Source: Candidatus Saccharimonadales bacterium
Lineage (GTDB): Bacteria > Patescibacteriota > Saccharimonadia > Saccharimonadales > EFPC-124
Direction of reading: 5' to 3'
Length of the DNA stretch: 64,000 nt
NCBI GenBank assembly: GCA_035457345.1
Contig: DATIBT010000033.1
Coordinates: 2,390 to 66,389, forward strand
Below the pieces are notes generated by a model that did not search any database, was not told where the DNA came from, and saw nothing but the letters and a program-made list of their open reading frames with translations. A program made the translations under genes and the position numbers. Positions within the stretch are counted from its first letter, which is position 1, and every line of letters starts with the position of its first letter. Shown piece by piece: positions 1 through 64,000 of this stretch.

Positions 1-66
1 GGCCGTAAAGTCACGAGCAAGGCGTATGGCCATTTGGGCAAACCGCCAGTCCGTCCAGACCAAATG

Positions 67-89
67 CCGCTTACATAAGGTAAGCGGCA
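67..89. terminator. Perfect 9-bp inverted repeat gccgcttac-ataag-gtaagcggc downstream of the minus-strand gene ending at 147; possible terminator hairpin
   Basis: Inverted repeat read directly in the sequence; a T-rich run lies 20 nt downstream on the plus strand; no canonical U-tail on the minus strand. Confidence 0.3.
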
Positions 90-146
90 AAGGTTCTGAC
101 TGAGTTTTTTGCTGAGGAGACTTTTTCTCGTCTCGCTCACCGCTCG

Positions 147-434
147 TTATCTGGCGGTATCCCCGGCCTCGGCTACGTCGGCGGAGGCTGGGGAAGTAGT
201 ACTACTCATTTTGGGTGCAAATTGAAGGGCTTTGCCGGCCGAAGCGTTTGTGTCGGTTATGACCAGTGCGCCTCCTGCTGGGTTGAGCTCGGCTTCAATT
301 TTAGCCGATGGGCTCGCCGCCTGCAGAAGGCCGGCGGTGACGCCCACTACCACGATGGCGATCGTGAGCGTACCGGCTGTAATACTCTCGAACAGGTTGT
401 TGCGGATCATTGACTTTATTTGCGTGCCTGTCAT
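147..434 (-). CDS. Small hypothetical membrane protein (95 aa, one hydrophobic segment)
   Basis: ORF immediately downstream of, and co-directional with, the cupredoxin-like gene (stop/start 3 nt apart); hydrophobic stretch TLTIAIVVVGVTAGLL; no recognisable family. Confidence 0.3.
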   Translation of the reverse strand: MTGTQIKSMIRNNLFESITAGTLTIAIVVVGVTAGLLQAASPSAKIEAELNPAGGALVITDTNASAGKALQFAPKMSSTTSPASADVAEAGDTAR

Positions 435-436
435 GA

Positions 437-865
437 CTACTCCTTCACCTCAATTGTGCCTTGGAATTTTTCTGGGGAATTTGGGTCTTGGTAGGTAAAC
501 GTGCCAACAGCGTCGAACGTAAAGCTGTACGTTTCACCGTTATCTATTGGTTCGTCACTCCCGAACCCTTCCATTTCTTTAGGGGGATTGGCGGTGCTGA
601 GAGCCAGTGAGTGTGGGTTTTTATCTTGGTTTGTCCACACGACGCTTTGACCTTTTTTGACAGTGACGACTGACGGGTCAGGGCCGTTACTGGTGATTGT
701 TACCTGGGCATCTTTCTCGTTTGCGTTTGTTTCTACGCCTGCCGTTTTAACTATGACGCTTAGTGATACGCCGATGCTTATGATCGCTACTATGAGGGCG
801 ATGATGAACACTATTTTTCGTGACATAGGTTTTTTCCGCTGCTTAGTTGATGGTTCTTGCATGGT
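437..865 (-). CDS. Membrane-anchored cupredoxin-like (plastocyanin/amicyanin-fold) domain protein
   Basis: N-terminal TM helix KIVFIIALIVAIISIGV followed by a beta-rich domain with cupredoxin-like pattern VTVKKGQSVVWTNQDKNPHSL...GTFTYQDP. Start placed at an internal Met (865) to avoid overlap with the upstream GH5 gene stop; the annotated ORF extends to 904. Confidence 0.45.
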   Translation of the reverse strand, partial: TMQEPSTKQRKKPMSRKIVFIIALIVAIISIGVSLSVIVKTAGVETNANEKDAQVTITSNGPDPSVVTVKKGQSVVWTNQDKNPHSLALSTANPPKEMEGFGSDEPIDNGETYSFTFDAVGTFTYQDPNSPEKFQGTIEVKE

Positions 866-873
866 GGCCCCCT

Positions 874-3459
874 TTAGTACCGCCATAGCTGTACGTCGAG
901 CCATTTAGTTTTGCCAGGGTTCAGGCTGACGCGTTGGGTGTAGCGGTAGAAGCCCCATGCCCTGAAGGTTACGTCGTAGCGGCCGGGAGGAATGTTAGTG
1001 ATCATGTATTGACCGCGCCAGTTGGTAGTGGCTGAGTAGCGTTTATCATTTACCCATACCGTTACTCGTACCCATGGTAGCGGACGCCCGCTGCGGGACT
1101 GTACGGTTCCGCGAAGGGTACTCTTGGCTTCCGTAGCCGGTGGTTCAGAGGCGGTAGTTGCCGTCACAGTGTCGGATTTGGTGCTGTTGCCTGCTGCATC
1201 ACTGGCAGTCACGTAGTAGGTGTAGGTCATGTTGCTGGTCAGGCCGGTATCGCCAAAGGTAGTTTGGGTAGTTGTACCAATTTGTGTTGCGCTATTGCTG
1301 CCTTGTGCACGGAAGACGACATATTGCTTAACGCCTATGTTGTCTGTGCTTGCAGTCCAGCTGAGGTTAATCTGCGACTTGCTTATTGTATTTGCGCTCA
1401 ACTGAGTTGGCTTGCTCGGCGGTTGGGTGTCAGTGACTGGTGCTGCTGGCGTTGTGACCGTTGCCGCGCTTGAGGCAGCTGAACGGTTGTTGGCAGCGTC
1501 GAAGGCGGTAACTTGATAGCTGTAACTAGTGCTGCCACTCACGCCTGTATCCACGTAACTTGTGACCGGCCCAACTGTAGCGATGACGCTGCCGTTGCGG
1601 GACACCCAGTAGCCAGTAGTGGCGACATCGTCCGTGCTTGCAGTCCAGTTTACAGTGACCTTGTTTGGTGCATTGGCCACGGCAGTTACGTTACCCGGAG
1701 TGCTTGGTGCCTTGGTATCACCGTTCTTTATGATGACCGTGTTCGTGTCGGTTGCAGTGTTGCCGGATGAGTCATACGCTTTGGCGGTGACGGTGTAAGT
1801 CCCATTCGGCAGGGTAGTTGTGTCCCAGTCGTATTTGTATGGTGAGCTGGTGTTGGTCGACTTAAGCACGTTTTGTACGTATAGTTCAACTTTGCTTATG
1901 CCGGTGTCGTCGGTCGCGTTAGCGGCAAGGGCAGTGGTACCTGCTACGGTGCTCCCGTCGGCCGGCGCGGTTATGGTGACGACCGGAATGGTTGTGTCAC
2001 CGGCAGCGCTACAGTGGCTAATGTCGCCTTTGTCTTTTGGTACACAGTTTTGGTCGGCAATGGCCATAACCGTGTCGAGCTTAACATTTGGTTCACGACC
2101 GATAAGCTTGAAGGTGTGGGTGCCGGCGCTAAGGGTTGCATTAATCTTTGCGGTGGTGGTGCCGTTTTGGTAATCTACCCAGCTCCAGGTATTGGTGGTG
2201 GTAGAGGCATCACCGACTACGTAACAGTTAGATCCGTCAACTTCTAGGAAGTATGAGTTGTTAGTGGTGTCGGGTGCGCTTACACGGCTCCAGATCCGAT
2301 AGGTACCGGCAGTGGTAACGGAGAAGGTGCTGCTGGCGGTACCGTAGTTGCTCGTGGCTTTACAGTTGGTGGGTGGTGTGGGGGTAGGGGTGGGCGTTGG
2401 AGTTGGTGTGGGGGTAGGGGTGGTGACAATACCGCTAATTTTGTAATTGCTGACCATAGTGGCCGCTGGACTGCCAGGGAAAATTGACCAAGAATTACTG
2501 TAATTGCCCTGACCGTAGTTCCAAGGGAGTACGCCGGATGCTCCAGCAGCAAGGTATCCGTCAAAACGCTTCTTTAGGAAATCCGCGTAGGCCTGCCCAG
2601 TTAACATACCATTTTCGTTCCAAGGGTCACCTACTTCACCCACCATGATGGGCTTATTCAAGGCGTTCGCAACCCCGAGTACCGCCGGCCAGTGGTTGGA
2701 AAGTGTACCGCCGTCGTACTCATGGAAACTGACAACATCAATATTAGAGCTGCTATGGATTGCCTGGTAGCCCGATGTACCACCATAGGTATATTCTGCC
2801 AAGGCTCCCGTACTTACCAGGTGTTGAGGGTCAATGCCCTTAATCACGGCAGATACATCGTCGTAATACGGCTTCATGATAGATGTAGATAGGTTGAGCG
2901 GGTGACCGCCTTCATTTGAGATCTCCCACATACCCACGGCCGGTGAATTCTTGTACTTTGCTACAGTTGTCTTCACCCAGTTCATGTAAGTACCCTTGTA
3001 CGTTGACTGGAAGAAGGTAGCACCCAGGCTCGCTCCTGTGTCCTTGGGGTATCCGTTAGTCTGCCCTTCGCAGTTCATAAGGCCATTACCCAGGGTCATT
3101 ATCACTTTCTGATTGTGGTTGGTGGCACTTTGTATGATGTAGTCCAGATTTGAGCTACGTTCCTGGAAGGCCCATGTGCGGGTCATACTGGCCGGCGGCA
3201 ACGACTTAAAGTAGTTGTCAATCGCCGTATTCGACCACGGTCCGCTTTCACAACCGGTCATGCCGTACGCATTGAAGCCTACAAATTTATATGGTGCACC
3301 GTTAAGCATCATCGTCTTACCGTTACGGTAGACGAAGTTAGCCGGTGCCGCTGCCGCGTTTTTGGCATTAAATAGTACTGACCAGCCGGTGATTATACCG
3401 GCGGCAAGCACTACAACGCCCAATCCAATCTTGAGACGTGCCGTGATTTTGTTTGCCAT
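874..3459 (-). CDS. Secreted multidomain glycoside hydrolase family 5 (cellulase/mannanase-like): GH5 domain, Pro-Thr linker, CBM-like, Ig-like, two FN3 and a C-terminal carboxypeptidase-regulatory-like domain
   Basis: N-terminal signal/TM (LGVVVLAAGIITGW). GH5 hallmarks FVGFNAYGM and catalytic NEP-type motif MWEISNEGG. TPTPTPTPTPTPTPTP linker. FN3-like repeats (KVTVNWTASTDD..., INLSWTASTDN...). C-terminal CarboxypepD_reg-like segment GRYDVTFRAWGF. Confidence 0.75.
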   Translation of the reverse strand: MANKITARLKIGLGVVVLAAGIITGWSVLFNAKNAAAAPANFVYRNGKTMMLNGAPYKFVGFNAYGMTGCESGPWSNTAIDNYFKSLPPASMTRTWAFQERSSNLDYIIQSATNHNQKVIMTLGNGLMNCEGQTNGYPKDTGASLGATFFQSTYKGTYMNWVKTTVAKYKNSPAVGMWEISNEGGHPLNLSTSIMKPYYDDVSAVIKGIDPQHLVSTGALAEYTYGGTSGYQAIHSSSNIDVVSFHEYDGGTLSNHWPAVLGVANALNKPIMVGEVGDPWNENGMLTGQAYADFLKKRFDGYLAAGASGVLPWNYGQGNYSNSWSIFPGSPAATMVSNYKISGIVTTPTPTPTPTPTPTPTPPTNCKATSNYGTASSTFSVTTAGTYRIWSRVSAPDTTNNSYFLEVDGSNCYVVGDASTTTNTWSWVDYQNGTTTAKINATLSAGTHTFKLIGREPNVKLDTVMAIADQNCVPKDKGDISHCSAAGDTTIPVVTITAPADGSTVAGTTALAANATDDTGISKVELYVQNVLKSTNTSSPYKYDWDTTTLPNGTYTVTAKAYDSSGNTATDTNTVIIKNGDTKAPSTPGNVTAVANAPNKVTVNWTASTDDVATTGYWVSRNGSVIATVGPVTSYVDTGVSGSTSYSYQVTAFDAANNRSAASSAATVTTPAAPVTDTQPPSKPTQLSANTISKSQINLSWTASTDNIGVKQYVVFRAQGSNSATQIGTTTQTTFGDTGLTSNMTYTYYVTASDAAGNSTKSDTVTATTASEPPATEAKSTLRGTVQSRSGRPLPWVRVTVWVNDKRYSATTNWRGQYMITNIPPGRYDVTFRAWGFYRYTQRVSLNPGKTKWLDVQLWRY
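2375..2425. repeat. Short tandem DNA repeat (ggtgtgggggtaggggtgg twice) encoding the (TP)n linker of the GH5 protein
   Basis: Direct repeat visible in the sequence; a coding low-complexity region, not a CRISPR. Confidence 0.5.
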
Positions 3460-3549
3460 AGTGTTCCTTTTTACTTTTTTTCGCCTTACGCTTATGCTTG
3501 AGTATGCTTTTGTGGATTGTGTCTGTCAAGTCATGCATAATAGATAATT

Positions 3550-4191
3550 ATGAATAGCCGACTCGTACTACTATTATTACGACCTTCCATTGTGAGCGGA
3601 ATGGCCACTTTGACGGCGGCGGCGGCGGTAATTGGCGCTGCAAACTGGACATATATAACGTATACTTCAGGACTTTACGACTTTTTCTTTGGACGTTCTG
3701 GCTTAGTTACTGCACTCGAGGCCGCCCCTGACCTTGAAGCGCCAACTGCCGCTGCCCAGTCGCCTCTCTATGTGATTATGGTCGCCGTCATTGCTGTTGG
3801 CGGTGGGATTTTGGTCTTTTCTCTGCTTCATTTTATTCATGGGCTTATGCGCCGCGCGTCCGAACATCAAACGACCCAGCTTGAGATATATCGCCGGCGC
3901 GTACTGCGCCAAGAGTTCGGCTCGCGCTTGCTTTCTCGGGCATTAATTTTGGTATGTTGGGTCGGTTATATGGTGGTCTTTCTACAGTGGATGGTGCCCT
4001 ATGGCATCTTATGGTCACGCGTTGGCGCCGAAGATCTCATGTCGACAGAAGGCTGGATTCAGAACGGCACTGCCTTTGCCCTTATTGCAATTGGCTTGCA
4101 TATACACATAATTATGGCGCGGCTTTTTGTTATGCGTCCCCGTGTATTTGGTGGCGAGGCGGCCATAGAAGATGCACTTTCTGGACGCTAA
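3550..4191 (+). CDS. Hypothetical polytopic membrane protein
   Basis: 213-aa ORF with several hydrophobic helices; no family recognised. Confidence 0.35.
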   Translation: MNSRLVLLLLRPSIVSGMATLTAAAAVIGAANWTYITYTSGLYDFFFGRSGLVTALEAAPDLEAPTAAAQSPLYVIMVAVIAVGGGILVFSLLHFIHGLMRRASEHQTTQLEIYRRRVLRQEFGSRLLSRALILVCWVGYMVVFLQWMVPYGILWSRVGAEDLMSTEGWIQNGTAFALIAIGLHIHIIMARLFVMRPRVFGGEAAIEDALSGR

Positions 4192-4225
4192 GCAGTATAA
4201 TGTAGGGTAGTAAAAAGGAATTCCT

Positions 4226-4930
4226 GTGGCATCAACTTCAGCGCCTAAAAAGTCAGAGGGGCAGCCTACATATGCTTCTCAAGTCGGTATAAATCATGCA
4301 ACGCATCCCCCTCATCAGATAACTCCTGAGCAGCTGGCAAAGCATAAAGACTCCAAAGCAAAATATCCCCAGTTGCCCCTTTCGCAAGGTGAATATGTCA
4401 TTGAGGAAGTACGCCGGCACCCTATTGGCATCCTCTCCATTTGGTTTATTACGATATTGCTTATTGGGGTTGCATTTGCTGCAGTGGCGCTGTATGGCAT
4501 GAACCGTGACTATATTGCCGGGTTGTTCATGGTAGTGCCCGATACGCTCCCGAGTGCCGCCATCTTAACGGTCCCAGCTCTTATACTGAGTGCGTTTTTT
4601 GCGCTCGGCGGTATTATTGCCACTATTGTGTACGAAGGCAACCGCTTTTATATTACGAACGAAAGCATTGTGCAATTACTGCAGCCAAGCCTGTTTAACA
4701 CAAAGCAGCAGGTGGTTAATCTTATTAATGTGGAAGATGCCAGTAGTGAGCAGGTTAACATTATTGAACAGATTTTGAACTACGGCACCATTCACCTCTC
4801 AACACAAGGTGAACAAACACGGTATCAGTTTAGATTCGTTGCTAATCCAAAACGGGTCACTCAGTCGGTGAACGACGCGGCTGAACGCGCCGTCCGCGTA
4901 TTGCAGGGCTACCCGATTGGCGAATTCTAG
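4226..4930 (+). CDS. Membrane protein with bacterial PH-like (bPH_2/YdbT-like) domain
   Basis: Pattern GEYVIEEVRRHPIGILSIWFITILLIGV (PH-like strand followed by TM helices) typical of YdbS/YdbT-family proteins; RBS-like aaaaaggaa upstream. Confidence 0.45.
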   Translation: MASTSAPKKSEGQPTYASQVGINHATHPPHQITPEQLAKHKDSKAKYPQLPLSQGEYVIEEVRRHPIGILSIWFITILLIGVAFAAVALYGMNRDYIAGLFMVVPDTLPSAAILTVPALILSAFFALGGIIATIVYEGNRFYITNESIVQLLQPSLFNTKQQVVNLINVEDASSEQVNIIEQILNYGTIHLSTQGEQTRYQFRFVANPKRVTQSVNDAAERAVRVLQGYPIGEF

Positions 4931-4933
4931 CCG

Positions 4934-5326
4934 CTATTTGTTGCGGCTATTTTTGGTGAAGTCGGCTTCTGCTTCTAAGTTTGCGGTCAAGATGTAGCTT
5001 TTGCATTTGCCGTCTTTGCAGTCTTTTGGTTCGTAGCGGTAATCGCTGCCGTAGTCGCCAACGGTAATGCCGCGAGGATCTTTGAGGATTTGCGGGTCGA
5101 CGCCTTTAAGGCCATCTGCCGTCAGTTTTTCTGGGTATGTTTTGTTGGCGGGATAGTATACATCTTCTAGGTTGTAGTACAGCTGATTGATGGCGGTTTT
5201 GCGGTCGCTGTCACGCTTGGCAACCTCTAAGTCACGCTTTTGGACATAAAAAATCGTGCCAGCGATCAGTAAAAAGACGATGGCAATAATGAGTTCGAGT
5301 ACGGTAAATCCGCGCTGTTTGGTCAT
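4934..5326 (-). CDS. Type IV pilin-like protein (prepilin-type N-terminal cleavage/methylation motif)
   Basis: N-terminus MTKQRGFTVLELIIAIVFLLIAG = class III signal peptide (G|FTxLE); 130 aa with C-terminal Cys pair. Confidence 0.7.
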   Translation of the reverse strand: MTKQRGFTVLELIIAIVFLLIAGTIFYVQKRDLEVAKRDSDRKTAINQLYYNLEDVYYPANKTYPEKLTADGLKGVDPQILKDPRGITVGDYGSDYRYEPKDCKDGKCKSYILTANLEAEADFTKNSRNK

Positions 5327-5378
5327 GCTGTGGCTCCTTATTTCCTCCTATTGTATACCACTAGTCGCTGCTTGTGTA

Positions 5379-5422
5379 TTGACATCTCATGCGTCGACGG
5401 GATAAGCATAATACCGTATAAT
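5379..5422 (+). promoter_or_regulatory. Candidate sigma70-like promoter region upstream of recA (TTGACA at 5379-5384; TATAAT at 5417-5422; RBS GAGGGA at 5436-5441)
   Basis: Hexamers read in the sequence, but the spacing between the perfect -35 and the best -10 is non-canonical; weak call. Confidence 0.25.
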
Positions 5423-5445
5423 TAATATGGTAAAAGTGAGGGAAT

Positions 5446-6501
5446 ATGGCAGAATCTACCAAAAAATCGACCGACGCTCCGAAGACCGCTGACGCTAAGA
5501 ACACTGCGAACGACGCCAAGCTAAAAGCGCTTGGCCTGGCGATGGAGCAAATAGAAAAGCAATTTGGCACCGGTGCTATTATGCGTCTGGGCGAGCAAAA
5601 GCATGCTGATGTTGAATTTATTAGCGCCGGGGCGCTTAGCCTTGATTTGGCACTTGGCGGTGGGTATCCTAAGGGGCGAATCATTGAAGTATATGGGCCG
5701 GAAAGTTCCGGCAAAACGACGCTTACCCTGCACGCAATTGCTGAGGTGCAAAAAATGGGCGGTACGGCGGCGTTCATTGACGCTGAGCACGCACTCGATC
5801 CGGCCTACGCCCGCAAACTTGGCGTAGACACTAATTCGCTGCTGGTGAGCCAGCCAGACAATGGTGAGCAAGCCCTTGAGATTGTTGATTCATTGGTGCG
5901 CAGCAACGCTGTAGATCTGATTGTAGTTGACTCAGTTGCGGCGCTTACCCCGCAGGCTGAAATTGAGGGTGAAATGGGCGACAGCCATATGGGTCTGCAG
6001 GCACGCTTAATGAGCCAAGCGCTGCGTAAATTGACGGGTGTGATTAATAAGAGCAAAGCCACGGTGATGTTTATCAACCAAATTCGCATGAAGATTGGCG
6101 TGATGTTCGGCAACCCAGAAACGACCACTGGTGGTAACGCGCTTAAGTTTTACGCCAGTGTGCGTCTCGATATTCGCCGCACCGGCCAAATTAAGGTTGG
6201 CGAGGATGTTATTGGTAACCGCACCAAAGTAAAGGTGGTCAAAAATAAGATTGCACCACCATTCCGTAGCGCTGAGTTCGACATAATGTACGGCGAAGGT
6301 ATTAGCCGCACGGGCGATGTACTTGATCTGGCCGTAGCGCACGGCGTGGTAGATAAAGCAGGTGCGTGGTTCTCGTACAAAGACGGCAAAATCGGCCAAG
6401 GCCGCGAAGCGTCTAAGGCGTACCTGAAGGATAATCCTAAGGTGATGGATGAAATAGATAAGGCTGTCCGCCAAAAGGTGGTCGCCGAAGAAGCGCTGTA
6501 A
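5446..6501 (+). CDS. recA: Recombinase RecA
   Basis: Walker [10 protein letters not shown] and the highly conserved RecA core ([51 protein letters not shown]...) along the full length. Confidence 0.97.
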
Positions 6502-6526
6502 TGAGCGTGCGGCTCGAGACCGGCCA

Positions 6527-7129
6527 GTGAAGATTACGGCTATTAAAGCGCAGGTAAAAAATCCTGAACGCCTAAGTGTTTATGTGGACGAGAAATTTGC
6601 CTTTTCACTCAATTACATGCAGCTGCTCGATGAGAAGCTGCATGCCGGCCTCAATATAGATGAAGCGCGTCTTGCAACCCTCAAACACTTAAGCGATTTT
6701 GGCAAAGCATACGAACGGGCGCTCATGTTCGCCATGATCCGTCCTCGCTCCGTACAAGAGATGCATGACTACGCCCGTCGTAAAAAGTGGGCGCCAGAAG
6801 ATGCGGAGGCGATTGTTGATAAACTTTTGGCTAAGAAGTACCTCGATGACAGACGTTTTGCCCGTGCCTGGATAGAAAACCGTGCGCTCGGCAAAAAGAC
6901 GAGCCAGCGTAAATTACGTTTGGAGCTAAAGCAGAAAGGTGTATCTGAGTCTATTATCACAGAAGTATTGCAACAGGCTAATTACAGTGATACCGTCGCC
7001 CTCAAGCAGCTCATAGTTAAAAAACGTAAGCTAGTCAGGTATGCTCAAGATGAACAAAAACTTGTGCAGTACCTGGCGCGGCTGGGGTTCGGATTTGATG
7101 ATATTAAGAACGCGCTTCAGGATGAGTAG
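6527..7129 (+). CDS. recX: Regulatory protein RecX
   Basis: Immediately downstream of recA (classic synteny); three-helix repeat architecture with RecX-like motifs (YLDDRRFARAWIENR, KQKGV). Confidence 0.8.
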   Translation: MKITAIKAQVKNPERLSVYVDEKFAFSLNYMQLLDEKLHAGLNIDEARLATLKHLSDFGKAYERALMFAMIRPRSVQEMHDYARRKKWAPEDAEAIVDKLLAKKYLDDRRFARAWIENRALGKKTSQRKLRLELKQKGVSESIITEVLQQANYSDTVALKQLIVKKRKLVRYAQDEQKLVQYLARLGFGFDDIKNALQDE

Positions 7130-7718
7130 TGCTCGAGGGTGACGCCGGGCGCGGCACCTCGGGCGGTACGCGCCGGCGTTTGAACGGATTTGTCACCAGG
7201 TGTTCTAATTTTTTGGCTGGAGCCGCATCGTGCACGACAGCCCCGCGCACAATAACGGCCGTATCCGTCACTTCGATAATCTGCGTTCGACTAATTATCA
7301 CTTCCACAGTGCCCCAAGCCTGCATAAACCCAGGCTGAACGTGTAATTGCATAATAAAGAACGATTTTGTGTCTACGGTGTAATTAGCAACTTTGCCGAC
7401 CTTGCGCCCATTCTCTTCAACGACCTGTTTGCCCTCAAGCGTAAAGTTGTAACTAATGATTGTTTTAAGGCGAACAAGATCATCCGGCGACATAAGTGTA
7501 TCTGCGTCGTCGACAATAAAACCTAAGTCGCTAACTTCGCGGATATCGTCAATAGTTAAGATTGCCGGATTTACGTCCAGGGTAGGTCCTTGGCAGTAAA
7601 AAGCGACGATTTTTAGTTCGCGCGGGTCAATTATTGAGGTCTGAGTGCGAGCAAGTTCTGCACCCGTTTGAAGGCTCATGACGGGTATGTTCAAAATGCG
7701 CTCTTTTAGTACAAGCAT
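7104..7718 (-). CDS. PRC-barrel domain protein (two PRC-like repeats) with Pro-rich C-terminal tail
   Basis: Repeats resembling PRC barrel (GKQVVEENGRKVGKVANYTVDTKSFFIMQLHV); convergent with recX and overlapping its 3' end by 26 nt. Confidence 0.4.
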   Translation of the reverse strand: MLVLKERILNIPVMSLQTGAELARTQTSIIDPRELKIVAFYCQGPTLDVNPAILTIDDIREVSDLGFIVDDADTLMSPDDLVRLKTIISYNFTLEGKQVVEENGRKVGKVANYTVDTKSFFIMQLHVQPGFMQAWGTVEVIISRTQIIEVTDTAVIVRGAVVHDAAPAKKLEHLVTNPFKRRRVPPEVPRPASPSSTTHPEARS

Positions 7719-7769
7719 GCTCTTATTATACCCGTACTATTTTTATCGCACCTGTGGAAAACTTGGTAC

Positions 7770-7799
7770 TTTACAGACAGACGCAAACAAGTTCATACT
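7770..7799 (+). promoter_or_regulatory. Candidate sigma70-like promoter for the LTD gene (TTTACA-18 nt-CATACT)
   Basis: Hexamers read in the sequence 10 nt upstream of ATG 7810. Confidence 0.25.
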
Positions 7800-7809
7800 T
7801 CGCGGCATC

Positions 7810-9237
7810 ATGAAACGATTTTACCTATTTGCCCTGATTATTACCGTAATATGCAGTCATGCTTCGCCGGTTGCCGCAGAAGAAGACTTATCATCCCATG
7901 TCGTCATTGCGGCAGTTCAGACCGGCAAGACAGAGGCTACTGGCGAAGATTATGTAGAAATCTATAATCCCACGACAGCCGCTTTAGATGTAACGGGTTG
8001 GAAACTTCAGTATCGTGCCGCTAATGCAAAGGGGGCGAACGGGTGGGCGACGAAGCGTACTGTTGCCTGCCTAGAACCTGTGGCTGTTAATCCATGCATT
8101 GTCACTATTAAACCTCACGACAGATTGCTTTTTGCCACTTACGACATAGCCGGCATAGCCGAGCAGCCACTCGCGACTGGCTTTAATGATGCGGGCGGTC
8201 AGCTGCGATTGGTCGATAATGCGGGTACGGTGCAAGACATGCTTGGCTACGGTACGGCGTTAGAAGCGGAGCAAGCTCAACCGGCTCCGGCACCACCGCT
8301 TGGCCTCGCTTTGCTCCGCAAGAGCAATGAGGGGCATATTGTCGATACCGATAATAATGCCGGTGACTTCCTGGTCGGCTGCTACATGCCCATGCCACCA
8401 GGAGAGGTCTTGCCTGCGGGCCCGCCGGTTACGCAGCCTTGTCCTGTCATTCCTAACGAAGATGATGAGCAGCAAGAGGCGAGCGGCGTGAGCCCTGCGA
8501 CGACTGAAACGCCGCCCTCTGACCCGCAAAAGCCGTATCCACAACTATTTATAACTGAGTTGCTTCCAGACCCCGCTAGTCCACAGACGGATAGCGACGA
8601 TGAGTTTATTGAGCTCTACAACCCTTTTGGCGATCCCGTTGACGCCACAGGCTATATGCTTGAGGGTGGTAGTGACTTCCGTTACCACTTTACGCTTAGC
8701 GGTGTTATTGTGCCTGCGGGCGGCTATGTTGCCATACCATCTTCCGAGTCACATATTAGCCTTGCAAACAGTGGTACGTTGGTGCGCTTAGTGAACCCGG
8801 CCGGCGAAATCGTGGACACGGTTGCAAATTACGGTTCCGCTAAAAGCGGTCAGTCATGGGCCAAAGTGGATGGGGTATGGCAGTGGACGACAAGCCCAAC
8901 ACCGGGCGGTGCAAATGTAATAGTTGTGCCCGCAGTGCCTGTTGCTGCTAAAAAAGCAGCCGCCAAACCTGCCGTCTCAAAAACGAGCAAAATCGCCAAG
9001 GCTTCTACCGGCGCCACTAAAGCGGCAAAGACCACTGCAGCCGCTGCGTCAATTGGCGCTAATAAAAATCAAGGTGACGGAAACGGCTTTTCTTATTGGC
9101 TACTTGCACCAATTGGCGCACTCGCTGTGGGCTATATAGGCTACGAATACCGCCACGACATCGTACGTTTGTGGCACAAAGCAAAACAAGCCGTAAGTGG
9201 CAAGAAAGGCTCAGAGCCTACTCCGCAAACGGATTAA
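7810..9237 (+). CDS. Lamin-tail-domain (LTD) protein: signal peptide, two LTD repeats, Ala/Lys-rich spacer, C-terminal TM anchor
   Basis: Start at an internal Met (MKRFYLFALIITVICSHASPVAA = signal peptide); the ORF frame opens at 7678. Two LTD-like repeats DYVEIYNPTTAALDVTGWKLQY and EFIELYNPFGDPVDATGYMLEG. C-terminal TM WLLAPIGALAVGYIGY. Confidence 0.65.
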   Translation: MKRFYLFALIITVICSHASPVAAEEDLSSHVVIAAVQTGKTEATGEDYVEIYNPTTAALDVTGWKLQYRAANAKGANGWATKRTVACLEPVAVNPCIVTIKPHDRLLFATYDIAGIAEQPLATGFNDAGGQLRLVDNAGTVQDMLGYGTALEAEQAQPAPAPPLGLALLRKSNEGHIVDTDNNAGDFLVGCYMPMPPGEVLPAGPPVTQPCPVIPNEDDEQQEASGVSPATTETPPSDPQKPYPQLFITELLPDPASPQTDSDDEFIELYNPFGDPVDATGYMLEGGSDFRYHFTLSGVIVPAGGYVAIPSSESHISLANSGTLVRLVNPAGEIVDTVANYGSAKSGQSWAKVDGVWQWTTSPTPGGANVIVVPAVPVAAKKAAAKPAVSKTSKIAKASTGATKAAKTTAAAASIGANKNQGDGNGFSYWLLAPIGALAVGYIGYEYRHDIVRLWHKAKQAVSGKKGSEPTPQTD

Positions 9238-9532
9238 TGCGGCCAGTTGGGAATGGCTTGGTCTGCCCGGTATTGTCAGTCGATTTTTGCAAGGTCTTAA
9301 TCTTGTTAATGGTGTCGGTGGTGGTCTTATTAAATTTGCTGCCTATTGTTGCCTGGAATTGTTTGCCCTTGTACTCTTCATCTGTTGGGCTATTAAGTGT
9401 TTGATTGACGGTGTAAATAACGCCAGCTACTGTACTCAAAAGCAAAACGGTCACAATAAAGTAGTGATGCCGGACGAGGGGCTTAAGCTTACTTAGGTAG
9501 GTTAGGATGGCTGGTGGGATGGTGAACTTCAT
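9218..9532 (-). CDS. Small membrane protein at the distal end of the pilMNO operon (possible pilus assembly accessory protein)
   Basis: Single TM (FIVTVLLLSTVAGVIYTV), Thr/Lys-rich, ends ...GRINPFAE. Position directly after pilO suggests a pilus function (inference); start moved to an internal Met to avoid the pilO overlap. Confidence 0.3.
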   Translation of the reverse strand: MKFTIPPAILTYLSKLKPLVRHHYFIVTVLLLSTVAGVIYTVNQTLNSPTDEEYKGKQFQATIGSKFNKTTTDTINKIKTLQKSTDNTGQTKPFPTGRINPFAE

Positions 9533-9534
9533 AG

Positions 9535-10086
9535 CTAGCTCTTTAAATACACCTCGCAACTAAGCGACGGGTTACTAATTTTGTTTGGGTCCTTGTCTGG
9601 CGCGAGGGTAAGGCTGGTGACTTGAATTTTGGTTAGGTTACCTTCGAGATCGCGCAAAAAGTTTAAGAAGGTGACATAAGCGAGCGGCCCTTTAAGGGAT
9701 ACAGTGAATGGCGTCTTTTTTGCGCCGTTAGTTGCAGCTGCATTTTTATTGGTCGTAGAGAAGTCGAAGGTATTTACCTGTATGCCATAGCGCGCCGCGT
9801 AATCGGCCACATCTTTAATGACCTGGTCCTGGTATTGGTATTGGGCACTAGTGGCGGCAATTTGTTTTGCCCGATCTACAATGTCCTTCTGATCTTCAAG
9901 TTGTTTTTTGAGCTGCTTAAGCTGCTGTAACTCTGTGCCACTTAGGTCGGCGTCGGTCCTTGCGTGGTCGGTTTCACGGACTTTTTCGGCGAGCATACCC
10001 TGCACCCACCACACGCCAGCGCCAAAACTAGCCAATAGCACGACAACCAAGCCAATCAACATGTAGCGGAGTTTAGTGGCTGTCAT
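9535..10086 (-). CDS. pilO: Type IV pilus assembly protein PilO-like
   Basis: N-terminal TM, coiled-coil (LQQLKQLKKQLEDQKD), C-terminal alpha/beta domain; translationally coupled after pilN (4-nt overlap). Confidence 0.65.
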   Translation of the reverse strand: MTATKLRYMLIGLVVVLLASFGAGVWWVQGMLAEKVRETDHARTDADLSGTELQQLKQLKKQLEDQKDIVDRAKQIAATSAQYQYQDQVIKDVADYAARYGIQVNTFDFSTTNKNAAATNGAKKTPFTVSLKGPLAYVTFLNFLRDLEGNLTKIQVTSLTLAPDKDPNKISNPSLSCEVYLKS

Positions 10087-10682
10087 TGTTTTGCCCCCGG
10101 CTTTTTGGTAAATTGCGCTTTGAGTGTGACGCTAAAGGGGTACTTTTGGGTGATTGTTGTAGCGGAGCCGGTCGAAGTGTCGGTCTGGCTTATGTTGGCG
10201 ATATTCACATTCTCAAAAATTGGCGAGTTCTCTAGGCTATTTTTTAAGTTCACTGCCCGGTCATACGACATAGCGCGGCCACTTATGTCTATTGGCGCGT
10301 TCGTATTAGTTGTAGTGGGTGTCGTTGAGCCAAGGGTTAGATTGTTAAGTACTACACCCTGCGGAATAACCGCGGCGATGGAGAATATTAAGTCACTAAA
10401 ACTAACATCACTGCCAAGAATGGTTTTGGCCGTTGCCAGGTTCTTGGCAAATTCTTCGGCGGCAGTTTTGGTTTTTGCGTACTCTTGTGCGGCTGTTTGG
10501 TTTTCTGCTTTGATGCGATCGGCGAGTTCTTTGTCGTTTGCCGTTGCCCAAAAACCAACAGTAAATACCACACCAAGAAGCAGCGCAGTCGTCACTACTA
10601 GCGTGCAGTATCTATAAAGGGTCACGTTCATGCGCGCAGCTCGCGCCTGCCGCTTGGTTTCTGGAGGGAGGAGATTTATCAT
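10083..10682 (-). CDS. pilN: Type IV pilus assembly protein PilN-like
   Basis: Conserved N-terminal INLLP motif (MINLLPPETKR) followed by a TM helix; 4-nt overlap with the pilM stop. Confidence 0.75.
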   Translation of the reverse strand: MINLLPPETKRQARAARMNVTLYRYCTLVVTTALLLGVVFTVGFWATANDKELADRIKAENQTAAQEYAKTKTAAEEFAKNLATAKTILGSDVSFSDLIFSIAAVIPQGVVLNNLTLGSTTPTTTNTNAPIDISGRAMSYDRAVNLKNSLENSPIFENVNIANISQTDTSTGSATTITQKYPFSVTLKAQFTKKPGAKQ

Positions 10683-11746
10683 TGCCAGATCTCCTTGGGG
10701 TCAATAATGCCAAGACCGGCTGCAGTTATATAGCGCGGTTTGAACAATTTGCTTGGCGGCGTGAGATGCCCGAAGCTTATTGAGTGCCATGGATTGGCAA
10801 CGCGCGACGGCATGAGCATGGCGTCTGTCATAAATTCACCCAATCCCGGCAGATTGGAACCCCCGCCTACAATAAGAATTTGCTCAATCTTGGTCTTGGC
10901 GCCGAGCCGTTCCGCGTAATACCGCATAATCTTGCGTGTTTCCTGGGCGACTTGTGTAAGGACGGGCTCAAGTGCCAAGCGAATTTGATTCTGCTTGGGG
11001 CCGGGCGCAAGGCCACTGTGCACTTTAAGTTGGTGTGCTTCTTCGAAACTAACTTTGAGCTTATCGGCAATAGTGTAGGTAACGGTGTGGCCGCCAACCG
11101 GCGCGCTGCCGGTGACGCGTACCACTTGGTCGACGAGGGCGATGTCACTTGTGGCGGCGCCCACATCTATGACGATGGTTGGAAGGTGGCCTTCTTCGGT
11201 GCGCCGAATAAGACGTGCGGCCGAACTAATCCCTGGCTCGACAAGCACCACCTGCAAGCCCGCTTTTTCACAGCTGGCAACCGAAGCGTCGACAATCTTT
11301 TTTGGCACCGCAGTAAGCAGTACGGTAATGTTCTCTTTGTTTCGTTCGACAATTTGGTGATCAATATACAGCTCGCTGGCGGCAATAGGAATATATTGTT
11401 CAACCTCAAGCTGGAGTGAGTCTGACAGATTGGCTTCTGCGTCTAGGGGGAGCTCAAGCGTGCGGCTGTAAGTACGCGATGTCGGCACGCTAATGGCTAC
11501 ATGATTGCTTGGCAATTTACCGTGGATTTTTTCCCGCAGCAACTGCCTGACCCCGTCGGCCAAGTAGTCGTCTTTGGCGGCCGTCAAGCTGTTATTTACC
11601 TTTTGCGGGTCGAGGTCAATCGAACCGTATCCAAGCACTGTCATTTTGCGCTGGTTAATCGCCATGGCTTTAATACCGGTCGAGCTAATATCTATGCCGA
11701 CCAGAGGCTTATCATGGTAGAATAATTTCGTTTTTGTGCCCATCAC
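10679..11746 (-). CDS. pilM: Type IV pilus assembly protein PilM (actin-like ATPase fold, FtsA family)
   Basis: LVGIDISSTGIKAMAI N-terminal phosphate-1 motif, DVGAATSDIALV phosphate-2, and IVGGGSNLPGL adenosine motif characteristic of PilM/FtsA. Confidence 0.85.
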   Translation of the reverse strand: MMGTKTKLFYHDKPLVGIDISSTGIKAMAINQRKMTVLGYGSIDLDPQKVNNSLTAAKDDYLADGVRQLLREKIHGKLPSNHVAISVPTSRTYSRTLELPLDAEANLSDSLQLEVEQYIPIAASELYIDHQIVERNKENITVLLTAVPKKIVDASVASCEKAGLQVVLVEPGISSAARLIRRTEEGHLPTIVIDVGAATSDIALVDQVVRVTGSAPVGGHTVTYTIADKLKVSFEEAHQLKVHSGLAPGPKQNQIRLALEPVLTQVAQETRKIMRYYAERLGAKTKIEQILIVGGGSNLPGLGEFMTDAMLMPSRVANPWHSISFGHLTPPSKLFKPRYITAAGLGIIDPKEIWQ

Positions 11747-11779
11747 TGTATACGCTTATGGTTAGTATACCATTTACTG

Positions 11780-13354
11780 TTACGGACCGGTTAGTACTTC
11801 GCGCCACGAAAGCACATTGTAAGTGCTTGTCACTGGCCAGCTTGGCGGTGGCGTGTAAAGCATGTTGTAGTCATACTGTGTGGTGTTATTGAGGACGCCC
11901 GAGATGTAGTTGCCGGTTGACGCTTGCAATGCTGCGTCGCCACAAGAACTACCCCTGAACCATGTCCACGTCCATGACTGCCGGGTAGCAACTGAACCGT
12001 AGAAGTTGAATGTTTGGTTGGCGTTTGTCCAGCCGCGCGTACAGGTGTTGACGGTACGATATGTACTTGGATATTGCACGCTACCCGCTTGGGCAATGAG
12101 CGCTGCGTCAACCTCAAAGTTGAATGACCCGGTAGCTGGCGGCGCGTAAGGGGCGATGAGAATATCTTGTTCGGCCATCAGGCCAATGGCGTCACTGCCA
12201 TCTTTTTGGGCGTAGACCAGGTCATCGGCAATGACTATATTTGCCTCTTGTGACGAGCTGGCGAGCCGCCCTGCCCCAATGGTAACGCGACCATTGTAGG
12301 TGGTGTTGCTGCGCACCCATACGTTGTCTTCGGCAAAAATGACGCCCGAACCTGGGATGGCAATATTCGTGGCTACCGAAGAAAGCGTTAGTGCACTGGT
12401 ATATGGTGTATTGCGGTCGTTTTCGGCATTAACTTGCGACAGGTTATAGGTGCCATTGTTGTTCAGCTCAATCAAGTAGCCTCTGTTAATGGCGAAGGTC
12501 GAAGCACGGCGGGGCAGGTAGGCAGCGGTTCTTGTAGATGGCGTTTGCGAACAGGCATTCGGCATGCTAGCCAGACTGGTAGTTGATGAGTCTGCCAAGA
12601 AGGCATTCTTTTTGATGCTGCACAGCGAGCCGGTCACGGCATTAAAATCAACCGAAGGCACCGGGTAGCGCCAATCAGACTTATTGCGTGTATTGCAGTT
12701 TACCGGCGACGTTACGCTTGTATGGCACCACACACCTGGTTTGCTGCTGCCATCACCGCCTAAGTTGCTTGGTGGGGTGTAGGTTGCGTTGGTGCTTGTT
12801 ACGTCACTATTGCTGGCACCGTCCATGCGAATGCCCTGGTTGGAATGCACTGGTCCGTTGGCGGATTCGGTGTTGCCGAACCATACGGCAGTGTCGGCAA
12901 CAAGGCCATAACTGGCAAACGATGGCGCGCCAATTTGAGCGTCGATAGTCCGTTTTATAGATGTACCGGCTACTTGCCCAATTGCCCTTATCTTAACAAT
13001 GGTCGAGCCGCCGCCTTGGGGATTAATCCATAAGGTAAACGTCCCTTGGGTCTTAGCATTATCGTCTACATAGTTGTGAACGTAGGGGCCATAACCGAGC
13101 TGCGGGTCTGGGGTGGTTGGGGTGCTTTGGCCATCTTTGTAATCGGTGGCATTATGACTGAGGTGCCAGAGATAATAGTTAATGCCCGCCTCGGCAATGT
13201 TGAAGGCCTTTTGGCTTTGAATGTTGTTGCCAACAAGCACAATATTGCTGCCAATAAGCTCAACCACCGACATGAAAATTATTGTAATAACTACTAAAAA
13301 TCCAAGGACACTCGGAAGTACGAAGCCTTTTTGTTGTCTTTTTTGTCTGCTCAT
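11780..13354 (-). CDS. PilX-like minor pilin / pilus-associated large protein (PilX N-terminal domain)
   Basis: N-terminus KGFVLPSVLGFLVVITIIFMSV plus ...SQKAFNIAEAGI matches the PilX_N pattern (hydrophobic helix, then AEAG); 524 aa. Confidence 0.55.
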   Translation of the reverse strand: MSRQKRQQKGFVLPSVLGFLVVITIIFMSVVELIGSNIVLVGNNIQSQKAFNIAEAGINYYLWHLSHNATDYKDGQSTPTTPDPQLGYGPYVHNYVDDNAKTQGTFTLWINPQGGGSTIVKIRAIGQVAGTSIKRTIDAQIGAPSFASYGLVADTAVWFGNTESANGPVHSNQGIRMDGASNSDVTSTNATYTPPSNLGGDGSSKPGVWCHTSVTSPVNCNTRNKSDWRYPVPSVDFNAVTGSLCSIKKNAFLADSSTTSLASMPNACSQTPSTRTAAYLPRRASTFAINRGYLIELNNNGTYNLSQVNAENDRNTPYTSALTLSSVATNIAIPGSGVIFAEDNVWVRSNTTYNGRVTIGAGRLASSSQEANIVIADDLVYAQKDGSDAIGLMAEQDILIAPYAPPATGSFNFEVDAALIAQAGSVQYPSTYRTVNTCTRGWTNANQTFNFYGSVATRQSWTWTWFRGSSCGDAALQASTGNYISGVLNNTTQYDYNMLYTPPPSWPVTSTYNVLSWREVLTGP

Positions 13355-13944
13355 AAGTTTGTCTTCCTGTTGCGTAAGCTGACTTCGCTTGTGATGGTAT
13401 CATTACCCGATTGGCTCGGCAGTGTAATTGGTACGGCAAGGTTAATTCGCATACCTTTTATAGTGTGCAGATCGGCGATTGGCGGCGTGAGTGTATTGCC
13501 GGCTGCATCAAGGTACTGAAAGGTCTTCACCGTGGGTGAGGAGTAGAAATTATCGATGATTGTCACTGTCCGTTGTTGTGCAGTTAAGAGCGTGCCAGCC
13601 GGTGGATTTGCCGACAGCGGCGTAACATCGGCAAACAATTTGGTGCCCGCTGGATTTTTGTAGTAATGAATGAGCGACACATTGGCGTCGTTCGGAGCGA
13701 AGTACGCATATACCGTCACTTCTGTATCGATGGCCTGAGTAACATCGGTCGCCCCGCGGAGCACCTTTGCTATGCGCTGCGACTGCATGGATAGCTGACT
13801 AAACATGAGCCCCTCTTGCTCTAGGACAAAAAATTGCCGGAGGGTTTGGTTAAAAAAGGGATAGGCAATAACAATTAGGATCGCCAGAAGTGATAGTGCG
13901 ATAACAAGCTCGCCAACGGAAAATCCACGACTATGGCGTAACAC
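13351..13944 (-). CDS. Minor pilin (prepilin-type N-terminal domain)
   Basis: RGFSVGELVIALSLLAILIV class III signal; overlaps neighbours by 4 and 14 nt (operon). Confidence 0.7.
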   Translation of the reverse strand: MLRHSRGFSVGELVIALSLLAILIVIAYPFFNQTLRQFFVLEQEGLMFSQLSMQSQRIAKVLRGATDVTQAIDTEVTVYAYFAPNDANVSLIHYYKNPAGTKLFADVTPLSANPPAGTLLTAQQRTVTIIDNFYSSPTVKTFQYLDAAGNTLTPPIADLHTIKGMRINLAVPITLPSQSGNDTITSEVSLRNRKTNL

Positions 13945-15499
13945 TCATACCTCCTAGCAGCGGCGTTCCTGGCAGGGTGAGGGTGCCGCTAGATGTTGTA
14001 AGTTGGAGGCCGAGCGCACCTTGTGTGGCGCTGCTTAGGTCAACGGTACAATTGAGTGATTTCTGGCTTGCGTCGCCGGTGCAGCTTGCGGTGAAGATGG
14101 AAGCGCCCTGGGTGAGCTGTACGGTTGTAGCACAGCTTGCGGGGTTGTTGCCGCAGGGTAGGTTGCGGCCGGTAATGGTAAATGCGAACGCGCTCAGGCT
14201 ACTCCCTTGGCTGGCCTCATCTGGCGAGATGGTGAAGATACGGGGGAAGCTCGGGCTTGTAGTGAAGATCAGCCTGACTTTTTGGTAATAATTATTGCCG
14301 CTAAAGGTGAAGGTTGGGCTTGGCGGGTTGGCAGCGGTGTACGTAGGCACGGTGATTGGTTGTAGCGAATTGTTGCCTGCGTAGGGTACGGCGGCTGCTA
14401 AGTAATAGTTTGTGCTGCCGTTTTGGCAGCCGGAATTGCCATCGTCGCCGCAGAAGAAGTAGTTGCCGGGTACCAGGTTACTGACTGCGGCCAGGCCGCT
14501 ACCGTCGGTCGTTGGCCGAGTATCGGTGGGCGACAGATTATCGTAGTAGTACACGGTATTGCTCGCATCGGTGTAGCTCTTATAGCCGCCCTTCATGTAT
14601 ATTTTGGCGTTGCCTATGGGCGAGCCGCTTGTGTTGACAGCCTCAAGCACGATGCTGTTGGGGCCTTGGGGTTTAATGACCAGCGTCACTGACGATGATT
14701 GTTGGGTTAAAATCTGCTGGCTTGGGTAGGTTGGTTGCAGGGAACCATTTGGCGGCGCAATGGTCGTTAGCGTCGAATAGCCTGTTTTAGACGCTGTCAC
14801 GACATAGCTGTACCCAGTCGTGTCGGGCGGCAGTCCGTAAAAGATTGCCACGCCATTGCTGTCGCTTGTATCAGAAACATTTATATTTGGCGTAATGGTA
14901 TTGTTGGTAACTTGGATAGTGGCGCCTGATACTGGTGTGCCTGTGTCATCTAAAACAGTGACGAACAGAGCGCCAGTCGTGCTTGCCGTCTCGGCCACCC
15001 GGGCAGATATTTGCGTGTCTACCTCGGCTAAAAGGGAGGTGGCAGGAGCATATACCGACACATGGACAATCTTATAGTCCGCTGGGTTCGTGTCTGTAGC
15101 CGGCGCCGTAGCAGGCGGCGGGTAGTTGCGACAATAGAGCATTTTGAGTGCGAGCGTAGGGTAATTGGCGCAGCCATCGAATGCATCATCGACGTAATTT
15201 ATACTCGTTTTAATAGTATAAGTGACGCCATTGTATACTTTGGTGGTTGTATTGGGCAGTGGACTGGCACTGTAAATGCTGCCGCCTGCTACGGCAAGCG
15301 TGTCATACGGCAACGATTTTAAATATTCCATTTGATTAGTGGCAAGGGTAGAGGCAATTGCCTTGCGTTTGGTCACGGCTGCACTGTTGGCAAGGGTCGT
15401 GAACAGGCTTAAAATCGCCAGGGTCACAAAAGTAAGCACGGTCAAACTTATGACCAGCTCGACAAGCGTATAGCCCGACGTACTCTTAGGGGTGCCCAC
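13931..15499 (-). CDS. Large minor pilin (PilV/PilW-like) with carboxypeptidase-regulatory-like beta-sandwich repeats
   Basis: SGYTLVELVISLTVLTFVTLAIL prepilin motif; 522 aa, Thr/Ser/Gly-rich beta-rich C-terminal region. Confidence 0.65.
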   Translation of the reverse strand: MGTPKSTSGYTLVELVISLTVLTFVTLAILSLFTTLANSAAVTKRKAIASTLATNQMEYLKSLPYDTLAVAGGSIYSASPLPNTTTKVYNGVTYTIKTSINYVDDAFDGCANYPTLALKMLYCRNYPPPATAPATDTNPADYKIVHVSVYAPATSLLAEVDTQISARVAETASTTGALFVTVLDDTGTPVSGATIQVTNNTITPNINVSDTSDSNGVAIFYGLPPDTTGYSYVVTASKTGYSTLTTIAPPNGSLQPTYPSQQILTQQSSSVTLVIKPQGPNSIVLEAVNTSGSPIGNAKIYMKGGYKSYTDASNTVYYYDNLSPTDTRPTTDGSGLAAVSNLVPGNYFFCGDDGNSGCQNGSTNYYLAAAVPYAGNNSLQPITVPTYTAANPPSPTFTFSGNNYYQKVRLIFTTSPSFPRIFTISPDEASQGSSLSAFAFTITGRNLPCGNNPASCATTVQLTQGASIFTASCTGDASQKSLNCTVDLSSATQGALGLQLTTSSGTLTLPGTPLLGGMSVTP

Positions 15500-15620
15500 T
15501 GCTTTTGTTTGCTCGTTCTACTTCTTTAAGCATAAGCGGTAGCGGCTTTTTAATCAATGTTACTAACAAAACAGCCCCGGAGTACGAGACTGTTTTGCTT
15601 CTTACGCGTGTCTACAGCGG

Positions 15621-16079
15621 TTAGTTCAAACTGTCTTTGGTCTGAACCGCGTTTGTGTCTTCCTTAAGCCAGGTTAGCTTAAACTTGGCACATGGCGCAG
15701 TGGTACAGGCAGTTGTGCCGTCGCTTGCAAAGGTACGGTAACCGTAGTGGTCTTTGTCTGGCGTAGCACTGTTGTTTACGCTGTTAGCGGTTGCACCCGG
15801 AGCGCGAGTCGACTGAATGTCGATACCCTTCAGGTTTGCGCTTACCCAGCTGTCAGTGTCTAGGCTGCCAGTAAGGATTGGGTAGCCACCGTTGTCGTTG
15901 TAGTAGACTTCAAGCTGTGTCGCGATTGAGTTCACGTCTGTTTGGCGCTCAGTGTCACGTGCACGGCGCTGTACGCCGCTAAAGGTGTTCAACACCAAGG
16001 CGGCCAAGATGCCGATGACCACGATGACGATCAGAAGCTCGACGATCGTGAAGCCTTTTTGTAAATGTTTTTTGAGCAT
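15621..16079 (-). CDS. pilA: Type IV major pilin (PilA-like)
   Basis: QKGFTIVELLIVIVVIGILAALVL canonical prepilin leader and alpha1 helix; 152 aa; own promoter upstream; sits between pilC and the minor pilins. Confidence 0.85.
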   Translation of the reverse strand: MLKKHLQKGFTIVELLIVIVVIGILAALVLNTFSGVQRRARDTERQTDVNSIATQLEVYYNDNGGYPILTGSLDTDSWVSANLKGIDIQSTRAPGATANSVNNSATPDKDHYGYRTFASDGTTACTTAPCAKFKLTWLKEDTNAVQTKDSLN

Positions 16080-16139
16080 TGAATGCCCCCCTTTTAAATT
16101 ATTGTAGCCGCGTAAGAATTACACCGCGTCTTGAGCTTA

Positions 16140-16167
16140 AGTATAACCATAAGCGCGTTGCCGTCAA
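16140..16167 (-). promoter_or_regulatory. Sigma70-like promoter for pilA (minus strand: TTGACG-16 nt-TATACT; RBS AAAGGGGGG)
   Basis: On the minus strand, TTGACGgcaacgcgcttatggtTATACT lies about 55 nt upstream of the pilA ATG, followed by a strong G-rich SD. Confidence 0.4.
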
Positions 16168-16193
16168 CTCTTTGCTTGTGGATAACTAGCTCT

Positions 16194-17414
16194 CTAACCC
16201 TTAATATTAGTCGAGAGGCTAGAGATCGGTCCCATCACACTAGCGGCAATCAAACCAATCATACTGCCCATAATCACAATCATGACTGGCTCTAGGATTG
16301 AGCTGAGGCTACCAATGAGGGTGTCGACTTCTTCTTCGTAAAATTCGGCAACTTTAATAAGAATAGTGTCTGTTTGGCCGGTCTCTTCACCCACAGCGAG
16401 CATCTGCGACACAATCATGGGGAACATATTGCTTTCGCTCAATATAACCGACAATTGCTTGCCGTTTTTAACTCCCTCGGCGGCCTTATCCAACGCTTCT
16501 TTGTAGGCCGAATTACCCACTGCGCCGCCACTCACCTTAAGCGCCTCAACGACGCTTACGCCGGCGCCTAGTAAACTCGCAAACGTGCGAGAGAAGCGCG
16601 CTACGGCGAGCTTGCTAATAATAGTGCCAATCGCGGGAACTTTGAGCATAAAGGTATTGAAGGTGCGCTTGCCTTCGGGAGTTGCTACCCAACGGCGGAA
16701 CAGAAATATACCGCCTACAGTCAATCCAATAAGAATGTACCACTGGTTCGTCATAAAGCTGCTAATCGCAAGCATGGCCTGTGTTATTGGGGGGAGCTCG
16801 GCATCGGGGCCGCCAAGGTCTTTTACAATCTGCCCAATGCGCGGCACAATGAACACCATAAGGCCAATGAATGCCACAACAGTAATGGTGAGCAGTACAA
16901 TAGGGTAGGTCATGGCACCCTTCACTTTTTTGCGGATTGATTCGCTTTTTTCTTGTTGCAGGGCCAGGCGTTTTAGAATTTCGTCGAGAATACCACCAGC
17001 TTCACCGGCGCGTACCATATTAACGTATACCTCGTTAAACACTTTCGGATGTTTGGCAAAGGCGTCGCCAAGCGACATGCCACCCTGTACGTCTTTGTTG
17101 ACAACAGTGAGCACTTCTTGAAGGCGCTTGCTTTCCGATTGCTGTCCCAATGTATTCAGCGCCCTAAGTAACGGCACGCCCGCGCTCACCATGGTACTCA
17201 GCTGGCGGGTAAAAATAACAAGCTCTTTCGATTTGACCTTGCCCTTAAACAAACCGCTCATTGCTTTGGCGCGCGTGCTTTCTTCGCGCAGGCCAACAGG
17301 ACGCAGTTTTTGCTTGCTTAGTAATGCGGTGGCAGCGGCCCGGTCTTTGGCTTCAAGGGCGCCTGTCACTTTTTTGTTTTGCGCGTTCATAGCGCTGTAG
17401 GTAAATTTAGCCAT
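16194..17414 (-). CDS. pilC: Type IV pilus inner-membrane platform protein PilC (GspF family)
   Basis: Two GspF-type repeats, 406 aa, three TM regions; directly downstream of pilB (3-nt gap). Confidence 0.9.
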   Translation of the reverse strand: MAKFTYSAMNAQNKKVTGALEAKDRAAATALLSKQKLRPVGLREESTRAKAMSGLFKGKVKSKELVIFTRQLSTMVSAGVPLLRALNTLGQQSESKRLQEVLTVVNKDVQGGMSLGDAFAKHPKVFNEVYVNMVRAGEAGGILDEILKRLALQQEKSESIRKKVKGAMTYPIVLLTITVVAFIGLMVFIVPRIGQIVKDLGGPDAELPPITQAMLAISSFMTNQWYILIGLTVGGIFLFRRWVATPEGKRTFNTFMLKVPAIGTIISKLAVARFSRTFASLLGAGVSVVEALKVSGGAVGNSAYKEALDKAAEGVKNGKQLSVILSESNMFPMIVSQMLAVGEETGQTDTILIKVAEFYEEEVDTLIGSLSSILEPVMIVIMGSMIGLIAASVMGPISSLSTNIKG

Positions 17415-17416
17415 AG

Positions 17417-19213
17417 TTATTCGCGAGTTACACGCAGGATTTCCTCAATGCTCGTTTGGCCGCGCAAGGCTTTAATAAACCCGTCCATTTGCATGGTGAC
17501 CATACCCTCTTTGATAGCTTCTTCCTGAATGGTGTTGCTGGTGGCGTTGGTGGTGATGAGCTTTTGCACTTCTACGCTATTAGACAATACCTCGTAAATA
17601 CCCATGCGCCCCTTGTAACCGCTGTGCCCGCAATTATCACAGCCTTCGGGCTTGGGGCGGTAGAGGCGCGTAATGGTACCGCCTTTTATTGATGTCTCGG
17701 CGCCAATATCTTCGCCAATTTTTTGGCTAGCGGCTAATTTTTCGAGTTCGGCGTAATGTTCAAATGTGTCTTTATCTTTTATGCCAAACATTTGGCCAAT
17801 GGTAGTGAGCTCGCCATCTTCGGGCTTGTATTCCTGCTTACATTTTGGGCACAGGCGGCGCACTAAGCGCTGGCCAACAACGGCCCGGACGGTGCTGGCA
17901 ATAAGAAACGGCTCAATGCCCATGTCGAGCAAGCGCGGCAAACAGGTGGCGGCGTTGTTGGTGTGCAAGGTACTAAATACTAAGTGGCCGGTTAAGGCGG
18001 CCTGTACGGCGAGGTCGGCGGTTTCGCCGTCACGAATCTCACCCACCATGATAATGTTGGGGTCCTGGCGCAGCAGTGCGCGCAAACCGGCCACAAACGT
18101 CATGCCTGCTTTGGGATTCACCTGTGTTTGGTTGGTGCCCATAATGCGGTACTCCACTGGGTCTTCGACGGTTGAAATGTTCACGCCAGGACTGTTCAAT
18201 AAGGTGAGCGTGCTGTACAAACTGGTTGATTTACCTGAACCAGTAGGGCCGGTTACTAAGATCATGCCGTGGGGTTGTTTGATTGCTTCGTTGATTTTAT
18301 CGAGGCTCCATCCCCAGTAGCCGAGTTGCTCTAGGGTGAGTGCCTTGTTTGATTCATCAAGCACGCGCATAACCACTTTTTCGCCGTCTTGGATTGGGAG
18401 GGTTGAGACACGCATGGCATATAGTTTGCCGCCGACCGTCACTTTAAAGCGGCCGTCTTGCGGCACGCGGCGTTCGTCGATTTTAAGATTACTCAAAATT
18501 TTAATGCGCGAAACAAGCGCAGCCAGTACATTGCGAGGTAGTTTGTTCGCCTCGCGTAAAATGCCATCTATGCGGTAGCGAACTTGTACAAAATCTTCCC
18601 TCGGCTCAATATGAATGTCGGACGCACCGGCACGAATAGCATACTCTAGCAGCAAATTGACCGTTTGGGCAATTGGGGAGTCCTCGGCGACGTCTTCTTC
18701 GCTGACCAACTCCTCTTTTTGTTCCTCTTTTTCTACTTCAACGTCAATTACCTTGGTCAGCTCATTGCTAATGCCGCCAATGCCTTCGCGGTACTGGTCC
18801 AAGGCCGCCAAGATATTATCTTTGGTCGCAATATAGAGCGCAAAGCTGGCGCCGATGTATTTTTTTAGGAAATCCACTGCCTGGACATCGTCTGGGTCTT
18901 CCATGGCGAGTTGTTTGATGCCATCTTTAACAGCAAAAATAACGGCGTTGTACTGCCGGGCAATGCGCTCTGGCAGCAAGCTGATGGTCTTTTTTGTGAT
19001 GGTTTTGGGGTCGAGTTCGATAAACGGTATGCCAATTTCTTTAGCGTAGAGTTCCGTCAATTCTTTTTCGTTGATGAGCTCGGCCTTTAGCACCAGATCC
19101 TGTAATGGCTTGCCGGTCTTCTTTTCTTCGGCACGCACCTTATCAAGCTCGGCAGGTTTGACCTTGCCAGCTTTAGATAACAGCGTCTCCAGTGTCGCAT
19201 CGGCTATGCGCAT
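17417..19213 (-). CDS. pilB: Type IV pilus assembly ATPase PilB (GspE family)
   Basis: N-terminal GSPII_E_N domain, Walker A GPTGSGKST, Asp/His boxes, tetracysteine motif CPKC...CDNCGHSGYKGR. Start set at the internal ATG (MRIADATLE); the ORF extends to 19264. Confidence 0.9.
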   Translation of the reverse strand: MRIADATLETLLSKAGKVKPAELDKVRAEEKKTGKPLQDLVLKAELINEKELTELYAKEIGIPFIELDPKTITKKTISLLPERIARQYNAVIFAVKDGIKQLAMEDPDDVQAVDFLKKYIGASFALYIATKDNILAALDQYREGIGGISNELTKVIDVEVEKEEQKEELVSEEDVAEDSPIAQTVNLLLEYAIRAGASDIHIEPREDFVQVRYRIDGILREANKLPRNVLAALVSRIKILSNLKIDERRVPQDGRFKVTVGGKLYAMRVSTLPIQDGEKVVMRVLDESNKALTLEQLGYWGWSLDKINEAIKQPHGMILVTGPTGSGKSTSLYSTLTLLNSPGVNISTVEDPVEYRIMGTNQTQVNPKAGMTFVAGLRALLRQDPNIIMVGEIRDGETADLAVQAALTGHLVFSTLHTNNAATCLPRLLDMGIEPFLIASTVRAVVGQRLVRRLCPKCKQEYKPEDGELTTIGQMFGIKDKDTFEHYAELEKLAASQKIGEDIGAETSIKGGTITRLYRPKPEGCDNCGHSGYKGRMGIYEVLSNSVEVQKLITTNATSNTIQEEAIKEGMVTMQMDGFIKALRGQTSIEEILRVTRE

Positions 19214-19285
19214 AATTATTCTATATTGTAGCTGATGACGCTTATGATTGCTATGCACCCCCACGCGTCAGGTATAATGTTCCCG

Positions 19286-19771
19286 ATGGAATATAAGTTT
19301 GTCTGTAAGACTACCGATGACACCAAGCGGCTTGCCGAAGAGATGGGTAAGGCGCTGCACGGTGGCGAGGTTATTGAGTTCCACAGTGATCTGGGCGGGG
19401 GCAAAACCACCTTCATGAAAGGGCTGGCCGTTGGCATGGGTGTGGTAGATGTGGTGCAGAGCCCAACCTTTTCAATCAGCCAACTGCATAAAGCGGCACA
19501 TGGCTTAGAACTGCATCATTTTGATTTTTATCGGCTCGATGACCCCGGCGTGGTGCGAGCTTCACTCGTTGAATCACTCGCCCAGCCCAATGCGGTCGTG
19601 GCAATAGAGTGGGGCGAGACAGTGCATGATGTGCTGGGCGCCAATATTATCTCTATCACTCTCACTGTGCAGGATGACGACGCGCGCGTTGTTACTATCG
19701 CAGTGCCCGCAGTAGCTGAACATGTTGCCAAAATATTGCAAAATTACCAACAAAATAGGACAATTGCCTGA
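19286..19771 (+). CDS. tsaE: tRNA threonylcarbamoyladenosine biosynthesis protein TsaE
   Basis: P-loop GDLGGGKTTFMKGLA plus SPTFSI and LHHFDFYRL motifs of TsaE/YjeE. A TATAAT at 19273-19278 lies 7 nt before this ATG (possible leaderless start); alternative starts at 19277 and 19235. Confidence 0.8.
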   Translation: MEYKFVCKTTDDTKRLAEEMGKALHGGEVIEFHSDLGGGKTTFMKGLAVGMGVVDVVQSPTFSISQLHKAAHGLELHHFDFYRLDDPGVVRASLVESLAQPNAVVAIEWGETVHDVLGANIISITLTVQDDDARVVTIAVPAVAEHVAKILQNYQQNRTIA

Positions 19772-20160
19772 TGTTTTTAACCCTACGCACCGATAACCCG
19801 GACGCCGAAATCGGCGTGTTTGATACAGAAGGCAACCAACTCGACTATTACAAATGGCACGCCGACCGCAACCTGGCAAAGGAGTTACTAAGCACTATAC
19901 GCGACCGTTTGGCAACCCAAAAAGCCGATTGGTCGGCCATTACTGGACTGGTGGTATACCAAGGGCCCGGTTCGTTTACGGGCTTGCGTATTGGTGTAAC
20001 TGTGGTAAATGCCATCGCCTATGGCCAACAGGTGCCTATTGTTGCCGAACAGGGTGAGGAATGGATAAGTAAGGGGCTTAAGCGTCTCGCTAGTGGGGAC
20101 AATGACCGCTTGGCCTTGCCTCATTACGGCGCCGAAGCCAATATTACACTGGCCAAGTAG
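19771..20160 (+). CDS. tsaB: TsaB-like protein, short form (N-terminal domain only, 129 aa)
   Basis: YQGPGSFTGLRIGVTVVNAIAYG motif of TsaB/YeaZ; ATGA start/stop overlap with tsaE. Confidence 0.7.
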   Translation: MFLTLRTDNPDAEIGVFDTEGNQLDYYKWHADRNLAKELLSTIRDRLATQKADWSAITGLVVYQGPGSFTGLRIGVTVVNAIAYGQQVPIVAEQGEEWISKGLKRLASGDNDRLALPHYGAEANITLAK

Positions 20161-20533
20161 TGGTCGTGGCCGGTTCTTCTTGAATCTCGGAGATAGATGG
20201 CCAGCGGACAGTTAAGAACAGGCAATCAGTTATTGCTTCCCAGTTATGGTCGACACCGGGGCCCCACATAACGTAGTCACCTTGTTTGCTGAGGGTGATT
20301 ACTTTTTCGCGGAACAGGCAGTTGCAGCTACCAGAAATAAGAATGCCAATAGTGGTGCGAGTTTCGTTAGTTACCCACTCGCCACGCTTCCAGCCAGCTG
20401 GGTGATGACTCCATTTAATTTCGACATCTTTGGTTTTATGCAGGCCGGTCCAGTTGGGCAAAAAGTTGCCAACAATCCAACCGCGAGTGTCTTTGCCATC
20501 TTCAAAAGCATTGCCCTCATAAATATCCTGCAT
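20144..20533 (-). CDS. Cupin-like small protein (hypothetical)
   Basis: HH...E...G and G..PG..H..N patterns reminiscent of the two cupin motifs; weak. Confidence 0.3.
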   Translation of the reverse strand: MQDIYEGNAFEDGKDTRGWIVGNFLPNWTGLHKTKDVEIKWSHHPAGWKRGEWVTNETRTTIGILISGSCNCLFREKVITLSKQGDYVMWGPGVDHNWEAITDCLFLTVRWPSISEIQEEPATTTTWPV

Positions 20534-20620
20534 ACCCTACATATATCACAACGGTTATGGTTATGCCATTGTAGAATGTTGCTTCGTGGGGACACCAGAT
20601 AGACTGGTGCCCCCACGTTG

Positions 20621-22558
20621 TCACGCAGCCGCCGGGGCGGCGAAGAGCGCTTGCAGCCCTTCTGCATCGAGCGATTCGACTTCGAGCAGCTTGGTGCGCA
20701 GCAGCTCAAGTTTTTCGCGATGCCCGGTAAGTAGGGTGATCGCTGTCTGTTCAGCCTCCTTTACGAGCTTGTCAATCTCGGCAGTGACGTCGGCCAGGCG
20801 CGGGTCATGGCCTGAAGTTCCGAGTGGCACTTGGGCAGTGTACTTCTCGCCCATGCCCACTTTCGTCACCATGTAGGTGGCGAGTTGGGTTGCGACTTCG
20901 AGGTCAGACTCGGGGCCTGTGGTGAAGTCGTCGCCAAAGATCACCCGCTCGGCGGCCCGTCCGCCCATGTAGTAGGCGAGCCGGGCTTTGAGCTGTTTGA
21001 CTGTTAGGTACAGCCAGTCGCCGGTGTCCATGCGGGTATGGCCGCCGGATCCGCCTCTGGGCACAATGGTTACCCGGTGGGGCGGGTCGCCATGCTCTAG
21101 CAGCATCGCTACCAGTGCGTGGCCGCTTTCGTGGTATGCCGTGTAGTTGCGGTCACGCTCGGCTACTTCCCGGTTGCGTGCCAGGCCCACTTCGATGATC
21201 TCCAGGGCATCCCTGAAGTCCTTCATGGTGACACTTGGCGCGTCCCGCTTGATAGCAAGCAGACCTGCCTGGTTGCATAGAGCAGCCAGCTTTGCGCCGG
21301 TCATGCCGCTGGTGAGTCGCGCCAGCTCGGCATACGACACGTCGTCGTCCACTTGGGCGAGCTTAGCGGCATGGAGCCGCAGGATCAGCTCGCGTGCCTT
21401 AGGATCGGGTGCAGGCATGCTGGCATGCCGTGTGAAGCGACCCGGACGCATGATGCCAGGGTCGAGATCGTCAGGCCGGTTAGTCGCACCGAGCACTAGG
21501 ATTGTCGCGTCCGTGTCCTCTGTGAAACCGTCCATCTGCGCCAGCAGCTCGTTGAGCGTGTTGTTGAGCTCCTTGCTGCCGGAGTCGTCGTTGCTACTCC
21601 GCTTGCTGGCGATTGAGTCAATCTCGTCGATGAACAGAATACCCCGTCCGTGACGGCGAATTTGTGCGAACGCCTCCTTGACGGCGCGCGGGCCGTCGTT
21701 CAGCCAGCGGCCCATGAAGTCGGAACCCTTCATAGAGAAGAACGGCACACCGGCTTCACCAGCAATAGCTCGTGCCAACAGCGTCTTGCCCGTACCGGGA
21801 TCTCCCAGAAGGAGAATGCCGGTGAGGGGCTTGACCCCGCGCGCTTTGTACTTCTCGGGGTACTTGAGTGCGTCGACGCTTTGGGCGATTTCGGCAATGA
21901 CCTCGTCGGCACCGCCAACATCCTTGAAGCGCACGTTGGGTATGGCGGCGGGCGCTACCACCACGCCAGATGACTTCAGGCTATTTCCTATGCTCATACT
22001 CCTTAATGTGGTGCGATTGAGCCATATCAGGAGTAGGAGGAACAGGAATAGGAATAGGAATCCAAAGAACCACTGGTATTTTTCGGCAAAGCCCTTGCCT
22101 GCCACGGTCAGTGGGACACGTGGATTGGCCTTTTCGGCCGCCTCGACAAGATTCGGGCCGTAGCCTGTGGGGTAGGCCACCAGATAACCCTCACCATCCT
22201 TTAGCGTGACGGTCATCTGGTTGTGGTCGTTTTGGAGCTCTAGCTCCTGCACCTTCTGCTGCTTCAGGTCGGCATAGAACTGGCTGATCGGTTTGGTGTC
22301 TGGCTTGTGCTTCTCCGGCGAGGCAAGTAATGGCCACATGAGGAAGAAGACCATCAACGCCAACACTGGCCATACCGGTTTCAAGTGCACTGCGACCGGC
22401 TTGGCCTTCTCGCGCCACCAGCGCTTAAACTGTAGAACGTTCACCACTCTCCTAGTTTTTCTAGGTTTTGCGGACTTGTTGATTTTAAAATGAACTCGTA
22501 CATTAGTAAATGGCGCATTCCAGTAGTGTTTGACGTATGCCAAAAATACAGCGTACAA
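20621..22558 (-). CDS. ftsH: ATP-dependent zinc metalloprotease FtsH
   Basis: Two TM helices; AAA Walker A GDPGTGKTLLARAIAGEAGVPFF; SRH TNRPDDLDPGIMRPGRF; zinc site HESGHALV. The N-terminal extension before TM1 is unusual, so the true start may be internal. Confidence 0.93.
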   Translation of the reverse strand: MYAVFLAYVKHYWNAPFTNVRVHFKINKSAKPRKTRRVVNVLQFKRWWREKAKPVAVHLKPVWPVLALMVFFLMWPLLASPEKHKPDTKPISQFYADLKQQKVQELELQNDHNQMTVTLKDGEGYLVAYPTGYGPNLVEAAEKANPRVPLTVAGKGFAEKYQWFFGFLFLFLFLLLLIWLNRTTLRSMSIGNSLKSSGVVVAPAAIPNVRFKDVGGADEVIAEIAQSVDALKYPEKYKARGVKPLTGILLLGDPGTGKTLLARAIAGEAGVPFFSMKGSDFMGRWLNDGPRAVKEAFAQIRRHGRGILFIDEIDSIASKRSSNDDSGSKELNNTLNELLAQMDGFTEDTDATILVLGATNRPDDLDPGIMRPGRFTRHASMPAPDPKARELILRLHAAKLAQVDDDVSYAELARLTSGMTGAKLAALCNQAGLLAIKRDAPSVTMKDFRDALEIIEVGLARNREVAERDRNYTAYHESGHALVAMLLEHGDPPHRVTIVPRGGSGGHTRMDTGDWLYLTVKQLKARLAYYMGGRAAERVIFGDDFTTGPESDLEVATQLATYMVTKVGMGEKYTAQVPLGTSGHDPRLADVTAEIDKLVKEAEQTAITLLTGHREKLELLRTKLLEVESLDAEGLQALFAAPAAA

Positions 22559-22559
22559 T
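22529..22559 (+). promoter_or_regulatory. Candidate sigma70-like promoter for rny (TTGACG-19 nt-TACAAT) within the divergent ftsH/rny region
   Basis: Hexamers read in the sequence about 150 nt upstream of the rny ATG; the spacer is slightly long. Confidence 0.25.
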
Positions 22560-22708
22560 AAAGTCAGGTTTTCAGTATGTTAACCAACTGACTGTTTTCA
22601 ATATAACTTTTATGTATTCAGGAAATCAGATACCGCTTGCGTAACACATAGAGTGAGCATTGCTATTCGCTATATTTGCGAGCGGTAGCTGCCAGAAGGA
22701 AGGAAAAT

Positions 22709-24226
22709 ATGGAGCTAGGAGTTATCTTAGCAGCATTACTCGGCGCCGGGGCTGGCGCGGGTGGTGTCTTTGTCGTAAATCAGCGACAGGGCGCGGCCGG
22801 GGCAGCCAAAGCGGCGCAGCTTATTGCTGACGCAAAAAGTAAGGCCAAGACCATTGAGCTTGAGGCAAAAGACAAAGCCCTCAAAATAACTGACGAGGCC
22901 ACTAAAGAAGGCCAGAAGCGTCGTAACGATTTGACTGCCATTGAAAAACGATTGGCCGAACGCGAAGAAAATATAGACAAAAAACTTGAGGACTTGGACA
23001 AGCGCAGCGACAAGCTCCGCCGCGAAGAAGGCGAAGTAGACGCACTCAAGAATGATATTCGGCAGATTCGCGAACAGCAGATGGCGAAGCTCGAAAAAGT
23101 TGCTGGGCTGACCAAAAAGGAAGCTGGCGAAAAGCTCATGCAGATGACTGAGCGCGACGTAAGTAAAGATCTCCTTGGTCTGGTCAACAAGCTGCAAAAT
23201 GACGCCATGCAAGATGCCGAAGAACGTGCCCAAACCATTCTGGTGAGCGCCATGGAGCGCATGGCATCAGAGGTGACTTCAGAAAAGACTGTTACTGCCG
23301 TAAAGCTGACCGACGACGAAATGAAAGGCCGTATCATTGGCAAAGAAGGCCGCAACATTCAAGCCATTCAGCGGGAAACTGGTGTGGATATTTTGGTAGA
23401 CGACACGCCTGGCATGGTGGTGCTTAGCAGCTTTGACCCGATCCGTCGCCAAGTTGCCCGGGCTGCACTTGAGATGCTCATGAAAGACGGCCGCATTCAC
23501 CCTGCTCGCATTGAAGAGGTGGTCGCTAAAGCCCAGAAGGCTATCGACAAAGAAATTGACCAAGCGGGCGAAGATGCAATCCGCGAAGTTGGCGTTGTTG
23601 GTTTGGTGCCAAAAGAAATGCAGCGCCTGCTTGGTGAACTGAAATTCCGCACAAGCTATGGTCAGAACGTACTGAAGCATTCAACAGAGATGGCGCACAT
23701 TGCTGGGCTCATTGCCGAAGAGATTGGCGCAGATGTCCGTACGGTAAAGGTCGCCGCGCTACTACACGACACTGGCAAGGCCCTTACGCATAAAATCGAA
23801 GGCAAGCACCACCACATTAGCGCTGAAATGGCCCGCAAGTACGGCATGCCTGACCCAATTGTGCACGCTATTGAGGCCCATCATGACGACATAGAGGCAA
23901 CGACGCCAGAGGCATTGGTAGTGAGGGTTGTTGACGCGCTTAGCGCTGCCCGCCCAGGCGCCCGCAACATTAGCGCGGAAAACTTTGTGGAGCGCATGCG
24001 CGAATTAGAAAACGTTGCCCTTGGTTTTGATGGCATAGACAAAGCCTATGCCATAAGTGCCGGCCGCGAAGTCCGCGTGATTGTGAAGCCGCAGCAAGTT
24101 GACGACCTCAGTGCCATTAAACTTGCCCGCGACATTGCCACCAAAATTGAAAGCACTATGCAATACCCCGGCACCATTAAGGTGAATGTGATCCGCGAGA
24201 CCCGCGCGACCGAATACGCCAAATAA
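22709..24226 (+). CDS. rny: Ribonuclease Y
   Basis: N-terminal TM, long coiled-coil, KH domain (GRIIGKEGRNIQAIQRETGV) and HD domain (LLHDTGKALTH); strong RBS AGGAAGGA 7 nt upstream of ATG 22709. Confidence 0.92.
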   Translation: MELGVILAALLGAGAGAGGVFVVNQRQGAAGAAKAAQLIADAKSKAKTIELEAKDKALKITDEATKEGQKRRNDLTAIEKRLAEREENIDKKLEDLDKRSDKLRREEGEVDALKNDIRQIREQQMAKLEKVAGLTKKEAGEKLMQMTERDVSKDLLGLVNKLQNDAMQDAEERAQTILVSAMERMASEVTSEKTVTAVKLTDDEMKGRIIGKEGRNIQAIQRETGVDILVDDTPGMVVLSSFDPIRRQVARAALEMLMKDGRIHPARIEEVVAKAQKAIDKEIDQAGEDAIREVGVVGLVPKEMQRLLGELKFRTSYGQNVLKHSTEMAHIAGLIAEEIGADVRTVKVAALLHDTGKALTHKIEGKHHHISAEMARKYGMPDPIVHAIEAHHDDIEATTPEALVVRVVDALSAARPGARNISAENFVERMRELENVALGFDGIDKAYAISAGREVRVIVKPQQVDDLSAIKLARDIATKIESTMQYPGTIKVNVIRETRATEYAK

Positions 24227-24227
24227 C

Positions 24228-24761
24228 ATGAAAACCATCTATTACGTCCGCCACGGTGAATCAGAAGGCAACGCGGCGGGCGTTTTAGTTGACGCTAGCC
24301 TAGATGCGCCGTTGACTACGCGGGGCGAACGGCAGGCGCGGCAAGCAACAGTATTGCTGGAAGGCAAGCAAATTGATGCCATTATTGCCTCCCCAATGCG
24401 CCGGGCGCTTCAAACCGCCCGAATTATTGCCGACGGGTTGGGGTACAAAAAGGAAGTTGTCGCCGATGCACTATTTACCGAACGCGACTTAGGGAGCGCC
24501 ACAGGCCTGCCGCGAGAAGAAGGCTTGGCGCTGGTTAGAAGCGGTAAAGCGGTCGGCTTCGAAACCGAAGAACAACTCTACGACCGGGCAATGAAGGCCA
24601 TCGAAAAGCTACGTGTCCTACCCGAAGATCATATTCTCGTTGTTGGCCATAATGGTATGGGTAAAATGATGCGCCTTGCCATTGAAGGTAAGCCTGCTAG
24701 CGAATTTACCGTTGGTGAACGCCTCGAACATGCTAAAGTCTACGAGTTTATTCTGGGGTAG
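24228..24761 (+). CDS. Histidine phosphatase family protein (phosphoglycerate-mutase-like)
   Basis: RHG catalytic motif at N-terminus (IYYVRHGESEGN); 177 aa. Confidence 0.8.
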   Translation: MKTIYYVRHGESEGNAAGVLVDASLDAPLTTRGERQARQATVLLEGKQIDAIIASPMRRALQTARIIADGLGYKKEVVADALFTERDLGSATGLPREEGLALVRSGKAVGFETEEQLYDRAMKAIEKLRVLPEDHILVVGHNGMGKMMRLAIEGKPASEFTVGERLEHAKVYEFILG

Positions 24762-24799
24762 TCATAAGCATAAACCGCTGCATACCCTGCGTAGAAATT

Positions 24800-25237
24800 T
24801 TGTTAACTCGCTATATATTTGGCATAATAATGAATATGGCAGAGCTAAGCTTCGACGACGTACGCCGAGCAGCCCAGACAGCTGCAACTAGCTTACAAAC
24901 TGCCCTGAACGATATCCGGACAAATATTCAGAACACCCGCGGTGACATTAGCCGGCTCAATCCCAACAACGACTTCCAATATCGATTCAACAACTTAGAA
25001 CGACAAATAAACGATTTAAACCAGTATACCCAGCGGCTTATGTTGGCGTTGCAGAATTTACAGGCAGTCAGTTCGACCGCCCAGCAAAATCAGCAACTGG
25101 TGCTGCGAGTAGAACAGCGACTGGTCAACACGGAGCATATGATTGGCGAACTTACCCGTTATGTAGAGGTCATGCACGCTCAAATGGTGCAATTAAGTGA
25201 AACGGCAACGCGATTATACAGCCGGGCAGAGCCTTGA
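24800..25237 (+). CDS. Hypothetical coiled-coil protein
   Basis: Gln/Leu-rich heptad-like sequence; no family recognised; ATGA overlap with the downstream ymdB start. Confidence 0.3.
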   Translation: MLTRYIFGIIMNMAELSFDDVRRAAQTAATSLQTALNDIRTNIQNTRGDISRLNPNNDFQYRFNNLERQINDLNQYTQRLMLALQNLQAVSSTAQQNQQLVLRVEQRLVNTEHMIGELTRYVEVMHAQMVQLSETATRLYSRAEP

Positions 25238-26043
25238 TGCTAAAGGTGCTTTATTTAGGCGACATTATGGGCCGCCCTGGCCGCGACGTGGTCAGGTACA
25301 TATTGCCCAAACTTCGTGAAACCTATACACCCGATCTAGTCATTGCTCAGTCCGAAAACGTCAGTCATGGCAAAGGTATCAGTCCGGGTCATGTGCACGA
25401 ACTGCAAAAGCTTGGGATAGATGTGTTTACTGGCGGCAATCATACTATTGAACGCCCGGCCGTGAAGCCGCTTTTGGCCGACGCGGCGGTGCCCGTACTC
25501 GCACCCATAAATCAAGAAGGGGTAGAGCTGGCATGGGGCGCAAAGCGCGTCGCCACAGCCAAGGGCGATGTGCTAGTGGTGAGCTTGCTTGGGAGTGTTT
25601 TTCCAACCCCGTTTCCCATGAGGAATCCGCTACTGGTAATCGATGACCTGCTTGCGAGCGATAAAAGTAAGGGTGTGGTGGGAACAATTGTTAATTTCCA
25701 TGCTGATCTATCGAGCGAAAAGCGTGTGATTGGCTATTATTTAGATGGCCGGGTGAGTGCGGTGATTGGCGACCACTGGCACGTGCCATCGGCTGACGCC
25801 ATGGTGCTGCCAAAGGGTACGGCGCACATAACCGATGCGGGCATGTGTGGCACGCTTCACAGCAGCCTGGGGGTGACAAAAGAAATCATTGTGGCCCGCT
25901 GGCGCGACGGGGCGAAGCTCAAGAATGATATTGCCGAGGGCGGGCCGTGGCAGGCGAACGGGGTGGTGGTGACGATTGATACAAAAACCGGATTCGCAAA
26001 AAAGATAGTGCAGGTGAATGAGGTGATTGAAAAGTTACAGTAG
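25234..26043 (+). CDS. ymdB: YmdB-family metallophosphoesterase (2',3'-cyclic-nucleotide phosphodiesterase, TIGR00282-like)
   Basis: N-terminal KVLYLGDIMGRPGR and GNH motifs of the YmdB family; lies downstream of rny, as in the Bacillus rny-ymdB arrangement. Confidence 0.8.
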   Translation: MMLKVLYLGDIMGRPGRDVVRYILPKLRETYTPDLVIAQSENVSHGKGISPGHVHELQKLGIDVFTGGNHTIERPAVKPLLADAAVPVLAPINQEGVELAWGAKRVATAKGDVLVVSLLGSVFPTPFPMRNPLLVIDDLLASDKSKGVVGTIVNFHADLSSEKRVIGYYLDGRVSAVIGDHWHVPSADAMVLPKGTAHITDAGMCGTLHSSLGVTKEIIVARWRDGAKLKNDIAEGGPWQANGVVVTIDTKTGFAKKIVQVNEVIEKLQ

Positions 26044-26181
26044 TTAGGATATAATTCAAGCTGTTCGTTTGGCGGTTTTACCAAAGGCCGATATGGGCAT
26101 ACTATCGTTTTCCCCTCGTTCGCGATAAATCGCTCCACTCGGGCGTGAAGTAGGAAAACGTTAATTGCCACCGGCAATTAA

Positions 26182-26259
26182 CGGGGCGTGGCGCAGTCCG
26201 GTTAGCGCGCGCGGTTTGGGACCGCGAGGTCGAAGGTTCGAATCCTTTCGCCCCGACCA
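26182..26259 (+). tRNA. tRNA-Pro (anticodon TGG)
   Basis: Cloverleaf folded by eye: acceptor CGGGGCG/CGCCCCG with C1-G72 (a tRNA-Pro signature), D arm GCGC-AGTCCGGTTA-GCGC, anticodon loop TTTGGGA, T arm, discriminator A, encoded CCA. Confidence 0.88.
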
Positions 26260-26260
26260 A

Positions 26261-26295
26261 GAAAAATGTCCGACCTTTGTGGTCGGACATTTTTC
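26261..26295. terminator. Perfect 15-bp hairpin (gaaaaatgtccgacc-tttgt-ggtcggacatttttc) flanked by A and T runs; bidirectional intrinsic terminator
   Basis: Inverted repeat read in the sequence immediately after the tRNA-Pro CCA end. Confidence 0.6.
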
Positions 26296-26346
26296 TTGGT
26301 GGAGAGTGATTCGCCCGGCCTCCTCTCATTTGCTATCATTAGAGTA

Positions 26347-26808
26347 ATGCCTACGCGTTCTGCTGGTTTTGCATTGATCGAACTGGGGGTCGTCCTGGTG
26401 ATTATTGGCTCACTGTTATTTATTGTGGTGACGCAGACGGTTCAATCTCACTCGCAGTCGGGTAATATCCAGCGGCGCGCCGACGTGAACAGTATTTTGA
26501 ACGCTGTATTGGCGTACGCAAAAGATAATGGTGGCAAGCTCCCGGAAGGCGTGGCACAGCAGCCAAAACTTATTGCTTCAACAAATGCCGAGAGTGCCGT
26601 GAACTTATGCCATGCCTTGGTGCCCAAGTATTTAACCACCATTCCTATTGATCCGAATAATGGGTTAGCCGTGCCGGTCGGCTCCAAATGCAACGAAAAG
26701 AATGCCCGCTATAGCAGCGGCTACATGGTCCAAGCAACTCCGGACAATAAGGTGCTTGTCAGTGCGCCTGGTGCCGACGGCACTGACGCTATTTTTGCCC
26801 AGAATTAA
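26347..26808 (+). CDS. Type IV pilin (paralog of the pilin at 43502)
   Basis: Prepilin leader MPTRSAGFALIELGVVLVIIGSLL. The C-terminal half (LCHALVPKYLTTIPIDPNNG) is alignable with the pilin at 43502 (LCTALVPTYIADIPLDPVTG). Start at the internal ATG 26347; the ORF frame begins 26266. Confidence 0.75.
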   Translation: MPTRSAGFALIELGVVLVIIGSLLFIVVTQTVQSHSQSGNIQRRADVNSILNAVLAYAKDNGGKLPEGVAQQPKLIASTNAESAVNLCHALVPKYLTTIPIDPNNGLAVPVGSKCNEKNARYSSGYMVQATPDNKVLVSAPGADGTDAIFAQN

Positions 26809-27968
26809 GCCGCTAGCACTATTCCTTTGTTGGCATCGACTGTTACTTTTTGACCTTCTTTTAGGATGGAGGTAGCATTTTTTGTACCTGTAACGCACGG
26901 CTTTTTGAGCTCGCGCGCGATTATGGCTGCATGGCTGAGTACGCCACCTAGGTCGGTGACAATGGCTGCGGCTTGTTGCATGAGCGGCAGGTAGTCAGGG
27001 GTGGTCATGTGGCAGACAAGCACGTCGTTCGCGTTCAAGCGCACCTTTGCAATGGCGTCGGCAGCTACAATACGCACCACGCCACTTGCCTGGCCTACGC
27101 TGCCTGCTCGCCCTTTTACAAGTGCTGCCTTGGTTGTTTTGACTGGTGGTTGCACCTCGTAAATGTCGGCCAGCAGACGATTGTAATCGATAAACCAAAT
27201 GCCATACTCTTCTGATTTTGAGGTTTCAAAATAGCCTTTGAGATAATCATGGGCGAACTCAGCCCCTAGCTCTTTTTTGAGTTTCTTTTGCTGCTCAGGA
27301 TTAGTTACTTTAATTTTTTCAACCACTTCAATCAGGTGGTCTTTAATGCCTGGCTGCAGGCCGTCGAACTTCCATGTTTTAAAATCGTAGGCAAATGTGG
27401 TTGGTGGCACATCTTCGTAGAACCCCTGAGTGAGGGAGTTGGGCTGACCTTTTTTGGCCTCGCCAAAGATACCCTTGTTGGTGACGGTAAAGATGGTGGC
27501 CCATTTGGCGTCGTCGTGGGGCACAAAGTCAACGTCGTAATCTTTGGGATTGACCTTTTGCTCGTCGAACCACTCAAGCGCCTTTTTAATGCTATAACCG
27601 CGCATGCGTAATTTGGGTACGGTTGGTTTGAGGGGGATAAGCCGGATGGCACATAATTCGTCGCCATGTTGCTCTACGAACATGCGCAGCGTTACGGTAC
27701 GCTTGGCAACTTCGGTGCCTTTAAAGCGCGACGGCTTACCAAACGGCAGGCCGATTATCTTTTGCAATGTGTCGAGCCGGTCATGTTTGCGGGCGTCTTC
27801 CTCGCGTAGCTCCTTGGCGCGCGGATCACCAATTGCCTCAAACCATTCTGTAAGTGAAATTTGTTTTTCGTAGAGTTTGGTCAGATAGGAATCCATAATC
27901 CTCCTTACAGGGTTGTTATTGGCCGCGCTTGCAAAATATACAGTTGGCCGGTTGTGCCATACGCCCAC
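26805..27968 (-). CDS. PEP-utilizing enzyme mobile (phosphohistidine) domain protein, C-terminal fragment of a PEP synthase/rifampin-phosphotransferase-like gene
   Basis: Phosphohistidine swivel-domain motif TDLGGVLSHAAIIARELKKPCVTG near the C-terminus; overlaps the upstream fragment by 64 nt in another frame. Confidence 0.55.
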   Translation of the reverse strand: MGVWHNRPTVYFASAANNNPVRRIMDSYLTKLYEKQISLTEWFEAIGDPRAKELREEDARKHDRLDTLQKIIGLPFGKPSRFKGTEVAKRTVTLRMFVEQHGDELCAIRLIPLKPTVPKLRMRGYSIKKALEWFDEQKVNPKDYDVDFVPHDDAKWATIFTVTNKGIFGEAKKGQPNSLTQGFYEDVPPTTFAYDFKTWKFDGLQPGIKDHLIEVVEKIKVTNPEQQKKLKKELGAEFAHDYLKGYFETSKSEEYGIWFIDYNRLLADIYEVQPPVKTTKAALVKGRAGSVGQASGVVRIVAADAIAKVRLNANDVLVCHMTTPDYLPLMQQAAAIVTDLGGVLSHAAIIARELKKPCVTGTKNATSILKEGQKVTVDANKGIVLAA

Positions 27969-28687
27969 TCAACGTCAACAGGGTAGCCATAGTGATCTTC
28001 TATGGCTGTCACCGTACGGGCAAGCTCTTTGAGCTGCCTGGGCTTGAGGCTTGGGTTGTTTTGTTTGTGCGGCGGAACTGCTGCTTCTATGGTAGCGCCT
28101 TGCTCGTAGGTAAGAAAGGTGAGTTTAGTGGCAATGTCTTGATCCAAGAGGTTCCCTTGTTTGGTGAGGAGGTAGTTGTCGGGGGTAGCAGTGCCCTGTA
28201 CAAGCAGCTCGCCTAATCCGTAAACCGACTCAATGACTAATTCGTTACGATTACCGGTAACAGGGTTGGCGCTGAATGCCACGCCGGCAATCTCACTATG
28301 GATCATTTGTTGCACGAGCACGGCAAGGTCAAAGCTCTCCCCAGAGGCGTAGGCTCTTGTCCTGGCGGATTGCGCGGAAGCTATGCAGGTTTGCACTGCC
28401 TGGCAAAGCTCGCTTTGTGTAACATGCAACAATGTCGCAAATTGTCCGGCCCACGATTTGTCTTTGCCGTCTTCGCCAATACCAGATGAGCGGACGGCAA
28501 CGTTTTCTAATTCGAGCTCTTCGTAGGCGGTGAGTAACTCTTCGTCAGAAATGGCGGAGCCCGCTAGCACGGCAAACCCCGTCGGCACTTGGTGGCCAGC
28601 GGCCATGAGCTCCCCTAGGCGTGCCGCCTTGCCACCCACAAGGGGTGTGTCGCTGGCCCGAATATCTGTAAGATACTTGATGCTCAT
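27905..28687 (-). CDS. PEP/pyruvate-binding (PPDK_N, ATP-grasp) domain protein, N-terminal fragment of the same PEP synthase-like gene
   Basis: N-terminus LVGGKAARLGELMAAGHQVPTGFAV, later VRSSGIGEDGKDKSWAGQFATLLHV, and YILQARP at the end = the ATP-grasp domain of PEP synthase / PPDK. Confidence 0.6.
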   Translation of the reverse strand: MSIKYLTDIRASDTPLVGGKAARLGELMAAGHQVPTGFAVLAGSAISDEELLTAYEELELENVAVRSSGIGEDGKDKSWAGQFATLLHVTQSELCQAVQTCIASAQSARTRAYASGESFDLAVLVQQMIHSEIAGVAFSANPVTGNRNELVIESVYGLGELLVQGTATPDNYLLTKQGNLLDQDIATKLTFLTYEQGATIEAAVPPHKQNNPSLKPRQLKELARTVTAIEDHYGYPVDVEWAYGTTGQLYILQARPITTL

Positions 28688-28748
28688 TGTCGGTTGCTGG
28701 AGTTACTTGTTGTGTTGTGGCTCAAATGCCGGATGCGGTGATGGGGGA

Positions 28749-29135
28749 TTACTCTAGTTTCCATGTAATTTTCTCTCCACCATTTGGCAAATAGTAGGCA
28801 GCACTTTTTTGGACGAGCACGTCATCTACATAGAAGTTCCAATATGTATTATCAGCTCCGCCCTTTACGCCGTTAATAGCGGTAACGAACGGGCCGTACG
28901 ATGAATGTTGTGTTTCTACGCTCGCATGTGCTTTGAGCTGATCAAGTATGCTCGTGCCTTCGCTGGCGATAAACGACAGCTCGGTCGTTTGGGCGGGTAG
29001 CCCCTGTTGGGTTACGGTTTCAGCGCCCTTTACGGCGGTGTGAGATGGTTTTTCGACCAATGTTAACGTAGTGATGCCGAGACCGATGGCCGCAAGCGCC
29101 AGTACACTGGTCGCAATAGTTTTTATTTTTTTCAT
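28749..29135 (-). CDS. DUF4430-domain secreted protein
   Basis: Signal peptide MKKIKTIATSVLALAAIGLG. DUF4430-like C-terminal motif YGPFVTAINGVKGGADNTYWNFYVDDVLVQKSAAYYLPNGGEKITW. Start at an internal Met. Confidence 0.5.
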   Translation of the reverse strand: MKKIKTIATSVLALAAIGLGITTLTLVEKPSHTAVKGAETVTQQGLPAQTTELSFIASEGTSILDQLKAHASVETQHSSYGPFVTAINGVKGGADNTYWNFYVDDVLVQKSAAYYLPNGGEKITWKLE

Positions 29136-29268
29136 ATCTTTTCCCCCATCGTCATTATTGCGCTTATGTAGCGTGAGGGTCAATATGTTTACGCTATATG
29201 TTGTGTATTAGACGATGCGGAACAGAGGTTGCGAGCTTACCGATGAAGTGCCATAATGGGTTTTGCAT

Positions 29269-29345
29269 CGGAGATTAGCGCAGCCTGGTAGCGCGCCGCG
29301 TTCGGGACGCGGAGGTCGTGGGTTCAAATCCCGCATCTCCGACCA
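29269..29345 (+). tRNA. tRNA-Pro (anticodon CGG)
   Basis: Acceptor CGGAGAT/ATCTCCG (C1-G72), D arm GCGC-AGCCTGGTA-GCGC, anticodon loop TTCGGGA, T arm AGGTC-GTGGG-TTCAAAT-CCCGC, discriminator A, CCA encoded. Confidence 0.88.
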
Positions 29346-29614
29346 TGATGTTATCCACAAAAAAGTTGCATGGTACCGTTCGGTATACCATAAGAATAGC
29401 CGGGGTGCTATGTGAAAAATTTATCATTCCACCCCTGTAGAACAAATCAAATTGAAGCCACAAAGAACCAATTTTACAAGATTGTTAAGTTAATGTAGTT
29501 TAGCATATACTGCGTGAGGCTCAATAATTTTGGTCTATGCAAGCCATGTATAGGCTTAGTTTTTGCTGCCAAAAAACTGTTTCTTCGTACCCAGCAATGG
29601 GGAAGGGAGTGAGC

Positions 29615-30160
29615 ATGCGGAACATGCTCAACAGGCTCAAGGGACGTACCGCGCTGCTGATCGCCGGTGCGGCCACCGCGGCGGCAATCGTCGGCGTGTC
29701 GGGCGGGGCGGCCTACGCGGTCATCACCGGCGCCACGTCCGGAACGGCCGTGCAGCATTCAATCGCCCGCAACGACACCGCGCTGCTGGTGCCCGGAGCA
29801 GCCAACACCTGGCAGACCGTCAGCGGCATGGTGCGGACCGTCTCGGTGCCGTCCGGCCAGCGGCGGCTGTTCATCGCCACGTACACCGCGGAGTCGCAGT
29901 GCACGGGCGGCAGCTGGTGCTCGGTGCGCATCGTGGTGCGCAACAACGCCACCGGCGCCGTGAGCGAGCTGTTGCCGGCCTCGGGCACGGACTACGCCTT
30001 CGACGCCCCGTCGACGGATCTGTGGGAAGGCCACGCCCGCACCCAGAGCACCAACTACCTGCCGGCGGGCAGCTACACCTTCTCCGTGCAGGCCAACCGG
30101 GTCGGCGGCAGCACGTTCCGCCTCGACGACATGCATTTCGAGGTCGTCGCGACCACCTGA
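29615..30160 (+). CDS. Secreted hypothetical protein encoded on a roughly 75% GC segment with actinobacterial-type codon usage
   Basis: RBS GGGAAGGGAG upstream of ATG 29615. Signal peptide MRNMLNRLKGRTALLIAGAATAAAIVGVSGGAAYA. Third codon positions almost all G/C. Two Cys; beta-rich; no recognisable family. Confidence 0.55.
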   Translation: MRNMLNRLKGRTALLIAGAATAAAIVGVSGGAAYAVITGATSGTAVQHSIARNDTALLVPGAANTWQTVSGMVRTVSVPSGQRRLFIATYTAESQCTGGSWCSVRIVVRNNATGAVSELLPASGTDYAFDAPSTDLWEGHARTQSTNYLPAGSYTFSVQANRVGGSTFRLDDMHFEVVATT

Positions 30161-30180
30161 CCCGCGGAGCAACAGTTGAA

Positions 30181-30213
30181 AGCCTCGGCCGCCCACCACG
30201 CGGGCGGCCGAGG
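30181..30213 (+). terminator. 13-bp GC-rich hairpin (gcctcggccgccc-accacgc-gggcggccgaggc) without U-tail, directly after the high-GC gene
   Basis: Perfect inverted repeat read in the sequence; this hairpin style is typical of high-GC Gram-positive terminators. Confidence 0.45.
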
Positions 30214-30243
30214 CCCCAACTATCCCCTGGCAGCCAGGTATTT

Positions 30244-31623
30244 ATGAGCAGTCCTCTTACGTTTACGCCGATTAAGCTTTACAATAGTGACATTATGCTT
30301 ATGTTTATTAAGCGCCTGTGGCACGACGCCGTACAGGGTGGCATTAAAGACAATGCCAGTGGCCCTCAGCGTGAGCTTGTCTATTTTATTAATGTGTATT
30401 CGTGGCTGGCTTTCTTGTCGTTGAGTGGTTTTGGCGTTCTGCACATTATCTCCGAAGGAAATCCGCAGTTAGGAAATCTTGAACTTCTTTGCGCCGCCGT
30501 TATCGTGTTGAATATGCTGGCACTGCGAGCCACCTACAACATTGCCATTGCTAGGTTTGGCCTCCTTGCCACTGTATTAACGGCACTCATTATTATGCTT
30601 ATGACCGGGGGCATGCAGAACACTGGCATTTTTTGGCTCTATGTATTCCCTGTCCTTGCATTCTTTTTGGCCGGGCGCCAAGGGGGTATTGCGTGGATGG
30701 CTGTGCTGTACGCAGCCATTTTCTTATTGTTCGCGCTTGAGAGGTACGAGTGGGTGGACATTCCGTATGCCCCTATTGTCTTGCGTCAGGCACTGATAAG
30801 CCTATTTGTGGTAACGATTGGCGTAGCCGTATATCAGCGCTCGCGCGATAAATATCAGAAAGAGGAGCAGGAAATTGATCAAGCTAAGAGCCAATTTGTG
30901 ACGCTGGCTTCGCACCAGCTCCGGACGCCCATTGCTGCGGTGAACTGGTTTGCAGAAATGCTCCTGAATGGCGATGCTGGCAAGCTCAACAAAGAGCAGC
31001 ACGATTACACGCGGCAGCTATACGCCAGCAACCGCCGGTTGTCTGGCATGGTAGATGTTATGCTACTTGTTTCCAGCCTGGAGCTCAATGAGTTGCGTAT
31101 TCGTTTGGAACCTACGGATATGGCGGCGTTGAGCCATCGGTCGTTAGAAGCGCAAATCCAAAAAGAGGGTAAGCACGACCTTCATATTGAAGAGCGGTAT
31201 GAAGATGGCTTGCCACGCATACGCGTAGACGCGCATGTCATGGGTATTATTATGCAGAATCTATTCTCGAACGCCCTTAAATATACTCCCAAAGGAGGCG
31301 CCGTAACAGTAACGATCAAGCGCAGCCCAGAGAAATTGACGATTGGCAGCAAGGGAAGCATAGAGATTGCGATAACAGATACAGGATACGGCATTCCTAC
31401 CTCACAACGGGACAAAGTGTTTGGCAAACTCTTCCGGGCAGATAATATAAAAATCAAAGACACTGACGGCACTGGCTTGGGGCTATATAGTGTGCGTGCC
31501 CTTTTATCGCAGGTGGGCGGCCGCATATGGTTTGAGTCCCAGGAAGACAAGGGCACGACGTTTTTTGTCCTTTTGCCTATTGAGGGTATGAAAAAACAAC
31601 ATGATTCCGAGGGAAAAAGGTGA
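30244..31623 (+). CDS. Sensor histidine kinase with N-terminal polytopic membrane sensor domain
   Basis: Six predicted TM helices, then HisKA (LASHQLRTPIAAVNWFAEML, phospho-His) and HATPase_c (N box NLFSNALKYTP, G1 DTGYGIP, G2 GTGLGLYSV). Start at ATG 30244 after the GC-rich segment. Confidence 0.85.
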   Translation: MSSPLTFTPIKLYNSDIMLMFIKRLWHDAVQGGIKDNASGPQRELVYFINVYSWLAFLSLSGFGVLHIISEGNPQLGNLELLCAAVIVLNMLALRATYNIAIARFGLLATVLTALIIMLMTGGMQNTGIFWLYVFPVLAFFLAGRQGGIAWMAVLYAAIFLLFALERYEWVDIPYAPIVLRQALISLFVVTIGVAVYQRSRDKYQKEEQEIDQAKSQFVTLASHQLRTPIAAVNWFAEMLLNGDAGKLNKEQHDYTRQLYASNRRLSGMVDVMLLVSSLELNELRIRLEPTDMAALSHRSLEAQIQKEGKHDLHIEERYEDGLPRIRVDAHVMGIIMQNLFSNALKYTPKGGAVTVTIKRSPEKLTIGSKGSIEIAITDTGYGIPTSQRDKVFGKLFRADNIKIKDTDGTGLGLYSVRALLSQVGGRIWFESQEDKGTTFFVLLPIEGMKKQHDSEGKR

Positions 31624-33524
31624 TGCATAAAGGTCTTTCATTACGGGTAAAACTTAGCTTGGCGTTTCTGTCGCTGGCCGTGCTAGTAGGCGCGGTGGGT
31701 GCGTTGCAAATTCAAACGCTCGAGCGCATAAGGACATTATTTGAAGACGTTATCACTGTTGATATTGGACGGCTAAACAAGATGCAGCTGGCTCACCAAC
31801 ACCTATTAGAGATGGAAGAAGAGCTTCTTCAGCATCAAATCGAAGGCACGGTGCCAGAGCACGGTGACGAAAAAGACGGTATTACCCACCAGGCCGAGGC
31901 AATCAAGAAAGAAATTAAAGAATATGCAGATTCCCCCCGGAATGGTGCGCCACTTGCACTAGATGTGGCGGCTACGAACGACACTATTGATAGGCTTGCC
32001 GCGCTTGCTCTCAGTTCAATTACGGCGACACACCATAACAACAAGGCACAAGCGCTCGCGGCCTTTGGTGAGTTCACTACGCTCCAAAGTCAGCTAGAAG
32101 GCGACATGGGACGAATCATTGCATCCGAGCGCGAGAGCATCTTAGGCGGCAGTGAGGAAGTAGTGGCAAGGATAAATGGGTTGGTCGCGACCGACATGCC
32201 CGTTGTGGGACTCATTATTGCGATAGCCGTGATCCTGGGGCTGTTGGTTGCCTCGCGTCTGACCAAGGCGCTCGCATTAGTCAGAAGAGGCGCTCAAGAC
32301 CTCGCCAATGGCAACTTGGCTAAGCGTGTCGAGGTGCGGTCCGGCGACGAGATCGGACAACTAGCCATGGCGTTCAACCAAATGGCTGATCGTTTGAGCG
32401 ATTCATACAGTCGCATCGCCCTGGAGGGTAAACGGGATGAAACTATTCTAGAGAGTTTAGGCGAAGGGCTTATTGCTCTCGATACTGACGCCCAGGTGGT
32501 GCTTATCAACTCTAAAGCGCTAGAGTTATTTGAGCTTTCAAGTCGCAACGGGGTTGTTGGCAAGAAGATTGCGAGCGCTGTGACCATCTATGGTGAGCAC
32601 GATGTTGTCTTGGAGCCCGAACAACACCCCGCCTTTGCTGTCCTGCAAACAGCTAAGCAGATTAACGAAAGCTACAGTTTTGTCCGTAAAGACGGGAAGA
32701 AAATTCTCATTAATATTATCGCCAGCCCGGTCCTGCTGGACGGAAAAGTTACCGGCGCAATTTTTGTTATCCGTGACGTCACCAAAGAGAAAGAGGTGGA
32801 CCGCATGAAGACCGAGTTTATCTCGCTCGCCTCCCACCAATTACGCACTCCCTTATCTGCCATTAAGTGGTTTACTGAGATGCTGGTGTCTGGCGATGCT
32901 GGAAAGCTTAATGCGGAGCAGTTGGATTTCGCTAAGAATGTAGCTGATTCTACAGAGCGCATGATTGAACTCGTTAATTCGTTGCTTAATATCTCCCGTA
33001 TTGAATCAGGACGCATTATTGTGGATCCTAAGCCAACCGACCTAAACGTTTTGGTGGGCGGCATTGTGAATGATCTTAAGGCTAAGACCGCTGAGCGGGA
33101 GCAGACACTCGTAGTCAGCATTCATAAGGATCTGCCTAAGATTAACCTTGACCCGCGATTAATCGGGCAGGTGTACATGAACTTTTTAACCAACGCCATA
33201 AAATACACGCCAAAGGGTGGTGAAATTACGGTGTTTGTCTCGCGCAAAGATGATGAGCTGGTGTCGCAGATATCTGACAACGGCTACGGTATCCCTAAGG
33301 CGCAGCAGGATAAATTATTCCAGAAGTTCTTTAGGGCCGACAATGTGTCGAAGGTGGAAACGGATGGCACCGGCCTTGGCTTGTACTTGGTGAAAGCAAT
33401 TATTGAATCGTCGGGCGGGCGTGTGTGGTTTAAGAGCGAAGAAAATAAAGGCACAACTTTTTGGTTTAGCTTGCCTATGAGCGGTATGAAAGCAAAGGAA
33501 GGGGAGGTTACGCTAGATGTCTAG
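31620..33524 (+). CDS. Sensor histidine kinase (TM-periplasmic-TM, HAMP, PAS, HisKA, HATPase_c)
   Basis: HAMP (LANGNLAKRVEVRSGDEIGQLAMAFNQMADRL), PAS-like segment, H box LASHQLRTPLSAIKWFTEML, N/G boxes (FLTNAIKYTP, DNGYGIP, GTGLGLYLV); ATGA overlap with the upstream HK. Confidence 0.88.
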   Translation: MMHKGLSLRVKLSLAFLSLAVLVGAVGALQIQTLERIRTLFEDVITVDIGRLNKMQLAHQHLLEMEEELLQHQIEGTVPEHGDEKDGITHQAEAIKKEIKEYADSPRNGAPLALDVAATNDTIDRLAALALSSITATHHNNKAQALAAFGEFTTLQSQLEGDMGRIIASERESILGGSEEVVARINGLVATDMPVVGLIIAIAVILGLLVASRLTKALALVRRGAQDLANGNLAKRVEVRSGDEIGQLAMAFNQMADRLSDSYSRIALEGKRDETILESLGEGLIALDTDAQVVLINSKALELFELSSRNGVVGKKIASAVTIYGEHDVVLEPEQHPAFAVLQTAKQINESYSFVRKDGKKILINIIASPVLLDGKVTGAIFVIRDVTKEKEVDRMKTEFISLASHQLRTPLSAIKWFTEMLVSGDAGKLNAEQLDFAKNVADSTERMIELVNSLLNISRIESGRIIVDPKPTDLNVLVGGIVNDLKAKTAEREQTLVVSIHKDLPKINLDPRLIGQVYMNFLTNAIKYTPKGGEITVFVSRKDDELVSQISDNGYGIPKAQQDKLFQKFFRADNVSKVETDGTGLGLYLVKAIIESSGGRVWFKSEENKGTTFWFSLPMSGMKAKEGEVTLDV

Positions 33525-33536
33525 GAGAATATCACA

Positions 33537-34298
33537 ATGAAACGGGCACGCTCGTTAGTACTATTTATACTACTGTTCAGCCTTATCTTGCCGGGGCTTA
33601 TGTGGTTTATGCCAGCCCCAGAAGTAAGCCGGTTTGGCCCCGATGGTTTTAAATTCCAGGCGGCTATAACAATGCTGCTTGCCTGGCTTCATGTAGGAGC
33701 GGCAATTTTGTTTGTGGCTGGGCTGGATGGATTTAAGGCAACGCTCAAGCGGGCGTACTTTGCTATATGTTTGGGATTGGTTGTAACGGCCGTTGCGGTT
33801 GCGCAGTTGCCATTGATCGCCATATTCAATTTATGGAATTCACCGTGGGCACTTAAAGGAGGCTTAACGCTGCCGATGATCGGTACGTTGTTGATATATG
33901 CTGGTGTTTACACGTTTGCAAGGGCGCTACAAATACGGCACGTGCCTACCTCGCCTTGGGTGGTGGTGCCGCTGTTTGTTGTAGCGGCAGGGGCGGTTGG
34001 CCTGGCCATGGACCCCTCTTTCGATCTCACTACTGCCGGCTACATAACAGGTCTTATACTGGGCACAGCAATAGTGTGGCTTACCTTCCGCATTAAGCAG
34101 ACGGCTGGGCCAGCCTACACAAATGCTCTTGCATGGTTTATGCTTCCGCCCCTGTTGAATACGTGCGGCGTGGGGCTGCTTATTATCTGGGCTCTAGCCA
34201 GAGAAGAGGCGCCTTGGTACGCAGCCATTCCTTTTGCATTTGTGGGCGCCTTGTATGTGAAGGCAGGGTACGCATTTAATAAGATTAAGGAGTATTAG
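33537..34298 (+). CDS. Polytopic membrane protein (paralog A)
   Basis: Seven or so hydrophobic helices; alignable with the protein at 34651 (e.g. FKATLKRAYFAICLGLVVTAVAVAQLPLIAIFNLWNSPW vs FKPTFKVAYLLLCAGVLCIGLGVVILPLITIFDPTESW). Confidence 0.5.
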   Translation: MKRARSLVLFILLFSLILPGLMWFMPAPEVSRFGPDGFKFQAAITMLLAWLHVGAAILFVAGLDGFKATLKRAYFAICLGLVVTAVAVAQLPLIAIFNLWNSPWALKGGLTLPMIGTLLIYAGVYTFARALQIRHVPTSPWVVVPLFVVAAGAVGLAMDPSFDLTTAGYITGLILGTAIVWLTFRIKQTAGPAYTNALAWFMLPPLLNTCGVGLLIIWALAREEAPWYAAIPFAFVGALYVKAGYAFNKIKEY

Positions 34299-34300
34299 GC

Positions 34301-34654
34301 ATGTCGTGGCTATCATCGTTCTTTGGCACCTCAGAAACTCGCCCCTCGACAAGTCCAGAAGGGGCGACGGCGGTAGATGTCATTACCTACCTTGCTTCGT
34401 TGGCTTCTAACCCTCGCGAGATTGACCCTATTCTAGACCGGCTTCGTGAAGTCACTGTCCGGCAAGGAAAAAATACCACATTAACAGAGGCTGATCAGGC
34501 CGCGCTGGCTGAAGTATTTCAGCAGCTCTTGCGCTATTTGGTAGAGCGGGAGCCGCTGCGTGCTTTTACTCGCGAGGAAATTTTAGCGAAGGTCCATGGG
34601 CAATTTAAACCTGCCCCAACCGAAACTGTATTTTGGGGAAAGGCGGGGTTATGA
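34301..34654 (+). CDS. Small soluble hypothetical protein between the two paralogous membrane proteins
   Basis: 117-aa ORF, tightly coupled (3-nt gap upstream, ATGA overlap downstream). Confidence 0.35.
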   Translation: MSWLSSFFGTSETRPSTSPEGATAVDVITYLASLASNPREIDPILDRLREVTVRQGKNTTLTEADQAALAEVFQQLLRYLVEREPLRAFTREEILAKVHGQFKPAPTETVFWGKAGL

Positions 34655-35451
34655 AAAGAATCGACCGATTATTATGGGCAATGGTAGCGATAGTGTTCGG
34701 GCTGTCATTGCTATCCCTGCTCATTCCTCAACCGTCAAGCAGCGTTGTAGACGTGCTTGCGTTCCACTTTGATTTGGCGCTGATACTCTTTGGCGCTGGC
34801 CTTTTTGTCCCGGCAGTTGTGCTGTTTGTGCGTGGCCTGCGCGGTTTTAAGCCAACGTTTAAAGTGGCTTATTTGTTACTGTGCGCCGGCGTGTTATGTA
34901 TTGGGCTGGGCGTAGTGATTTTGCCGCTGATAACTATTTTTGATCCTACCGAATCGTGGCGCAACAACCCCATAGTGGTAGTACTGCCCTTTATTGTCTC
35001 GGGCGCCTTGATTTATGCCGGCATGCTTTTATATGCTCGGCTTTTACAGGTGGCCAGTATTTGGTCTAAGCCGTGGTTTGTGCTGGCATTCATTCTGGGT
35101 GGCCTGGCCATTACCATTTTTTTGCCGCACGCAGACGTACCGGATGAAACCGCACTCGATGTATTAAATGCCATGGTAATGTGGGTAGGACTCTTTATTT
35201 TTGCGGCAGCCATGCTCATTATGGCTATTAAGCGCCAAACAAGTAGCATTTATACGAATAGTCTGGCTTGGCTGTTTTTTGCCTTAATAAGCAGTGTGCT
35301 TACGCCAGTGCTAACCGTGTTGTTTGGGCTGTTTGCATACGATGCATGGCTCAGCGATGCATTAGTGGATTTTTGTGTATTTATTTCGGGAGTGCTATAT
35401 ATGCGTTCTGGCTATGCATTCGTGCAGATTACGGCCCCAGATATTAACTAA
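34651..35451 (+). CDS. Polytopic membrane protein (paralog B)
   Basis: Start at ATG 34651 (ATGA overlap with the upstream stop, RBS-like GGGAAAGGCGGGG); paralogous to 33537..34298. Confidence 0.5.
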   Translation: MKRIDRLLWAMVAIVFGLSLLSLLIPQPSSSVVDVLAFHFDLALILFGAGLFVPAVVLFVRGLRGFKPTFKVAYLLLCAGVLCIGLGVVILPLITIFDPTESWRNNPIVVVLPFIVSGALIYAGMLLYARLLQVASIWSKPWFVLAFILGGLAITIFLPHADVPDETALDVLNAMVMWVGLFIFAAAMLIMAIKRQTSSIYTNSLAWLFFALISSVLTPVLTVLFGLFAYDAWLSDALVDFCVFISGVLYMRSGYAFVQITAPDIN

Positions 35452-35470
35452 GTTATGCTAAAGTAAAGGT

Positions 35471-35884
35471 ATGTCGAGAGAAAACCCAACCATTATGGTG
35501 GTGGAAGATGAGACTCTTCTGCTGCAAGCAATTACTAAAAAACTCAAATTATCCGGGCTTGACGTTGTCTCGTGCGCCAGTGGGCAGCAAGCGGTTGACT
35601 ACCTGAGTAACCTTGATGAACTCCCCGATGCCGTCTGGCTCGATTATTACCTGAAGGATATGAACGGGCTGGCATTCATGCAGACCCTCAAAGAGAATGC
35701 TAAATGGTCAGATATTCCAGTGATTGTGGTTAGCAACTCGGCTAGTCCGGAGAAGGTGCATAACATGCTGGGATTGGGCGCAAAGAAGTACATACTAAAG
35801 GCTGAATATCGTTTAGATGAAATTATCGAAATGATCCGCGACTTTATTAGGGACGGTAGCGACAGCAAGGAGGCAAAGAAGTAA
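35471..35884 (+). CDS. Stand-alone response-regulator receiver (CheY-like) protein
   Basis: REC domain only (137 aa): acidic pocket VVEDE, phospho-acceptor region AVWLDYYLKDMNG, conserved Lys in KKYILK. Confidence 0.8.
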   Translation: MSRENPTIMVVEDETLLLQAITKKLKLSGLDVVSCASGQQAVDYLSNLDELPDAVWLDYYLKDMNGLAFMQTLKENAKWSDIPVIVVSNSASPEKVHNMLGLGAKKYILKAEYRLDEIIEMIRDFIRDGSDSKEAKK

Positions 35885-36255
35885 TGGGCAAGGTATTGGT
35901 TATTGAGGATGACAAGTTTTTGGCAAGCGCGTACCGCGCCAAATTGACCAAGAGCGGGTTTGAAGTACAACTGGCTGGAGACGGCGAAGAAGGAATACAA
36001 ATGCTTGGCAGCTTCACGCCTGATATTATTTTGCTCGACCTTGTCATGCCTCGTAAGGACGGCTTTGCCACCCTCCCCGAAATCCGTAAGATTTTGAAAG
36101 ATGTGCCGGTAATTGTTACGTCTAATCTAGGGCAAAAAGAAGACCTCGATAAAGCCATGGCGCTTGGTGCTACTGACTACCTTATTAAGAGTGATCTTTC
36201 CATGGTTGCATTGATCAACAAAATAAACGACACCATAAAGCCCAGCTCTAGTTAA
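35884..36255 (+). CDS. Stand-alone response-regulator receiver (CheY-like) protein
   Basis: REC domain only (123 aa): VIEDD, DIILLDLVMPRKDG (phospho-Asp), TSNLGQ, ATDYLIK (conserved Lys); ATGA overlap with the upstream gene. Confidence 0.85.
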   Translation: MGKVLVIEDDKFLASAYRAKLTKSGFEVQLAGDGEEGIQMLGSFTPDIILLDLVMPRKDGFATLPEIRKILKDVPVIVTSNLGQKEDLDKAMALGATDYLIKSDLSMVALINKINDTIKPSSS

Positions 36256-36276
36256 GCTGGATAGGGAATACGCGGC

Positions 36277-37998
36277 ATGGTGGGCACCTACGCTGGTATA
36301 GATGACAAAAAGCTATACGATATTCTGAGCGAGCTTAATTATGTGCCCGAGGAAGAGCTCAAGCGAGCCCAGGCAATTGCAAGCGCTGAGAGTATCTCTT
36401 TATACGATGCCCTGCTAAAAAGTGACATTATATCCGACGAAAACCTAGGCAAGCTCATTGCCTATTCTTTGCAGTTACCGTTTACGTCGTTAGCACAAGC
36501 AAGCATTCCAGAAGACATACTTCACATTACCCCTCAGGCGGTGGCTGCGCAGTTTCATGTGCTCACATATGGCATGGACGAAGAGAAGGGTTTAAAGATT
36601 GCCGCCTCAAACCATTTGCAGACAGATGTATTTGACATGCTGGCTAAGAAAGCTGGCGTTAAGAACTACCGTGTCTTTTTTGCTACTGACCGAGATATAC
36701 AAGACGCCCTTCGATTGTACAAAAAAGAGTTAGGCCTGGCGTTTGAAAGTCTGCTTGCTTCTAAGACGGGGGACGTCCAGGTTGAAGTGCCGGTTGCGAA
36801 GATTGTGGATACGGTCATTGACTATGCTTATATTAACAAAGCTTCCGACGTGCATATTGAACCAACGCGCGGTGTGACCTTGGTGCGTTTTAGGATAGAC
36901 GGTATTTTGCATGACATGGTGCGTCTCCCTCATGCCACACATGGTCAGCTGGTAGCCCGTATTAAGGTGTTGGCACGCCTCCGTACAGATGAGCACTTTA
37001 GTGCCCAGGATGGCCGCATGCGAATGAGCGTGGAGCAAGAAGACCTCGACGTCCGCGTATCGATTGTGCCCACAGTAACGGGCGAGAAGGTGGTGCTTAG
37101 GTTGCTTTCCAGCCACAACAGGCAGTTTAGCTTAACGGATTTAGGCATGGGCGAAGCCGATCTTAAAAAGATCCGCGCCGGATTTATGCGTCCATTTGGC
37201 ATGGTTATGTCTACCGGGCCAACAGGATCGGGTAAGACCACCAGTATGTACGCTATCTTAAAGATCTTAAACACGCGCGAAAAAAATATTGCCACCATTG
37301 AAGATCCAGTTGAATACGAAATTGACGGTATTAACCAGATTCAGGCAAACCCCAAAACCAATCTGACATTTGCGAACGGCTTACGGTCGCTGCTTCGCCA
37401 AGACCCTGACATTATGTACGTTGGTGAAATCCGCGACGAAGAGACCGCCGACATTGCCATTAATTCTGCCATGACCGGCCACCTCGTGCTATCTACCCTC
37501 CACACAAACAATGCAGCCACGACGCTGCCACGGTTGATGGACATGAAGATTGAGCCGTTCTTGGTCGCAAGCACGGTGAACGTTATTATTGGCCAGCGTT
37601 TGGTGCGCAAAATCTGCGATCGCTGCCGGGTGAGTTTTGAGCTTAAAAAGACAGAGCATGGCTGGCACGGTGAAGAAGAGGCAACGGCAACGCAGCTCTC
37701 CCACATAGACCCTAAGCAACTGTCCCGGCACTTTGGCGACGGGTCGAGTGTGCGATTGTATAAAGGCAAGGGGTGTAATGTGTGCCACGAAACAGGCTAC
37801 CGGGGCCGCGTGGGAATCTTTGAAGTGCTAGAGGTGTCGCCAAAAATTGAGGCGCTTATTACCCAAAAGGCAGATGCCGATGCCATCTTACAGCAAGCAA
37901 TAAGCGAAGGTATGACGACCATGATGGACGACGGCTTAGATAAGGTGCAACAAGGCATTACGACCGTCGGTGAGATAATGAGGGCGACCCGGGCATGA
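36277..37998 (+). CDS. Second PilB/GspE-family secretion ATPase
   Basis: GSPII_E_N-like N-domain, Walker A GPTGSGKTT, His box, tetracysteine CDRCR...CNVCHETGYRGR; paralog of the pilB at 17417. Confidence 0.9.
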   Translation: MVGTYAGIDDKKLYDILSELNYVPEEELKRAQAIASAESISLYDALLKSDIISDENLGKLIAYSLQLPFTSLAQASIPEDILHITPQAVAAQFHVLTYGMDEEKGLKIAASNHLQTDVFDMLAKKAGVKNYRVFFATDRDIQDALRLYKKELGLAFESLLASKTGDVQVEVPVAKIVDTVIDYAYINKASDVHIEPTRGVTLVRFRIDGILHDMVRLPHATHGQLVARIKVLARLRTDEHFSAQDGRMRMSVEQEDLDVRVSIVPTVTGEKVVLRLLSSHNRQFSLTDLGMGEADLKKIRAGFMRPFGMVMSTGPTGSGKTTSMYAILKILNTREKNIATIEDPVEYEIDGINQIQANPKTNLTFANGLRSLLRQDPDIMYVGEIRDEETADIAINSAMTGHLVLSTLHTNNAATTLPRLMDMKIEPFLVASTVNVIIGQRLVRKICDRCRVSFELKKTEHGWHGEEEATATQLSHIDPKQLSRHFGDGSSVRLYKGKGCNVCHETGYRGRVGIFEVLEVSPKIEALITQKADADAILQQAISEGMTTMMDDGLDKVQQGITTVGEIMRATRA

Positions 37999-39035
37999 GC
38001 ATGAGGCTCTCGCGCAAAGAGAAATTGGCCGTTATATCCAGCCTTGCTACCATGCTTAATTCGGGCATCTCCATTCTGGAAGCCGTCGACACTCTGTTAG
38101 AGGACAATAAGGGGAGCTCACGTCGTCTCTTGTTACTATTCAGAGAGGCATTGAACGACGGCCACATGCTATCGACTGCCATGGAAAAAGCGACTGGCGT
38201 ATTTGACCCGGTAGACATAAACCTCATACGTGCCGCCGAAGAAGCGGGCACGCTCGACGAGGCACTGCACGATCTCACGCAGACCATTAAAAAAGACATG
38301 GCGTTTAGCGACAAAATTCGCGGCAGCCTTTTGTATCCAGTCTTTATTATGGTCATTTTTTTTGGTGTGTTGATTATGATATTGACCTTTGTGGTGCCCC
38401 GCATGTCAAAGGTCTTCTCTAGCCTCAGGGTTGACCTGCCTGCGCCGACTAAGTTTCTGATTGAGCTGTCCAATTTTATCTTAGCGAATTGGATATATCT
38501 GGTGGTTGTGGCGGTGGTGGCCGCGGTATTGTTGGTGCTATTTTATAAAACACAGAAGAAGCTGCTTTTTAACGCGCTGTCGCGTTTGCCACTATTTAAC
38601 ACATTGGCACAGCATATTGATTTCACCCGGTTCACTCGCAGTATGGCATTACTGCTGCGGGCGGGCGTGCCGGTCGCAGAGGCGCTCGATTTATCCCAAA
38701 AAGTTGTCATACGGCACGACGTAAGTCACGCCATTGCCCGTATGAAACAAGGGGTGAACACTGGCCACCCTATGTCCGAGGGGCTGAAGGCATCGCATAT
38801 TGCACCCTCGATCATGGTGCACATTTTACAGACCGCCGAACACAGTGGCACACTCGAAAAGACCATGCAGGAGCTTTCCGAGTATTTTGAAACTCAAGTG
38901 GCGCGCCGCTTAAAGGCAATCACTACGCTTATAGAACCGGTGCTGATTGTAGTGATTGGTGTGTTGGTGGGCGGCATGATGATGGCGGTAATTGCACCAA
39001 TCTATAACATCATAAGCCAAATTGGCTCGAGGTAG
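37995..39035 (+). CDS. Second PilC/GspF-family platform protein
   Basis: Two GspF-type repeats with TM segments, 346 aa; ATGA overlap with the upstream ATPase gene. Confidence 0.85.
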   Translation: MSMRLSRKEKLAVISSLATMLNSGISILEAVDTLLEDNKGSSRRLLLLFREALNDGHMLSTAMEKATGVFDPVDINLIRAAEEAGTLDEALHDLTQTIKKDMAFSDKIRGSLLYPVFIMVIFFGVLIMILTFVVPRMSKVFSSLRVDLPAPTKFLIELSNFILANWIYLVVVAVVAAVLLVLFYKTQKKLLFNALSRLPLFNTLAQHIDFTRFTRSMALLLRAGVPVAEALDLSQKVVIRHDVSHAIARMKQGVNTGHPMSEGLKASHIAPSIMVHILQTAEHSGTLEKTMQELSEYFETQVARRLKAITTLIEPVLIVVIGVLVGGMMMAVIAPIYNIISQIGSR

Positions 39036-39529
39036 TGGCTATGCATGTGCCACGCTCCAGCGCCAGGCAGCCAGGGTTTACGCTCGTTGAGCTTTTGCTT
39101 GTTATGGGGCTGGTGGCGGTCCTTGCCGGAATAACATCGGTTAACCTGTTCAGCCCGCAAACCAAAGCCAACATAAACAGCCTAACAGACCGGCTTGCCG
39201 CAGATATTAAGAGCCAACAAATCAAGGCCATGTCTGGTGACAGTATGAGCGCCAGCGCGGCACAGGAGCACGGCGTGTATATCCAAACTGGCACCTACAC
39301 TCTATTTAAAGGGACAGCTTATAGTGGTGCAGATACCGATAATATCCCCATTGCCAGCGAAGGCGGCGTCACGCTCAGCACTACCTTTCCGTCTACACAG
39401 GTGGTATTCGACAAGGGCAGCGGCGAAGTCATTGGCTTCACGAACGGCTCAAATACTATTACACTCAGCGGTTCGGGGGAAACAAAAACAATAACCATTA
39501 ACCGTTACGGGGCGGTGACGGTCAACTGA
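39035..39529 (+). CDS. Pseudopilin / minor pilin (GspH/FimT-like)
   Basis: Prepilin motif RQPGFTLVELLLVMGLVAVLAGI; 164 aa. Confidence 0.7.
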   Translation: MAMHVPRSSARQPGFTLVELLLVMGLVAVLAGITSVNLFSPQTKANINSLTDRLAADIKSQQIKAMSGDSMSASAAQEHGVYIQTGTYTLFKGTAYSGADTDNIPIASEGGVTLSTTFPSTQVVFDKGSGEVIGFTNGSNTITLSGSGETKTITINRYGAVTVN

Positions 39530-39530
39530 T

Positions 39531-42002
39531 ATGTATAAGCAGCGCGGACAAACAATCATTGAGCTTCTGGTGGCGATAGGCATTTCAGCCATTATGTTGC
39601 CTGCGCTCGCTACTGCAGTGTTTGCGTCACGCGAGGGGCGGGCGCAAGATGCTGAACGCCTTCAGGCGGCAGCGTTATTGCGAGAGACTGATGAAGCGGT
39701 TCGTTCTGTGCGCGAAAAGGGGTGGGCCGCCTTCGCCGTTAACGGTACATACCATCCAGCCATAAATATAGCGGCATGGAACTTAGTCGCAGGGTCGGAG
39801 GTGGTGGGTAACTTTACACGCCAGGTGGTGATATCAGACGTGCAGCGTAATGCGGCTGGAGCCATTGTACCGAGTGGGGGTACGATTGACCAATCGACTA
39901 AAAAAGTAACGACAACGGTGTCATGGTCACAGCCAATGAACGGGTCGCTTAGCACTGAAACGTACTACCAACGCTATCTGGGTAATGCTGCCTGGGCACA
40001 GACAACTCAGGCTGAATTTAACGCGGGAACCAAAACTAATACAACCGCAACCTCTACCGGGGACGGCCAAGTTGAATTGGCCGGTGGCGGAGGCGGAAGC
40101 CACGTGCAGACAGCCGGCTCTAATAATGATGCTAGCGCCACGACTATCGCACAAGCCCTTCCGGCAAATGTGAACGGCGAGAGCTTAATTGTCGCAAGCA
40201 TATCTTGGGATACCACTTCTTCTACTACAGTTACCTGTTCTGATAATCAGAATAATACCTATACTACCGTCGTTAATATTAACGACACGACTAATACCCA
40301 GGCGCTGGCAATTTGTTACGCATCGAATGTCCCAGCTGCGGCTACTACTGTTACTGCTACGTTTGGCGCCGCATCTACACTACGTCGAATCACGGTAAGC
40401 GAGTACAGTGGCGTGGCGGCCGTGGTGCCGGTGGATGTGAGCAAAACAAACATTGCCAACGGTACAACGGCCACAGATAACATTACTAGTACTGCCGCCA
40501 CAACTACGGCTGCAAACGACCTTATTTACGGTGCAGTGGTCGAAACATCGGCAGGGACGGCGACGATCACGGGCGGCACCGGCTTTACGCAACGCAATAC
40601 AAATGCTACCGATACGACGCTTGCGGTGCAGGATCGTATTTTAGGGACTGCTGGCTCTACCTCCTCGACACACACCTTCAGTGCTGCTCTCAGATATGCC
40701 GCAGGGATGGTGGCATTCAAGACGAAGTCGTCAACGGCCAATTGGGCTTCTCCTTCTGTTGGCGGCACGTATGATGCGAGCGGTACTCAGGATGCGCTCG
40801 ACGTATTTACTGCAGGTAACTACGCCTATTTATGTAACGGTTCGGTACTGACGATTTTGAATATCTCAAACCCGACCTCGCCAACGTTGGTCGGTACCTA
40901 CACGGCGTCATCAACGGTGCGGCATGTGTACGTTGATGGTAATTACGCTTATTTATCAACGGCAAGTGATACTGCCGAGCTCACTATTGTAAACATAACA
41001 AATCCCGCAAGCCCGACCCTTGCTTCGTCGGTCAACCTAACCGATACCAACGACGGCTTCGCAACATTTGTAACCGGTGGATACGCCTATGTTGGCCGCG
41101 CTCTCGACACAACCACAGGAACGAATGAATTCTACATTTTAAATGTTACCAATCCTGCCAGTCCTTCCGTATTGGGCAGCGTCAACTTAACCGGCGCAGT
41201 AAACAACATAAAAGTAAGTGGCAACTTCGCTTTTTTGGCAACTACTATTGATACGCAAGAGATGGTGGTCATTAATGTTACCAACAAAAGTTCGCCCACA
41301 TTGTCGACGAGTTACAACGCCGCAGGCACGTCAGATGCTAACGATCTTGGTATCCTGGGGACCGTCTTATACGTGGCAACAGTAGCCAATGCCTCTGGCG
41401 CCGAGGTGTTCGCACTTAATATAACTACGCCAACCTCACCGGCACTTTTAGGCACATACGAAACGGGGGCAAACGTAACCGGTGTTTCGGCAGTTCCTAA
41501 TAATTTGTTTTTATCGGTAGCGAATCAGCTGACGGTGTTGAATAATTCCAATCCGAGTAGTTTGCAGCTAAGGTCAACATTGGGCTTTGGGTCCCCGGCT
41601 AACGACGTTAAAGCCTGGGGCGATTATGTGTACGTCGCTACTGCCAGTAATACGCAGGAGATGGTGATTGTGGCGCCAACATTTGCGTCGAGCGGGTATG
41701 CGACGTCGGGTAGTTTTGATTCATCTACATTCGATGCCGGTGCTAGCGCGGCGTTTAACTATCTTACCTTTACGATCACAGAGCCGGCGAGTACCAACAT
41801 CAGCTTCCAGCTTGCCACTAACAACGATAACGCAACGTGGAACTATGTAGGCCCAGACGGTACGGCCTCTACCTTCTATACCTCGGCTCAGACCATACGC
41901 CTGAATACCGTTGGCCGTTATTTACGGTACAGAGCCGCCTTTACGGGACCGGGCACGTCGACCCCGGTGTTAAGTGACATATCGATAAACTATTCGCCAT
42001 GA
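39531..42002 (+). CDS. Giant prepilin-like protein with LVIVD-type beta-propeller repeats (putative pilus tip or surface adhesin)
   Basis: N-terminus MYKQRGQTIIELLVAIGISAIMLPAL (class III signal with Glu5). C-terminal half carries six or more repeats of the LVIVD pattern (GNYAYL...LTILNISNPTSPTLVGTY; TIVNITNPASPTL; YILNVTNPASPSVLGSV; VVINVTNKSSPTLSTSY; VFALNITTPTSPALLGTY; LTVLNNSNPSSLQL). Confidence 0.7.
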   Translation: MYKQRGQTIIELLVAIGISAIMLPALATAVFASREGRAQDAERLQAAALLRETDEAVRSVREKGWAAFAVNGTYHPAINIAAWNLVAGSEVVGNFTRQVVISDVQRNAAGAIVPSGGTIDQSTKKVTTTVSWSQPMNGSLSTETYYQRYLGNAAWAQTTQAEFNAGTKTNTTATSTGDGQVELAGGGGGSHVQTAGSNNDASATTIAQALPANVNGESLIVASISWDTTSSTTVTCSDNQNNTYTTVVNINDTTNTQALAICYASNVPAAATTVTATFGAASTLRRITVSEYSGVAAVVPVDVSKTNIANGTTATDNITSTAATTTAANDLIYGAVVETSAGTATITGGTGFTQRNTNATDTTLAVQDRILGTAGSTSSTHTFSAALRYAAGMVAFKTKSSTANWASPSVGGTYDASGTQDALDVFTAGNYAYLCNGSVLTILNISNPTSPTLVGTYTASSTVRHVYVDGNYAYLSTASDTAELTIVNITNPASPTLASSVNLTDTNDGFATFVTGGYAYVGRALDTTTGTNEFYILNVTNPASPSVLGSVNLTGAVNNIKVSGNFAFLATTIDTQEMVVINVTNKSSPTLSTSYNAAGTSDANDLGILGTVLYVATVANASGAEVFALNITTPTSPALLGTYETGANVTGVSAVPNNLFLSVANQLTVLNNSNPSSLQLRSTLGFGSPANDVKAWGDYVYVATASNTQEMVIVAPTFASSGYATSGSFDSSTFDAGASAAFNYLTFTITEPASTNISFQLATNNDNATWNYVGPDGTASTFYTSAQTIRLNTVGRYLRYRAAFTGPGTSTPVLSDISINYSP

Positions 42003-42496
42003 TACAACATGCTAACCAAAAAGGCTTTACTCTTGCCGAACTCCTCATTGTCATGGGGCTTATGTCGATGTTCATGTTGGTGCTGACCGATGTGTTTACG
42101 GCGGCAGTGACAGTACGGAGTGAGTCAGAGGCAACGTCTGCCGTGGCGAATGACGGACGGTTTTTATTATCTCGTCTCAGCTACGATATTGAATGTGCCA
42201 GCTCGATTACCACCCCTGCCAGTTTAGGGGCGAGCGGCGCCAGTCTTGCAATGGTCATAGACGGCGTGACGCATACCTACGCACTTTCGGGCGGAAACTT
42301 ACAGCTCACCAATAACCTCGGCACGAATAATCTTAACGGCAGTGAAACCACCATATCCGGTCTTACTTTTCAACGACTCGGCAACGCCGGTGGCAAAGAT
42401 ACGATACGGCTAAGTCTGACTGTTACGAGCGACGCCATCCGCGAAGGCGGATCGCCAGAAGCCGAAACATTCACCACTACTGTGGGGAGGCGGTGA
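41999..42496 (+). CDS. Pseudopilin / minor pilin (PilW/GspJ-like)
   Basis: Prepilin motif NQKGFTLAELLIVMGLMSMFMLVL; ATGA overlap with the upstream gene. Confidence 0.7.
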   Translation: MIQHANQKGFTLAELLIVMGLMSMFMLVLTDVFTAAVTVRSESEATSAVANDGRFLLSRLSYDIECASSITTPASLGASGASLAMVIDGVTHTYALSGGNLQLTNNLGTNNLNGSETTISGLTFQRLGNAGGKDTIRLSLTVTSDAIREGGSPEAETFTTTVGRR

Positions 42497-42885
42497 TGAA
42501 AAGGAGTACTACGCATGCGCAGTCTGGTCAGGCGCTCGTGGCGCTGCTCTGCTTTATGGCTATGGCCATTACCATCACGACCGCTGCGGTTATCGTGACG
42601 CTGGTCAATGCCCAAACAACCTCCAAATATACATTAGGCCAAGAGACGCTTAGTATTGCTGAGTCAGGCATCGATAATGCTATGCTCCGGCTGGCTCGCG
42701 ACCCTGCATATACCGGGGAGACGCTGACGGTCGGGAACGGAACTGTTACAATAACCGTAAGCGGTTCACCCACTATAACCATTACTTCGGTTGGTACTAT
42801 GGGCAATTTCCGCAGGACGATAGAGGCTACTGCCTCTAGGACCAATAACACGCTCGTAATCTCGAGCTGGAAAGAAACGCCATAG
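42493..42885 (+). CDS. PilX/GspK-like minor pilin
   Basis: Hydrophobic N-terminal helix without Glu5 (SGQALVALLCFMAMAITI) followed by SIAESGIDNAML (PilX_N-like AEaG motif). Confidence 0.5.
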   Translation: MMKRSTTHAQSGQALVALLCFMAMAITITTAAVIVTLVNAQTTSKYTLGQETLSIAESGIDNAMLRLARDPAYTGETLTVGNGTVTITVSGSPTITITSVGTMGNFRRTIEATASRTNNTLVISSWKETP

Positions 42886-42886
42886 C

Positions 42887-43444
42887 ATGATTTTCCAGAA
42901 TAACCCTACTGTTGCTTTGCATGTCACCCGCGAGGGGCTGACCGGCTATACTAAATCTGGTAAAAATGGCCATAGCCAAAAGTTGTCGTTTCCGCCAGAA
43001 GTAGTGCGCAACCTAGAAGTAGTAGACCAGCCGCAGCTCGCCAAGCTCGTTGCAACATTTGCAGCCGAAAATAAACTGCACGGCCAGCGGGTGGTCATTT
43101 TATTGGACGATTCCGTTATTTTCCAAAAGATCGTGCCGGCGGCGGAGGAAATAAAACAGCCGGGGGTAGTGGCAGATTTCGAGCATAAAGTGCCATTCGA
43201 TCCCGAAAAGCGGCGAGTGATCACCCTGCACCCTAAAGACCAGCTCGTCATTCTTGGCACGAATAGAGTGTTGTACGAGACGATTGCTACCGCCCTCCAG
43301 ACCGTCGGTGCAAAAGTGTTGGCTGCTGCTCCTATGGCAATTTATGGGAAGGGCAAAGGGGGGCAATTAAATCGTGAAACCCTCGCACCGGTGTTAAACG
43401 ACACTCGCAGGGCAGAGGCTGCAAATTTCTTGCACGTCAATTAA
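42887..43444 (+). CDS. Hypothetical cytoplasmic protein in the pilus-like operon (possibly a truncated PilM/GspL-like assembly factor)
   Basis: No TM; the N-terminus VALHVTREGLTGYTK weakly resembles the PilM N-terminal strand-loop; speculative. Confidence 0.3.
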   Translation: MIFQNNPTVALHVTREGLTGYTKSGKNGHSQKLSFPPEVVRNLEVVDQPQLAKLVATFAAENKLHGQRVVILLDDSVIFQKIVPAAEEIKQPGVVADFEHKVPFDPEKRRVITLHPKDQLVILGTNRVLYETIATALQTVGAKVLAAAPMAIYGKGKGGQLNRETLAPVLNDTRRAEAANFLHVN

Positions 43445-43501
43445 TTGACTTAACGACCGAGTCAGGTAATATTAAGAGTAGAGTAAAAAGGGTATGCTTT
43501 T

Positions 43502-43975
43502 ATGCAAATTGCGAACAGGCAAAAGGGCTTTACATTAATTGAAGTGCTTGTGGTGATCGGTATCCTCGCGGTACTGCTCGCATTAGTGTTAATTGCGGTG
43601 AATCCGCGGCAACACTTTATACAGGCCAATAACACACAGCGGCGTTCAGATGCTAACGCAATCCTGAATGCTATTGGGTCGTACATGTCCCAAAACAAGG
43701 GCCAATTGCCAGCTGGTATCGATGGGACGGTCAGGACAATTACATCGACCGCTGGAGCTAGCAACATTAACTTGTGTACTGCTTTGGTGCCCACCTATAT
43801 TGCTGACATTCCGTTAGACCCAGTCACCGGCACCGAGACTCCCGCCGGTTCACAGTGTACAACGGGTGGTGCTACCTATAGTAGTGGCTACACGGTAACA
43901 ACGACCGGTGGTAACCGAGTCACCGTAGCTGCGCCAGCTGCCGAGAACGGCGAAACAATTAGCGTTACCCGCTAA
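43502..43975 (+). CDS. Type IV pilin (likely the major pilin of the second system)
   Basis: RQKGFTLIEVLVVIGILAVLLALVLIAV canonical prepilin leader; RBS-containing 57-nt gap before it; terminator after it. Confidence 0.85.
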   Translation: MQIANRQKGFTLIEVLVVIGILAVLLALVLIAVNPRQHFIQANNTQRRSDANAILNAIGSYMSQNKGQLPAGIDGTVRTITSTAGASNINLCTALVPTYIADIPLDPVTGTETPAGSQCTTGGATYSSGYTVTTTGGNRVTVAAPAAENGETISVTR

Positions 43976-43992
43976 CAAGACGCACAACTAAA

Positions 43993-44028
43993 TGACCCCG
44001 AGCACTTGCCGCCCGGGTCATTTTTTAT
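43993..44028 (+). terminator. Hairpin (tgacccc...gggtca) followed by TTTTTTATT; intrinsic terminator after the pilin gene
   Basis: Imperfect 7-bp stem plus a T6 run read in the sequence. Confidence 0.45.
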
Positions 44029-44076
44029 TCCGGCGATACCTGGCTGAACTACTGAAAATGCGCTACACTAACTGAT

Positions 44077-46704
44077 ATGTGCGGTATCGCTGGTTATTTC
44101 GGGTACTCCGATGACAAACAACTCCTAAAAACAATGAACGCTGCCCAGGCGCACCGTGGGCCCGACGGCCCCGGCTACTTTACCGACGGTCCGGTTGGTT
44201 TTGCGCATCTGCGTTTGGCCATTATTGACCGCGCGCATGGCATGCAGCCAATCACCGATGCCAGTGGCAATTACACGGTCATCTACAACGGCGAAATTTA
44301 TAACTACCTCTCACTCAAAAAAGAGCTAGAAGACGCGGGCCGTACATTTAAGACCGAATCCGATACAGAAGTTATCGTGGAGGGCTTTGCGGCGTGGGGC
44401 GCCGATATATTCGACAAGCTCAACGGTATGTTCGCCGTTGCTATCTGGGACAAGAGCAAAAGCCAGCTTATCTTGGCGCGCGATCACTTTGGCATAAAGC
44501 CGCTTTATATAGCCCGCGATGGCAAGAACCTGTTGTTTGCCTCAGAAATTAAAGCGTTGCTGGCAACTAAAAAGATTGAAACGTCACCCAATGACCGTCT
44601 TATTTACCGCTATTTGCGGTTCCGCATTCATGAAGATTCGGCCGAAACATTCTTTACCGGTATAGAAAAACTCATGCCAGGCGAAATGATGGTGGTTGAT
44701 AAAAATGGTGCGACACGTTCGCAATTTACCACGTTTGTCGATGATCTTGCCAAACAAGGCAATAAAACACAGCCCTACACGCAATCTATCACCGACGAAT
44801 ACGCCAAACGGTTGACCGAATCTGTCCGCATGCGCCTCATGAGTGAAGTGCCAGTTGGCACCTGCCTATCCGGCGGCTTAGACTCGTCGGCTATCATGCT
44901 GACCATCAACAAATTATTGAACGAGAAAGATGCTGCCACTCAATCTGTCGGCGCGCTACAAAACACCTTTAGCGCCGTTTTCCCTGGTTCAATTAATGAC
45001 GAAGAAAAATACATAGACGCCGTGCTCGCACAAGCCAAAGGCAAGGTAGCGGAGCACAAGATTTACCCCACGGCGGACACTTTTGCCACTGACCTAGAAG
45101 ATTTTATCCGCACCCAAGAAGAGCCGACTATTAGCACCGGCCCCTACGCCCAGTATAAAGTTATGGAAGAGGCCGCCAAGCACGTCACGGTGCTGCTCGA
45201 CGGCCAAGGGGCAGACGAAATGCTCGCCGGTTACTACCCCTACTATTTCGTATATTTGCGTCAGCTGAAGCGCCAAGGCCGCTACCTTAAAATGATGGGT
45301 GAAATGCTGCGTTCTACCGATGTCCTTTTCCGTTTCCTGCGGTTCCGCCTGTACGACAAGCTGAACTTCCGCAAAAGAGTCGGCATAAGTGAATTGCTCA
45401 ACAGCACATTCAAGCAAACTCACTCCGCTGAGACGTTTGCGCCCGTGCCCGACGACCTAAAGAAACGTTTTATAGAAGACTTGTTTCATAATAGCCTGCC
45501 GGCGCTCCTTAGGTACGAAGACAAAAATACCATGCGCTTTAGCTTGGAGGGCCGCGTCCCATTCCTCGACAAAGAAACGGTGACATTTTTGTTTGGCCTG
45601 AGCGACGAAGCTATTATTCGTGGTAGTTGGAACAAGCGTATTTTGCGTGACGCCACAAAGGGGTTGCTGCCGGAAGCGGTACGCGCACGCCGCAATAAAA
45701 TCGGCTTTACAACTCCTGAAGTTGAATGGTTCAAGCGCCTTAAGACCCGTTTTTACGGTATCTTCCTGAGTGAGAGTTTTGCTAACCGCCCTTACTTCAA
45801 CCAGCAAGCGGTACTAAGCGCGTTTGAAGGTCATATTAAGGGCCGTAACACCACTGATACTATGATTTTTTGGCGTATGCTCAATGTTGAGCTGTGGCTG
45901 CGTGAATTCTTCGACGAAAAAGCACCGGAGCAACCGGTACACGAAAAAACCGACCTCGAACCTAACAAAGAAAAGCAGCTCGATCTTGTGGCAAACGGCA
46001 AAACCTACCGCCGCTATCCTCTGCGCACCAAAATGGTTGCCGCTACAGACGAGCTGGCTCCATTTGTCGCGGACCGCCTGAAGGATTTCTTCCAGACATT
46101 ACAGGCTTCTGACCACAAAGCCTACATGCAAAAGGACTGGCGTTTGTTTATTAGCGAAAAAGTAGTCGCGATTACCCAGGGCCGTTCCTACTTTATCTGG
46201 GATATTAAGCCTGGCTTTTGGGCGCGTACCCTCAGTAAATTTGTGGTTAAAACGCCATATGGGATTGGCCTGGGCAGCCCATGGACCATGCAGCTTGCCA
46301 TAGAAGAAGCCGGCTTGACGCGCATTTTATTTGCCTCCGTGGGGGGTGCGGTAGGCAAGGTGCTCGGCAAGAAAGGGGTGTTTTATGAGCTTGCCGGCGC
46401 GAATGTCCGCGCCATTGACGGCCCGACCGAATACTCGGTGTACCCCAGCAATGTTTCGGCTAAATTGCCACCGAAAGACCCAACCAAAGTGGCCGCTCAG
46501 CTCGATGCTGCTATTCGCGACGTCCTCCCTGCTGAAGCTGTCGAGCACTTCAAGGGCGTTGTAGTAATTGACGCTAATGACCTGGGCCGTAATGTTCTTG
46601 GCCATAATACCGACCACCATCCAGCGGACCTAGAGGCTGTGTTTGCCGATAACCCCCTTGGGCAGGGGAGCGAACAAACGCCGTTATGCGTGGTGTTCGA
46701 GTAA
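44077..46704 (+). CDS. Asparagine synthetase (glutamine-hydrolysing, AsnB-like) fused to a C-terminal CofE-like (F420-0:gamma-glutamyl ligase family) domain
   Basis: N-terminal Ntn-hydrolase MCGIAGYFGY (Cys2 nucleophile) and the AsnB synthetase PP-loop TCLSGGLDSSAI. C-terminal roughly 230 aa show CofE-family motifs: ISEKVVAITQGR (cf. SKAEGR), NVRAIDGP, GVVVIDANDLGRNVLGHNTD (cf. ITDTNGR). Confidence 0.75.
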   Translation: MCGIAGYFGYSDDKQLLKTMNAAQAHRGPDGPGYFTDGPVGFAHLRLAIIDRAHGMQPITDASGNYTVIYNGEIYNYLSLKKELEDAGRTFKTESDTEVIVEGFAAWGADIFDKLNGMFAVAIWDKSKSQLILARDHFGIKPLYIARDGKNLLFASEIKALLATKKIETSPNDRLIYRYLRFRIHEDSAETFFTGIEKLMPGEMMVVDKNGATRSQFTTFVDDLAKQGNKTQPYTQSITDEYAKRLTESVRMRLMSEVPVGTCLSGGLDSSAIMLTINKLLNEKDAATQSVGALQNTFSAVFPGSINDEEKYIDAVLAQAKGKVAEHKIYPTADTFATDLEDFIRTQEEPTISTGPYAQYKVMEEAAKHVTVLLDGQGADEMLAGYYPYYFVYLRQLKRQGRYLKMMGEMLRSTDVLFRFLRFRLYDKLNFRKRVGISELLNSTFKQTHSAETFAPVPDDLKKRFIEDLFHNSLPALLRYEDKNTMRFSLEGRVPFLDKETVTFLFGLSDEAIIRGSWNKRILRDATKGLLPEAVRARRNKIGFTTPEVEWFKRLKTRFYGIFLSESFANRPYFNQQAVLSAFEGHIKGRNTTDTMIFWRMLNVELWLREFFDEKAPEQPVHEKTDLEPNKEKQLDLVANGKTYRRYPLRTKMVAATDELAPFVADRLKDFFQTLQASDHKAYMQKDWRLFISEKVVAITQGRSYFIWDIKPGFWARTLSKFVVKTPYGIGLGSPWTMQLAIEEAGLTRILFASVGGAVGKVLGKKGVFYELAGANVRAIDGPTEYSVYPSNVSAKLPPKDPTKVAAQLDAAIRDVLPAEAVEHFKGVVVIDANDLGRNVLGHNTDHHPADLEAVFADNPLGQGSEQTPLCVVFE

Positions 46705-47015
46705 CGCCAAAACAGGCAGCTTACACTATTGCGGGACTGCTCGCCCTGTTGCTCGTGAGTGGCTATGCGGCTGCCATTTGGTTGGAGCGAACTGCGCCAG
46801 TGCATCCGGTGACCGGATTCCATACTTCGTTGGCTGGATCGCTTCTGTTCTTTGCGTATCCTGTGCTAGTAGTGCTGCAGTCGGTGCTGCTGCTCGCGGG
46901 CATAATTATGGCGGTTTGGGGCGCTATGGGCGCCAAGAAATACCTCGCGCCCGGTTTGCTTTTGTTGGCGATCGGGGCTGCATTCGCCCTTCTTAATTAC
47001 ATTGTTGGGGAGTAA
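46686..47015 (+). CDS. Small hypothetical membrane protein
   Basis: 109 aa, three hydrophobic helices; overlaps the AsnB stop by 19 nt. Confidence 0.3.
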   Translation: MRGVRVTPKQAAYTIAGLLALLLVSGYAAAIWLERTAPVHPVTGFHTSLAGSLLFFAYPVLVVLQSVLLLAGIIMAVWGAMGAKKYLAPGLLLLAIGAAFALLNYIVGE

Positions 47016-47046
47016 GATTTTGGCTGACGTGATAGGATAAAAGTAT

Positions 47047-47424
47047 ATGCTCATCGCCACATTTTTCGCATGGTGGTACGGCGTTGGCTGGATGACGTTA
47101 GTGCAAAAAGTAAGCGGCCGGGTGACTGGTGTGCTTAGTTTCTTTTCCGTTGGGCAGCTTTTGACGAGTTTGTTCGCTCCGTTTAGGCAAATATCTGCGG
47201 GTAGAGTGCAAGGCCCTTTGGGGGTCATTATGCGAGCATGGGTTGACCGCTTATTCTCGCGCGGTATTGGGGCGATTGTCCGCTCCCTGCTTATTCTTAC
47301 GGGGCTTTGTTGCGCTGCCTTTTACGGTGTTCTTGGTGTTGTCATGATTGTGTTTTGGCCGGTCCTGCCAGTGTTGCCTTTGCTTGGGTTGGTCTTAATG
47401 ATTTCAGGATACAAAATTATATGA
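47047..47424 (+). CDS. Small hypothetical membrane protein
   Basis: 125 aa, hydrophobic; its stop overlaps the start of the Clp-like ATPase (ATGA). Confidence 0.3.
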   Translation: MLIATFFAWWYGVGWMTLVQKVSGRVTGVLSFFSVGQLLTSLFAPFRQISAGRVQGPLGVIMRAWVDRLFSRGIGAIVRSLLILTGLCCAAFYGVLGVVMIVFWPVLPVLPLLGLVLMISGYKII

Positions 47425-49817
47425 AACCCGGGCTTGACCTTAGTAGCTCGCGCGCGCAACAAGCCAGATTGAGTTTGGCAATTGCCAGGCCGTTGATTCG
47501 TGCCAGTCTTATTGTGGCGTACCTTTTTGGCATGGGAGTGGGGCTGTGGCTAGTAGTGTTGGGCCATGCCTCTGGTTGGCTGCTTGCGACATTGGCCTTT
47601 TGGCCGGTTATGCCCCTTGTGTGGTACGAATGGTGGCTGAAAGAATTGCCGCCACCAAAACGTGCGGAGAGCGTTGATGATTGGCTCGAGCCAGAACTAC
47701 TCGGCAGACTCAAAGGTAATATGTCTCCGCAACAGATTGCAGAATTGACCATGCGTACCAATGGCGGCTTGTTCTTTATGGCACGCTTGGGTATTGGCCC
47801 GAATTTCTTACGCGATATGAGCCCTCAGAACGCTGCTGAAAGCCAAGTGGTATGGCAAAACGCCTTGCAACTGCGGCATGATCTACAGCTTAAACAACTG
47901 TCTGCTCCTGTGGTGGCTGCGGCATTGGTGCGGTCCATGGCTAATCGCGATCAGCTGTTGGCGCGGCTACAGATAACATTTGAGGACGTACTGTCCGCGG
48001 TTCGTTGGTACCATCACATTGATGATTTGCGCGAGATGCACAGCCGCCGGCGTAACGATGGCGGCATTGGCCGCGACCTAAGCTTTGGCTACACAAACAT
48101 GCTGAGCCGGTTTGCTACTAACGTTAGCCAGGCAGTGGGAAGGGGTGGTCTTACCCGTGAACTCGAGGCGCATCAAAATATCCTCGACCAGCTTATACAA
48201 CAGCTCACCACGAGCGGGCGACGCAATGCGGTACTCGTGGGTCCAAATGGCGTAGGTAAGACAACGCTCGTGTACGCCTTTGCTGAACGGTTATTGCAAG
48301 ATGCCAAGCAAGTGCCGCCGGCATTGCGCTATCGTCAGGTTATGGCGCTCGATCCGGCAAGCCTTATCTCGCACGCGCGGGGCCGCGGTGAGCTCGAGGC
48401 GTTGCTGACACAGCTACTCAACGAAGCGTACGCCGCCAAAAATGTCATTCTTTTCTTCGATAACGCCGAGCTTTTTTTCGGCGAAAGCACTGGCGCAGTA
48501 GATGTGCGCAATATTTTGTTGCCAGTGCTCGAGAGCGGAGCGATTACCATCATCTTGAGTATGGATGAACAGCAATGGCTCAAACTGGGCCGCACTACCC
48601 CAAGCCTGACACAGCAACTTAGCCGCATAAGCGTGCAAAGCCTCAATGAATCAGATACCCTGTTGGTCTGCGAAGATAAAATCCTGGAGTTTGAGTACCG
48701 TAGCAAATCCATATACATGTACCAGGCCATGAAGACCGCGTATCGCCTTGGTACGCGTTATGTGGCCGACATGGCTATGCCTGGACAGGCGCTCCATATT
48801 TTAGAGGCAGCCGCTCAACACGCTGAGGGTAAACTAGTAACTGCCGCAAGTGTCGAGAAGGCCGTGGAGCAGCTGTACGGTGTTAAAGTCGCCAACGCGC
48901 GCGGGGGTGACGAGCGCCAGATGCTACTTAACTTGGAGAATCTCCTCCACGAGCGCATGATCAACCAAGTAAAGGCTGTGGCCGCTGTGGCAAATGCCCT
49001 ACGCCGCGCACGGAGCGGCGTACGTAACCAGAACCGGCCAATCGGCAGCTTTATGTTCCTCGGCCCGACTGGCGTGGGTAAAACCGAACTCGCCAAAGCA
49101 TTGGCAGCGGTGTATTTTGGCGGCGAAGACCACTTAATACGCCTCGACCTCAACGAGTTTGGCCGCGCCAGCGACGTTGGCCGCCTTATTGCTGACGCCG
49201 CCACCGACCCCCTTAGCCTCACCGCTCAAATTAGCAAGCAGCCGTTCAGTGTGGTTCTGCTCGACGAAATTGAAAAAGCGCACCCTAATGTCCTCAACAC
49301 CTTGCTGCAACTACTTGATGAAGGCATTATGCGAGATGTTAATAACCGCGAAATCAGCTTTCGTGACGCCGTACTTATTGCCACAAGCAACGCTGGCGCC
49401 GATCGCATTCGCCAATATATAGAAGCTGGTTATGAGCTGGAGCAATTCCAAAAAACATTCGTCGATGAGCTCATTAACGCCGGTCTATTTAAGCCCGAAT
49501 TCTTAAACCGTTTCGACGAGATTGTCGTATTTAGGCCACTCAAAGAAAACGAACTCCTGCAGGTCATTGACCTCATGCTGGCAGGCGTGAACAAAACGCT
49601 GGCGCAACAACAGCTATCGGTGCACGTTGCAGACGATGCCAAGAAGGTGCTTGTAGGCAAAGGTAACGACCCGCGCCTTGGCGCCCGGCCTATGCGCCGT
49701 ATTGTGCAGCGCACCGTAGAGAATATTGTGGCCAAACGATTGCTCGAAGGAGAAATTGCGCCCGGCACCACAATTGAGATATCATTGAGCGACATACAAG
49801 GAGCACTAGAAGAGTGA
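47421..49817 (+). CDS. Membrane-anchored Clp/Hsp100-family AAA+ ATPase (two nucleotide-binding domains, ClpB/ClpC-like)
   Basis: Two N-terminal TM helices. D1 Walker A GPNGVGKTT. D2 Walker A GPTGVGKTE, Walker B VVLLDEIEKAH, sensor/arginine ATSN...RP.FLNRFDEIVVF, ClpB_D2-small. Start at ATG 47421 overlapping the upstream stop. Confidence 0.75.
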   Translation: MKPGLDLSSSRAQQARLSLAIARPLIRASLIVAYLFGMGVGLWLVVLGHASGWLLATLAFWPVMPLVWYEWWLKELPPPKRAESVDDWLEPELLGRLKGNMSPQQIAELTMRTNGGLFFMARLGIGPNFLRDMSPQNAAESQVVWQNALQLRHDLQLKQLSAPVVAAALVRSMANRDQLLARLQITFEDVLSAVRWYHHIDDLREMHSRRRNDGGIGRDLSFGYTNMLSRFATNVSQAVGRGGLTRELEAHQNILDQLIQQLTTSGRRNAVLVGPNGVGKTTLVYAFAERLLQDAKQVPPALRYRQVMALDPASLISHARGRGELEALLTQLLNEAYAAKNVILFFDNAELFFGESTGAVDVRNILLPVLESGAITIILSMDEQQWLKLGRTTPSLTQQLSRISVQSLNESDTLLVCEDKILEFEYRSKSIYMYQAMKTAYRLGTRYVADMAMPGQALHILEAAAQHAEGKLVTAASVEKAVEQLYGVKVANARGGDERQMLLNLENLLHERMINQVKAVAAVANALRRARSGVRNQNRPIGSFMFLGPTGVGKTELAKALAAVYFGGEDHLIRLDLNEFGRASDVGRLIADAATDPLSLTAQISKQPFSVVLLDEIEKAHPNVLNTLLQLLDEGIMRDVNNREISFRDAVLIATSNAGADRIRQYIEAGYELEQFQKTFVDELINAGLFKPEFLNRFDEIVVFRPLKENELLQVIDLMLAGVNKTLAQQQLSVHVADDAKKVLVGKGNDPRLGARPMRRIVQRTVENIVAKRLLEGEIAPGTTIEISLSDIQGALEE

Positions 49818-50353
49818 AAGCAAAATTTGAACAATACCTGGGGCAGTTAGTGTACGGAGCGATTGATGGCTCGGTGACAACCTTTGCGGTTGTGGCTGGA
49901 GCTGCAGGCGCTAAGCTCGGCTCGACGGTCATAATTATTTTAGGATTCGCTAATTTAATTGCGGATGGGTTCTCTATGGGCGCAAGCGCATACCTGGCCG
50001 CCAAGTCAGAGCGGGATCTTAAACTCAGCAAAGATGAAAATCATGAAGGCGGTGAGACGCCGGCTGGCGATGGCATTGCCACGTTTACCTCGTTTGTAGT
50101 GGTTGGCTTTGTGCCAATTATCGTCTATGTTGTTGATGCGTTATTGGGTAGCAAGGGTGACTCAATAATTCTCTTTGCAATCAGTTGTTTCCTTACTGGT
50201 GCGGCCTTTATGGCGATTGGTATTGTGAAGGGGCAGATGACTAAAACAAATCAGCTAAGGGCAGCGCTCGAGACATTGCTGCTTGGCGGTATTGCCGCCG
50301 GCTTGGCCTATGCGTTGGGCGATGTGCTGGGCCGGGCATTAGGCGGTAGTTAA
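49814..50353 (+). CDS. VIT1/CCC1-family (vacuolar iron transporter-like) membrane protein
   Basis: N-terminal motif LVYGAIDGSVTTFAVVAGAAGA and a GFANLIADGFSMG helix typical of the VIT family; ATGA overlap with the upstream gene. Confidence 0.65.
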   Translation: MKAKFEQYLGQLVYGAIDGSVTTFAVVAGAAGAKLGSTVIIILGFANLIADGFSMGASAYLAAKSERDLKLSKDENHEGGETPAGDGIATFTSFVVVGFVPIIVYVVDALLGSKGDSIILFAISCFLTGAAFMAIGIVKGQMTKTNQLRAALETLLLGGIAAGLAYALGDVLGRALGGS

Positions 50354-50436
50354 CAATCTTTAGAAAAGGCGAAAGGGCCGGGACGCATAGAGTGCCACGG
50401 CCCTTTCGGACATCGGTTTGTATACGCGAGTCCGCG

Positions 50437-51237
50437 CTAGTTCCCTTGGGGTGCTAGCTCACGCCTTCGCTTGCTTGCACGGTCGGCCGCGACGCCATAC
50501 GCAACCATCAGTAGGATGGTGATGGTGATTCCTAGGCTGACCATCCACGCGCCGAGTGTTCCGCGGGCACGGAATCCTTCCCGCAGTAGGAATACGGCGA
50601 TGAAGTACTCCCACACCTGGACCTTCATGGTGAGGCGCATCAACAGGACGCTAAATCGGAAATCAAAATCCGAGTAGGCCGCCCAGTACTGTTCTGTCCG
50701 ATCTTCTAGTACGGCCACCAGCTGGCGCCGGTCACGCCGGCACCACCAGGGGATGGCGTCGGTAACACGCAGGATGATGATTGCGTCGAGTACGCCGCTT
50801 ACTCCTCCGGAGAATGCCCACCGGACACACCACCAGCGCCACCATAGCGGATTGGCATACCGTGCGAAATCTTCGCGGCCCGCCGGTGTACTTTGGGTGG
50901 CGGTGACGTAGCGCCAGCAGAAGTTGCGGGCGTACTTGATGACAGTCTGGTGCCGCAGGGCACTATCCCATATGACGCCGGTCGCCAGCAGGGTGATACC
51001 GATTGGCCACGCCAGCTTCCAGCCGTCGAAGGCCGGATGCCAGACGGGGTAGGTGGACCAGACGCATGTCATGAGCACCAATAACCAGAAGGCAGTTTGC
51101 ACCGACCGCCGGTCATCTCGGAACTTCGCCGACCATCGGTCGACCACGTACGGCGCCCGGCCGATACCGAGCACTGAGCCTGCGAAGCGCATTGCGCCTG
51201 CAAAACCCATCAGCTGTTCTCCTTGTTCTATTGGCAA
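50437..51237 (-). CDS. Hypothetical Trp/Arg-rich polytopic membrane protein on a GC-elevated segment
   Basis: 266 aa, several TM helices, about 58% GC versus about 49% for the surroundings; no family recognised. Confidence 0.3.
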   Translation of the reverse strand: MPIEQGEQLMGFAGAMRFAGSVLGIGRAPYVVDRWSAKFRDDRRSVQTAFWLLVLMTCVWSTYPVWHPAFDGWKLAWPIGITLLATGVIWDSALRHQTVIKYARNFCWRYVTATQSTPAGREDFARYANPLWWRWWCVRWAFSGGVSGVLDAIIILRVTDAIPWWCRRDRRQLVAVLEDRTEQYWAAYSDFDFRFSVLLMRLTMKVQVWEYFIAVFLLREGFRARGTLGAWMVSLGITITILLMVAYGVAADRASKRRRELAPQGN

Positions 51238-51318
51238 GCTTGCTAGGCCTAATGACTATAAAATATATGATATTTATAGTCAATGCTTCTAACAGATGTG
51301 ATATAATATCCTCTGCCT

Positions 51319-51393
51319 GCGGGTGTGGTATAACGGTTATTATTCCAGTTTTCCAAACTGGCGACGAGAGTTCGACTCTCTCCACCCGCACCA
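51319..51393 (+). tRNA. tRNA-Gly (anticodon TCC)
   Basis: Acceptor GCGGGTG/CACCCGC, anticodon stem CCAGT/ACTGG with loop TTTCCAA, T arm GAGAG-TTCGACT-CTCTC, discriminator A, CCA encoded. Confidence 0.8.
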
Positions 51394-51395
51394 AG

Positions 51396-51426
51396 AAAAA
51401 TAGCCTACTTCATGTAGGCTATTTTT
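51396..51426. terminator. Perfect 13-bp hairpin (aaaaatagcctac-ttca-tgtaggctattttt) between the convergent tRNA-Gly and tRNA-His; bidirectional terminator
   Basis: Inverted repeat with flanking A/T runs read in the sequence. Confidence 0.55.
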
Positions 51427-51428
51427 CT

Positions 51429-51506
51429 TGGGGCGAATGATGGGGTTCGAACCCACGGCCTCCGGAGCCACAATCCAGCGCTCTAACCAGCTGAGCTACA
51501 TCCGCC
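51429..51506 (-). tRNA. tRNA-His (anticodon GTG) with encoded G-1 and C73
   Basis: Reverse-complement reads G(-1)-GCGGATG-TA-GCTC-AGCTGGTTA-GAGC-...loop TTGTGGC...-T arm-CATTCGC-C-CCA. An extra 5' G opposite discriminator C73 is the tRNA-His identity element. Confidence 0.85.
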
Positions 51507-51625
51507 AAGTAACGGAGCCTATTATATCAGTTTGTTTGCATGTTTAACAGATGGGATTTAGTGTTTTCTTGGAATACGACCAGGGGAGAGGTGCTTGGGG
51601 CCGGCGCTGGTCCGGCCCACTCGCG

Positions 51626-52168
51626 TCATGCTTTGAGGTAGGCAATGCCGGCCTTGCGCAGTGCATCTTCGATTCCTTCGACCATGTCCGGGGTCATGTC
51701 CGGAATCTCGCGCAGCTCTGCTGGCGTCCAGCGGCGCAGGAACTCTACCGAGGTGATACAAGTTGCTATGAGGACGTTCCATATTGGGTCACTTAGTTCC
51801 AGTTTGTCTTTCAGGTCTTCCCTGAGCAGTTCCTCCGGCGTGACGTCTGCGAACCTGAGACCCAACTGCTTCATGAGGCTGAGGATCACGAGCATGGAGT
51901 TGTGGTTCTGACCGATCATCACCCAGAAGTGACGGAACGCCATGTCTCTGGCCCGGTCCAGCGTGTACCACCACTCGGGCCTGAGCGGGTTCAAGCAATC
52001 GCTCAGCGGCACGTAGTCGCCGATGCGGATTTGATCCGCCGGCAGCGGCTCACCTTTCTGGCCGAGTGGCGTAAATTGCAACCCATGCACGGCTGCAGTC
52101 GCAGCAATTTGGTGTACTGCGCCCTCGCCGAGAGGCTCGCCGGTGATGGTAAGGTGAAATACGGGCAT
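51626..52168 (-). CDS. Hypothetical protein with C-terminal RNA polymerase alpha-subunit CTD-like helix-hairpin-helix domain (paralog 1)
   Basis: The C-terminus LELSDPIWNVLIATCITSVEFLRRWTPAELREIPDMTPDMVEGIEDALRKAGI matches the alphaCTD pattern. Start at ATG 52168 preceded by GGAGG-N6; the annotated ORF begins at an upstream TTG. Confidence 0.5.
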   Translation of the reverse strand: MPVFHLTITGEPLGEGAVHQIAATAAVHGLQFTPLGQKGEPLPADQIRIGDYVPLSDCLNPLRPEWWYTLDRARDMAFRHFWVMIGQNHNSMLVILSLMKQLGLRFADVTPEELLREDLKDKLELSDPIWNVLIATCITSVEFLRRWTPAELREIPDMTPDMVEGIEDALRKAGIAYLKA

Positions 52169-52195
52169 GGTGCCCCTCCAATCCTGGTCGAGCAA

Positions 52196-52224
52196 ACTAT
52201 ATCATTAATAAGCAATTCTAACAA
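52196..52224 (-). promoter_or_regulatory. Sigma70-like promoter of alphaCTD-like paralog 1 (TTGTTA-17 nt-TATAGT)
   Basis: Hexamers with 17-nt spacer read on the minus strand; a near-identical promoter precedes paralog 2. Confidence 0.45.
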
Positions 52225-52380
52225 ATTTAGCAGGTGGCTTGTCCTGGGCGGCCACGATGATTATACCTTCGCCCGTTTGAGGAGCGGCTTTGTCGCACAG
52301 ACAAACTTTATTATTGTTTCCGGGGTAATTGACCAGGGTGGAGCATTCGCGCTGGCGGGGCCTGCAGCCCCGCCGGCACG

Positions 52381-52938
52381 TCACTCGCCTGCGAGCTTGA
52401 GTCCGAGCAGGGCCAGCTTACGTCGGATCTCGCCAATGCCTTTGTCGCCGAGGTTGCGGAAATCGTTCAGGTCGCCTTTGGTCCAGAAGCTCAAGAAGTA
52501 CATCGATTTGATTTTTTCGCGGTCGAGTACGTTAAATACTCGTACGCTGAAGTTCATGTCGTTGATGTCGTTCGTTAGTAGCCGTTCAGGGTCGGCGTCG
52601 GCGAATGACGCATCGTTGTCGCGCATCAGCCTGATGATCTGGAAGGCGGCCTCGAGGCAGGCGTCATTGCGGTGTAATAGGGTGGTGTTCCAGAACTGCC
52701 TGAAGGTGACGGCTTCCAGGTCTGCCACCGTGATCATGTTGCCTTGCTTGAGCCGGCTGGCTATGCCGTCTGGCAACACGACATGCTCGGCAATGACGAC
52801 CGTAGCTCCTTGCGAGATGTAGTCCTGCCCCTCCACTACCTCCACTTGGAAACCGACTTGACGCGCGAGTGAAATGACTCGCCGCGACGGCGCGCCCGCT
52901 AGTTCTGCACCGCCCGAAATCGTGATAACAATTTCCAC
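52381..52938 (-). CDS. Hypothetical protein with C-terminal RNA polymerase alphaCTD-like domain (paralog 2)
   Basis: The C-terminus FSVRVFNVLDREKIKSMYFLSFWTKGDLNDFRNLGDKGIGEIRRKLALLGL closely follows the alphaCTD consensus (L.VR..N.L....I..i.dL......eL....N.G.KSL.EI...L...GL). Probable GTG start at 52938 after GGAGG-N6. Confidence 0.5.
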   Translation of the reverse strand: MEIVITISGGAELAGAPSRRVISLARQVGFQVEVVEGQDYISQGATVVIAEHVVLPDGIASRLKQGNMITVADLEAVTFRQFWNTTLLHRNDACLEAAFQIIRLMRDNDASFADADPERLLTNDINDMNFSVRVFNVLDREKIKSMYFLSFWTKGDLNDFRNLGDKGIGEIRRKLALLGLKLAGE

Positions 52939-52965
52939 TAGGATCCTCCATCCTGGTCGTGGCAA

Positions 52966-52994
52966 ACTATATCATCGCAAAGAAATAATTACAA
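52966..52994 (-). promoter_or_regulatory. Sigma70-like promoter of alphaCTD-like paralog 2 (TTGTAA-17 nt-TATAGT)
   Basis: Duplicated about 30-nt promoter/5'UTR block shared with paralog 1 (…atgatatagtttgcNcgaccaggatNggagg…). Confidence 0.45.
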
Positions 52995-52997
52995 TCA

Positions 52998-53073
52998 TGG
53001 CGCCCCGGGTAAGATTCGAACTTACGGCCAGAAGCTTAGAAGTCTCCTGCTCTATCCACTGAGCTACCGGGGC
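52998..53073 (-). tRNA. tRNA-Arg (probable anticodon TCT)
   Basis: Reverse-complement reads acceptor GCCCCGG/CCGGGGC (7 perfect bp), T8 A9, D arm GCTC-AGTGGATA-GAGC, anticodon loop CTTCTAA (one mismatch closing the stem), T arm GTAAG-TTCGAAT-CTTAC, discriminator G, CCA. Confidence 0.75.
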
Positions 53074-53127
53074 CTGATTGTAGTATTGTAGCAAACTCTT
53101 TTGTAGAGTCGCGTATAATACAAGCAT

Positions 53128-53718
53128 ATGCTATTTGACACCACGCCCCGGCGACGGTACGGTTGGATATTGCCCCTAGTGGCCGTGATTGCGGTTGGTG
53201 TTGGATTATATCTGTTATTGTTATCGACGGCACCATCTTTGCCTGCGATATCATTGTTTGGCATGTCAGATGTTGATATCGAGGCGTCGTTAGCCGAAAA
53301 GCCTGGTGCGCGTGGCGATCGTTTATATATTCCACAACTCGCCATCGATGTGCCTATTGGCGAAGAAGAAAATGCTTTGGAGCGTGGCGCCTGGCACCGC
53401 GTACCTGAAAACGGTAATCCAATTAAGGGCGGTAATTTTGTGTTGAGCGCGCACCGTTTTGTCATAGGTTGGACACCGCAGCAGACGCGTAATAACTCGC
53501 CATTTTATCGGCTTGACCAGCTGCTGCCGGGTAATCTCATTTATGTTGATTACAAATCTAAGCGTTACACGTACCGGGTGGACCGGTTGTACCCGGTGCC
53601 CTCAACAGCTACTGAGATTGAGGCGCCGAGCAACGCGGCAAAGTTAACGTTATATTCGTGTGATTTACGAGGTGAAAGCGCTGGGCGGTTAGTGGTCGAG
53701 GCAGTGCCGCAGCGGTGA
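53128..53718 (+). CDS. Sortase family transpeptidase
   Basis: N-terminal TM anchor, catalytic His in NFVLSAHR, catalytic Cys in LTLYSCD, conserved Arg in GRLVVEA. Confidence 0.8.
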   Translation: MLFDTTPRRRYGWILPLVAVIAVGVGLYLLLLSTAPSLPAISLFGMSDVDIEASLAEKPGARGDRLYIPQLAIDVPIGEEENALERGAWHRVPENGNPIKGGNFVLSAHRFVIGWTPQQTRNNSPFYRLDQLLPGNLIYVDYKSKRYTYRVDRLYPVPSTATEIEAPSNAAKLTLYSCDLRGESAGRLVVEAVPQR

Positions 53719-53772
53719 GGGCACGGCCCGGGCTGCTGGTTGGAGCCAGTCCCCGGGCCGTACACGCCGATT

Positions 53773-54627
53773 TTAATGACGGCGCCTTATCCACTGGTTG
53801 CCGCCGCTGATGGGCTTGGCTGTTGCGAACCGGACGGGCGGCCGCAATTGCAAGGTGCGCTTTCCGATGAACCTATCCAATAGTGACTCAACCTCTTTGA
53901 GCACGGGAATGGATGCTTCACGCGTGTTCAATAGTCGGTCAATGATCGATCCGCTGAGCACCACCTCTCGCTCTGGATGTGTCAGAATCAGAGGCACGAG
54001 CGCCCATTGCACGAAGTTGCGCAGATGAAAGTGTTGCCATTGCTCTTGCCGAATGTTGCCGAAATCGCCATTCGCGAAGTCCCGCAGCCCAGCTGCGCCG
54101 ACCAACAGGTCTACGCAGCACCCTACGCCGCACGGGCAGTTCAATCCATTCCCGGCGTAAGGTGCTGGGAAGTGACCGATGGGCACTCGTGTAGCAGCCA
54201 GACTGTCGCTTGCGGTAGTTGCCGCCGTGATGCCGGCATCCCACGATACGCAGGTGAGAGCCTTTGGGGAGCTAGTGCCAGACAGTTCTCCCGCTAGTAC
54301 GGCTTCTGCTGCCTCGCAGACGCTCACCGGAATGTCACCGAGTGCTTCCTTCAGGTTCATCTCCACCGTCGGGCCAGCCCAATTTGCGTACAAGACACCC
54401 ATACTGAGCACTCGCCTCATAGGAGTGAGCGCCGCGGGGAGCACAAGCACCGCCTCTTCCGGCGGTACGCTTCCCCACGCCGCCTGGGCCGCCCGGGCAG
54501 TGTTTTCGAGCCAGGTCCAGTAATCACGGTTTGTGGGAAATGTGCGGTCGCCAGCAAGCCCGCCGGGAGATGGAATGCCAAGCCGTGTGTTGCTCACGTC
54601 AACGGCAATGACAAGTCGTCTTGTCAT
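53773..54627 (-). CDS. ROK-family protein (sugar kinase/regulator-like) on a GC-elevated segment
   Basis: N-terminal LVIAVDVSNTRLGI (actin-fold phosphate-1) and a Cys-rich zinc motif CPCGVGCC resembling the ROK CxCGxxGC signature; about 60% GC. Confidence 0.55.
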   Translation of the reverse strand: MTRRLVIAVDVSNTRLGIPSPGGLAGDRTFPTNRDYWTWLENTARAAQAAWGSVPPEEAVLVLPAALTPMRRVLSMGVLYANWAGPTVEMNLKEALGDIPVSVCEAAEAVLAGELSGTSSPKALTCVSWDAGITAATTASDSLAATRVPIGHFPAPYAGNGLNCPCGVGCCVDLLVGAAGLRDFANGDFGNIRQEQWQHFHLRNFVQWALVPLILTHPEREVVLSGSIIDRLLNTREASIPVLKEVESLLDRFIGKRTLQLRPPVRFATAKPISGGNQWIRRRH

Positions 54628-54675
54628 GGGTGCATCACCTACCTTCTAAGTGGATGACGCTACTATACAATAGTT

Positions 54676-56205
54676 TTATAATTCGCGCAGCACTTCTATG
54701 TGGGCGCCAATTGAGTTGAGCCGCGCGGCCAGGTCCTCGTAGCCACGGTTAATAGAGTAGACATTACGCAGTACCGAAACGCCATCGGCGGCAAGCATGC
54801 CGATCAAAATAAGCACAGCAGGCCGCAAGGCAGGCGGACAAATGACTTCGGCGGCTCGCCAGTGCGTCGGCCCGTTAACGTAGGCACGGTGCACGTCGGC
54901 AAGCGTAATTTCAGCATTGAGTTTGTTTAGTTCCGTGTAATAGATGGCGCGGTTTTCGTATGTCCAGTCATGAATAAGCATTTTACCCCGTGCGTTTGCG
55001 GCAATTGGCACAAAGTAAGGCAGGTTGTCCATGTTCATACCTGGATCGTCGTGGGCTTCAAGCTTGTCTTCAAGCGCAATCAGGTGCGATGCGTCGAGGC
55101 ACTGGATATCCACGAGTGCCGTGTGACCGTTTTTGGCTTTGTACTCGTCGCTAACTTTAAACTTGAAGTTCATCTTTTCGAGCTTAAGCAGCTCAAGGTC
55201 GAGGTAGTCAATCGGTACACGGCGAATAGTGATAGGTGAGTTAGTGGTGGCCGCGATGCTTAAGAAGGTCATGGCTTCGATTGGGTCTTCGCTGGGCCAA
55301 TATTCAACATCTTCATTTATAGTCTTTTTGCCGTGGATGCGGAGGGTGTGCGTGCCAATGCCTTCTACCTTGACCCCAAGCTTGGTTAAGAAGTGACAGA
55401 CGTCGACAACCATATAGTTACTGGCAGCGCGGCGGATTTCAACGACACCGTTGATACGGGCTGCGGCCATAATAGCGTTTTCGGTTGGGGTGTTACCACT
55501 TTCGTACATCACAACTTTGCCTGGGTTGCGTGGCTTGCTTGTACAGTTGTACCAGCCGGTCGTGGTAGTAACTTTGAGGCCCATTTCTTCAAGGGCAAAC
55601 AGGTGAGGGCGGATGGTGCGCTCGCCCAACTTGCAGCCACCAGCGAACGGAATTTTAAATTCAGGAAGCAAGTGCATGAGCGGACCCATGTACATAAGGA
55701 CACTGCGGGTTTTGCGGCCCGCTTCGACGTCGATATTTTTCATCTGCAGCTTGGCCGGCGGCTTGATCTCCAGGTCGCCAAGGTCATTCAGCCAGCGCAC
55801 TTTTACGCCAATGCTGATGAGTACCTCGATAAGGCGGTTGACCTCTTCAATCTTTGGCATCCGGCGTAGGGTTGTTGTGCCCTTGTTGAGTAACGAGGCG
55901 CACAAAAGACCAACGGCGGCGTTTTTGCTTGTACGCACAGTAATCTCACCTTTGAGCTTATGGCCGCCTTCGATACGGAAGTTCAGCGTGCCAGGACGGT
56001 TAAGCGATACAATCTCGCTGTTAAGCGCGTCGCTAATACGGGCCAACATTTCCATGCTCAGGTTCTGGCCTCCGTTCTCGATGCGGTTTACCGCGCTTTG
56101 GCTCGTCTTAAGCGCCTTAGCGAATTCGGCCTGGGTAAGGCCGCGGTCGAGTCGGGTTTGTTGAATTAACTTACCAATCTTTTGCTTGTAGTGCAGATCT
56201 GTCAT
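54676..56205 (-). CDS. murA: UDP-N-acetylglucosamine 1-carboxyvinyltransferase (MurA) with N-terminal XRE-type helix-turn-helix domain
   Basis: First roughly 70 aa IGKLIQQTRLDRGLTQAEFAKALKTSQSAVNRIENGGQNLSMEMLARISDAL = Cro/C1-type HTH. The remainder has MurA/EPT motifs (GEITVRTSKNAAVGLLCASLL; catalytic-Cys loop AGGCKLGERTIRPH). Confidence 0.85.
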   Translation of the reverse strand: MTDLHYKQKIGKLIQQTRLDRGLTQAEFAKALKTSQSAVNRIENGGQNLSMEMLARISDALNSEIVSLNRPGTLNFRIEGGHKLKGEITVRTSKNAAVGLLCASLLNKGTTTLRRMPKIEEVNRLIEVLISIGVKVRWLNDLGDLEIKPPAKLQMKNIDVEAGRKTRSVLMYMGPLMHLLPEFKIPFAGGCKLGERTIRPHLFALEEMGLKVTTTTGWYNCTSKPRNPGKVVMYESGNTPTENAIMAAARINGVVEIRRAASNYMVVDVCHFLTKLGVKVEGIGTHTLRIHGKKTINEDVEYWPSEDPIEAMTFLSIAATTNSPITIRRVPIDYLDLELLKLEKMNFKFKVSDEYKAKNGHTALVDIQCLDASHLIALEDKLEAHDDPGMNMDNLPYFVPIAANARGKMLIHDWTYENRAIYYTELNKLNAEITLADVHRAYVNGPTHWRAAEVICPPALRPAVLILIGMLAADGVSVLRNVYSINRGYEDLAARLNSIGAHIEVLREL

Positions 56206-56279
56206 GACAAAATTATATCATTTTTGATATAAATGGGAATACTTTTACAGAGAAAAGTAGTCACCGACCATAACATGGG

Positions 56280-56579
56280 TTAGTGCTGTGCGGCAAGCGC
56301 CGTTGCAACAACGTGCGAACACATCCTACTACCGCCAGAAGTACTGCCGGTAGACCCGCAGGTGCACTGCCAGCTCAGCCCGAAAGCGCTGCTGGCCAGA
56401 ACGGTGTTGTACGTTTGTTGTAGGGTAGGATCGGCGATCTGTCCATCGATGCGCGCATCTTCTATATGCGTTGCCCGTGCCTGATTTTGGCTGAAGTATT
56501 CTTGCCCCTGTTGCATGTCCTGCGTTGACGCGTGGGTGCGCAGTGTGTTGTTGTCAATGAGCGTTCTCGCTGGTTGCAT
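56280..56579 (-). CDS. Small hypothetical protein
   Basis: 99-aa ORF between murA and glyA, Gln/Thr-rich with a Cys cluster; coding status uncertain. Confidence 0.2.
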   Translation of the reverse strand: MQPARTLIDNNTLRTHASTQDMQQGQEYFSQNQARATHIEDARIDGQIADPTLQQTYNTVLASSAFGLSWQCTCGSTGSTSGGSRMCSHVVATALAAQH

Positions 56580-56676
56580 ACTTCGTGTACCATTCTCCTG
56601 TTACTTGCTACAATGGAATTATGATCTAGTATTGCAAACCCAGCTGTGAAAAATCTTAATCTCGAGGACAGTTGTT

Positions 56677-57936
56677 ATGCATGATAAAGAAATTGAAACG
56701 TTAATTCAGGCCGAAATCGCCCGCCAGACAAACGGCCTGGAGATGATCCCAAGCGAAAACCACACGTCTGGCGATGTGCTCAAAGCCCTAGGGTCTCGTT
56801 TAACCGATAAATACTCCGAAGGCTACCCCGGCAAGCGCTACTACGGCGGCTGTGAAGTTGTTGACCAGGTAGAGAACTTGGCTCGCGACCGTGCCAAGGC
56901 GTTATTCGGCGTGAACCATGTGAATGTGCAGGCATATAGTGGTAGCCCGGCAAATATGGCGGTGTACTACGCATTGTGCGATCCGGGCGACACAGTCATG
57001 GGCCTTCAATTGTACTTCGGCGGTCACATGACGCACGGGCTCAAAGTGAACTTTAGCGGCAAGTGGTTTAACAGCGTACAATACCAAACAGGCAAAGATG
57101 GCTACCTAGATTACAATGCCATTGCGGACCTTGCCGCTCAGCACAAGCCCAAGCTTATTGTTGTGGGCGCTACTGCTTACCCGCGCATTTTTGACTGGAA
57201 GCGGTTGCGAGACATTGCCGACACGTGCGGCGCCTATTTGCTTGCGGATATCTCGCATATTGCCGGGTTGGTGGTGGCTGGTGAGCATCCATCGCCAGTG
57301 GGAATTGCAGATGTCGTTACTACGACGACGCATAAGACTCTTCGGGGTCCACGCGGCGCGCTTATTATGTGCAACGGTAATCCGTCTAATCCGCTCAAAG
57401 CAGTGGATCGTAGCCGCGAGAATTTACCCACGCTTATTGACCGGGCAATCATTCCCGGTTTGCAAGGCGGCCCGCATAACCACCAGACGGCAGCCATTGC
57501 TGTTGCACTGCATGAAGCGGCGCAACCTTCCTTTACGGAGTACGGACGCCAAATAGTAAAAAATGCCAAACGATTGGCAGAAAATCTTTCTAGCCGGGGC
57601 TACGAGTTAGTGACCGGCGGCACCGACAACCATCTGCTCCTCGTTGATTTAACGAACAAAGGGGTGACTGGCGCCGAGGTCGAGTCGGCACTCGGCAAGG
57701 CTGGTATTACGGTGAATAAAAATACGGTGCCATTTGACCCACGCCCGCCGTTCAGCCCAAGTGGGATCAGGCTAGGCACGCCGGCACTTACGACCCGCGG
57801 CCTAAAAGAGGCTGAGATGGATAAGGTTGCTGAATGGATTGATACTGCTGTAGCCGCCAGAGGTGACGATACCAAGCTATCTACCATTCACAAAGAAATA
57901 ACAGAATTCACAAAAGCGTTTCCGTTGCCAAACTAG
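56677..57936 (+). CDS. glyA: Serine hydroxymethyltransferase
   Basis: Full-length SHMT: MIPSENHTS, PLP-Lys motif TTTTHKTLRGPRGALIM, and VNKNTVPFD. Confidence 0.95.
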   Translation: MHDKEIETLIQAEIARQTNGLEMIPSENHTSGDVLKALGSRLTDKYSEGYPGKRYYGGCEVVDQVENLARDRAKALFGVNHVNVQAYSGSPANMAVYYALCDPGDTVMGLQLYFGGHMTHGLKVNFSGKWFNSVQYQTGKDGYLDYNAIADLAAQHKPKLIVVGATAYPRIFDWKRLRDIADTCGAYLLADISHIAGLVVAGEHPSPVGIADVVTTTTHKTLRGPRGALIMCNGNPSNPLKAVDRSRENLPTLIDRAIIPGLQGGPHNHQTAAIAVALHEAAQPSFTEYGRQIVKNAKRLAENLSSRGYELVTGGTDNHLLLVDLTNKGVTGAEVESALGKAGITVNKNTVPFDPRPPFSPSGIRLGTPALTTRGLKEAEMDKVAEWIDTAVAARGDDTKLSTIHKEITEFTKAFPLPN

Positions 57937-58030
57937 AAGCGGGGCCCGCGATCTCTTATTGTGTTCGAGACCGCGGGCCGAGCCCTACGACTGGGCGGAT
58001 GGGCCACTTGTTTGGCGCCGCCCGGTAGCG

Positions 58031-58630
58031 TCAGCCACCCGAGTTGCTTCGACCGGCGCCGATGAGGACGTTTTCACCCGTGACGGACGAGGCGTCTGGC
58101 GCGGGCGGTTCGGCCGTCAGCGCCTTGGCACTGGTGATGCCGCGTGCGGCCTCGACACTGGAGCGCAGGACGTACCGGAACGCGAGGTGTCGGCCGATAC
58201 CGAAGCGTGGCTTCACGTACCTGAGCAGTGTGTCGGCCAGCTCGGGCTCACCCATGAAGATGAGCGCCAGTCGCTCTGGCGTGGCATATAGCTGCACGTG
58301 ACCACGGTCCGACGGACTCCATGAGCCCGGCGTTTGGGTGAGGACGTTGGTCAGGCGGCTGACGAGCGCACCCTCGTCTTGGCCGATGGCAGCCTTGATC
58401 GCGCGGTTGTCGGTGCCGCCGTACGTGATCTTCATGCCCATGCCGCGGGCGGTCAGGAGCAGGTCACGCACGACAGCCTGCATGCTGGTGACTTCGCTTC
58501 GCAGGTGCATCACCAGAGGTTCCTGGCTAGACCGGCGGATCTTGCTGATCGCGTTCCCCGCAGCCCACACCGGCAGGGTGGAGGCAAGCAGGATGGCGAC
58601 CGGATTGTAAAGCAGATCTTGCGGGGACAT
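58031..58630 (-). CDS. Hypothetical protein on a high-GC (about 62%) segment
   Basis: ORF with GC3-rich codon usage; start placed at the internal Met (MSPQDLL...) where GC-rich sequence begins; the annotated ORF extends to 58747. Confidence 0.35.
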   Translation of the reverse strand: MSPQDLLYNPVAILLASTLPVWAAGNAISKIRRSSQEPLVMHLRSEVTSMQAVVRDLLLTARGMGMKITYGGTDNRAIKAAIGQDEGALVSRLTNVLTQTPGSWSPSDRGHVQLYATPERLALIFMGEPELADTLLRYVKPRFGIGRHLAFRYVLRSSVEAARGITSAKALTAEPPAPDASSVTGENVLIGAGRSNSGG

Positions 58631-58851
58631 AGCAGCCTTTCGGCCATAGCTCGCGAGGGGCCAACTATTGGCATCGCACGCCACCAATGGCTTCAGTAGC
58701 GATCGTAGAGCTTTTGTTGTTATAGTCTTTTTTAGTTTTAGTGTCAAGATAAAACGCGAGAGAGTTAGGAATGCCCGCGGCTAGGCCGCGGGCTTCCCTA
58801 CGCTGTTGCACATGCACTGTTAGCGTGGCCCCGGGGTGGTGGGCCACGGTG

Positions 58852-59484
58852 TTACTCGGAACGAGGGGGGCCGGTGTCGGGGCTGTTTGCCCTATTGTTG
58901 TTACCGATGGTTGGCTGTTCACCAGTGCTTCCGGTGTGATTTGCCAGTGCCTCCTGAAAGAACCCGAGGCCTTGGGTGTTCTCCACGAGGGTTGCCAGAG
59001 GGCCTTCTGGCGGTACTGCCACCTCTTCGGTAGGCGGTACTGGCGGTGCCGAGATGGGAACAGAGAGGAGAACATCTCCGTCCGAAGTGACTGGGGTGGC
59101 CGTACGCGGCTCTCTCGTAGGAACGGGGTTCGGCCTGGCGAACCGTTCGCGGCCCGTCACGGCTTCGGGGTCCGGGGTGGTCGGCGACGGTGCAACCGGC
59201 ATGGGAAGCTGGTCACCCGAGGGGCTGATCCCGCTTTCCAGCAGGCGCGTTCTGCTGAGATCCCTCCCCAGATGAGGGAACTGGCTGTAGACGAACTCAA
59301 GCGCGGTTCGTACAGCAACTGCCACGTCCTCTCTGCGCCGTTCCGCTGCGGCCGCCAGATCTTCGTCGCGTTGGAGCAAGAGATCCTTATATGTGTCCTC
59401 CGCGGCTTTTCGTAACTTCTCGTGGTCGGCCCGGACGGTGTGGTACCCGGCCATCGCTCCTTCGATCTGGTTGGCTAGGGTCAC
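58852..59484 (-). CDS. Hypothetical Pro-rich protein on the high-GC segment (probably longer, with an N-terminal TM helix encoded upstream of the first ATG)
   Basis: Pro/Thr-rich linker PMPVAPSPTTPDPEAVTG. In-frame upstream sequence encodes a TM-like helix (WLTLIGIAILIVTSLV), suggesting a GTG/TTG start near 59600. Confidence 0.35.
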   Translation of the reverse strand: MTLANQIEGAMAGYHTVRADHEKLRKAAEDTYKDLLLQRDEDLAAAAERRREDVAVAVRTALEFVYSQFPHLGRDLSRTRLLESGISPSGDQLPMPVAPSPTTPDPEAVTGRERFARPNPVPTREPRTATPVTSDGDVLLSVPISAPPVPPTEEVAVPPEGPLATLVENTQGLGFFQEALANHTGSTGEQPTIGNNNRANSPDTGPPRSE

Positions 59485-59734
59485 AATGTCTTCGTCGATC
59501 TCACGTACTCGCCGCCCCGTCTCCCAGGCAATGACTGCCCGGACGAGGCTTGTGACGATCAGGATGGCAATGCCAATCAGCGTGAGCCATTGGAAGGTAG
59601 AAAAGGTAGAGATGACGGACTCCTCTTCCTTGTAGTGTGCATGCTCTAAACGGCTAAGCCGTCCGCGCTTCTGAGCGCCTTGCGTAGAGCGACCGTATTT
59701 TATACTTATTAGATGTGATGGTCAAGCCTTTGGG

Positions 59735-60760
59735 CTATAGCACTTGTGGTTCGCGTGCCAGCTGAATGCCGAACTTTTGTTGTACTGCGTCGATAATTTT
59801 TTGCTCGAACTTTAGTGCATCGGCCGTACTTTTTGCATGCTCATTCACTAAAACCAGTGCTTGGGCAGGCCAGGTTGCCATGCCTGTTTCTGTATCGTGT
59901 GCGGCTTTAAACCCTGCTTCTTGTACTAGCCAGGCAGCGGGAATTTTGTATGCGCCATCACCGACTGGCCAATAGGTGAGGTCGGGGTAGGCTGCTTGCA
60001 GTGCCTCAAGTTGCGGCTGGGAAATGATGGGGTTTGCAAAAAAAGAGCCATTGTTTGCAATCTTTTTAGGGTCTGGCAGCTTGGCGGTGCGCACGGCAAT
60101 CACTGCTTCTCGGAGGGTGCGCGGGGTGAATTCAGTTATGTGATGCTCATCTAAATAGCGCTGTAGCGGAGGGTAGAACGGCGGCTGCGGATTCCCTTTT
60201 TCAAGGTCGAGTACAATAGAAGTGATAAAAAATCTTCCGTGGTCATTCGTTTTAAACCGGCTGCTGCGGTAGGTGAGTTCGCATTCTTCTTTTGGAATGG
60301 TAACCATACGGTTAGATTGGGCGTCGTAAGCATGCACCTCAACCAACGTGTTTGCAATCTCTTGGGAGTAGGCGCCCACGTTTTGCACCGGCGTTGCACC
60401 GGCCGTGCCTGGTATGAGGCTGAGATTTTCGATGCCGGATAGTCCGTGTTCGGCAGTTCGGGCTACAATATCGTCCCATATCTCGCCGGCACCAATTGTT
60501 AGACGGTAGTGCGTGTCGTTAAGTTGCTCTTCGCGGTAGCCTTTTATTTCATTCACGAGCACCAGGCCCGGAAAGCCCGCATCATTCCATAAAATGTTGC
60601 TGCCGCCGCCAATCATGACCACGGGGAGTTTTTTGCCCTGGGCCCAGGCAATAGCTTCTTTCAGTTCATCTTCTGTGTGTATGTGAGCAAGGTAGGCTGC
60701 ATTGCCGCCCAGCCGCATGGTAGAGTAGGCTTTTAGCGAAACATCTGATTGAATCTGCAT
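59735..60760 (-). CDS. murB: UDP-N-acetylenolpyruvoylglucosamine reductase
   Basis: FAD-binding domain LKAYSTMRLGGNAAYL...PVVMIGGGSNILW and the MurB C-terminal domain. Confidence 0.9.
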   Translation of the reverse strand: MQIQSDVSLKAYSTMRLGGNAAYLAHIHTEDELKEAIAWAQGKKLPVVMIGGGSNILWNDAGFPGLVLVNEIKGYREEQLNDTHYRLTIGAGEIWDDIVARTAEHGLSGIENLSLIPGTAGATPVQNVGAYSQEIANTLVEVHAYDAQSNRMVTIPKEECELTYRSSRFKTNDHGRFFITSIVLDLEKGNPQPPFYPPLQRYLDEHHITEFTPRTLREAVIAVRTAKLPDPKKIANNGSFFANPIISQPQLEALQAAYPDLTYWPVGDGAYKIPAAWLVQEAGFKAAHDTETGMATWPAQALVLVNEHAKSTADALKFEQKIIDAVQQKFGIQLAREPQVL

Positions 60761-60787
60761 AATTACCCATTATACTGTACTAAGTAT

Positions 60788-60863
60788 GCGCCCGTAGCTC
60801 AGGGGATAGAGCGTTGGTTTCCGGTACCAAAAGTCGTAGGTTCGAATCCTACCGGGCGTACCA
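60788..60863 (+). tRNA. tRNA-Arg (anticodon CCG)
   Basis: Acceptor GCGCCCG/CGGGCGT, D arm GCTC-AGGGGATA-GAGC, anticodon stem TTGGT/ACCAA with loop TTCCGGT, T arm GTAGG-TTCGAAT-CCTAC, discriminator A, CCA encoded. Confidence 0.85.
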
Positions 60864-60873
60864 GAACGGAATT

Positions 60874-61173
60874 ATGGAAAGATTATTTACTTACGGAACA
60901 TTGCAAGACCCGGAGGTTCAGAAGCAGGTTTTTGGACGTGTTGCCGATATGCATAGTGATGCGCTCAAGGGATATCGCAAAAGCGTCATCAAGCTTAAGG
61001 GAAAGGTCTATCCAATCGCCGTATACGACGCTAGCTCCCTAATAGAGGGTATGACCTTAGAAGCTACCCAAGAAGAGATCCTCATGATGGATAAATACGA
61101 AACATCGGCCTACAAAAGGATTGAGGTCACCCTTGCGAGCGGCCAACGCGCATGGGTGTATTGTCGACCATGA
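60874..61173 (+). CDS. Gamma-glutamyl cyclotransferase-like (AIG2/GGCT-fold) protein
   Basis: N-terminal LFTYGTLQDPEVQ and overall roughly 100-aa size typical of the GGCT/YtfP family; start at ATG 60874 just after the tRNA. Confidence 0.55.
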   Translation: MERLFTYGTLQDPEVQKQVFGRVADMHSDALKGYRKSVIKLKGKVYPIAVYDASSLIEGMTLEATQEEILMMDKYETSAYKRIEVTLASGQRAWVYCRP

Positions 61174-61226
61174 ATGGTATAAATAGGGTATTATTTAATT
61201 AGAACCATAAACGGAATAATTAAGGG

Positions 61227-63404
61227 ATGGGCCGACTTCCAATACCTGGATCTGATAGCGGTACTTGGGGCTCCATACTCAATACTTTTTTAAGTGTCGA
61301 GCATGCCGCAGACGGAAGCTTGAAGATCCGCAGTGACGGCACGCTAACTGCCGCCCAGAATGCTGTCCAAAAAGGCACGCTTATTCTGAACGCCGCTGAT
61401 TACGGGGCGGTTGCCGATAACGCCACCGATGCACGTACGGCAATTCAAAACGCCATCGATGCTGCAAGTGCTGCCGGGGGCGGCGCGGTATATATTCCAG
61501 CGGGAACGTACCGTGTTGCATCTGCTCTGACTATCAAAAGCCGGGTCATTATTGTAGGGGCTGGCAAGGGTGCGACTATCCTAAACGCTCCTTCGAATGC
61601 CTTGTTTAACTTTAGTGGCAATACCCAGCGGTGGGGCCTGCGCCATCTGACCGGCAGAGCGACCGGGGGCCATATATTTGCCGGTTCGTTTAATGTATTT
61701 GAGGTAGTAATAGCTGAGTGTGAGTTTAGTGTACTCTCGGCTGGGTCTTCTATTTGGTTCCAGAACTCCGGGCAGTATATTCAGGTTATTTTCCGTGACT
61801 GCTACTTGTATGCGGGCGGCACACCGCGCACCACGCCGGCAATAGATCTTACCGATCCTGGCGGCGCATTTAACGAGAATATATTTGAAAACTGTACGTG
61901 CGAGACAGAGGCAAGTTCCTCACAGTATTTTTTCCGGTTGCGCTGTACCTCAACGGGCGATTATTCCTACAACAATACGCTGCGCAATATTATTTTCGAA
62001 GTCTGTGATGGCGGCGGTGTGCGGGCGGAGTCGCAGTTTGGCTTAACGCTCGACGGCTGCCAGGCATGGGACAACACTACTATTCAAAATGACTTCTTCA
62101 GTATTGGCAAAACGGGTGTCAGCGGATTGGGCAGCCGCCGTACGGTGGTGCGAAACAGTGGGCGCATTGGCAATTCTTTGGGCGGGGGTTTGTACGACCT
62201 AACACTAGATGTCAGTACGCAGCAGACAACAATAGACAGTTTTCGCTGCGCCCCAGACAACGCTCGTATAAATTTGGGTGATTCGGATTACGTGCATATT
62301 GTTAATAAGTCGCCGGGGACGACTATCATCGGTACGGCGGAGTATATCGCATACCGTGGTGAAGGCAGTGCATCGACCGATTTCCTAGCAAGTGGTTCAG
62401 TCGCGGGCGATACTCGCCAGCGTGCCGTCATACGCATGAGCGGTGCGTTAGAAATGGGCGATGGTACAAACCCGCGGGACACTAATTTATATAGGCAAGC
62501 GGCGGGTGAACTGCGGAGCGACGGCACCCTCGATCTTGGCGCCAACCTGCGTGTGCATGGTGGCAGCATTGTGCTGAACGACACAAACCTTTACCGGTCC
62601 GCCGCGGCCCAATTGACTACCGATAATGAGTTAATTGTGGGCACCACGCTGAGTGTGAATGGCGGTACGGCCTCTATTACAAATGATCCCAACACCAACC
62701 GTGAGCTCAATCTGGGGAGCCGTTGGGGCATGCGCGCCGATAACGGTTCTGAATCTGGGGGGAATGCTGGTTCCGATTTTCGACTGGTTCGGTATTCTGA
62801 TACTGGGGTAGCGTTAGACAACCCTATTTTTGTAAAGCGTTCAAACGGATTCGTATCAGTCAGCGGTAGTACTGACCCGCAAACCAATCTGGAGGTAGGC
62901 AGCGCGACTTCCGGAACGGTGGGCATGCGTATCTACCGGGGGGCTACGACGAATTTCGCGAGCTTGCTGTTCTCAACTGCTTCGACTGACCGCTGGGGAT
63001 TGCAAATGTTGAACGATTCGACGCAGAACCTTTATCTGCGTGATGTGGCAAATGGCCGAACCCTTATTGCCCTCGGAGCGACTACCGGGGCAGCCACCAT
63101 ACCGAACGGATTTGCCAGGGGAAGAACCGCGGTCAATGATGCGAATTACTTGGTCGTAACAACAGATAGCAAAGTGTGCTACACGGCACTTTCTGCGGCG
63201 CGTACTGTTACGCTGCCTGCGGCTTCATCCATGCCGGGTCAAGAATTGGTTGTTAAGGACGAGTCAGGAAGTTGCAGCGGTGTGAACACTATAACGACCA
63301 CCCCGTCTTCTGGAACAATCGATGGTGCTGCAAGTTTAGCTATTAGTACGGCTTATGGCGTACTAAGGATATATTCCAACGGTACGCAGTGGTTCAGCGC
63401 GTAA
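61227..63404 (+). CDS. Right-handed beta-helix protein of the pectate-lyase superfamily (tailspike / polysaccharide depolymerase-like)
   Basis: N-terminal region ADYGAVADNATDARTAIQNAIDAASAAGGGAVYIPAGTYRV matches the Pectate_lyase_3 signature (dyGA.gDG.tDdt.Aiq.Ai.....gG.vy.P.GtY); 725 aa, Gly/Thr/Asn-rich repeats consistent with a beta-helix. Confidence 0.6.
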   Translation: MGRLPIPGSDSGTWGSILNTFLSVEHAADGSLKIRSDGTLTAAQNAVQKGTLILNAADYGAVADNATDARTAIQNAIDAASAAGGGAVYIPAGTYRVASALTIKSRVIIVGAGKGATILNAPSNALFNFSGNTQRWGLRHLTGRATGGHIFAGSFNVFEVVIAECEFSVLSAGSSIWFQNSGQYIQVIFRDCYLYAGGTPRTTPAIDLTDPGGAFNENIFENCTCETEASSSQYFFRLRCTSTGDYSYNNTLRNIIFEVCDGGGVRAESQFGLTLDGCQAWDNTTIQNDFFSIGKTGVSGLGSRRTVVRNSGRIGNSLGGGLYDLTLDVSTQQTTIDSFRCAPDNARINLGDSDYVHIVNKSPGTTIIGTAEYIAYRGEGSASTDFLASGSVAGDTRQRAVIRMSGALEMGDGTNPRDTNLYRQAAGELRSDGTLDLGANLRVHGGSIVLNDTNLYRSAAAQLTTDNELIVGTTLSVNGGTASITNDPNTNRELNLGSRWGMRADNGSESGGNAGSDFRLVRYSDTGVALDNPIFVKRSNGFVSVSGSTDPQTNLEVGSATSGTVGMRIYRGATTNFASLLFSTASTDRWGLQMLNDSTQNLYLRDVANGRTLIALGATTGAATIPNGFARGRTAVNDANYLVVTTDSKVCYTALSAARTVTLPAASSMPGQELVVKDESGSCSGVNTITTTPSSGTIDGAASLAISTAYGVLRIYSNGTQWFSA

Positions 63405-63484
63405 AGTTATCTCGTAGCCGTATTGACAAGCGGCATAAGGCGCAAGCATTATAAGCTTAAGGTTTAAGCAAGGATAAGGGTAAA

Positions 63485-64000
63485 ATGGCGAGTCTTATTG
63501 AAGAGATCCGAAACGCACCGCGCTCCGACAAAATTATAGCAGCCATTGTTGCCCTCAGCGTGGCGATTACCGGCTACACATTTATGATTACCCGGGCCGT
63601 CGGGCCATTCACTGCCATTGAGGCCGAAGCGGGTACCGTTAGCGGTGCGGCGAAAGTTATCACTGACTCGACCGCATCAGGGGGTAAGGCCCTCCAATTT
63701 GGCGTAACGGATTCCACTCCGCCAACCACGAGCGCAATGAGCGTGAGAATTTCCGGTAATAAATTTATAGACAAAGATAATCAAACGCTCCGTCTGATCG
63801 GTGTAAACTTTTCTGGCATGCAATACGCGTGCGCTGAAGGCTGGGGATTTTATGATGCACCTGCAACAGACGCAACAATTACCGCATTGAAATCTTGGGG
63901 AATCACCGCTGTTCGCGTGCCGCTGAACGAAAGCTGCTGGCTCAATATTAATGGAGTTGCAGCGGCGTATGGTGGTGCCAATTACCAAAAAGCAGTCGGA
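63485..64000 (+). CDS. Glycoside hydrolase family 5-like protein, 5' partial (runs off the window end); paralog of the GH5 at 874
   Basis: N-terminal TM (IIAAIVALSVAITGY), then LIGVNFSGMQYACAEGWGFYD...ITAVRVPL, alignable with FVGFNAYGMTGCESGPW of the first GH5 protein; ATG 63485 preceded by RBS AGGATAAGGG. Confidence 0.55.
   Translation, partial: MASLIEEIRNAPRSDKIIAAIVALSVAITGYTFMITRAVGPFTAIEAEAGTVSGAAKVITDSTASGGKALQFGVTDSTPPTTSAMSVRISGNKFIDKDNQTLRLIGVNFSGMQYACAEGWGFYDAPATDATITALKSWGITAVRVPLNESCWLNINGVAAAYGGANYQKAVG

Follow-up and report, generated by a model that had tools for sequence, protein, structure and literature searches.

Two co-oriented minus-strand ORFs, here termed A and B, are flanked by genes for tRNA-His and tRNA-Arg(TCT) in the window (the whole 64,000-nucleotide stretch of DNA that was analyzed) and encode paralogous proteins whose C-termini are homologs of the C-terminal domain of the RNA polymerase alpha subunit (alphaCTD). 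The explanation that we favor, with moderate confidence in it as a whole, is that A and B represent a rare family of ~180-aa cytoplasmic proteins, specific to their lineage and inherited vertically, that is found in one MAG and in related metagenome contigs. They would act as alphaCTD-type DNA-binding or adaptor proteins, and their mRNAs may be closed by pairing between their 5' and 3' ends. In textbooks, the alphaCTD is the module that lets the polymerase read UP elements and receive signals from activators. Databases also contain annotated copies of it outside RpoA, and we found no studies of them in the searchable literature. The features of the locus are as follows:

51319..51393, plus strand: tRNA-Gly(TCC), a conserved neighbor in the relatives L001, L003, L004, L006 and L007
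51429..51505, minus strand: tRNA-His(GTG), directly 3' of gene A and co-oriented with it
about 51521-51526: -10 element of the tRNA-His promoter; that promoter has TGATATAAT
51577..51591, minus strand: 3' arm of gene A, minus-strand sequence CCTCTCCCCTGGTCG, predicted to pair with the A leader
51598..51618, minus strand: G+C-rich hairpin directly 3' of the A stop codon (GGGCCGG / CCGGCCC), lacking a U-tract and present in the MFE fold
51626..52168, minus strand: gene A, 180 aa, ATG start, a degenerate paralog
about 51641-51844, minus strand: divergent alphaCTD-like domain of A (residues ~109-176)
52175..52190, minus strand: 5' arm and leader of A, CGACCAGGATTGGAGG, beginning at the predicted +1 and containing the Shine-Dalgarno sequence GGAGG
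52196..52224, minus strand: promoter of A, TTGTTA-17-TATAGT, with a TG extended -10
about 52305-52329: remnant similar to the promoter region that relatives have at tRNA-His, 3' of the B 3' arm on the minus strand
52330..52346, minus strand: 3' arm of gene B, minus-strand sequence CTCCACCCTGGTCA
52354..52374, minus strand: G+C-rich hairpin 3' of the B stop codon, GGCGGGGC / GCCCCGCC, lacking a U-tract
52381..52938, minus strand: gene B, 185 aa, GTG start
52411-52587: B residues 118-176, canonical alphaCTD (PF03118 match)
52609-52776: B residues ~55-110, candidate degenerate alphaCTD-like domain
52789-52938: B residues 1-50, small N-terminal module
52945..52959, minus strand: 5' arm and leader of B, CGACCAGGATGGAGG
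52966..52994, minus strand: promoter of B, TTGTAA-17-TATAGT, with a TG extended -10, beginning 4 nt past tRNA-Arg
52998..53073, minus strand: tRNA-Arg(TCT), upstream of B and co-oriented with it; the same tRNA lies ahead of the family gene in L009 and forms a boundary of the locus in L001 and L002

The initial annotation of this DNA, made from its sequence, had described a paralogous pair between tRNA-His and tRNA-Arg with tRNA-Gly nearby, and that arrangement is real, as evidenced by the tRNA calls and by the alignment of A with B over 160 aa (26% identity, E = 2e-11). Both proteins are identical to deposited proteins of a Candidatus Saccharimonadales MAG, and the NCBI record for B already bears the title 'alpha C-terminal domain-containing protein'. 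No Rfam families other than the tRNAs were found at the locus.

Our analyses also bore out the alphaCTD-like C-termini that had been proposed for both proteins, which are alphaCTD homologs, B by its Pfam match and predicted fold and A by a subfamily profile only. B matched PF03118 (RNA_pol_A_CTD) at residues 118-176 with E = 1e-12 and 48 bits against a cutoff of 23.8, and the C-terminus of its AF2 model (pLDDT 90.1) superimposed on the E. coli alphaCTD 1lb2_E with an rmsd of 1.8 Å and a TM-score of 0.85 over 66 residues at 35% identity. The gene A protein alone had no Pfam match, and a profile of A with its closest relatives, P0006 and P0007, matched the B. subtilis alphaCTD chain with E = 7.3e-8. 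The profile matches in PDB were exclusively to RpoA CTDs, and PF03118 was matched by 16 of 18 family members.

The N-terminal ~110 residues had been thought to match nothing recognizable, which still holds for residues ~1-50 and does not for residues ~55-110, as the latter look like a second, degenerate alphaCTD-like (HhH)2 domain. When residues 1-112 were modeled alone, residues 50-112 had a pLDDT of 90-96, and the top Foldseek matches of that model were alphaCTDs, namely 9dvt_A (probability 0.95, TM 0.64), 7vpd_S and 9zum_A, with E-values that are weak for such an assignment (0.03-0.6). In an hhalign comparison the middle and C-terminal regions aligned in register at a non-significant P of 0.02, and the part of the relative P0131 that best matches PF03118 lies in the equivalent first domain. 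Residues 1-50 were modeled at low confidence (pLDDT 64-86). A BRCT-like N-terminus, which an ITISG…SRR pattern had suggested, was rejected, as the 1-112 model has a single helix in residues 1-50 and no BRCT matches. Each protein would have three parts, a ~50-aa N-terminal module, the putative degenerate domain and the C-terminal alphaCTD homolog.

The compact (HhH)2 fold predicted for B is that of the RpoA alphaCTD (PF03118; E. coli 1LB2, B. subtilis 1Z3E); unlike RpoA, the alphaCTD of A and B is preceded by the ~50-aa module and the candidate second domain. The N-terminal dimerization and assembly domain of alpha (PF01193 / PF01000) had no match in either protein, and the match to the RpoA model TIGR02027 covers only the CTD (44 bits versus a cutoff of 227.8). 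A and B are therefore not polymerase subunits, and no rpoA gene lies within the 64-kb window.

The residues by which the alphaCTD contacts DNA separate the two paralogs. In E. coli this '265 determinant' comprises R265, N268, C269, G296, K298 and S299. Four of the six are retained in B, whose R133, N136, G164 and K166 are the equivalents of R265, N268, G296 and K298, whereas A has kept the N268 equivalent only (one of six) and has lost those of R265, G296 and K298. Among the 18 family members, R265 is kept in 11 and N268 and G296 in 15 each. The D259 equivalent is present in B, and the activator-contacting '287 determinant' of RpoA is not conserved in the family. Both proteins are acidic (pI 5.1-5.3), for which reason general DNA coating is not favored, and the alphaCTD part of A has a net charge of -6. 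By analogy with the alphaCTD at UP elements, B-type proteins would probably contact the DNA minor groove and backbone and may serve as small transcription or nucleoid modulators. A-type proteins, their DNA contacts lost, would probably act by binding other proteins; they might, for instance, partner B or compete for the ligands of the alphaCTD.

A different view, raised in the initial annotation, is that the proteins are decoys which mimic the alphaCTD. They would then sequester the partners of that domain (activators, sigma region 4, Spx-like factors) or vie with it for UP elements, and would have no DNA targets of their own. Genuine homology and a matching predicted fold would be expected of a mimic, and proteins without the alpha N-terminal domain could not assemble into polymerase. 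The D259 equivalent of B and the rapid evolution of the proteins beside nearly invariant leaders are also in keeping with such a role. The decoy reading fits A, with its lost residues and acidic alphaCTD that would suit a protein-binding mimic, but is a poor fit for B, in which the DNA-contact residues are retained, as they are in most members of the family. In addition, the 287 determinant is not conserved, no partner gene recurs beside the family from one locus to the next, and no alphaCTD-dependent activators are known in this lineage. We regard the decoys as unlikely.

The family of A and B is rare. An exhaustive HMM search of 1.84 billion representative proteins gave 194 matches at E <= 1e-3, approximately 20 of which are ~140-200-aa proteins that aligned across most of their length, and in all we recognize ~20 clusters of ~180-aa proteins, all of them metagenomic, with relatives of A and B present in JGI samples 3300078405-3300078458. 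When A, B and the family alignment were used as queries in word-index homolog searches, almost nothing but the queries was recovered, searches of genome and metagenome contigs with the leader DNA pattern and a protein alignment gave no matches, and the motifs searched were absent from 185,579 species-representative genomes. Hallmarks of the family are the motif F-x-D-x-x-P, which is invariant where the domains join, and LxLKGE at the C-terminus. Its members are only 20-40% identical among relatives, whereas their leaders are nearly invariant.

Stand-alone alphaCTDs exist elsewhere, in small phage proteins of BFVD and in a 95-aa hypothetical protein (NCBIfam NF005841), and metagenomic proteins with 2-11 tandem alphaCTD repeats or with TPR plus alphaCTD resemble A and B in having the domain outside RpoA and often in tandem. 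The A/B family differs from the stand-alone proteins in its own architecture, with the F-x-D-x-x-P and LxLKGE motifs, and in its conserved chromosomal position, leader and 3' element, and it has no sequence-level match to phage records. The initial annotation knew of no description of this architecture, and the searchable literature contained no description of stand-alone alphaCTD proteins like A and B or of their function.

The duplicated promoters and near-identical leader blocks reported for the two genes were recovered as a direct repeat (52192-52224 / 52962-52994) with a spacing of 770 nt. Both genes have a promoter of the form TTGT(T/A)A-17-TGnTATAGT and a GGAGG-N6-start, and they share the leader CGACCAGGAT(T)GGAGG; for a 24-nt leader pattern the chance expectation in the 64-kb window is 0.00 occurrences. 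Transcription starts were inferred from the spacing to the -10, which places the +1 of the A leader 6-7 nt past that element, and 3' ends are likewise predicted. The TGATATA(A/G)T within the shared block is the usual strong -10 of this organism and is also present at the tRNA-Gly and tRNA-His promoters. The pair probably originated when an entire transcription unit (promoter, leader, coding sequence, hairpin and 3' element) was duplicated in tandem within the slot between tRNA-Arg and tRNA-His, so that A and B would be separate units, each under an extended -10 promoter. Tandem paralog pairs were also found in L010 and L011.

That slot is conserved. The tRNA-Arg / tRNA-His / tRNA-Gly arrangement recurs with relatives of A and B, which places homologs beside tRNA genes elsewhere too, and it holds a family gene in all the syntenic relatives seen; in P0004, P0006 and P0012 the tRNA-His lies directly 3' of the family gene. 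The neighbors of A and B are housekeeping genes, and those that recur are an HTH-EPSP synthase fusion, SHMT, a membrane protein, a ClpC-like ATPase and a P-type ATPase. The suggestion that the pair is a small mobile module therefore did not stand, since the same slot and neighbors are found in relatives and since no integrase or transposase was found near A and B, no att-like direct repeats at the locus, and no matches in phage, plasmid and PADLOC (defense-system) searches; PHROGs gave a single weak match (0.003) of undescribed function. A horizontally acquired or mobile cassette placed beside tRNA genes would account for the tRNA genes on both sides, the very patchy distribution, the tandem copies, the inter-tRNA gene content that differs among relatives and the inverted repeats flanking each gene. 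It would also be in line with base composition. The elevated GC that had been noted (~57%) is real though modest, at 58.2% in A and 56.6% in B versus 52.3 +/- 3.6% for 48 ORFs of the window, with a GC3 of 0.72 versus 0.565 +/- 0.06 (98th percentile of window ORFs). Nevertheless, the slot and flanking genes recur although the proteins are so diverged, and the promoters follow the organism's own -10 consensus, in common with its tRNA promoters. We consider a mobile origin highly improbable.

Beyond the coding regions, seven loci, the GACCAGG group, have a conserved element located 35-58 nt 3' of the stop codon to which the leader is complementary from the predicted +1. For the six closest loci (A, B, P0004, P0006, P0007 and P0012) we searched up to 3 kb on both flanks of the gene, or less where contigs were shorter, and the best sense-strand complement of the 5' arm ends at +45 to +58 after the stop codon. 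The arms of A form 13 bp (-20.3 kcal/mol), those of B were found independently by a repeat finder (16 nt, 88% complementary, the 3' arm to 52943-52958), and duplexes across the loci have 10-14 bp and energies of -17 to -27 kcal/mol. When the full transcripts of the six closest loci were folded computationally, each MFE structure contained the helix, at P ~1. The leader of B is one U shorter than at the other loci and its 3' arm is one A shorter, a matched deletion of one base in both arms. The core of the 3' arm is the sole invariant island in otherwise unconserved 3' regions; in the A/B group this arm lies beyond the post-stop hairpin, a possible transcription terminator.

More distant members have complementary arms as well. 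P0040, whose protein is 20-27% identical, has TATAGT-N6-GACCAGGATT at its start and AAATCCTGGTC past its hairpin, with the Shine-Dalgarno sequence outside the helix. A distant group of three loci has another pair, ACAGACG / CGUCUGU, with the 3' arm directly after the stop codon and ahead of the terminator hairpin. Whatever its sequence, a complementary arm starts at the predicted +1 in 10 of the 10 loci that have one; P0042, P0035 and P0079 had no evident complementarity.

Formal covariation support for this pairing is weak. Of 15 pairs, only one changes both of its bases (A-U in two loci and G-C in another), with a covariation score not above that of shuffles, and duplex energies relative to shuffled 3' regions reached only z = -1 to -3, for which reasons we infer, rather than assert, pairing in the RNA. 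Similar 5'-3' pairing was predicted for 3 of 40 control genes of the window.

Potentially, the complementarity works in DNA instead, the arms being inverted protein-binding sites that flank each gene. Such sites could be operators through which the encoded HhH protein, or a different factor, exerts autoregulation, or they could serve recombination or be terminal inverted repeats. Conservation of the arms mainly through invariance would be expected of such sites, the most common mismatch (A opposite C, in four of seven loci) is no better tolerated on sense RNA than in DNA, and the antisense strand of the arms pairs equally well or better. The 5' arm occupies +1 to +16, where repressors classically bind. 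In L001 and L012 the tRNA-His promoter has its -35 region overlapped by the 3' arm, and the encoded proteins are plausible DNA binders. Operators would not, however, account readily for the start of the arm at the predicted +1, for the G-U pairs that P0007 has on the sense strand, or for the position of the distant group's 3' arm inside the transcript. No recombinase or transposase lies nearby, and the G+C-rich arm is unlike the A/T-rich DNA bound by the alphaCTD. A role of the arms at the DNA level is possible but doubtful in our estimation.

If the arms instead pair in RNA, as we favor, the predicted mRNA start GACCAGG... would anneal to the 3' element …CCUGGUC, and a helix of 10-14 bp would join both ends and close the mRNA. 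Transcripts would then be expected to start at the G/A of CGACCAGG and to extend past the CCUGGUC arm. In most loci such a helix would mask both the 5' end and the Shine-Dalgarno sequence, and may thereby control stability, translation or both.

The candidate-phyla-radiation lineage has very few recognizable transcription factors. A more far-reaching proposal, which we put forward as speculation with little expectation that it is correct, is that the proteins are free-standing alphaCTD surrogates that act in trans, an unrecognized class of global transcription modulators in the reduced genomes of Saccharimonadales. B-type proteins would occupy UP-like elements of stable-RNA promoters, such as those of the tRNA genes beside which the family is found, A-type proteins would tune them, and their synthesis would be gated by the 5'-3'-closed mRNA. 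The locus offers a compact and well-defined family for asking what a free alphaCTD does, in the form of two tandem alphaCTD-like domains and often of a 'competent plus degenerate' gene pair, and the complementarity of transcript start and 3' element can be put to the test as a possible case of 5'-3' UTR control. Should neither function hold, there would still be a clean family and domain annotation for proteins labeled hypothetical.

To our knowledge, only a handful of cases of 5'-3' UTR control are established in bacteria, and fold-back of the 5' and 3' ends is a feature of hok-type type I toxin mRNAs. Precedents for pairing of 5'-UTR and 3'-UTR are the icaR mRNA of S. aureus (PMC3868564) and the hbs mRNA of B. 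subtilis (PMC5737220). Whereas icaR, hbs and hok are regulated by UTR pairing, that of the A/B family is deduced from complementarity with weak covariation, and the product is a 180-aa alphaCTD-like protein rather than a biofilm repressor, HU or a toxin. As in the icaR and hbs type, the 3' element is C-rich and complementary to the leader, including the Shine-Dalgarno sequence in most A/B-family loci, the helix would take in the extreme 5' end, and the arm of A has UCCCCUG in common with icaR.

Our analyses of genes A and B, two neighbouring paralogs on the minus strand, point to an uncharacterised tandem-alphaCTD architecture (alphaCTD being the C-terminal domain of the RNA polymerase alpha subunit, RpoA) that is confined to a rare, lineage-specific family and is accompanied by a candidate 5'-3' UTR control element. 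The pair lies between tRNA-His and tRNA-Arg, in the same orientation as both, with tRNA-Gly nearby, an arrangement read by the initial annotation from the sequence alone and recovered here by ARAGORN, Rfam and the deposited proteins:

51319-51393, plus strand: tRNA-Gly(TCC) (ARAGORN and Rfam)
51429-51505, minus strand: tRNA-His(GTG) (ARAGORN and Rfam)
51577-51591, minus strand: 3' arm of A (complementary element past the stop codon), CCTCTCCCCTGGTCG
51626-52168, minus strand: gene A, 180 aa
52224..52196, minus strand: promoter of A, TTGTTA-17-TATAGT, sigma-70-type with TG extended -10
52330-52343, minus strand: 3' arm of B, CTCCACCCTGGTCA
52381-52938, minus strand: gene B, 185 aa, GTG start
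52994..52966, minus strand: promoter of B, TTGTAA-17-TATAGT, sigma-70-type with TG extended -10
52998-53073, minus strand: tRNA-Arg(TCT) (ARAGORN and Rfam)

Both proteins are 100% the same as those in the database record of a Candidatus Saccharimonadales MAG (66.7-kb contig), in which A is annotated as 'hypothetical' and B as 'RNA polymerase subunit alpha C-terminal domain-containing protein', and their suspected paralogy was evident in an identity of 26% (E = 2e-11). The promoters are independent and duplicated, as had been proposed, forming a direct repeat with a spacing of 770 nt (repeat finder, D2), and GGAGG-N6-start stands in front of both genes. TGATATA(A/G)T is the organism's general strong -10, common to the tRNA-Gly and tRNA-His promoters (repeats I5 and I8), and the leader CGACCAGGAT(T)GGAGG is specific to A and B. 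A further TATAAT occurs at ~52259-52266, ~70 nt upstream of A's -10. The elevated GC that had been noted is real but modest (58.2% in A and 56.6% in B versus 52.3 +/- 3.6% for window ORFs), and GC3 of both genes is 0.72, in the 98th percentile (window ORFs 0.565 +/- 0.06), which may be related to expression-linked codon bias, mRNA-structure selection or foreign origin.

The alphaCTD-like C-termini were confirmed by profile comparison and, for B, by modelling. Residues 118-176 of B match PF03118 (RNA_pol_A_CTD, E = 1e-12), and B also matches the CTD portion of all RpoA NCBIfam models; A alone had no Pfam match, and a profile of A with its two nearest relatives matches the B. subtilis alphaCTD (7.3e-8). 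RpoA CTDs were the only PDB entries matched with significant E-values by a joint A and B profile. B was modelled with AlphaFold2 from a family alignment of 18 sequences (mean pLDDT 90.1), and the predicted C-terminal domain can be superposed on E. coli alphaCTD 1lb2_E with an rmsd of 1.8 Å and a TM of 0.85. The N-terminal ~110 residues had been described as matching nothing recognisable, which stands for the first ~50 residues, whose fold was not recognised, but probably not for the middle part. When residues 1-112 were modelled separately, with the canonical alphaCTD left out, residues 50-112 (pLDDT 90-96) repeated the alphaCTD helix pattern, and the best Foldseek matches were the alphaCTDs 9dvt_A (prob 0.95, TM 0.64), 7vpd_S and 9zum_A, with weak E-values of 0.03-0.6, ahead of other (HhH)2 folds. 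The middle region also aligned with the C-terminal domain in the expected register by hhalign, at only P = 0.02, and the best alphaCTD stretch found by Pfam in a shorter relative, P0131, is its first (middle) domain. Based on these matches, we read the proteins as a ~50-aa N-terminal module (low confidence), a degenerate alphaCTD-like domain and a canonical alphaCTD. The N-terminal module is missing from the shorter relatives P0093, P0109 and P0131. A BRCT fold for the N-terminus found no support. As judged by Pfam and NCBIfam, neither protein has an alpha-NTD, and hence A and B are not polymerase subunits; rpoA is not within the 64-kb window.

Alignment of the family to the E. coli alphaCTD, using a reference sequence whose numbering is self-consistent at R265, N268, G296 and K298, mapped the DNA-contact residues. 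All four equivalents are retained in B, whereas A retains only N268 (with P, T and D at positions 265, 296 and 298, respectively) and has a net charge of -6 in its alphaCTD part; overall, both proteins are acidic (pI 5.1-5.3). Across the family, R265 is retained in 11/18 members and N268 and G296 each in 15/18. The same asymmetry at position 265 exists in the tandem pair P0016 (M) and P0021 (R), and is absent from a third tandem pair. We infer that B-type proteins would bind DNA as alphaCTD does, that A-type proteins would be degenerate partners or competitors, and that the N-terminal module would mediate oligomerisation. A and B may instead be alphaCTD decoys, as suggested initially, although B keeps the DNA-contact residues and the family does not conserve the activator-contact 287 determinant.

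The A/B family is rare. Word-indexed searches with A and B recovered essentially the queries alone, and searches of 185,579 species-representative genomes and of a metagenome contig collection, with the patterns usable in them, yielded no member. When 1.84 billion representative proteins were searched exhaustively with an HMM, 194 matched at E <= 1e-3, and ~20 of these are proteins of ~140-200 aa aligned over most of their length. In this group the domain junction carries an invariant F-x-D-x-x-P, and LxLKGE is usually present at the C-terminus; the other matches have the alphaCTD alone in common. The ORFs are intact in relatives, rather than broken or frameshifted. Small phage proteins in BFVD that are annotated as alphaCTD-containing match the family by fold only. 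The HMM matches also included non-RpoA proteins with 2-11 tandem alphaCTD repeats, which are numerous in public metagenomes (P0005, P0008, P0009, P0011, P0013, P0015 and P0002) and for which the searchable literature yielded no description; examples are P0005 (1031 aa, 11 repeats), P0002 (TPR and two alphaCTDs) and P0009 (an RNA_pol_L fragment followed by three alphaCTDs).

The chromosomal context of the family is conserved. P0004, which has 40% identity to B, is flanked by tRNA-Arg(TCT) and tRNA-His/tRNA-Gly, with an HTH-EPSP-synthase fusion, SHMT and a membrane protein near it, as in the window; tRNA-His directly follows P0006 and P0012, and tRNA-Arg precedes P0007. P0122 and P0042 have a ClpC-like ATPase on one side and a P-type ATPase on the other, and each of these ATPases is also encoded close to the window locus or to its relatives. 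No integrase or att repeats were found at the locus, and phage, plasmid and defence-system searches gave no matches. From this we conclude that the locus is a chromosomal slot inherited vertically, and not the mobile module that was one initial suggestion. Tandem paralogs also occur elsewhere (P0016 with P0021; a partial paralog with P0050). Downstream of B's 3' arm, CCCTGGTCAATTACCCCGGAAACAATAATAA (52286-52330, minus strand) shares homology with the promoter region of tRNA-His located directly after the single-copy ortholog in the metagenome loci L001 and L012. This resemblance points either to a tandem duplication of a whole unit or to insertion of A downstream of B, ahead of tRNA-His; CCCTGGTCAATTACCCCGGAAACAATAATAA looks like a relic, with gene A and its promoter now separating B from tRNA-His.

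The leader is near-invariant in A, B, P0004, P0006 and P0007 despite their proteins being only 23-40% identical (P0012 has the variant CGACCAAGGGTTGGAGG). It starts 5-6 nt past the -10, at the predicted +1, and is complementary to a conserved element 35-58 nt past the stop codon, just beyond a G+C-rich hairpin without a U-tract. B's arms were found independently by the repeat finder (I3; 16 nt, 88% complementary) and carry a matched single-base deletion. At six loci the stretch that best complements the 5' arm on the sense strand, sought up to 3 kb either side of the gene (less on shorter contigs), ends +45 to +58 after the stop, and CCTGG, the core of the 3' arm, is the sole invariant segment of 3' regions that otherwise cannot be aligned. 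P0040, whose protein is only 20-27% identical, has TATAGT-N6-GACCAGGATT at its start and AAATCCTGGTC past the hairpin. Because its SD is 20 nt further downstream, the conserved partner of the 3' arm appears to be the mRNA 5' end, not the SD as such. A more distant group starts with ACAGACG (GGCACAG at one locus) and has CGUCUGU (or CUGUGUC) right after the stop codon, ahead of the terminator hairpin. Three family loci had no obvious leader/3' complementarity.

By analogy with icaR (PMC3868564) and hbs (PMC5737220), bacterial mRNAs regulated by 5'-UTR/3'-UTR pairing, our preferred reading is that A/B mRNAs would be closed at the RNA level, the paired ends protecting the 5' end and masking the SD. 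The arm duplexes are of 10-14 bp (-17 to -27 kcal/mol), and folds of whole transcripts (~600 nt, with predicted ends) placed the helix in the MFE with a probability of ~1 at 6/6 loci. A serious rival is an inverted operator pair acting at the DNA level. The antisense strand pairs as well as the sense strand, the duplex energies have z values of just -1 to -3 when compared with shuffled 3' regions, and covariation is minimal, with one pair changed on both sides and a score no better than shuffles. Similar end pairing was predicted in 3/40 control genes. The family represents a clean entry point to unexplored free-alphaCTD biology in a CPR lineage, and the functions proposed for it are putative.

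Other features of the window were also identified. A 44-nt imperfect inverted repeat (51365-51457) spans the convergent 3' ends of tRNA-Gly (plus) and tRNA-His (minus), and its centre (~51394-51428), an A/T-flanked hairpin, looks like a shared bidirectional terminator. The conserved ORFs flanking the A/B locus (50437-51237 and 53773-54627, both minus) match no Pfam or NCBIfam family; one encodes a 266-aa multi-pass membrane-like protein, whose 257-aa counterpart adjoins tRNA-Gly in L001, and the other a 284-aa protein with only faint ROK-kinase resemblance. Local GC spikes (0.61-0.62 versus 0.52) occur at 21001-22000 and 58001-59500, the latter with long overlapping ORFs on both strands (58031-59484). 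An 875-aa asparagine synthase (44077-46704, plus; GATase_7 and Asn_synthase) has a C-terminal extension scoring 24.3 bits against F420-0:gamma-glutamyl ligase, just under the Pfam cutoff of 25. At 54676-56205 (minus), a 509-aa protein joins an N-terminal Cro/C1-type HTH (PF01381) to an EPSP-synthase/MurA-type domain (PF00275), a fusion kept in the syntenic relatives L001 (638-2167) and L002 (852-2381).

Follow-up and report, generated by a model that had tools for sequence, protein, structure and literature searches.

A GC-rich two-gene module between glyA and murB in a Saccharimonadales clade: probable vertical inheritance and predicted pairing of mRNA ends

Two GC-rich genes lie between glyA and murB in this Saccharimonadales DNA, and the question is whether they are a recent import from a high-GC donor, as a preliminary description had proposed, or an older possession of the lineage. 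The window, i.e. the whole stretch of DNA that was analysed, is 64 kb long. The GC-rich block is present as first described, with both genes on the minus strand downstream of murB and a GC content of 61.7% at 57937-59720 against 0.520 across the whole window; in 300-nt windows, the GC content was 0.62-0.67 over 57850-59350 and 0.48-0.55 in the flanks. The GC contents of ORF1 at the three codon positions are 0.65/0.515/0.795, the last about 4.4 standard deviations over the window mean of 0.558 (sd 0.054). The features of the locus are the following.

56677-57936, plus strand: glyA (serine hydroxymethyltransferase; PF00464, E 9e-164), conserved flank
57943-57989, minus strand: ORF1-unit 3' motif CGTAGGGC (57982-57989) and GC hairpin (57943-57979, -28.7 kcal/mol)
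58031-58630, minus strand: ORF1, 199 aa
58631-58711, minus strand: ORF1 leader, with the 5' motif GCTCTACG at 58704-58711, two conserved hairpins and the Shine-Dalgarno sequence GAAAGG at 58636-58641
58719-58747, minus strand: ORF1 promoter-like site TTGACA-17-TATAAC, read from the sequence
58766-58802, minus strand: ORF2-unit 3' motif CGTAGGGA (58795-58802) and GC hairpin (-28.1 kcal/mol)
58824-58849, minus strand: first GC hairpin past the ORF2 stop (-15.5 kcal/mol)
58852-59613, minus strand: ORF2, 253 aa if the start is ATC 59613
59614-59682, minus strand: ORF2 leader, with two small hairpins and the Shine-Dalgarno sequence GGAAGAGGAG at 59620-59629
59683-59690, minus strand: ORF2-unit 5' motif GCTCTACG, 6 nt past the -10 hexamer, at or close to the 5' end inferred for the transcript
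59697-59725, minus strand: ORF2 promoter, sigma-70-type, TTGACC-17-TAAAAT (10/12 consensus matches), starting 9 nt past the murB stop
59735-60760, minus strand: murB (FAD_binding_4 and MurB_C), conserved flank, co-oriented with the cassette

The ORF1-unit 3' element is placed between the stop codons of ORF1 and glyA, with its hairpin just past the glyA stop. The 3' GC hairpin of the ORF2 unit has a core at 58773-58793 and extended arms at 58766-58781 and 58785-58800. The ORF1 promoter-like site was missed by the promoter scan because its -10 hexamer lacks the final T. The GC palindromes reported between the two ORFs are real, at coordinates about 2 nt away from those first given: gcccgcggc-tag-gccgcgggc at 58773-58793 and (c)gtggccc...gggccac(g) at 58824-58848. 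The Pro/Thr-rich linker peptide, PMPVAPSPTTPDPEAVTG, was confirmed in ORF2. Membrane anchoring had been suggested for one ORF, and it extends to both, each starting with a hydrophobic helix. Mis-assembly of the block is excluded by an identical gene order in three independent assemblies (the NCBI MAG, the Logan assembly of SRR28521204 and JGI 3300078412).

We searched for relatives of the two proteins. HMMER with ORF1 against 1.84 billion representative proteins returned two plausible homologues only, P0004 (E 2e-10) and P0005 (E 7e-10), whose genes lie between murB and glyA on related Saccharimonadales contigs, each directly after the gene of a 259-aa ORF2 homologue. The other two matches below E 0.001, P0003 and P0006, are long repeat proteins matched over many weak stretches, and were judged spurious from this repeat pattern. 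Word-indexed searches of 5.8 billion proteins yielded nothing beyond the proteins of the window itself and, in the case of ORF2, the syntenic copy in the related locus L081. No match was obtained from a JGI metagenome scan with the ORF1 family or from the family HMMs against the other 80 loci, and a metagenome scan with the ORF1-leader pattern gave three chance matches without cassette features (viral scan, 0).

The locus L081 and a second one, L082, carry orthologues of both ORFs in the same position, order and orientation as the window. Their cassettes have a GC content of 0.64-0.67 and a GC3 of 0.74-0.81, against a GC3 of 0.58-0.65 in the adjoining glyA, murB and NUDIX genes. In the two nearest relatives found, both orthologues thus occupy the site that they have in the window and share its GC excess, contrary to what a recent acquisition would predict. 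In a GlyA neighbour-joining tree, the window, L081 and L082 form one clade. The comparison of synteny advised in the preliminary description showed glyA and murB to be adjacent, with a gap of just 8-90 bp, in about 14 related Saccharimonadales; the cassette is therefore an insertion relative to these genomes, and is compositionally distinct accessory DNA. A further locus, L017, holds a single-gene version, with flanks in common with the cassette units and a protein without detectable homology; the candidate relationship of this protein to ORF2 was not demonstrable (probability 2%).

The coding and non-coding parts of the cassette have diverged differently. Pairwise BLASTP between the three genomes gave E-values of 1e-15 to 1e-19 for ORF1 and 1e-5 to 1e-9 for ORF2, and the protein identities are 84-90% for GlyA, 69% for MurB, 28-35% for ORF1 and 29-33% for ORF2. 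The DNA identity is 72-81% in the ORF2-ORF1 intergenic region, 75-81% in glyA coding DNA and 61-65% in cassette coding DNA. The non-coding signals of the cassette are thus conserved as strongly as glyA coding DNA, while the proteins diverged. L081 and L082 are the closest pair for intergenic DNA and for glyA (0.81 each), the order of the two comparisons with the window being different. The four-fold sites of glyA show 39-51% identity against 27-29% expected from composition, from which Jukes-Cantor arithmetic gives about 1.2 substitutions per site between lineages. Those of the cassette are at or near the composition-expected identity, yet keep a GC content of 0.71-0.93 in all three lineages. 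Taken with the features described below, we consider it likely (probability of about 0.6) that the cassette is a clade-restricted two-gene accessory module, most likely inherited vertically, in a variable gap downstream of murB, with the expression frame, the mRNA-end pairing and the protein topology that we propose here.

The ORF2 frame is open from the stop at 58852 to about 59720, with no ATG, GTG or TTG upstream of GTG 59484, and the NCBI annotation gives a product of 157 aa only (P0002). A conserved transmembrane (TM) helix is encoded upstream of this first canonical start codon. An ATC codon is found 6-7 nt past the ORF2 Shine-Dalgarno sequence in the window, L081 and L082, with GTG at that position in the L017 unit. 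From this alignment of signals, translation of ORF2 probably starts at ATC 59613, and VLA88_03860, called as 157 aa, is probably 253 aa long; the upper end of ORF2, earlier put at about 59600, fits the conserved Shine-Dalgarno sequence followed by this ATC. Against such a start, ATC starts are rare and L081 and L082 have in-frame ATG/GTG codons further upstream. A frameshift, with ATG 59642 out of frame, was considered and dropped for the conserved Shine-Dalgarno sequence and ATC. Non-AUG initiation at AUU or AUC is known, e.g. at the AUU codon of infC. ORF2 would similarly use a near-cognate Ile codon 6-7 nt past a strong Shine-Dalgarno sequence, which would imply throttled or regulated initiation; unlike infC, it has no link to IF3 autoregulation, and the case is comparative only (three ATC and one GTG orthologue).

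The ORF2 protein exhibits a 9-aa uncharged N-terminal tail, a TM helix (residues 10-28) and a basic juxtamembrane stretch, then a long charged helix to about residue 125 and a Pro/Thr-rich disordered region, the helix and the disorder being read from a low-confidence model; it ends with a conserved motif, GLGFFxEAL...TGEQP. The ORF1 protein starts with a hydrophobic helix and continues into an all-helical domain; its tail is variable and ends in L-x-G-A-G. Paralogy of ORF1 and ORF2 was not detectable (hhalign probability 0.6%). The 15 residues after the TM helix contain 3-5 K/R and the part before the helix 0-1, in 7/7 proteins. By the positive-inside rule alone, both products look N-out/C-in and membrane-tethered: a short N-terminal tail would lie outside the cell, followed by one membrane helix, with the bulk of the protein in the cytoplasm. 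Neither protein had a significant match in Pfam, NCBIfam, PHROG or PADLOC, and PDB profile searches gave low-complexity noise only (e.g. Fab heavy chains on the Pro/Thr-rich region). The structure and profile analyses proposed at the outset gave no homology or fold support for a function of the two proteins. AlphaFold produced weak models (pLDDT 64 and 58), with which Foldseek returned nothing below E 0.06. In predicted architecture only, ORF2 resembles ZipA and EzrA (short N-tail, one TM helix, positive juxtamembrane stretch, charged helix, Pro-rich linker, small C-terminal element), and it too lies near cell-wall genes, murA and murB; its C-terminal element has just about 25 residues, and Pfam, NCBIfam and PDB gave no match, in sequence or in fold, to the C-terminal domain of ZipA or to EzrA repeats. 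Most speculatively, and because of the murA-glyA-murB setting, ORF2 and ORF1 might be membrane-tethered scaffolds for envelope growth or division, in which ORF2 would supply a coiled helix, a Pro-rich tether and a short conserved C-terminal peptide, and ORF1 a helical domain. We know of almost nothing reported on envelope or division accessory factors in the Saccharimonadales group.

One layout was found in 7/7 gene units from four loci, including the single-gene L017: a sigma-70-type promoter, the 5' motif, a structured leader, a Shine-Dalgarno sequence, the coding region, the 3' motif and a GC hairpin. The 5' motif occurs in all seven units as G[CT][CT][CT]TACG, and CGTAG[GA]G followed by a hairpin comes after each of the seven genes. 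Counterparts of the ORF2 promoter are TTGACA-16-TATAAT in L082 (12/12) and TTGACT-17-TATAGT in L081, and that of ORF1 is, in both loci, TTGACT-17-TATAAA at the same place. The ORF2 leader can be read as two hairpins, GCGCT-CAGA-AGCGC and ACGGC-TTA-GCCGT, matched in the L017 leader by GCACT-GGA-GTGC and GCGGC-TTCG-GCCG; the four ORF2-type leaders are too divergent for alignment, and RNAalifold returned no consensus structure for them. The frame motifs were absent from the other gap occupants in relatives and from the other GC-rich ORFs of the window.

In 7/7 units, the 5' motif is complementary to the 3' motif of its own unit over 8-11 bp, with one mismatch in the ORF2 unit of the window. Pairing fills 88% of the cells of the predicted helix, and 29-40% once the 3' partner has been shifted by 1-3 columns. 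For covariation, the helix scores 0.251 and the shuffles 0.165, with 8/500 shuffles reaching the score of the helix; these statistics are weak, as only seven related sequences from four loci are available. The pair adjoining the core motif is A-U three times, C-G twice and U-A once, and is the sole pair with double changes. When the 3' motif was instead matched to the 5' motif of the next gene, pairing failed at the covarying position in 3/3 loci. This complementarity and the covarying adjoining position led us to predict a pairing of the mRNA ends. Full-length partition-function folds gave a helix probability of 0.5-1.0 in six of the seven units (above 0.8 over the core positions); the window ORF2 unit pairs poorly, with a probability of about 0.1, its 3' motif forming an extended local hairpin instead. 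The 3' hairpins lack U-tracts, so that termination at them is not assured. The transcript ends used here were set from the positions of promoters and hairpins.

In the mechanism that we propose, each gene would form its own transcription unit, with a transcript starting at or near GCUCUACG and carrying the structured leader, the Shine-Dalgarno sequence, the coding region, CGUAGGGC and the GC-rich 3' hairpin. A loop would be closed by base-pairing of the first 8-11 nt of each mRNA with the stretch that immediately precedes the 3' hairpin of that mRNA, and translation of ORF2 would begin at the conserved ATC codon. Such a loop would most likely guard the mRNA from 5'- and 3'-end-dependent decay, or couple its stability to translation, as may be compared with hbs. 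In Bacillus subtilis, a 14-bp interaction of the 5' UTR with the 3' UTR modulates RNase Y cleavage of the hbs mRNA (PMC5737220). The cassette units would resemble hbs and Staphylococcus aureus icaR (PMC3868564) in a short long-range helix by which each monocistronic mRNA links its 5' leader with its own 3' UTR, beside a 3' stem-loop; in the cassette the helix is a prediction, and it would be expected to act on RNase access and translation. It is shorter (8-11 bp predicted, against 14 bp in hbs) and, in contrast to both systems, uses the inferred extreme 5' end and the nucleotides abutting the 3' hairpin, recurs in seven units at one locus in four genomes and, unlike that of icaR, would leave the Shine-Dalgarno sequence unmasked.

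A broader proposal is that a Saccharimonadales subclade possesses a dedicated, conserved expression frame (a near-consensus promoter, a closed-loop mRNA, a structured leader and, for one gene, AUC initiation) for hyper-divergent, GC-rich, membrane-tethered proteins. Needs of RNA structure or stability would then keep the GC content high, which would not be a foreign scar, and the frame would outlast its cargo, as L017 may illustrate. We hold this proposal only tentatively and think it unlikely as a whole. A frame conserved like a core gene while the coding regions diverge does predict 5'-3' pairing of mRNA ends and initiation at AUC. Comparative examples of bacterial mRNA-end pairing are rare, and this one, if it is confirmed, would be the first in the candidate phyla radiation as far as we know.

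Vertical inheritance within the clade is compatible with a foreign beginning, and the high GC may stem from an ancient import or be a maintained composition. By the import account, the genes came from a very GC-rich donor into an ancestor shared by the window, L081 and L082 (possibly also by L017) and have been vertical since, still ameliorating; it shares the high-GC donor with the preliminary description and departs from it on recency. The site is empty in more basal relatives, the GC3 is far over the genome norm, the proteins contain far more Arg than Lys and much Ala, Gly and Pro, and, with about 1.2 substitutions per site, a GC3 of about 0.95 in the ancestor could still be near 0.75 today. 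On the other hand, the 1.84 billion representative proteins hold no plausible donor homologue, the AT-rich TTGACA/TATAAT promoters appear host-like, the intergenic DNA diverges at the glyA coding rate and the near-saturated four-fold sites of the cassette remain GC-rich in all three lineages. We regard this account as somewhat unlikely, and prefer the clade-restricted module.

The paired motifs might also act on DNA rather than RNA, the complementary 8-mers and GC hairpins being REP-like, IS200/IS605-type ends or integron-like sites that swap coding regions. Inverted 8-mers do bracket each gene, and L017 has the same flanks with no detectable protein homology, as if a conserved frame held unrelated cargo. 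The 3' element, C-GTAG-GGC with a GC-rich palindrome, fits the descriptions of REP elements, in which, as in the cassette, GTAG precedes a GC-rich imperfect palindrome just past the stop codon. Unlike REP, the cassette element is not repetitive, having three copies in 64 kb, all within the cassette; no RAYT gene was seen, and its partner 8-mer is at the transcript start of the same gene. All eight wobble cells of the helix are U.G on the sense strand, with one wobble per unit and pairing on the sense strand only, and the motifs are systematically asymmetric. In addition, the promoter lies outside the inverted 8-mers, only five perfect GC hairpins exist in 64 kb with the hairpin family not repeated elsewhere, and the cassette occupies one chromosomal site only, without an attC-type GTTRRRY core. 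These points make a DNA element very improbable. We separately rejected GCCCGCGG as an enriched repeat (5 found against 4.5 expected in 64 kb) and the locus as an integron gene cassette, each ORF having its own promoter, no GTTRRRY cores flanking the hairpins, and murB and glyA as neighbours.

Recent or repeated acquisition, in which a mobile high-GC cassette would have come from the actinobacterial host, its phage or its plasmid, targeted a glyA/murB hotspot and entered each genome independently, is highly improbable. Saccharibacteria live on Actinomycetota hosts, the gap is hypervariable in Saccharimonadales (8 bp to 1.6 kb, with unrelated cargo) and the cassette proteins diverge strongly between genomes. 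The three two-gene carriers nevertheless belong to one GlyA clade, and their non-coding divergence lies in the glyA range with L081 and L082 closest in both; neither of these nearest relatives is free of the cassette or of its compositional anomaly. No phage or plasmid match was found by blastn, none in viral-contig scans with both family alignments, and no actinobacterial homologue was found among the 1.84 billion representative proteins. At the cassette borders, a repeat search showed no flanking direct repeats, and no integrase or junction tRNA is present. A tRNA-Arg(ccg) does lie beyond murB, and a link of it to the cassette was rejected, the same tRNA being present in relatives without the cassette. 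For the actinobacterium-like donor first proposed, neither a relative nor a mobility signature was found, and the 29.6-kb island earlier taken as a sister acquisition is a different thing, with one secreted-type gene beside tRNA-Pro and no common motif. The cassette is like a genomic island in its deviant composition, its accessory content and its variable spot between core genes; it differs in having no mobility genes, direct repeats or junction tRNA, in that no donor homologues were found, in occupying the same site in the two closest relatives found, and in regulatory DNA that diverges at the core-gene rate.

A phage-module remnant at a hotspot (a holin/spanin-like lysis pair, superinfection-exclusion or defence proteins) is equally improbable: the proteins are small, N-terminally anchored, fast-evolving membrane proteins with weak matches to an Rz-like spanin (PHROG phrog_739, E 0.23) and to GspM (E 0.025, 14 bits where the cut-off is 60), but these are far under threshold and reflect the TM-plus-coiled-coil layout only, PADLOC matched none of the window, L081, L082 and L017 proteins, the surroundings contain no phage genes, no similarity to phages or viral contigs was found, and the predicted topology places the bulk of both proteins in the cytoplasm. 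An Rz-like i-spanin/lysis pair was also rejected for want of a lipoprotein partner; to our knowledge Saccharibacteria have no outer membrane, and a spanin would have no role.

For the reading of similar loci, a GC3 anomaly together with Pro-rich sequence and GC hairpins did not signify recent actinobacterial transfer here, and it was the synteny in relatives that revealed an old clade-specific module. The module defines two orphan protein families, so far limited to three known genomes, and places them next to genes for the cell wall in an ultra-small epibiont.

Two plus-strand antisense ORFs (214 aa and 121 aa) showed no independent conservation, and the 121-aa ORF was rejected as a gene, its weak L082 matches (E 1e-4 and 1e-3) looking like a mirror of sense-strand similarity. 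The ORF1 leader had no match in Rfam. Its structure comprises 26 predicted pairs, three of them with compensatory changes among only three sequences, and its Shine-Dalgarno sequence lies partly within a third small hairpin. Against the pairing of the mRNA ends, the ORF1 leader folded by itself is predicted to form a local helix between its 5' GCUC and GAGC.

The block between glyA and murB (57937-59720) has a GC content of 61.7%, compared to 52% for its contig, which comes from a MAG of Candidatus Saccharimonadales; in 300-nt windows, the GC reached 0.62-0.67 in the block and 0.48-0.55 in the flanks. The two proteins of this cassette are named VLA88_03855 and VLA88_03860 by NCBI. Across the ORFs of the window, GC3 has a mean of 0.558 (sd 0.054). 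The block is laid out as follows:

56677-57936, plus strand, glyA, converging with murB on the block
57943-57979, third hairpin, just past the glyA stop
58031-58630, minus strand, ORF1, GC1/2/3 = 0.65/0.515/0.795
58773-58793 and 58824-58848, palindromes
58852 (stop), minus strand, ORF2, GC1/2/3 = 0.68/0.51/0.68
59735-60760, minus strand, murB, on the same strand as ORF1 and ORF2

The preliminary description of this two-ORF block, including a Pro/Thr-rich peptide and palindromes that it placed about 2 nt away, was accurate, but its conclusion, a recent transfer from a high-GC donor, was not supported. The cassette is an old pair of orphan genes specific to its clade, and such accessory orphans are common in these bacteria.

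Neither protein had a match in Pfam, PHROG, PADLOC or NCBIfam, and word-indexed searches of 5.8 billion proteins returned the window's own proteins alone. An exhaustive HMMER search of 1.84 billion representatives yielded P0004 (E 2e-10) and P0005 (E 7e-10) as plausible homologues of ORF1. Two long repeat proteins from the same search were judged spurious and set aside; in the adhesin-like P0003 (2965 aa), ORF1 residues 62-131 matched eight repeats at about 10 bits each (summed E 7.5e-16), which was treated as a repeat-inflated chance match. The genes of P0004 and P0005 both lie between murB and glyA, each immediately behind the gene for a 259-aa homologue of ORF2 (BLASTP E 1e-5 to 1e-9). The gene order is murB > ORF2 > ORF1 > NUDIX > < glyA in locus L082 (JGI 3300078412) and ORF2 > ORF1 > < glyA, at a contig end, in locus L081 (Logan assembly, SRR28521204). 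In both, the cassette has a GC of 64-67% and a GC3 of 0.74-0.81, compared to 0.58-0.65 for the adjacent glyA, murB and NUDIX genes. Three independent assemblies rule out mis-assembly.

We surveyed the same site in loci L001-L042. The murA-glyA-murB synteny was kept in about 35 Saccharimonadales species representatives, with a gap between the convergent glyA and murB stops ranging from 8 bp to 1.6 kb. The gap was essentially empty (8-90 bp) in about 14 genomes/species and held a NUDIX hydrolase gene in 7 genomes; the remaining occupants were unrelated ORFs, mostly without family match (L008 has a DUF1861 protein, L016 one with 5 TM segments, and L003, L019, L011 and L029 have proteins without family match). 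Across Saccharimonadales, the gap is a hotspot at which lineage-specific genes are found. Since its size and cargo vary, the block is accessory DNA at a site that varies naturally. In a neighbour-joining tree of GlyA, L081 and L082 grouped with the window in one clade, and empty sites prevailed in more basal clades. We found no integrase, no flanking direct repeats in the repeat search, and no similarity of the cassette to phages, plasmids or viral contigs. A tRNA-Arg(ccg) gene lies just upstream of murB (60788-60863), but it is present near murB in many relatives whether the gap is filled or not, and is therefore not an integration target for the cassette.

Protein identities among the three genomes were 84-90% for GlyA and 69% for MurB, compared to 28-35% for ORF1 and 29-33% for ORF2. 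At the nucleotide level, identity was 61-65% in cassette coding DNA, 75-81% in glyA and 72-81% in the ORF2-ORF1 intergenic region, L081-L082 being the closest pair (0.81) in the latter two alike. The cassette proteins thus diverge fast, whereas the non-coding DNA between them is conserved like a core gene. The four-fold sites of glyA were 39-51% identical versus 27-29% expected from composition; those of the cassette were at or near expectation, yet their GC was 0.71-0.93 in all three lineages, which fits a maintained composition. An ancient import that preceded the split of the clade is possible but rather unlikely: by Jukes-Cantor arithmetic, the lineages are separated by about 1.2 substitutions per site, so that an import with an ancestral GC3 near 0.95 could still be at about 0.75 today. 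A recent or repeated import is highly improbable. Both ORFs occupy the same site with the same GC excess in L081 and L082, the outcome that the preliminary description had itself named as evidence against a recent insertion.

The conserved non-coding frame of the cassette carries a testable prediction, namely pairing of the mRNA ends and a start at AUC. Along the coding strand, the elements follow one another in the same order in every gene:

promoter, TTGACx, spacer of 16-17 nt, TAtAAt
5' motif, G[CT][CT][CT]TACG, 6-10 nt past the promoter
leader with hairpins
GGAAGG-type Shine-Dalgarno sequence, then the coding region
3' motif, CGTAG[GA]G, then a GC-rich hairpin (core CCCGCGG)

The promoter matched at 12/12 positions in L082 and 10/12 in the window and L081. 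The same frame (promoter, 5' motif, leader hairpins, 3' motif and hairpin) surrounds a single gene for a 373-aa TM protein in the same gap of a further relative, L017 (2474-3767; GC 0.617 versus 0.504 in the flanks). Its product showed no significant similarity to ORF2 except FQW and TGEQ-like snippets. This brings the count to seven units in four genomes (window, L081, L082 and L017). The ORF1 leader, a 5' UTR of about 80 nt (window 58631-58711; L081 1014-1100; L082 2790-2875), folds into hairpins that are conserved and show three compensatory pairs across the three sequences, and the Shine-Dalgarno sequence is partly sequestered in it. No Rfam family matched this leader. It may represent a novel cis-regulatory RNA.

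In each unit, the 5' motif is the reverse complement of the 3' motif of that unit, except for a single U.G wobble, present every time, which can pair on the sense strand only. Over the seven units, 88% of the cells of an 11-pair helix were paired, compared to 29-40% when the partner was slid by 1-3 columns, and the covariation score of 0.251 was matched by 8/500 shuffles. The pair adjoining the core was A-U in three units, C-G in two and U-A in one. When the ORF2 3' motif was set against the ORF1 5' motif, the match failed at this covarying position in all three loci. When the full inferred transcripts (770-1240 nt) were folded by partition function, the helix probability was 0.5-1.0 in six of the seven units, and above 0.8 over core positions. 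The exception was the window ORF2 unit (about 0.1), whose 3' motif, CGTAGGGA, is taken up by an extended local hairpin.

From inferred transcript ends, at four loci and with few sequences, we thus predict that the mRNA 5' end would pair with the 3' end beside the 3' stem-loop; the 3' hairpins have no U-tracts. By analogy with hbs of B. subtilis, where a 14-bp 5'/3'-UTR interaction is described (PMC5737220), and with icaR (PMC3868564), such pairing would likely act on RNase access and stability. A role of the motifs and hairpins at the DNA level, REP-like or recombination-related, is less likely than end pairing because the wobble is confined to one strand, the promoter is not enclosed by the repeats, and hairpins of this family are not dispersed (the 64 kb contain only 5 perfect GC hairpins, and GCCCGCGG was found 5 times versus 4.5 expected).

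No canonical start codon lies upstream of the conserved ORF2 TM helix. In the window, L081 and L082, ATC lies 6-7 nt behind a strong Shine-Dalgarno sequence; in L017, GTG takes its place. On this conservation, the ORF2 start was placed at ATC 59613, giving 253 aa, and the 157-aa NCBI call is probably truncated. The same reasoning puts the probable start of ORF1 in L082 at codon 16. Each of the seven proteins has a nearly uncharged tail of 7-12 residues, one hydrophobic helix and 3-5 Lys or Arg in the next 15 residues, for which the positive-inside rule predicts an N-out/C-in topology, most of each protein lying in the cytoplasm. The AlphaFold models were weak. ORF1 (pLDDT 64) was all-helical; in ORF2 (pLDDT 58), the TM helix was followed by a long helix ending at about residue 125 and by a disordered stretch rich in Pro, and the conserved GLGxFxExL...TGEQP motif fell on two short helices at the C-terminus. 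Fold and PDB searches with the cassette proteins returned nothing. The layout is similar to that of ZipA/EzrA; from architecture and the murA/murB neighbourhood, membrane-tethered scaffolds tied to envelope growth or division would be a doubtful working guess.

Several observations concern the neighbouring genes. In MurA (54676-56205), the EPSP-synthase fold is preceded by a fused N-terminal DNA-binding domain of the HTH_3 (XRE) type. The first 103 residues of the protein show 93-95% identity in L081 and L082, and in most relatives the full-length fusion protein gave tblastn matches spanning about 1.5 kb. Between murA and glyA, a conserved 99-aa protein (56280-56579; 59% identical in L082, no significant Pfam match) has a C-x-C...C-x-H pattern (WQCTCGS...MCSHV), resembling a SWIM-type zinc finger. 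A perfect 17-nt inverted match links glyA (57615-57631) and ORF1 (58405-58421), each copy encoding GGTDN with identical codons on its own coding strand. Its chance expectation in 2.4 kb was estimated at about 1e-4, GGTDN is not conserved among ORF1 homologues, and the match may be coincidence or micro gene-conversion.

Raised GC3 was seen in four other ORFs of the window (20621-22558, 50437-51237, 51902-52822 and 53773-54627), so the GC heterogeneity of the genome is not limited to two islands. One encodes FtsH (GC3 0.70); the other three, without Pfam match (GC 0.57-0.60, GC3 0.63-0.71), neighbour a sortase gene and tRNA-Gly, tRNA-His and tRNA-Arg genes. The cassette flanking motifs are absent from all four. 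The 29.6-kb island, which had been attributed with the cassette to repeated import, is a different case, having one gene and sharing no motifs with it:

29269-29345, tRNA-Pro(cgg), beside the island gene
29615-30160, plus strand, single 181-aa secreted-type gene, GC3 0.875
30182-30214, perfect 13-bp GC hairpin, after the gene

The 181-aa protein has a helix, either signal or TM, and a body rich in beta structure, with no Pfam match. An overlapping 686-aa ORF (29563-31623) runs into a MASE6-HisKA-HATPase histidine kinase; it is probably a mechanical read-through, the domain positions suggesting that the real start of the kinase lies downstream.
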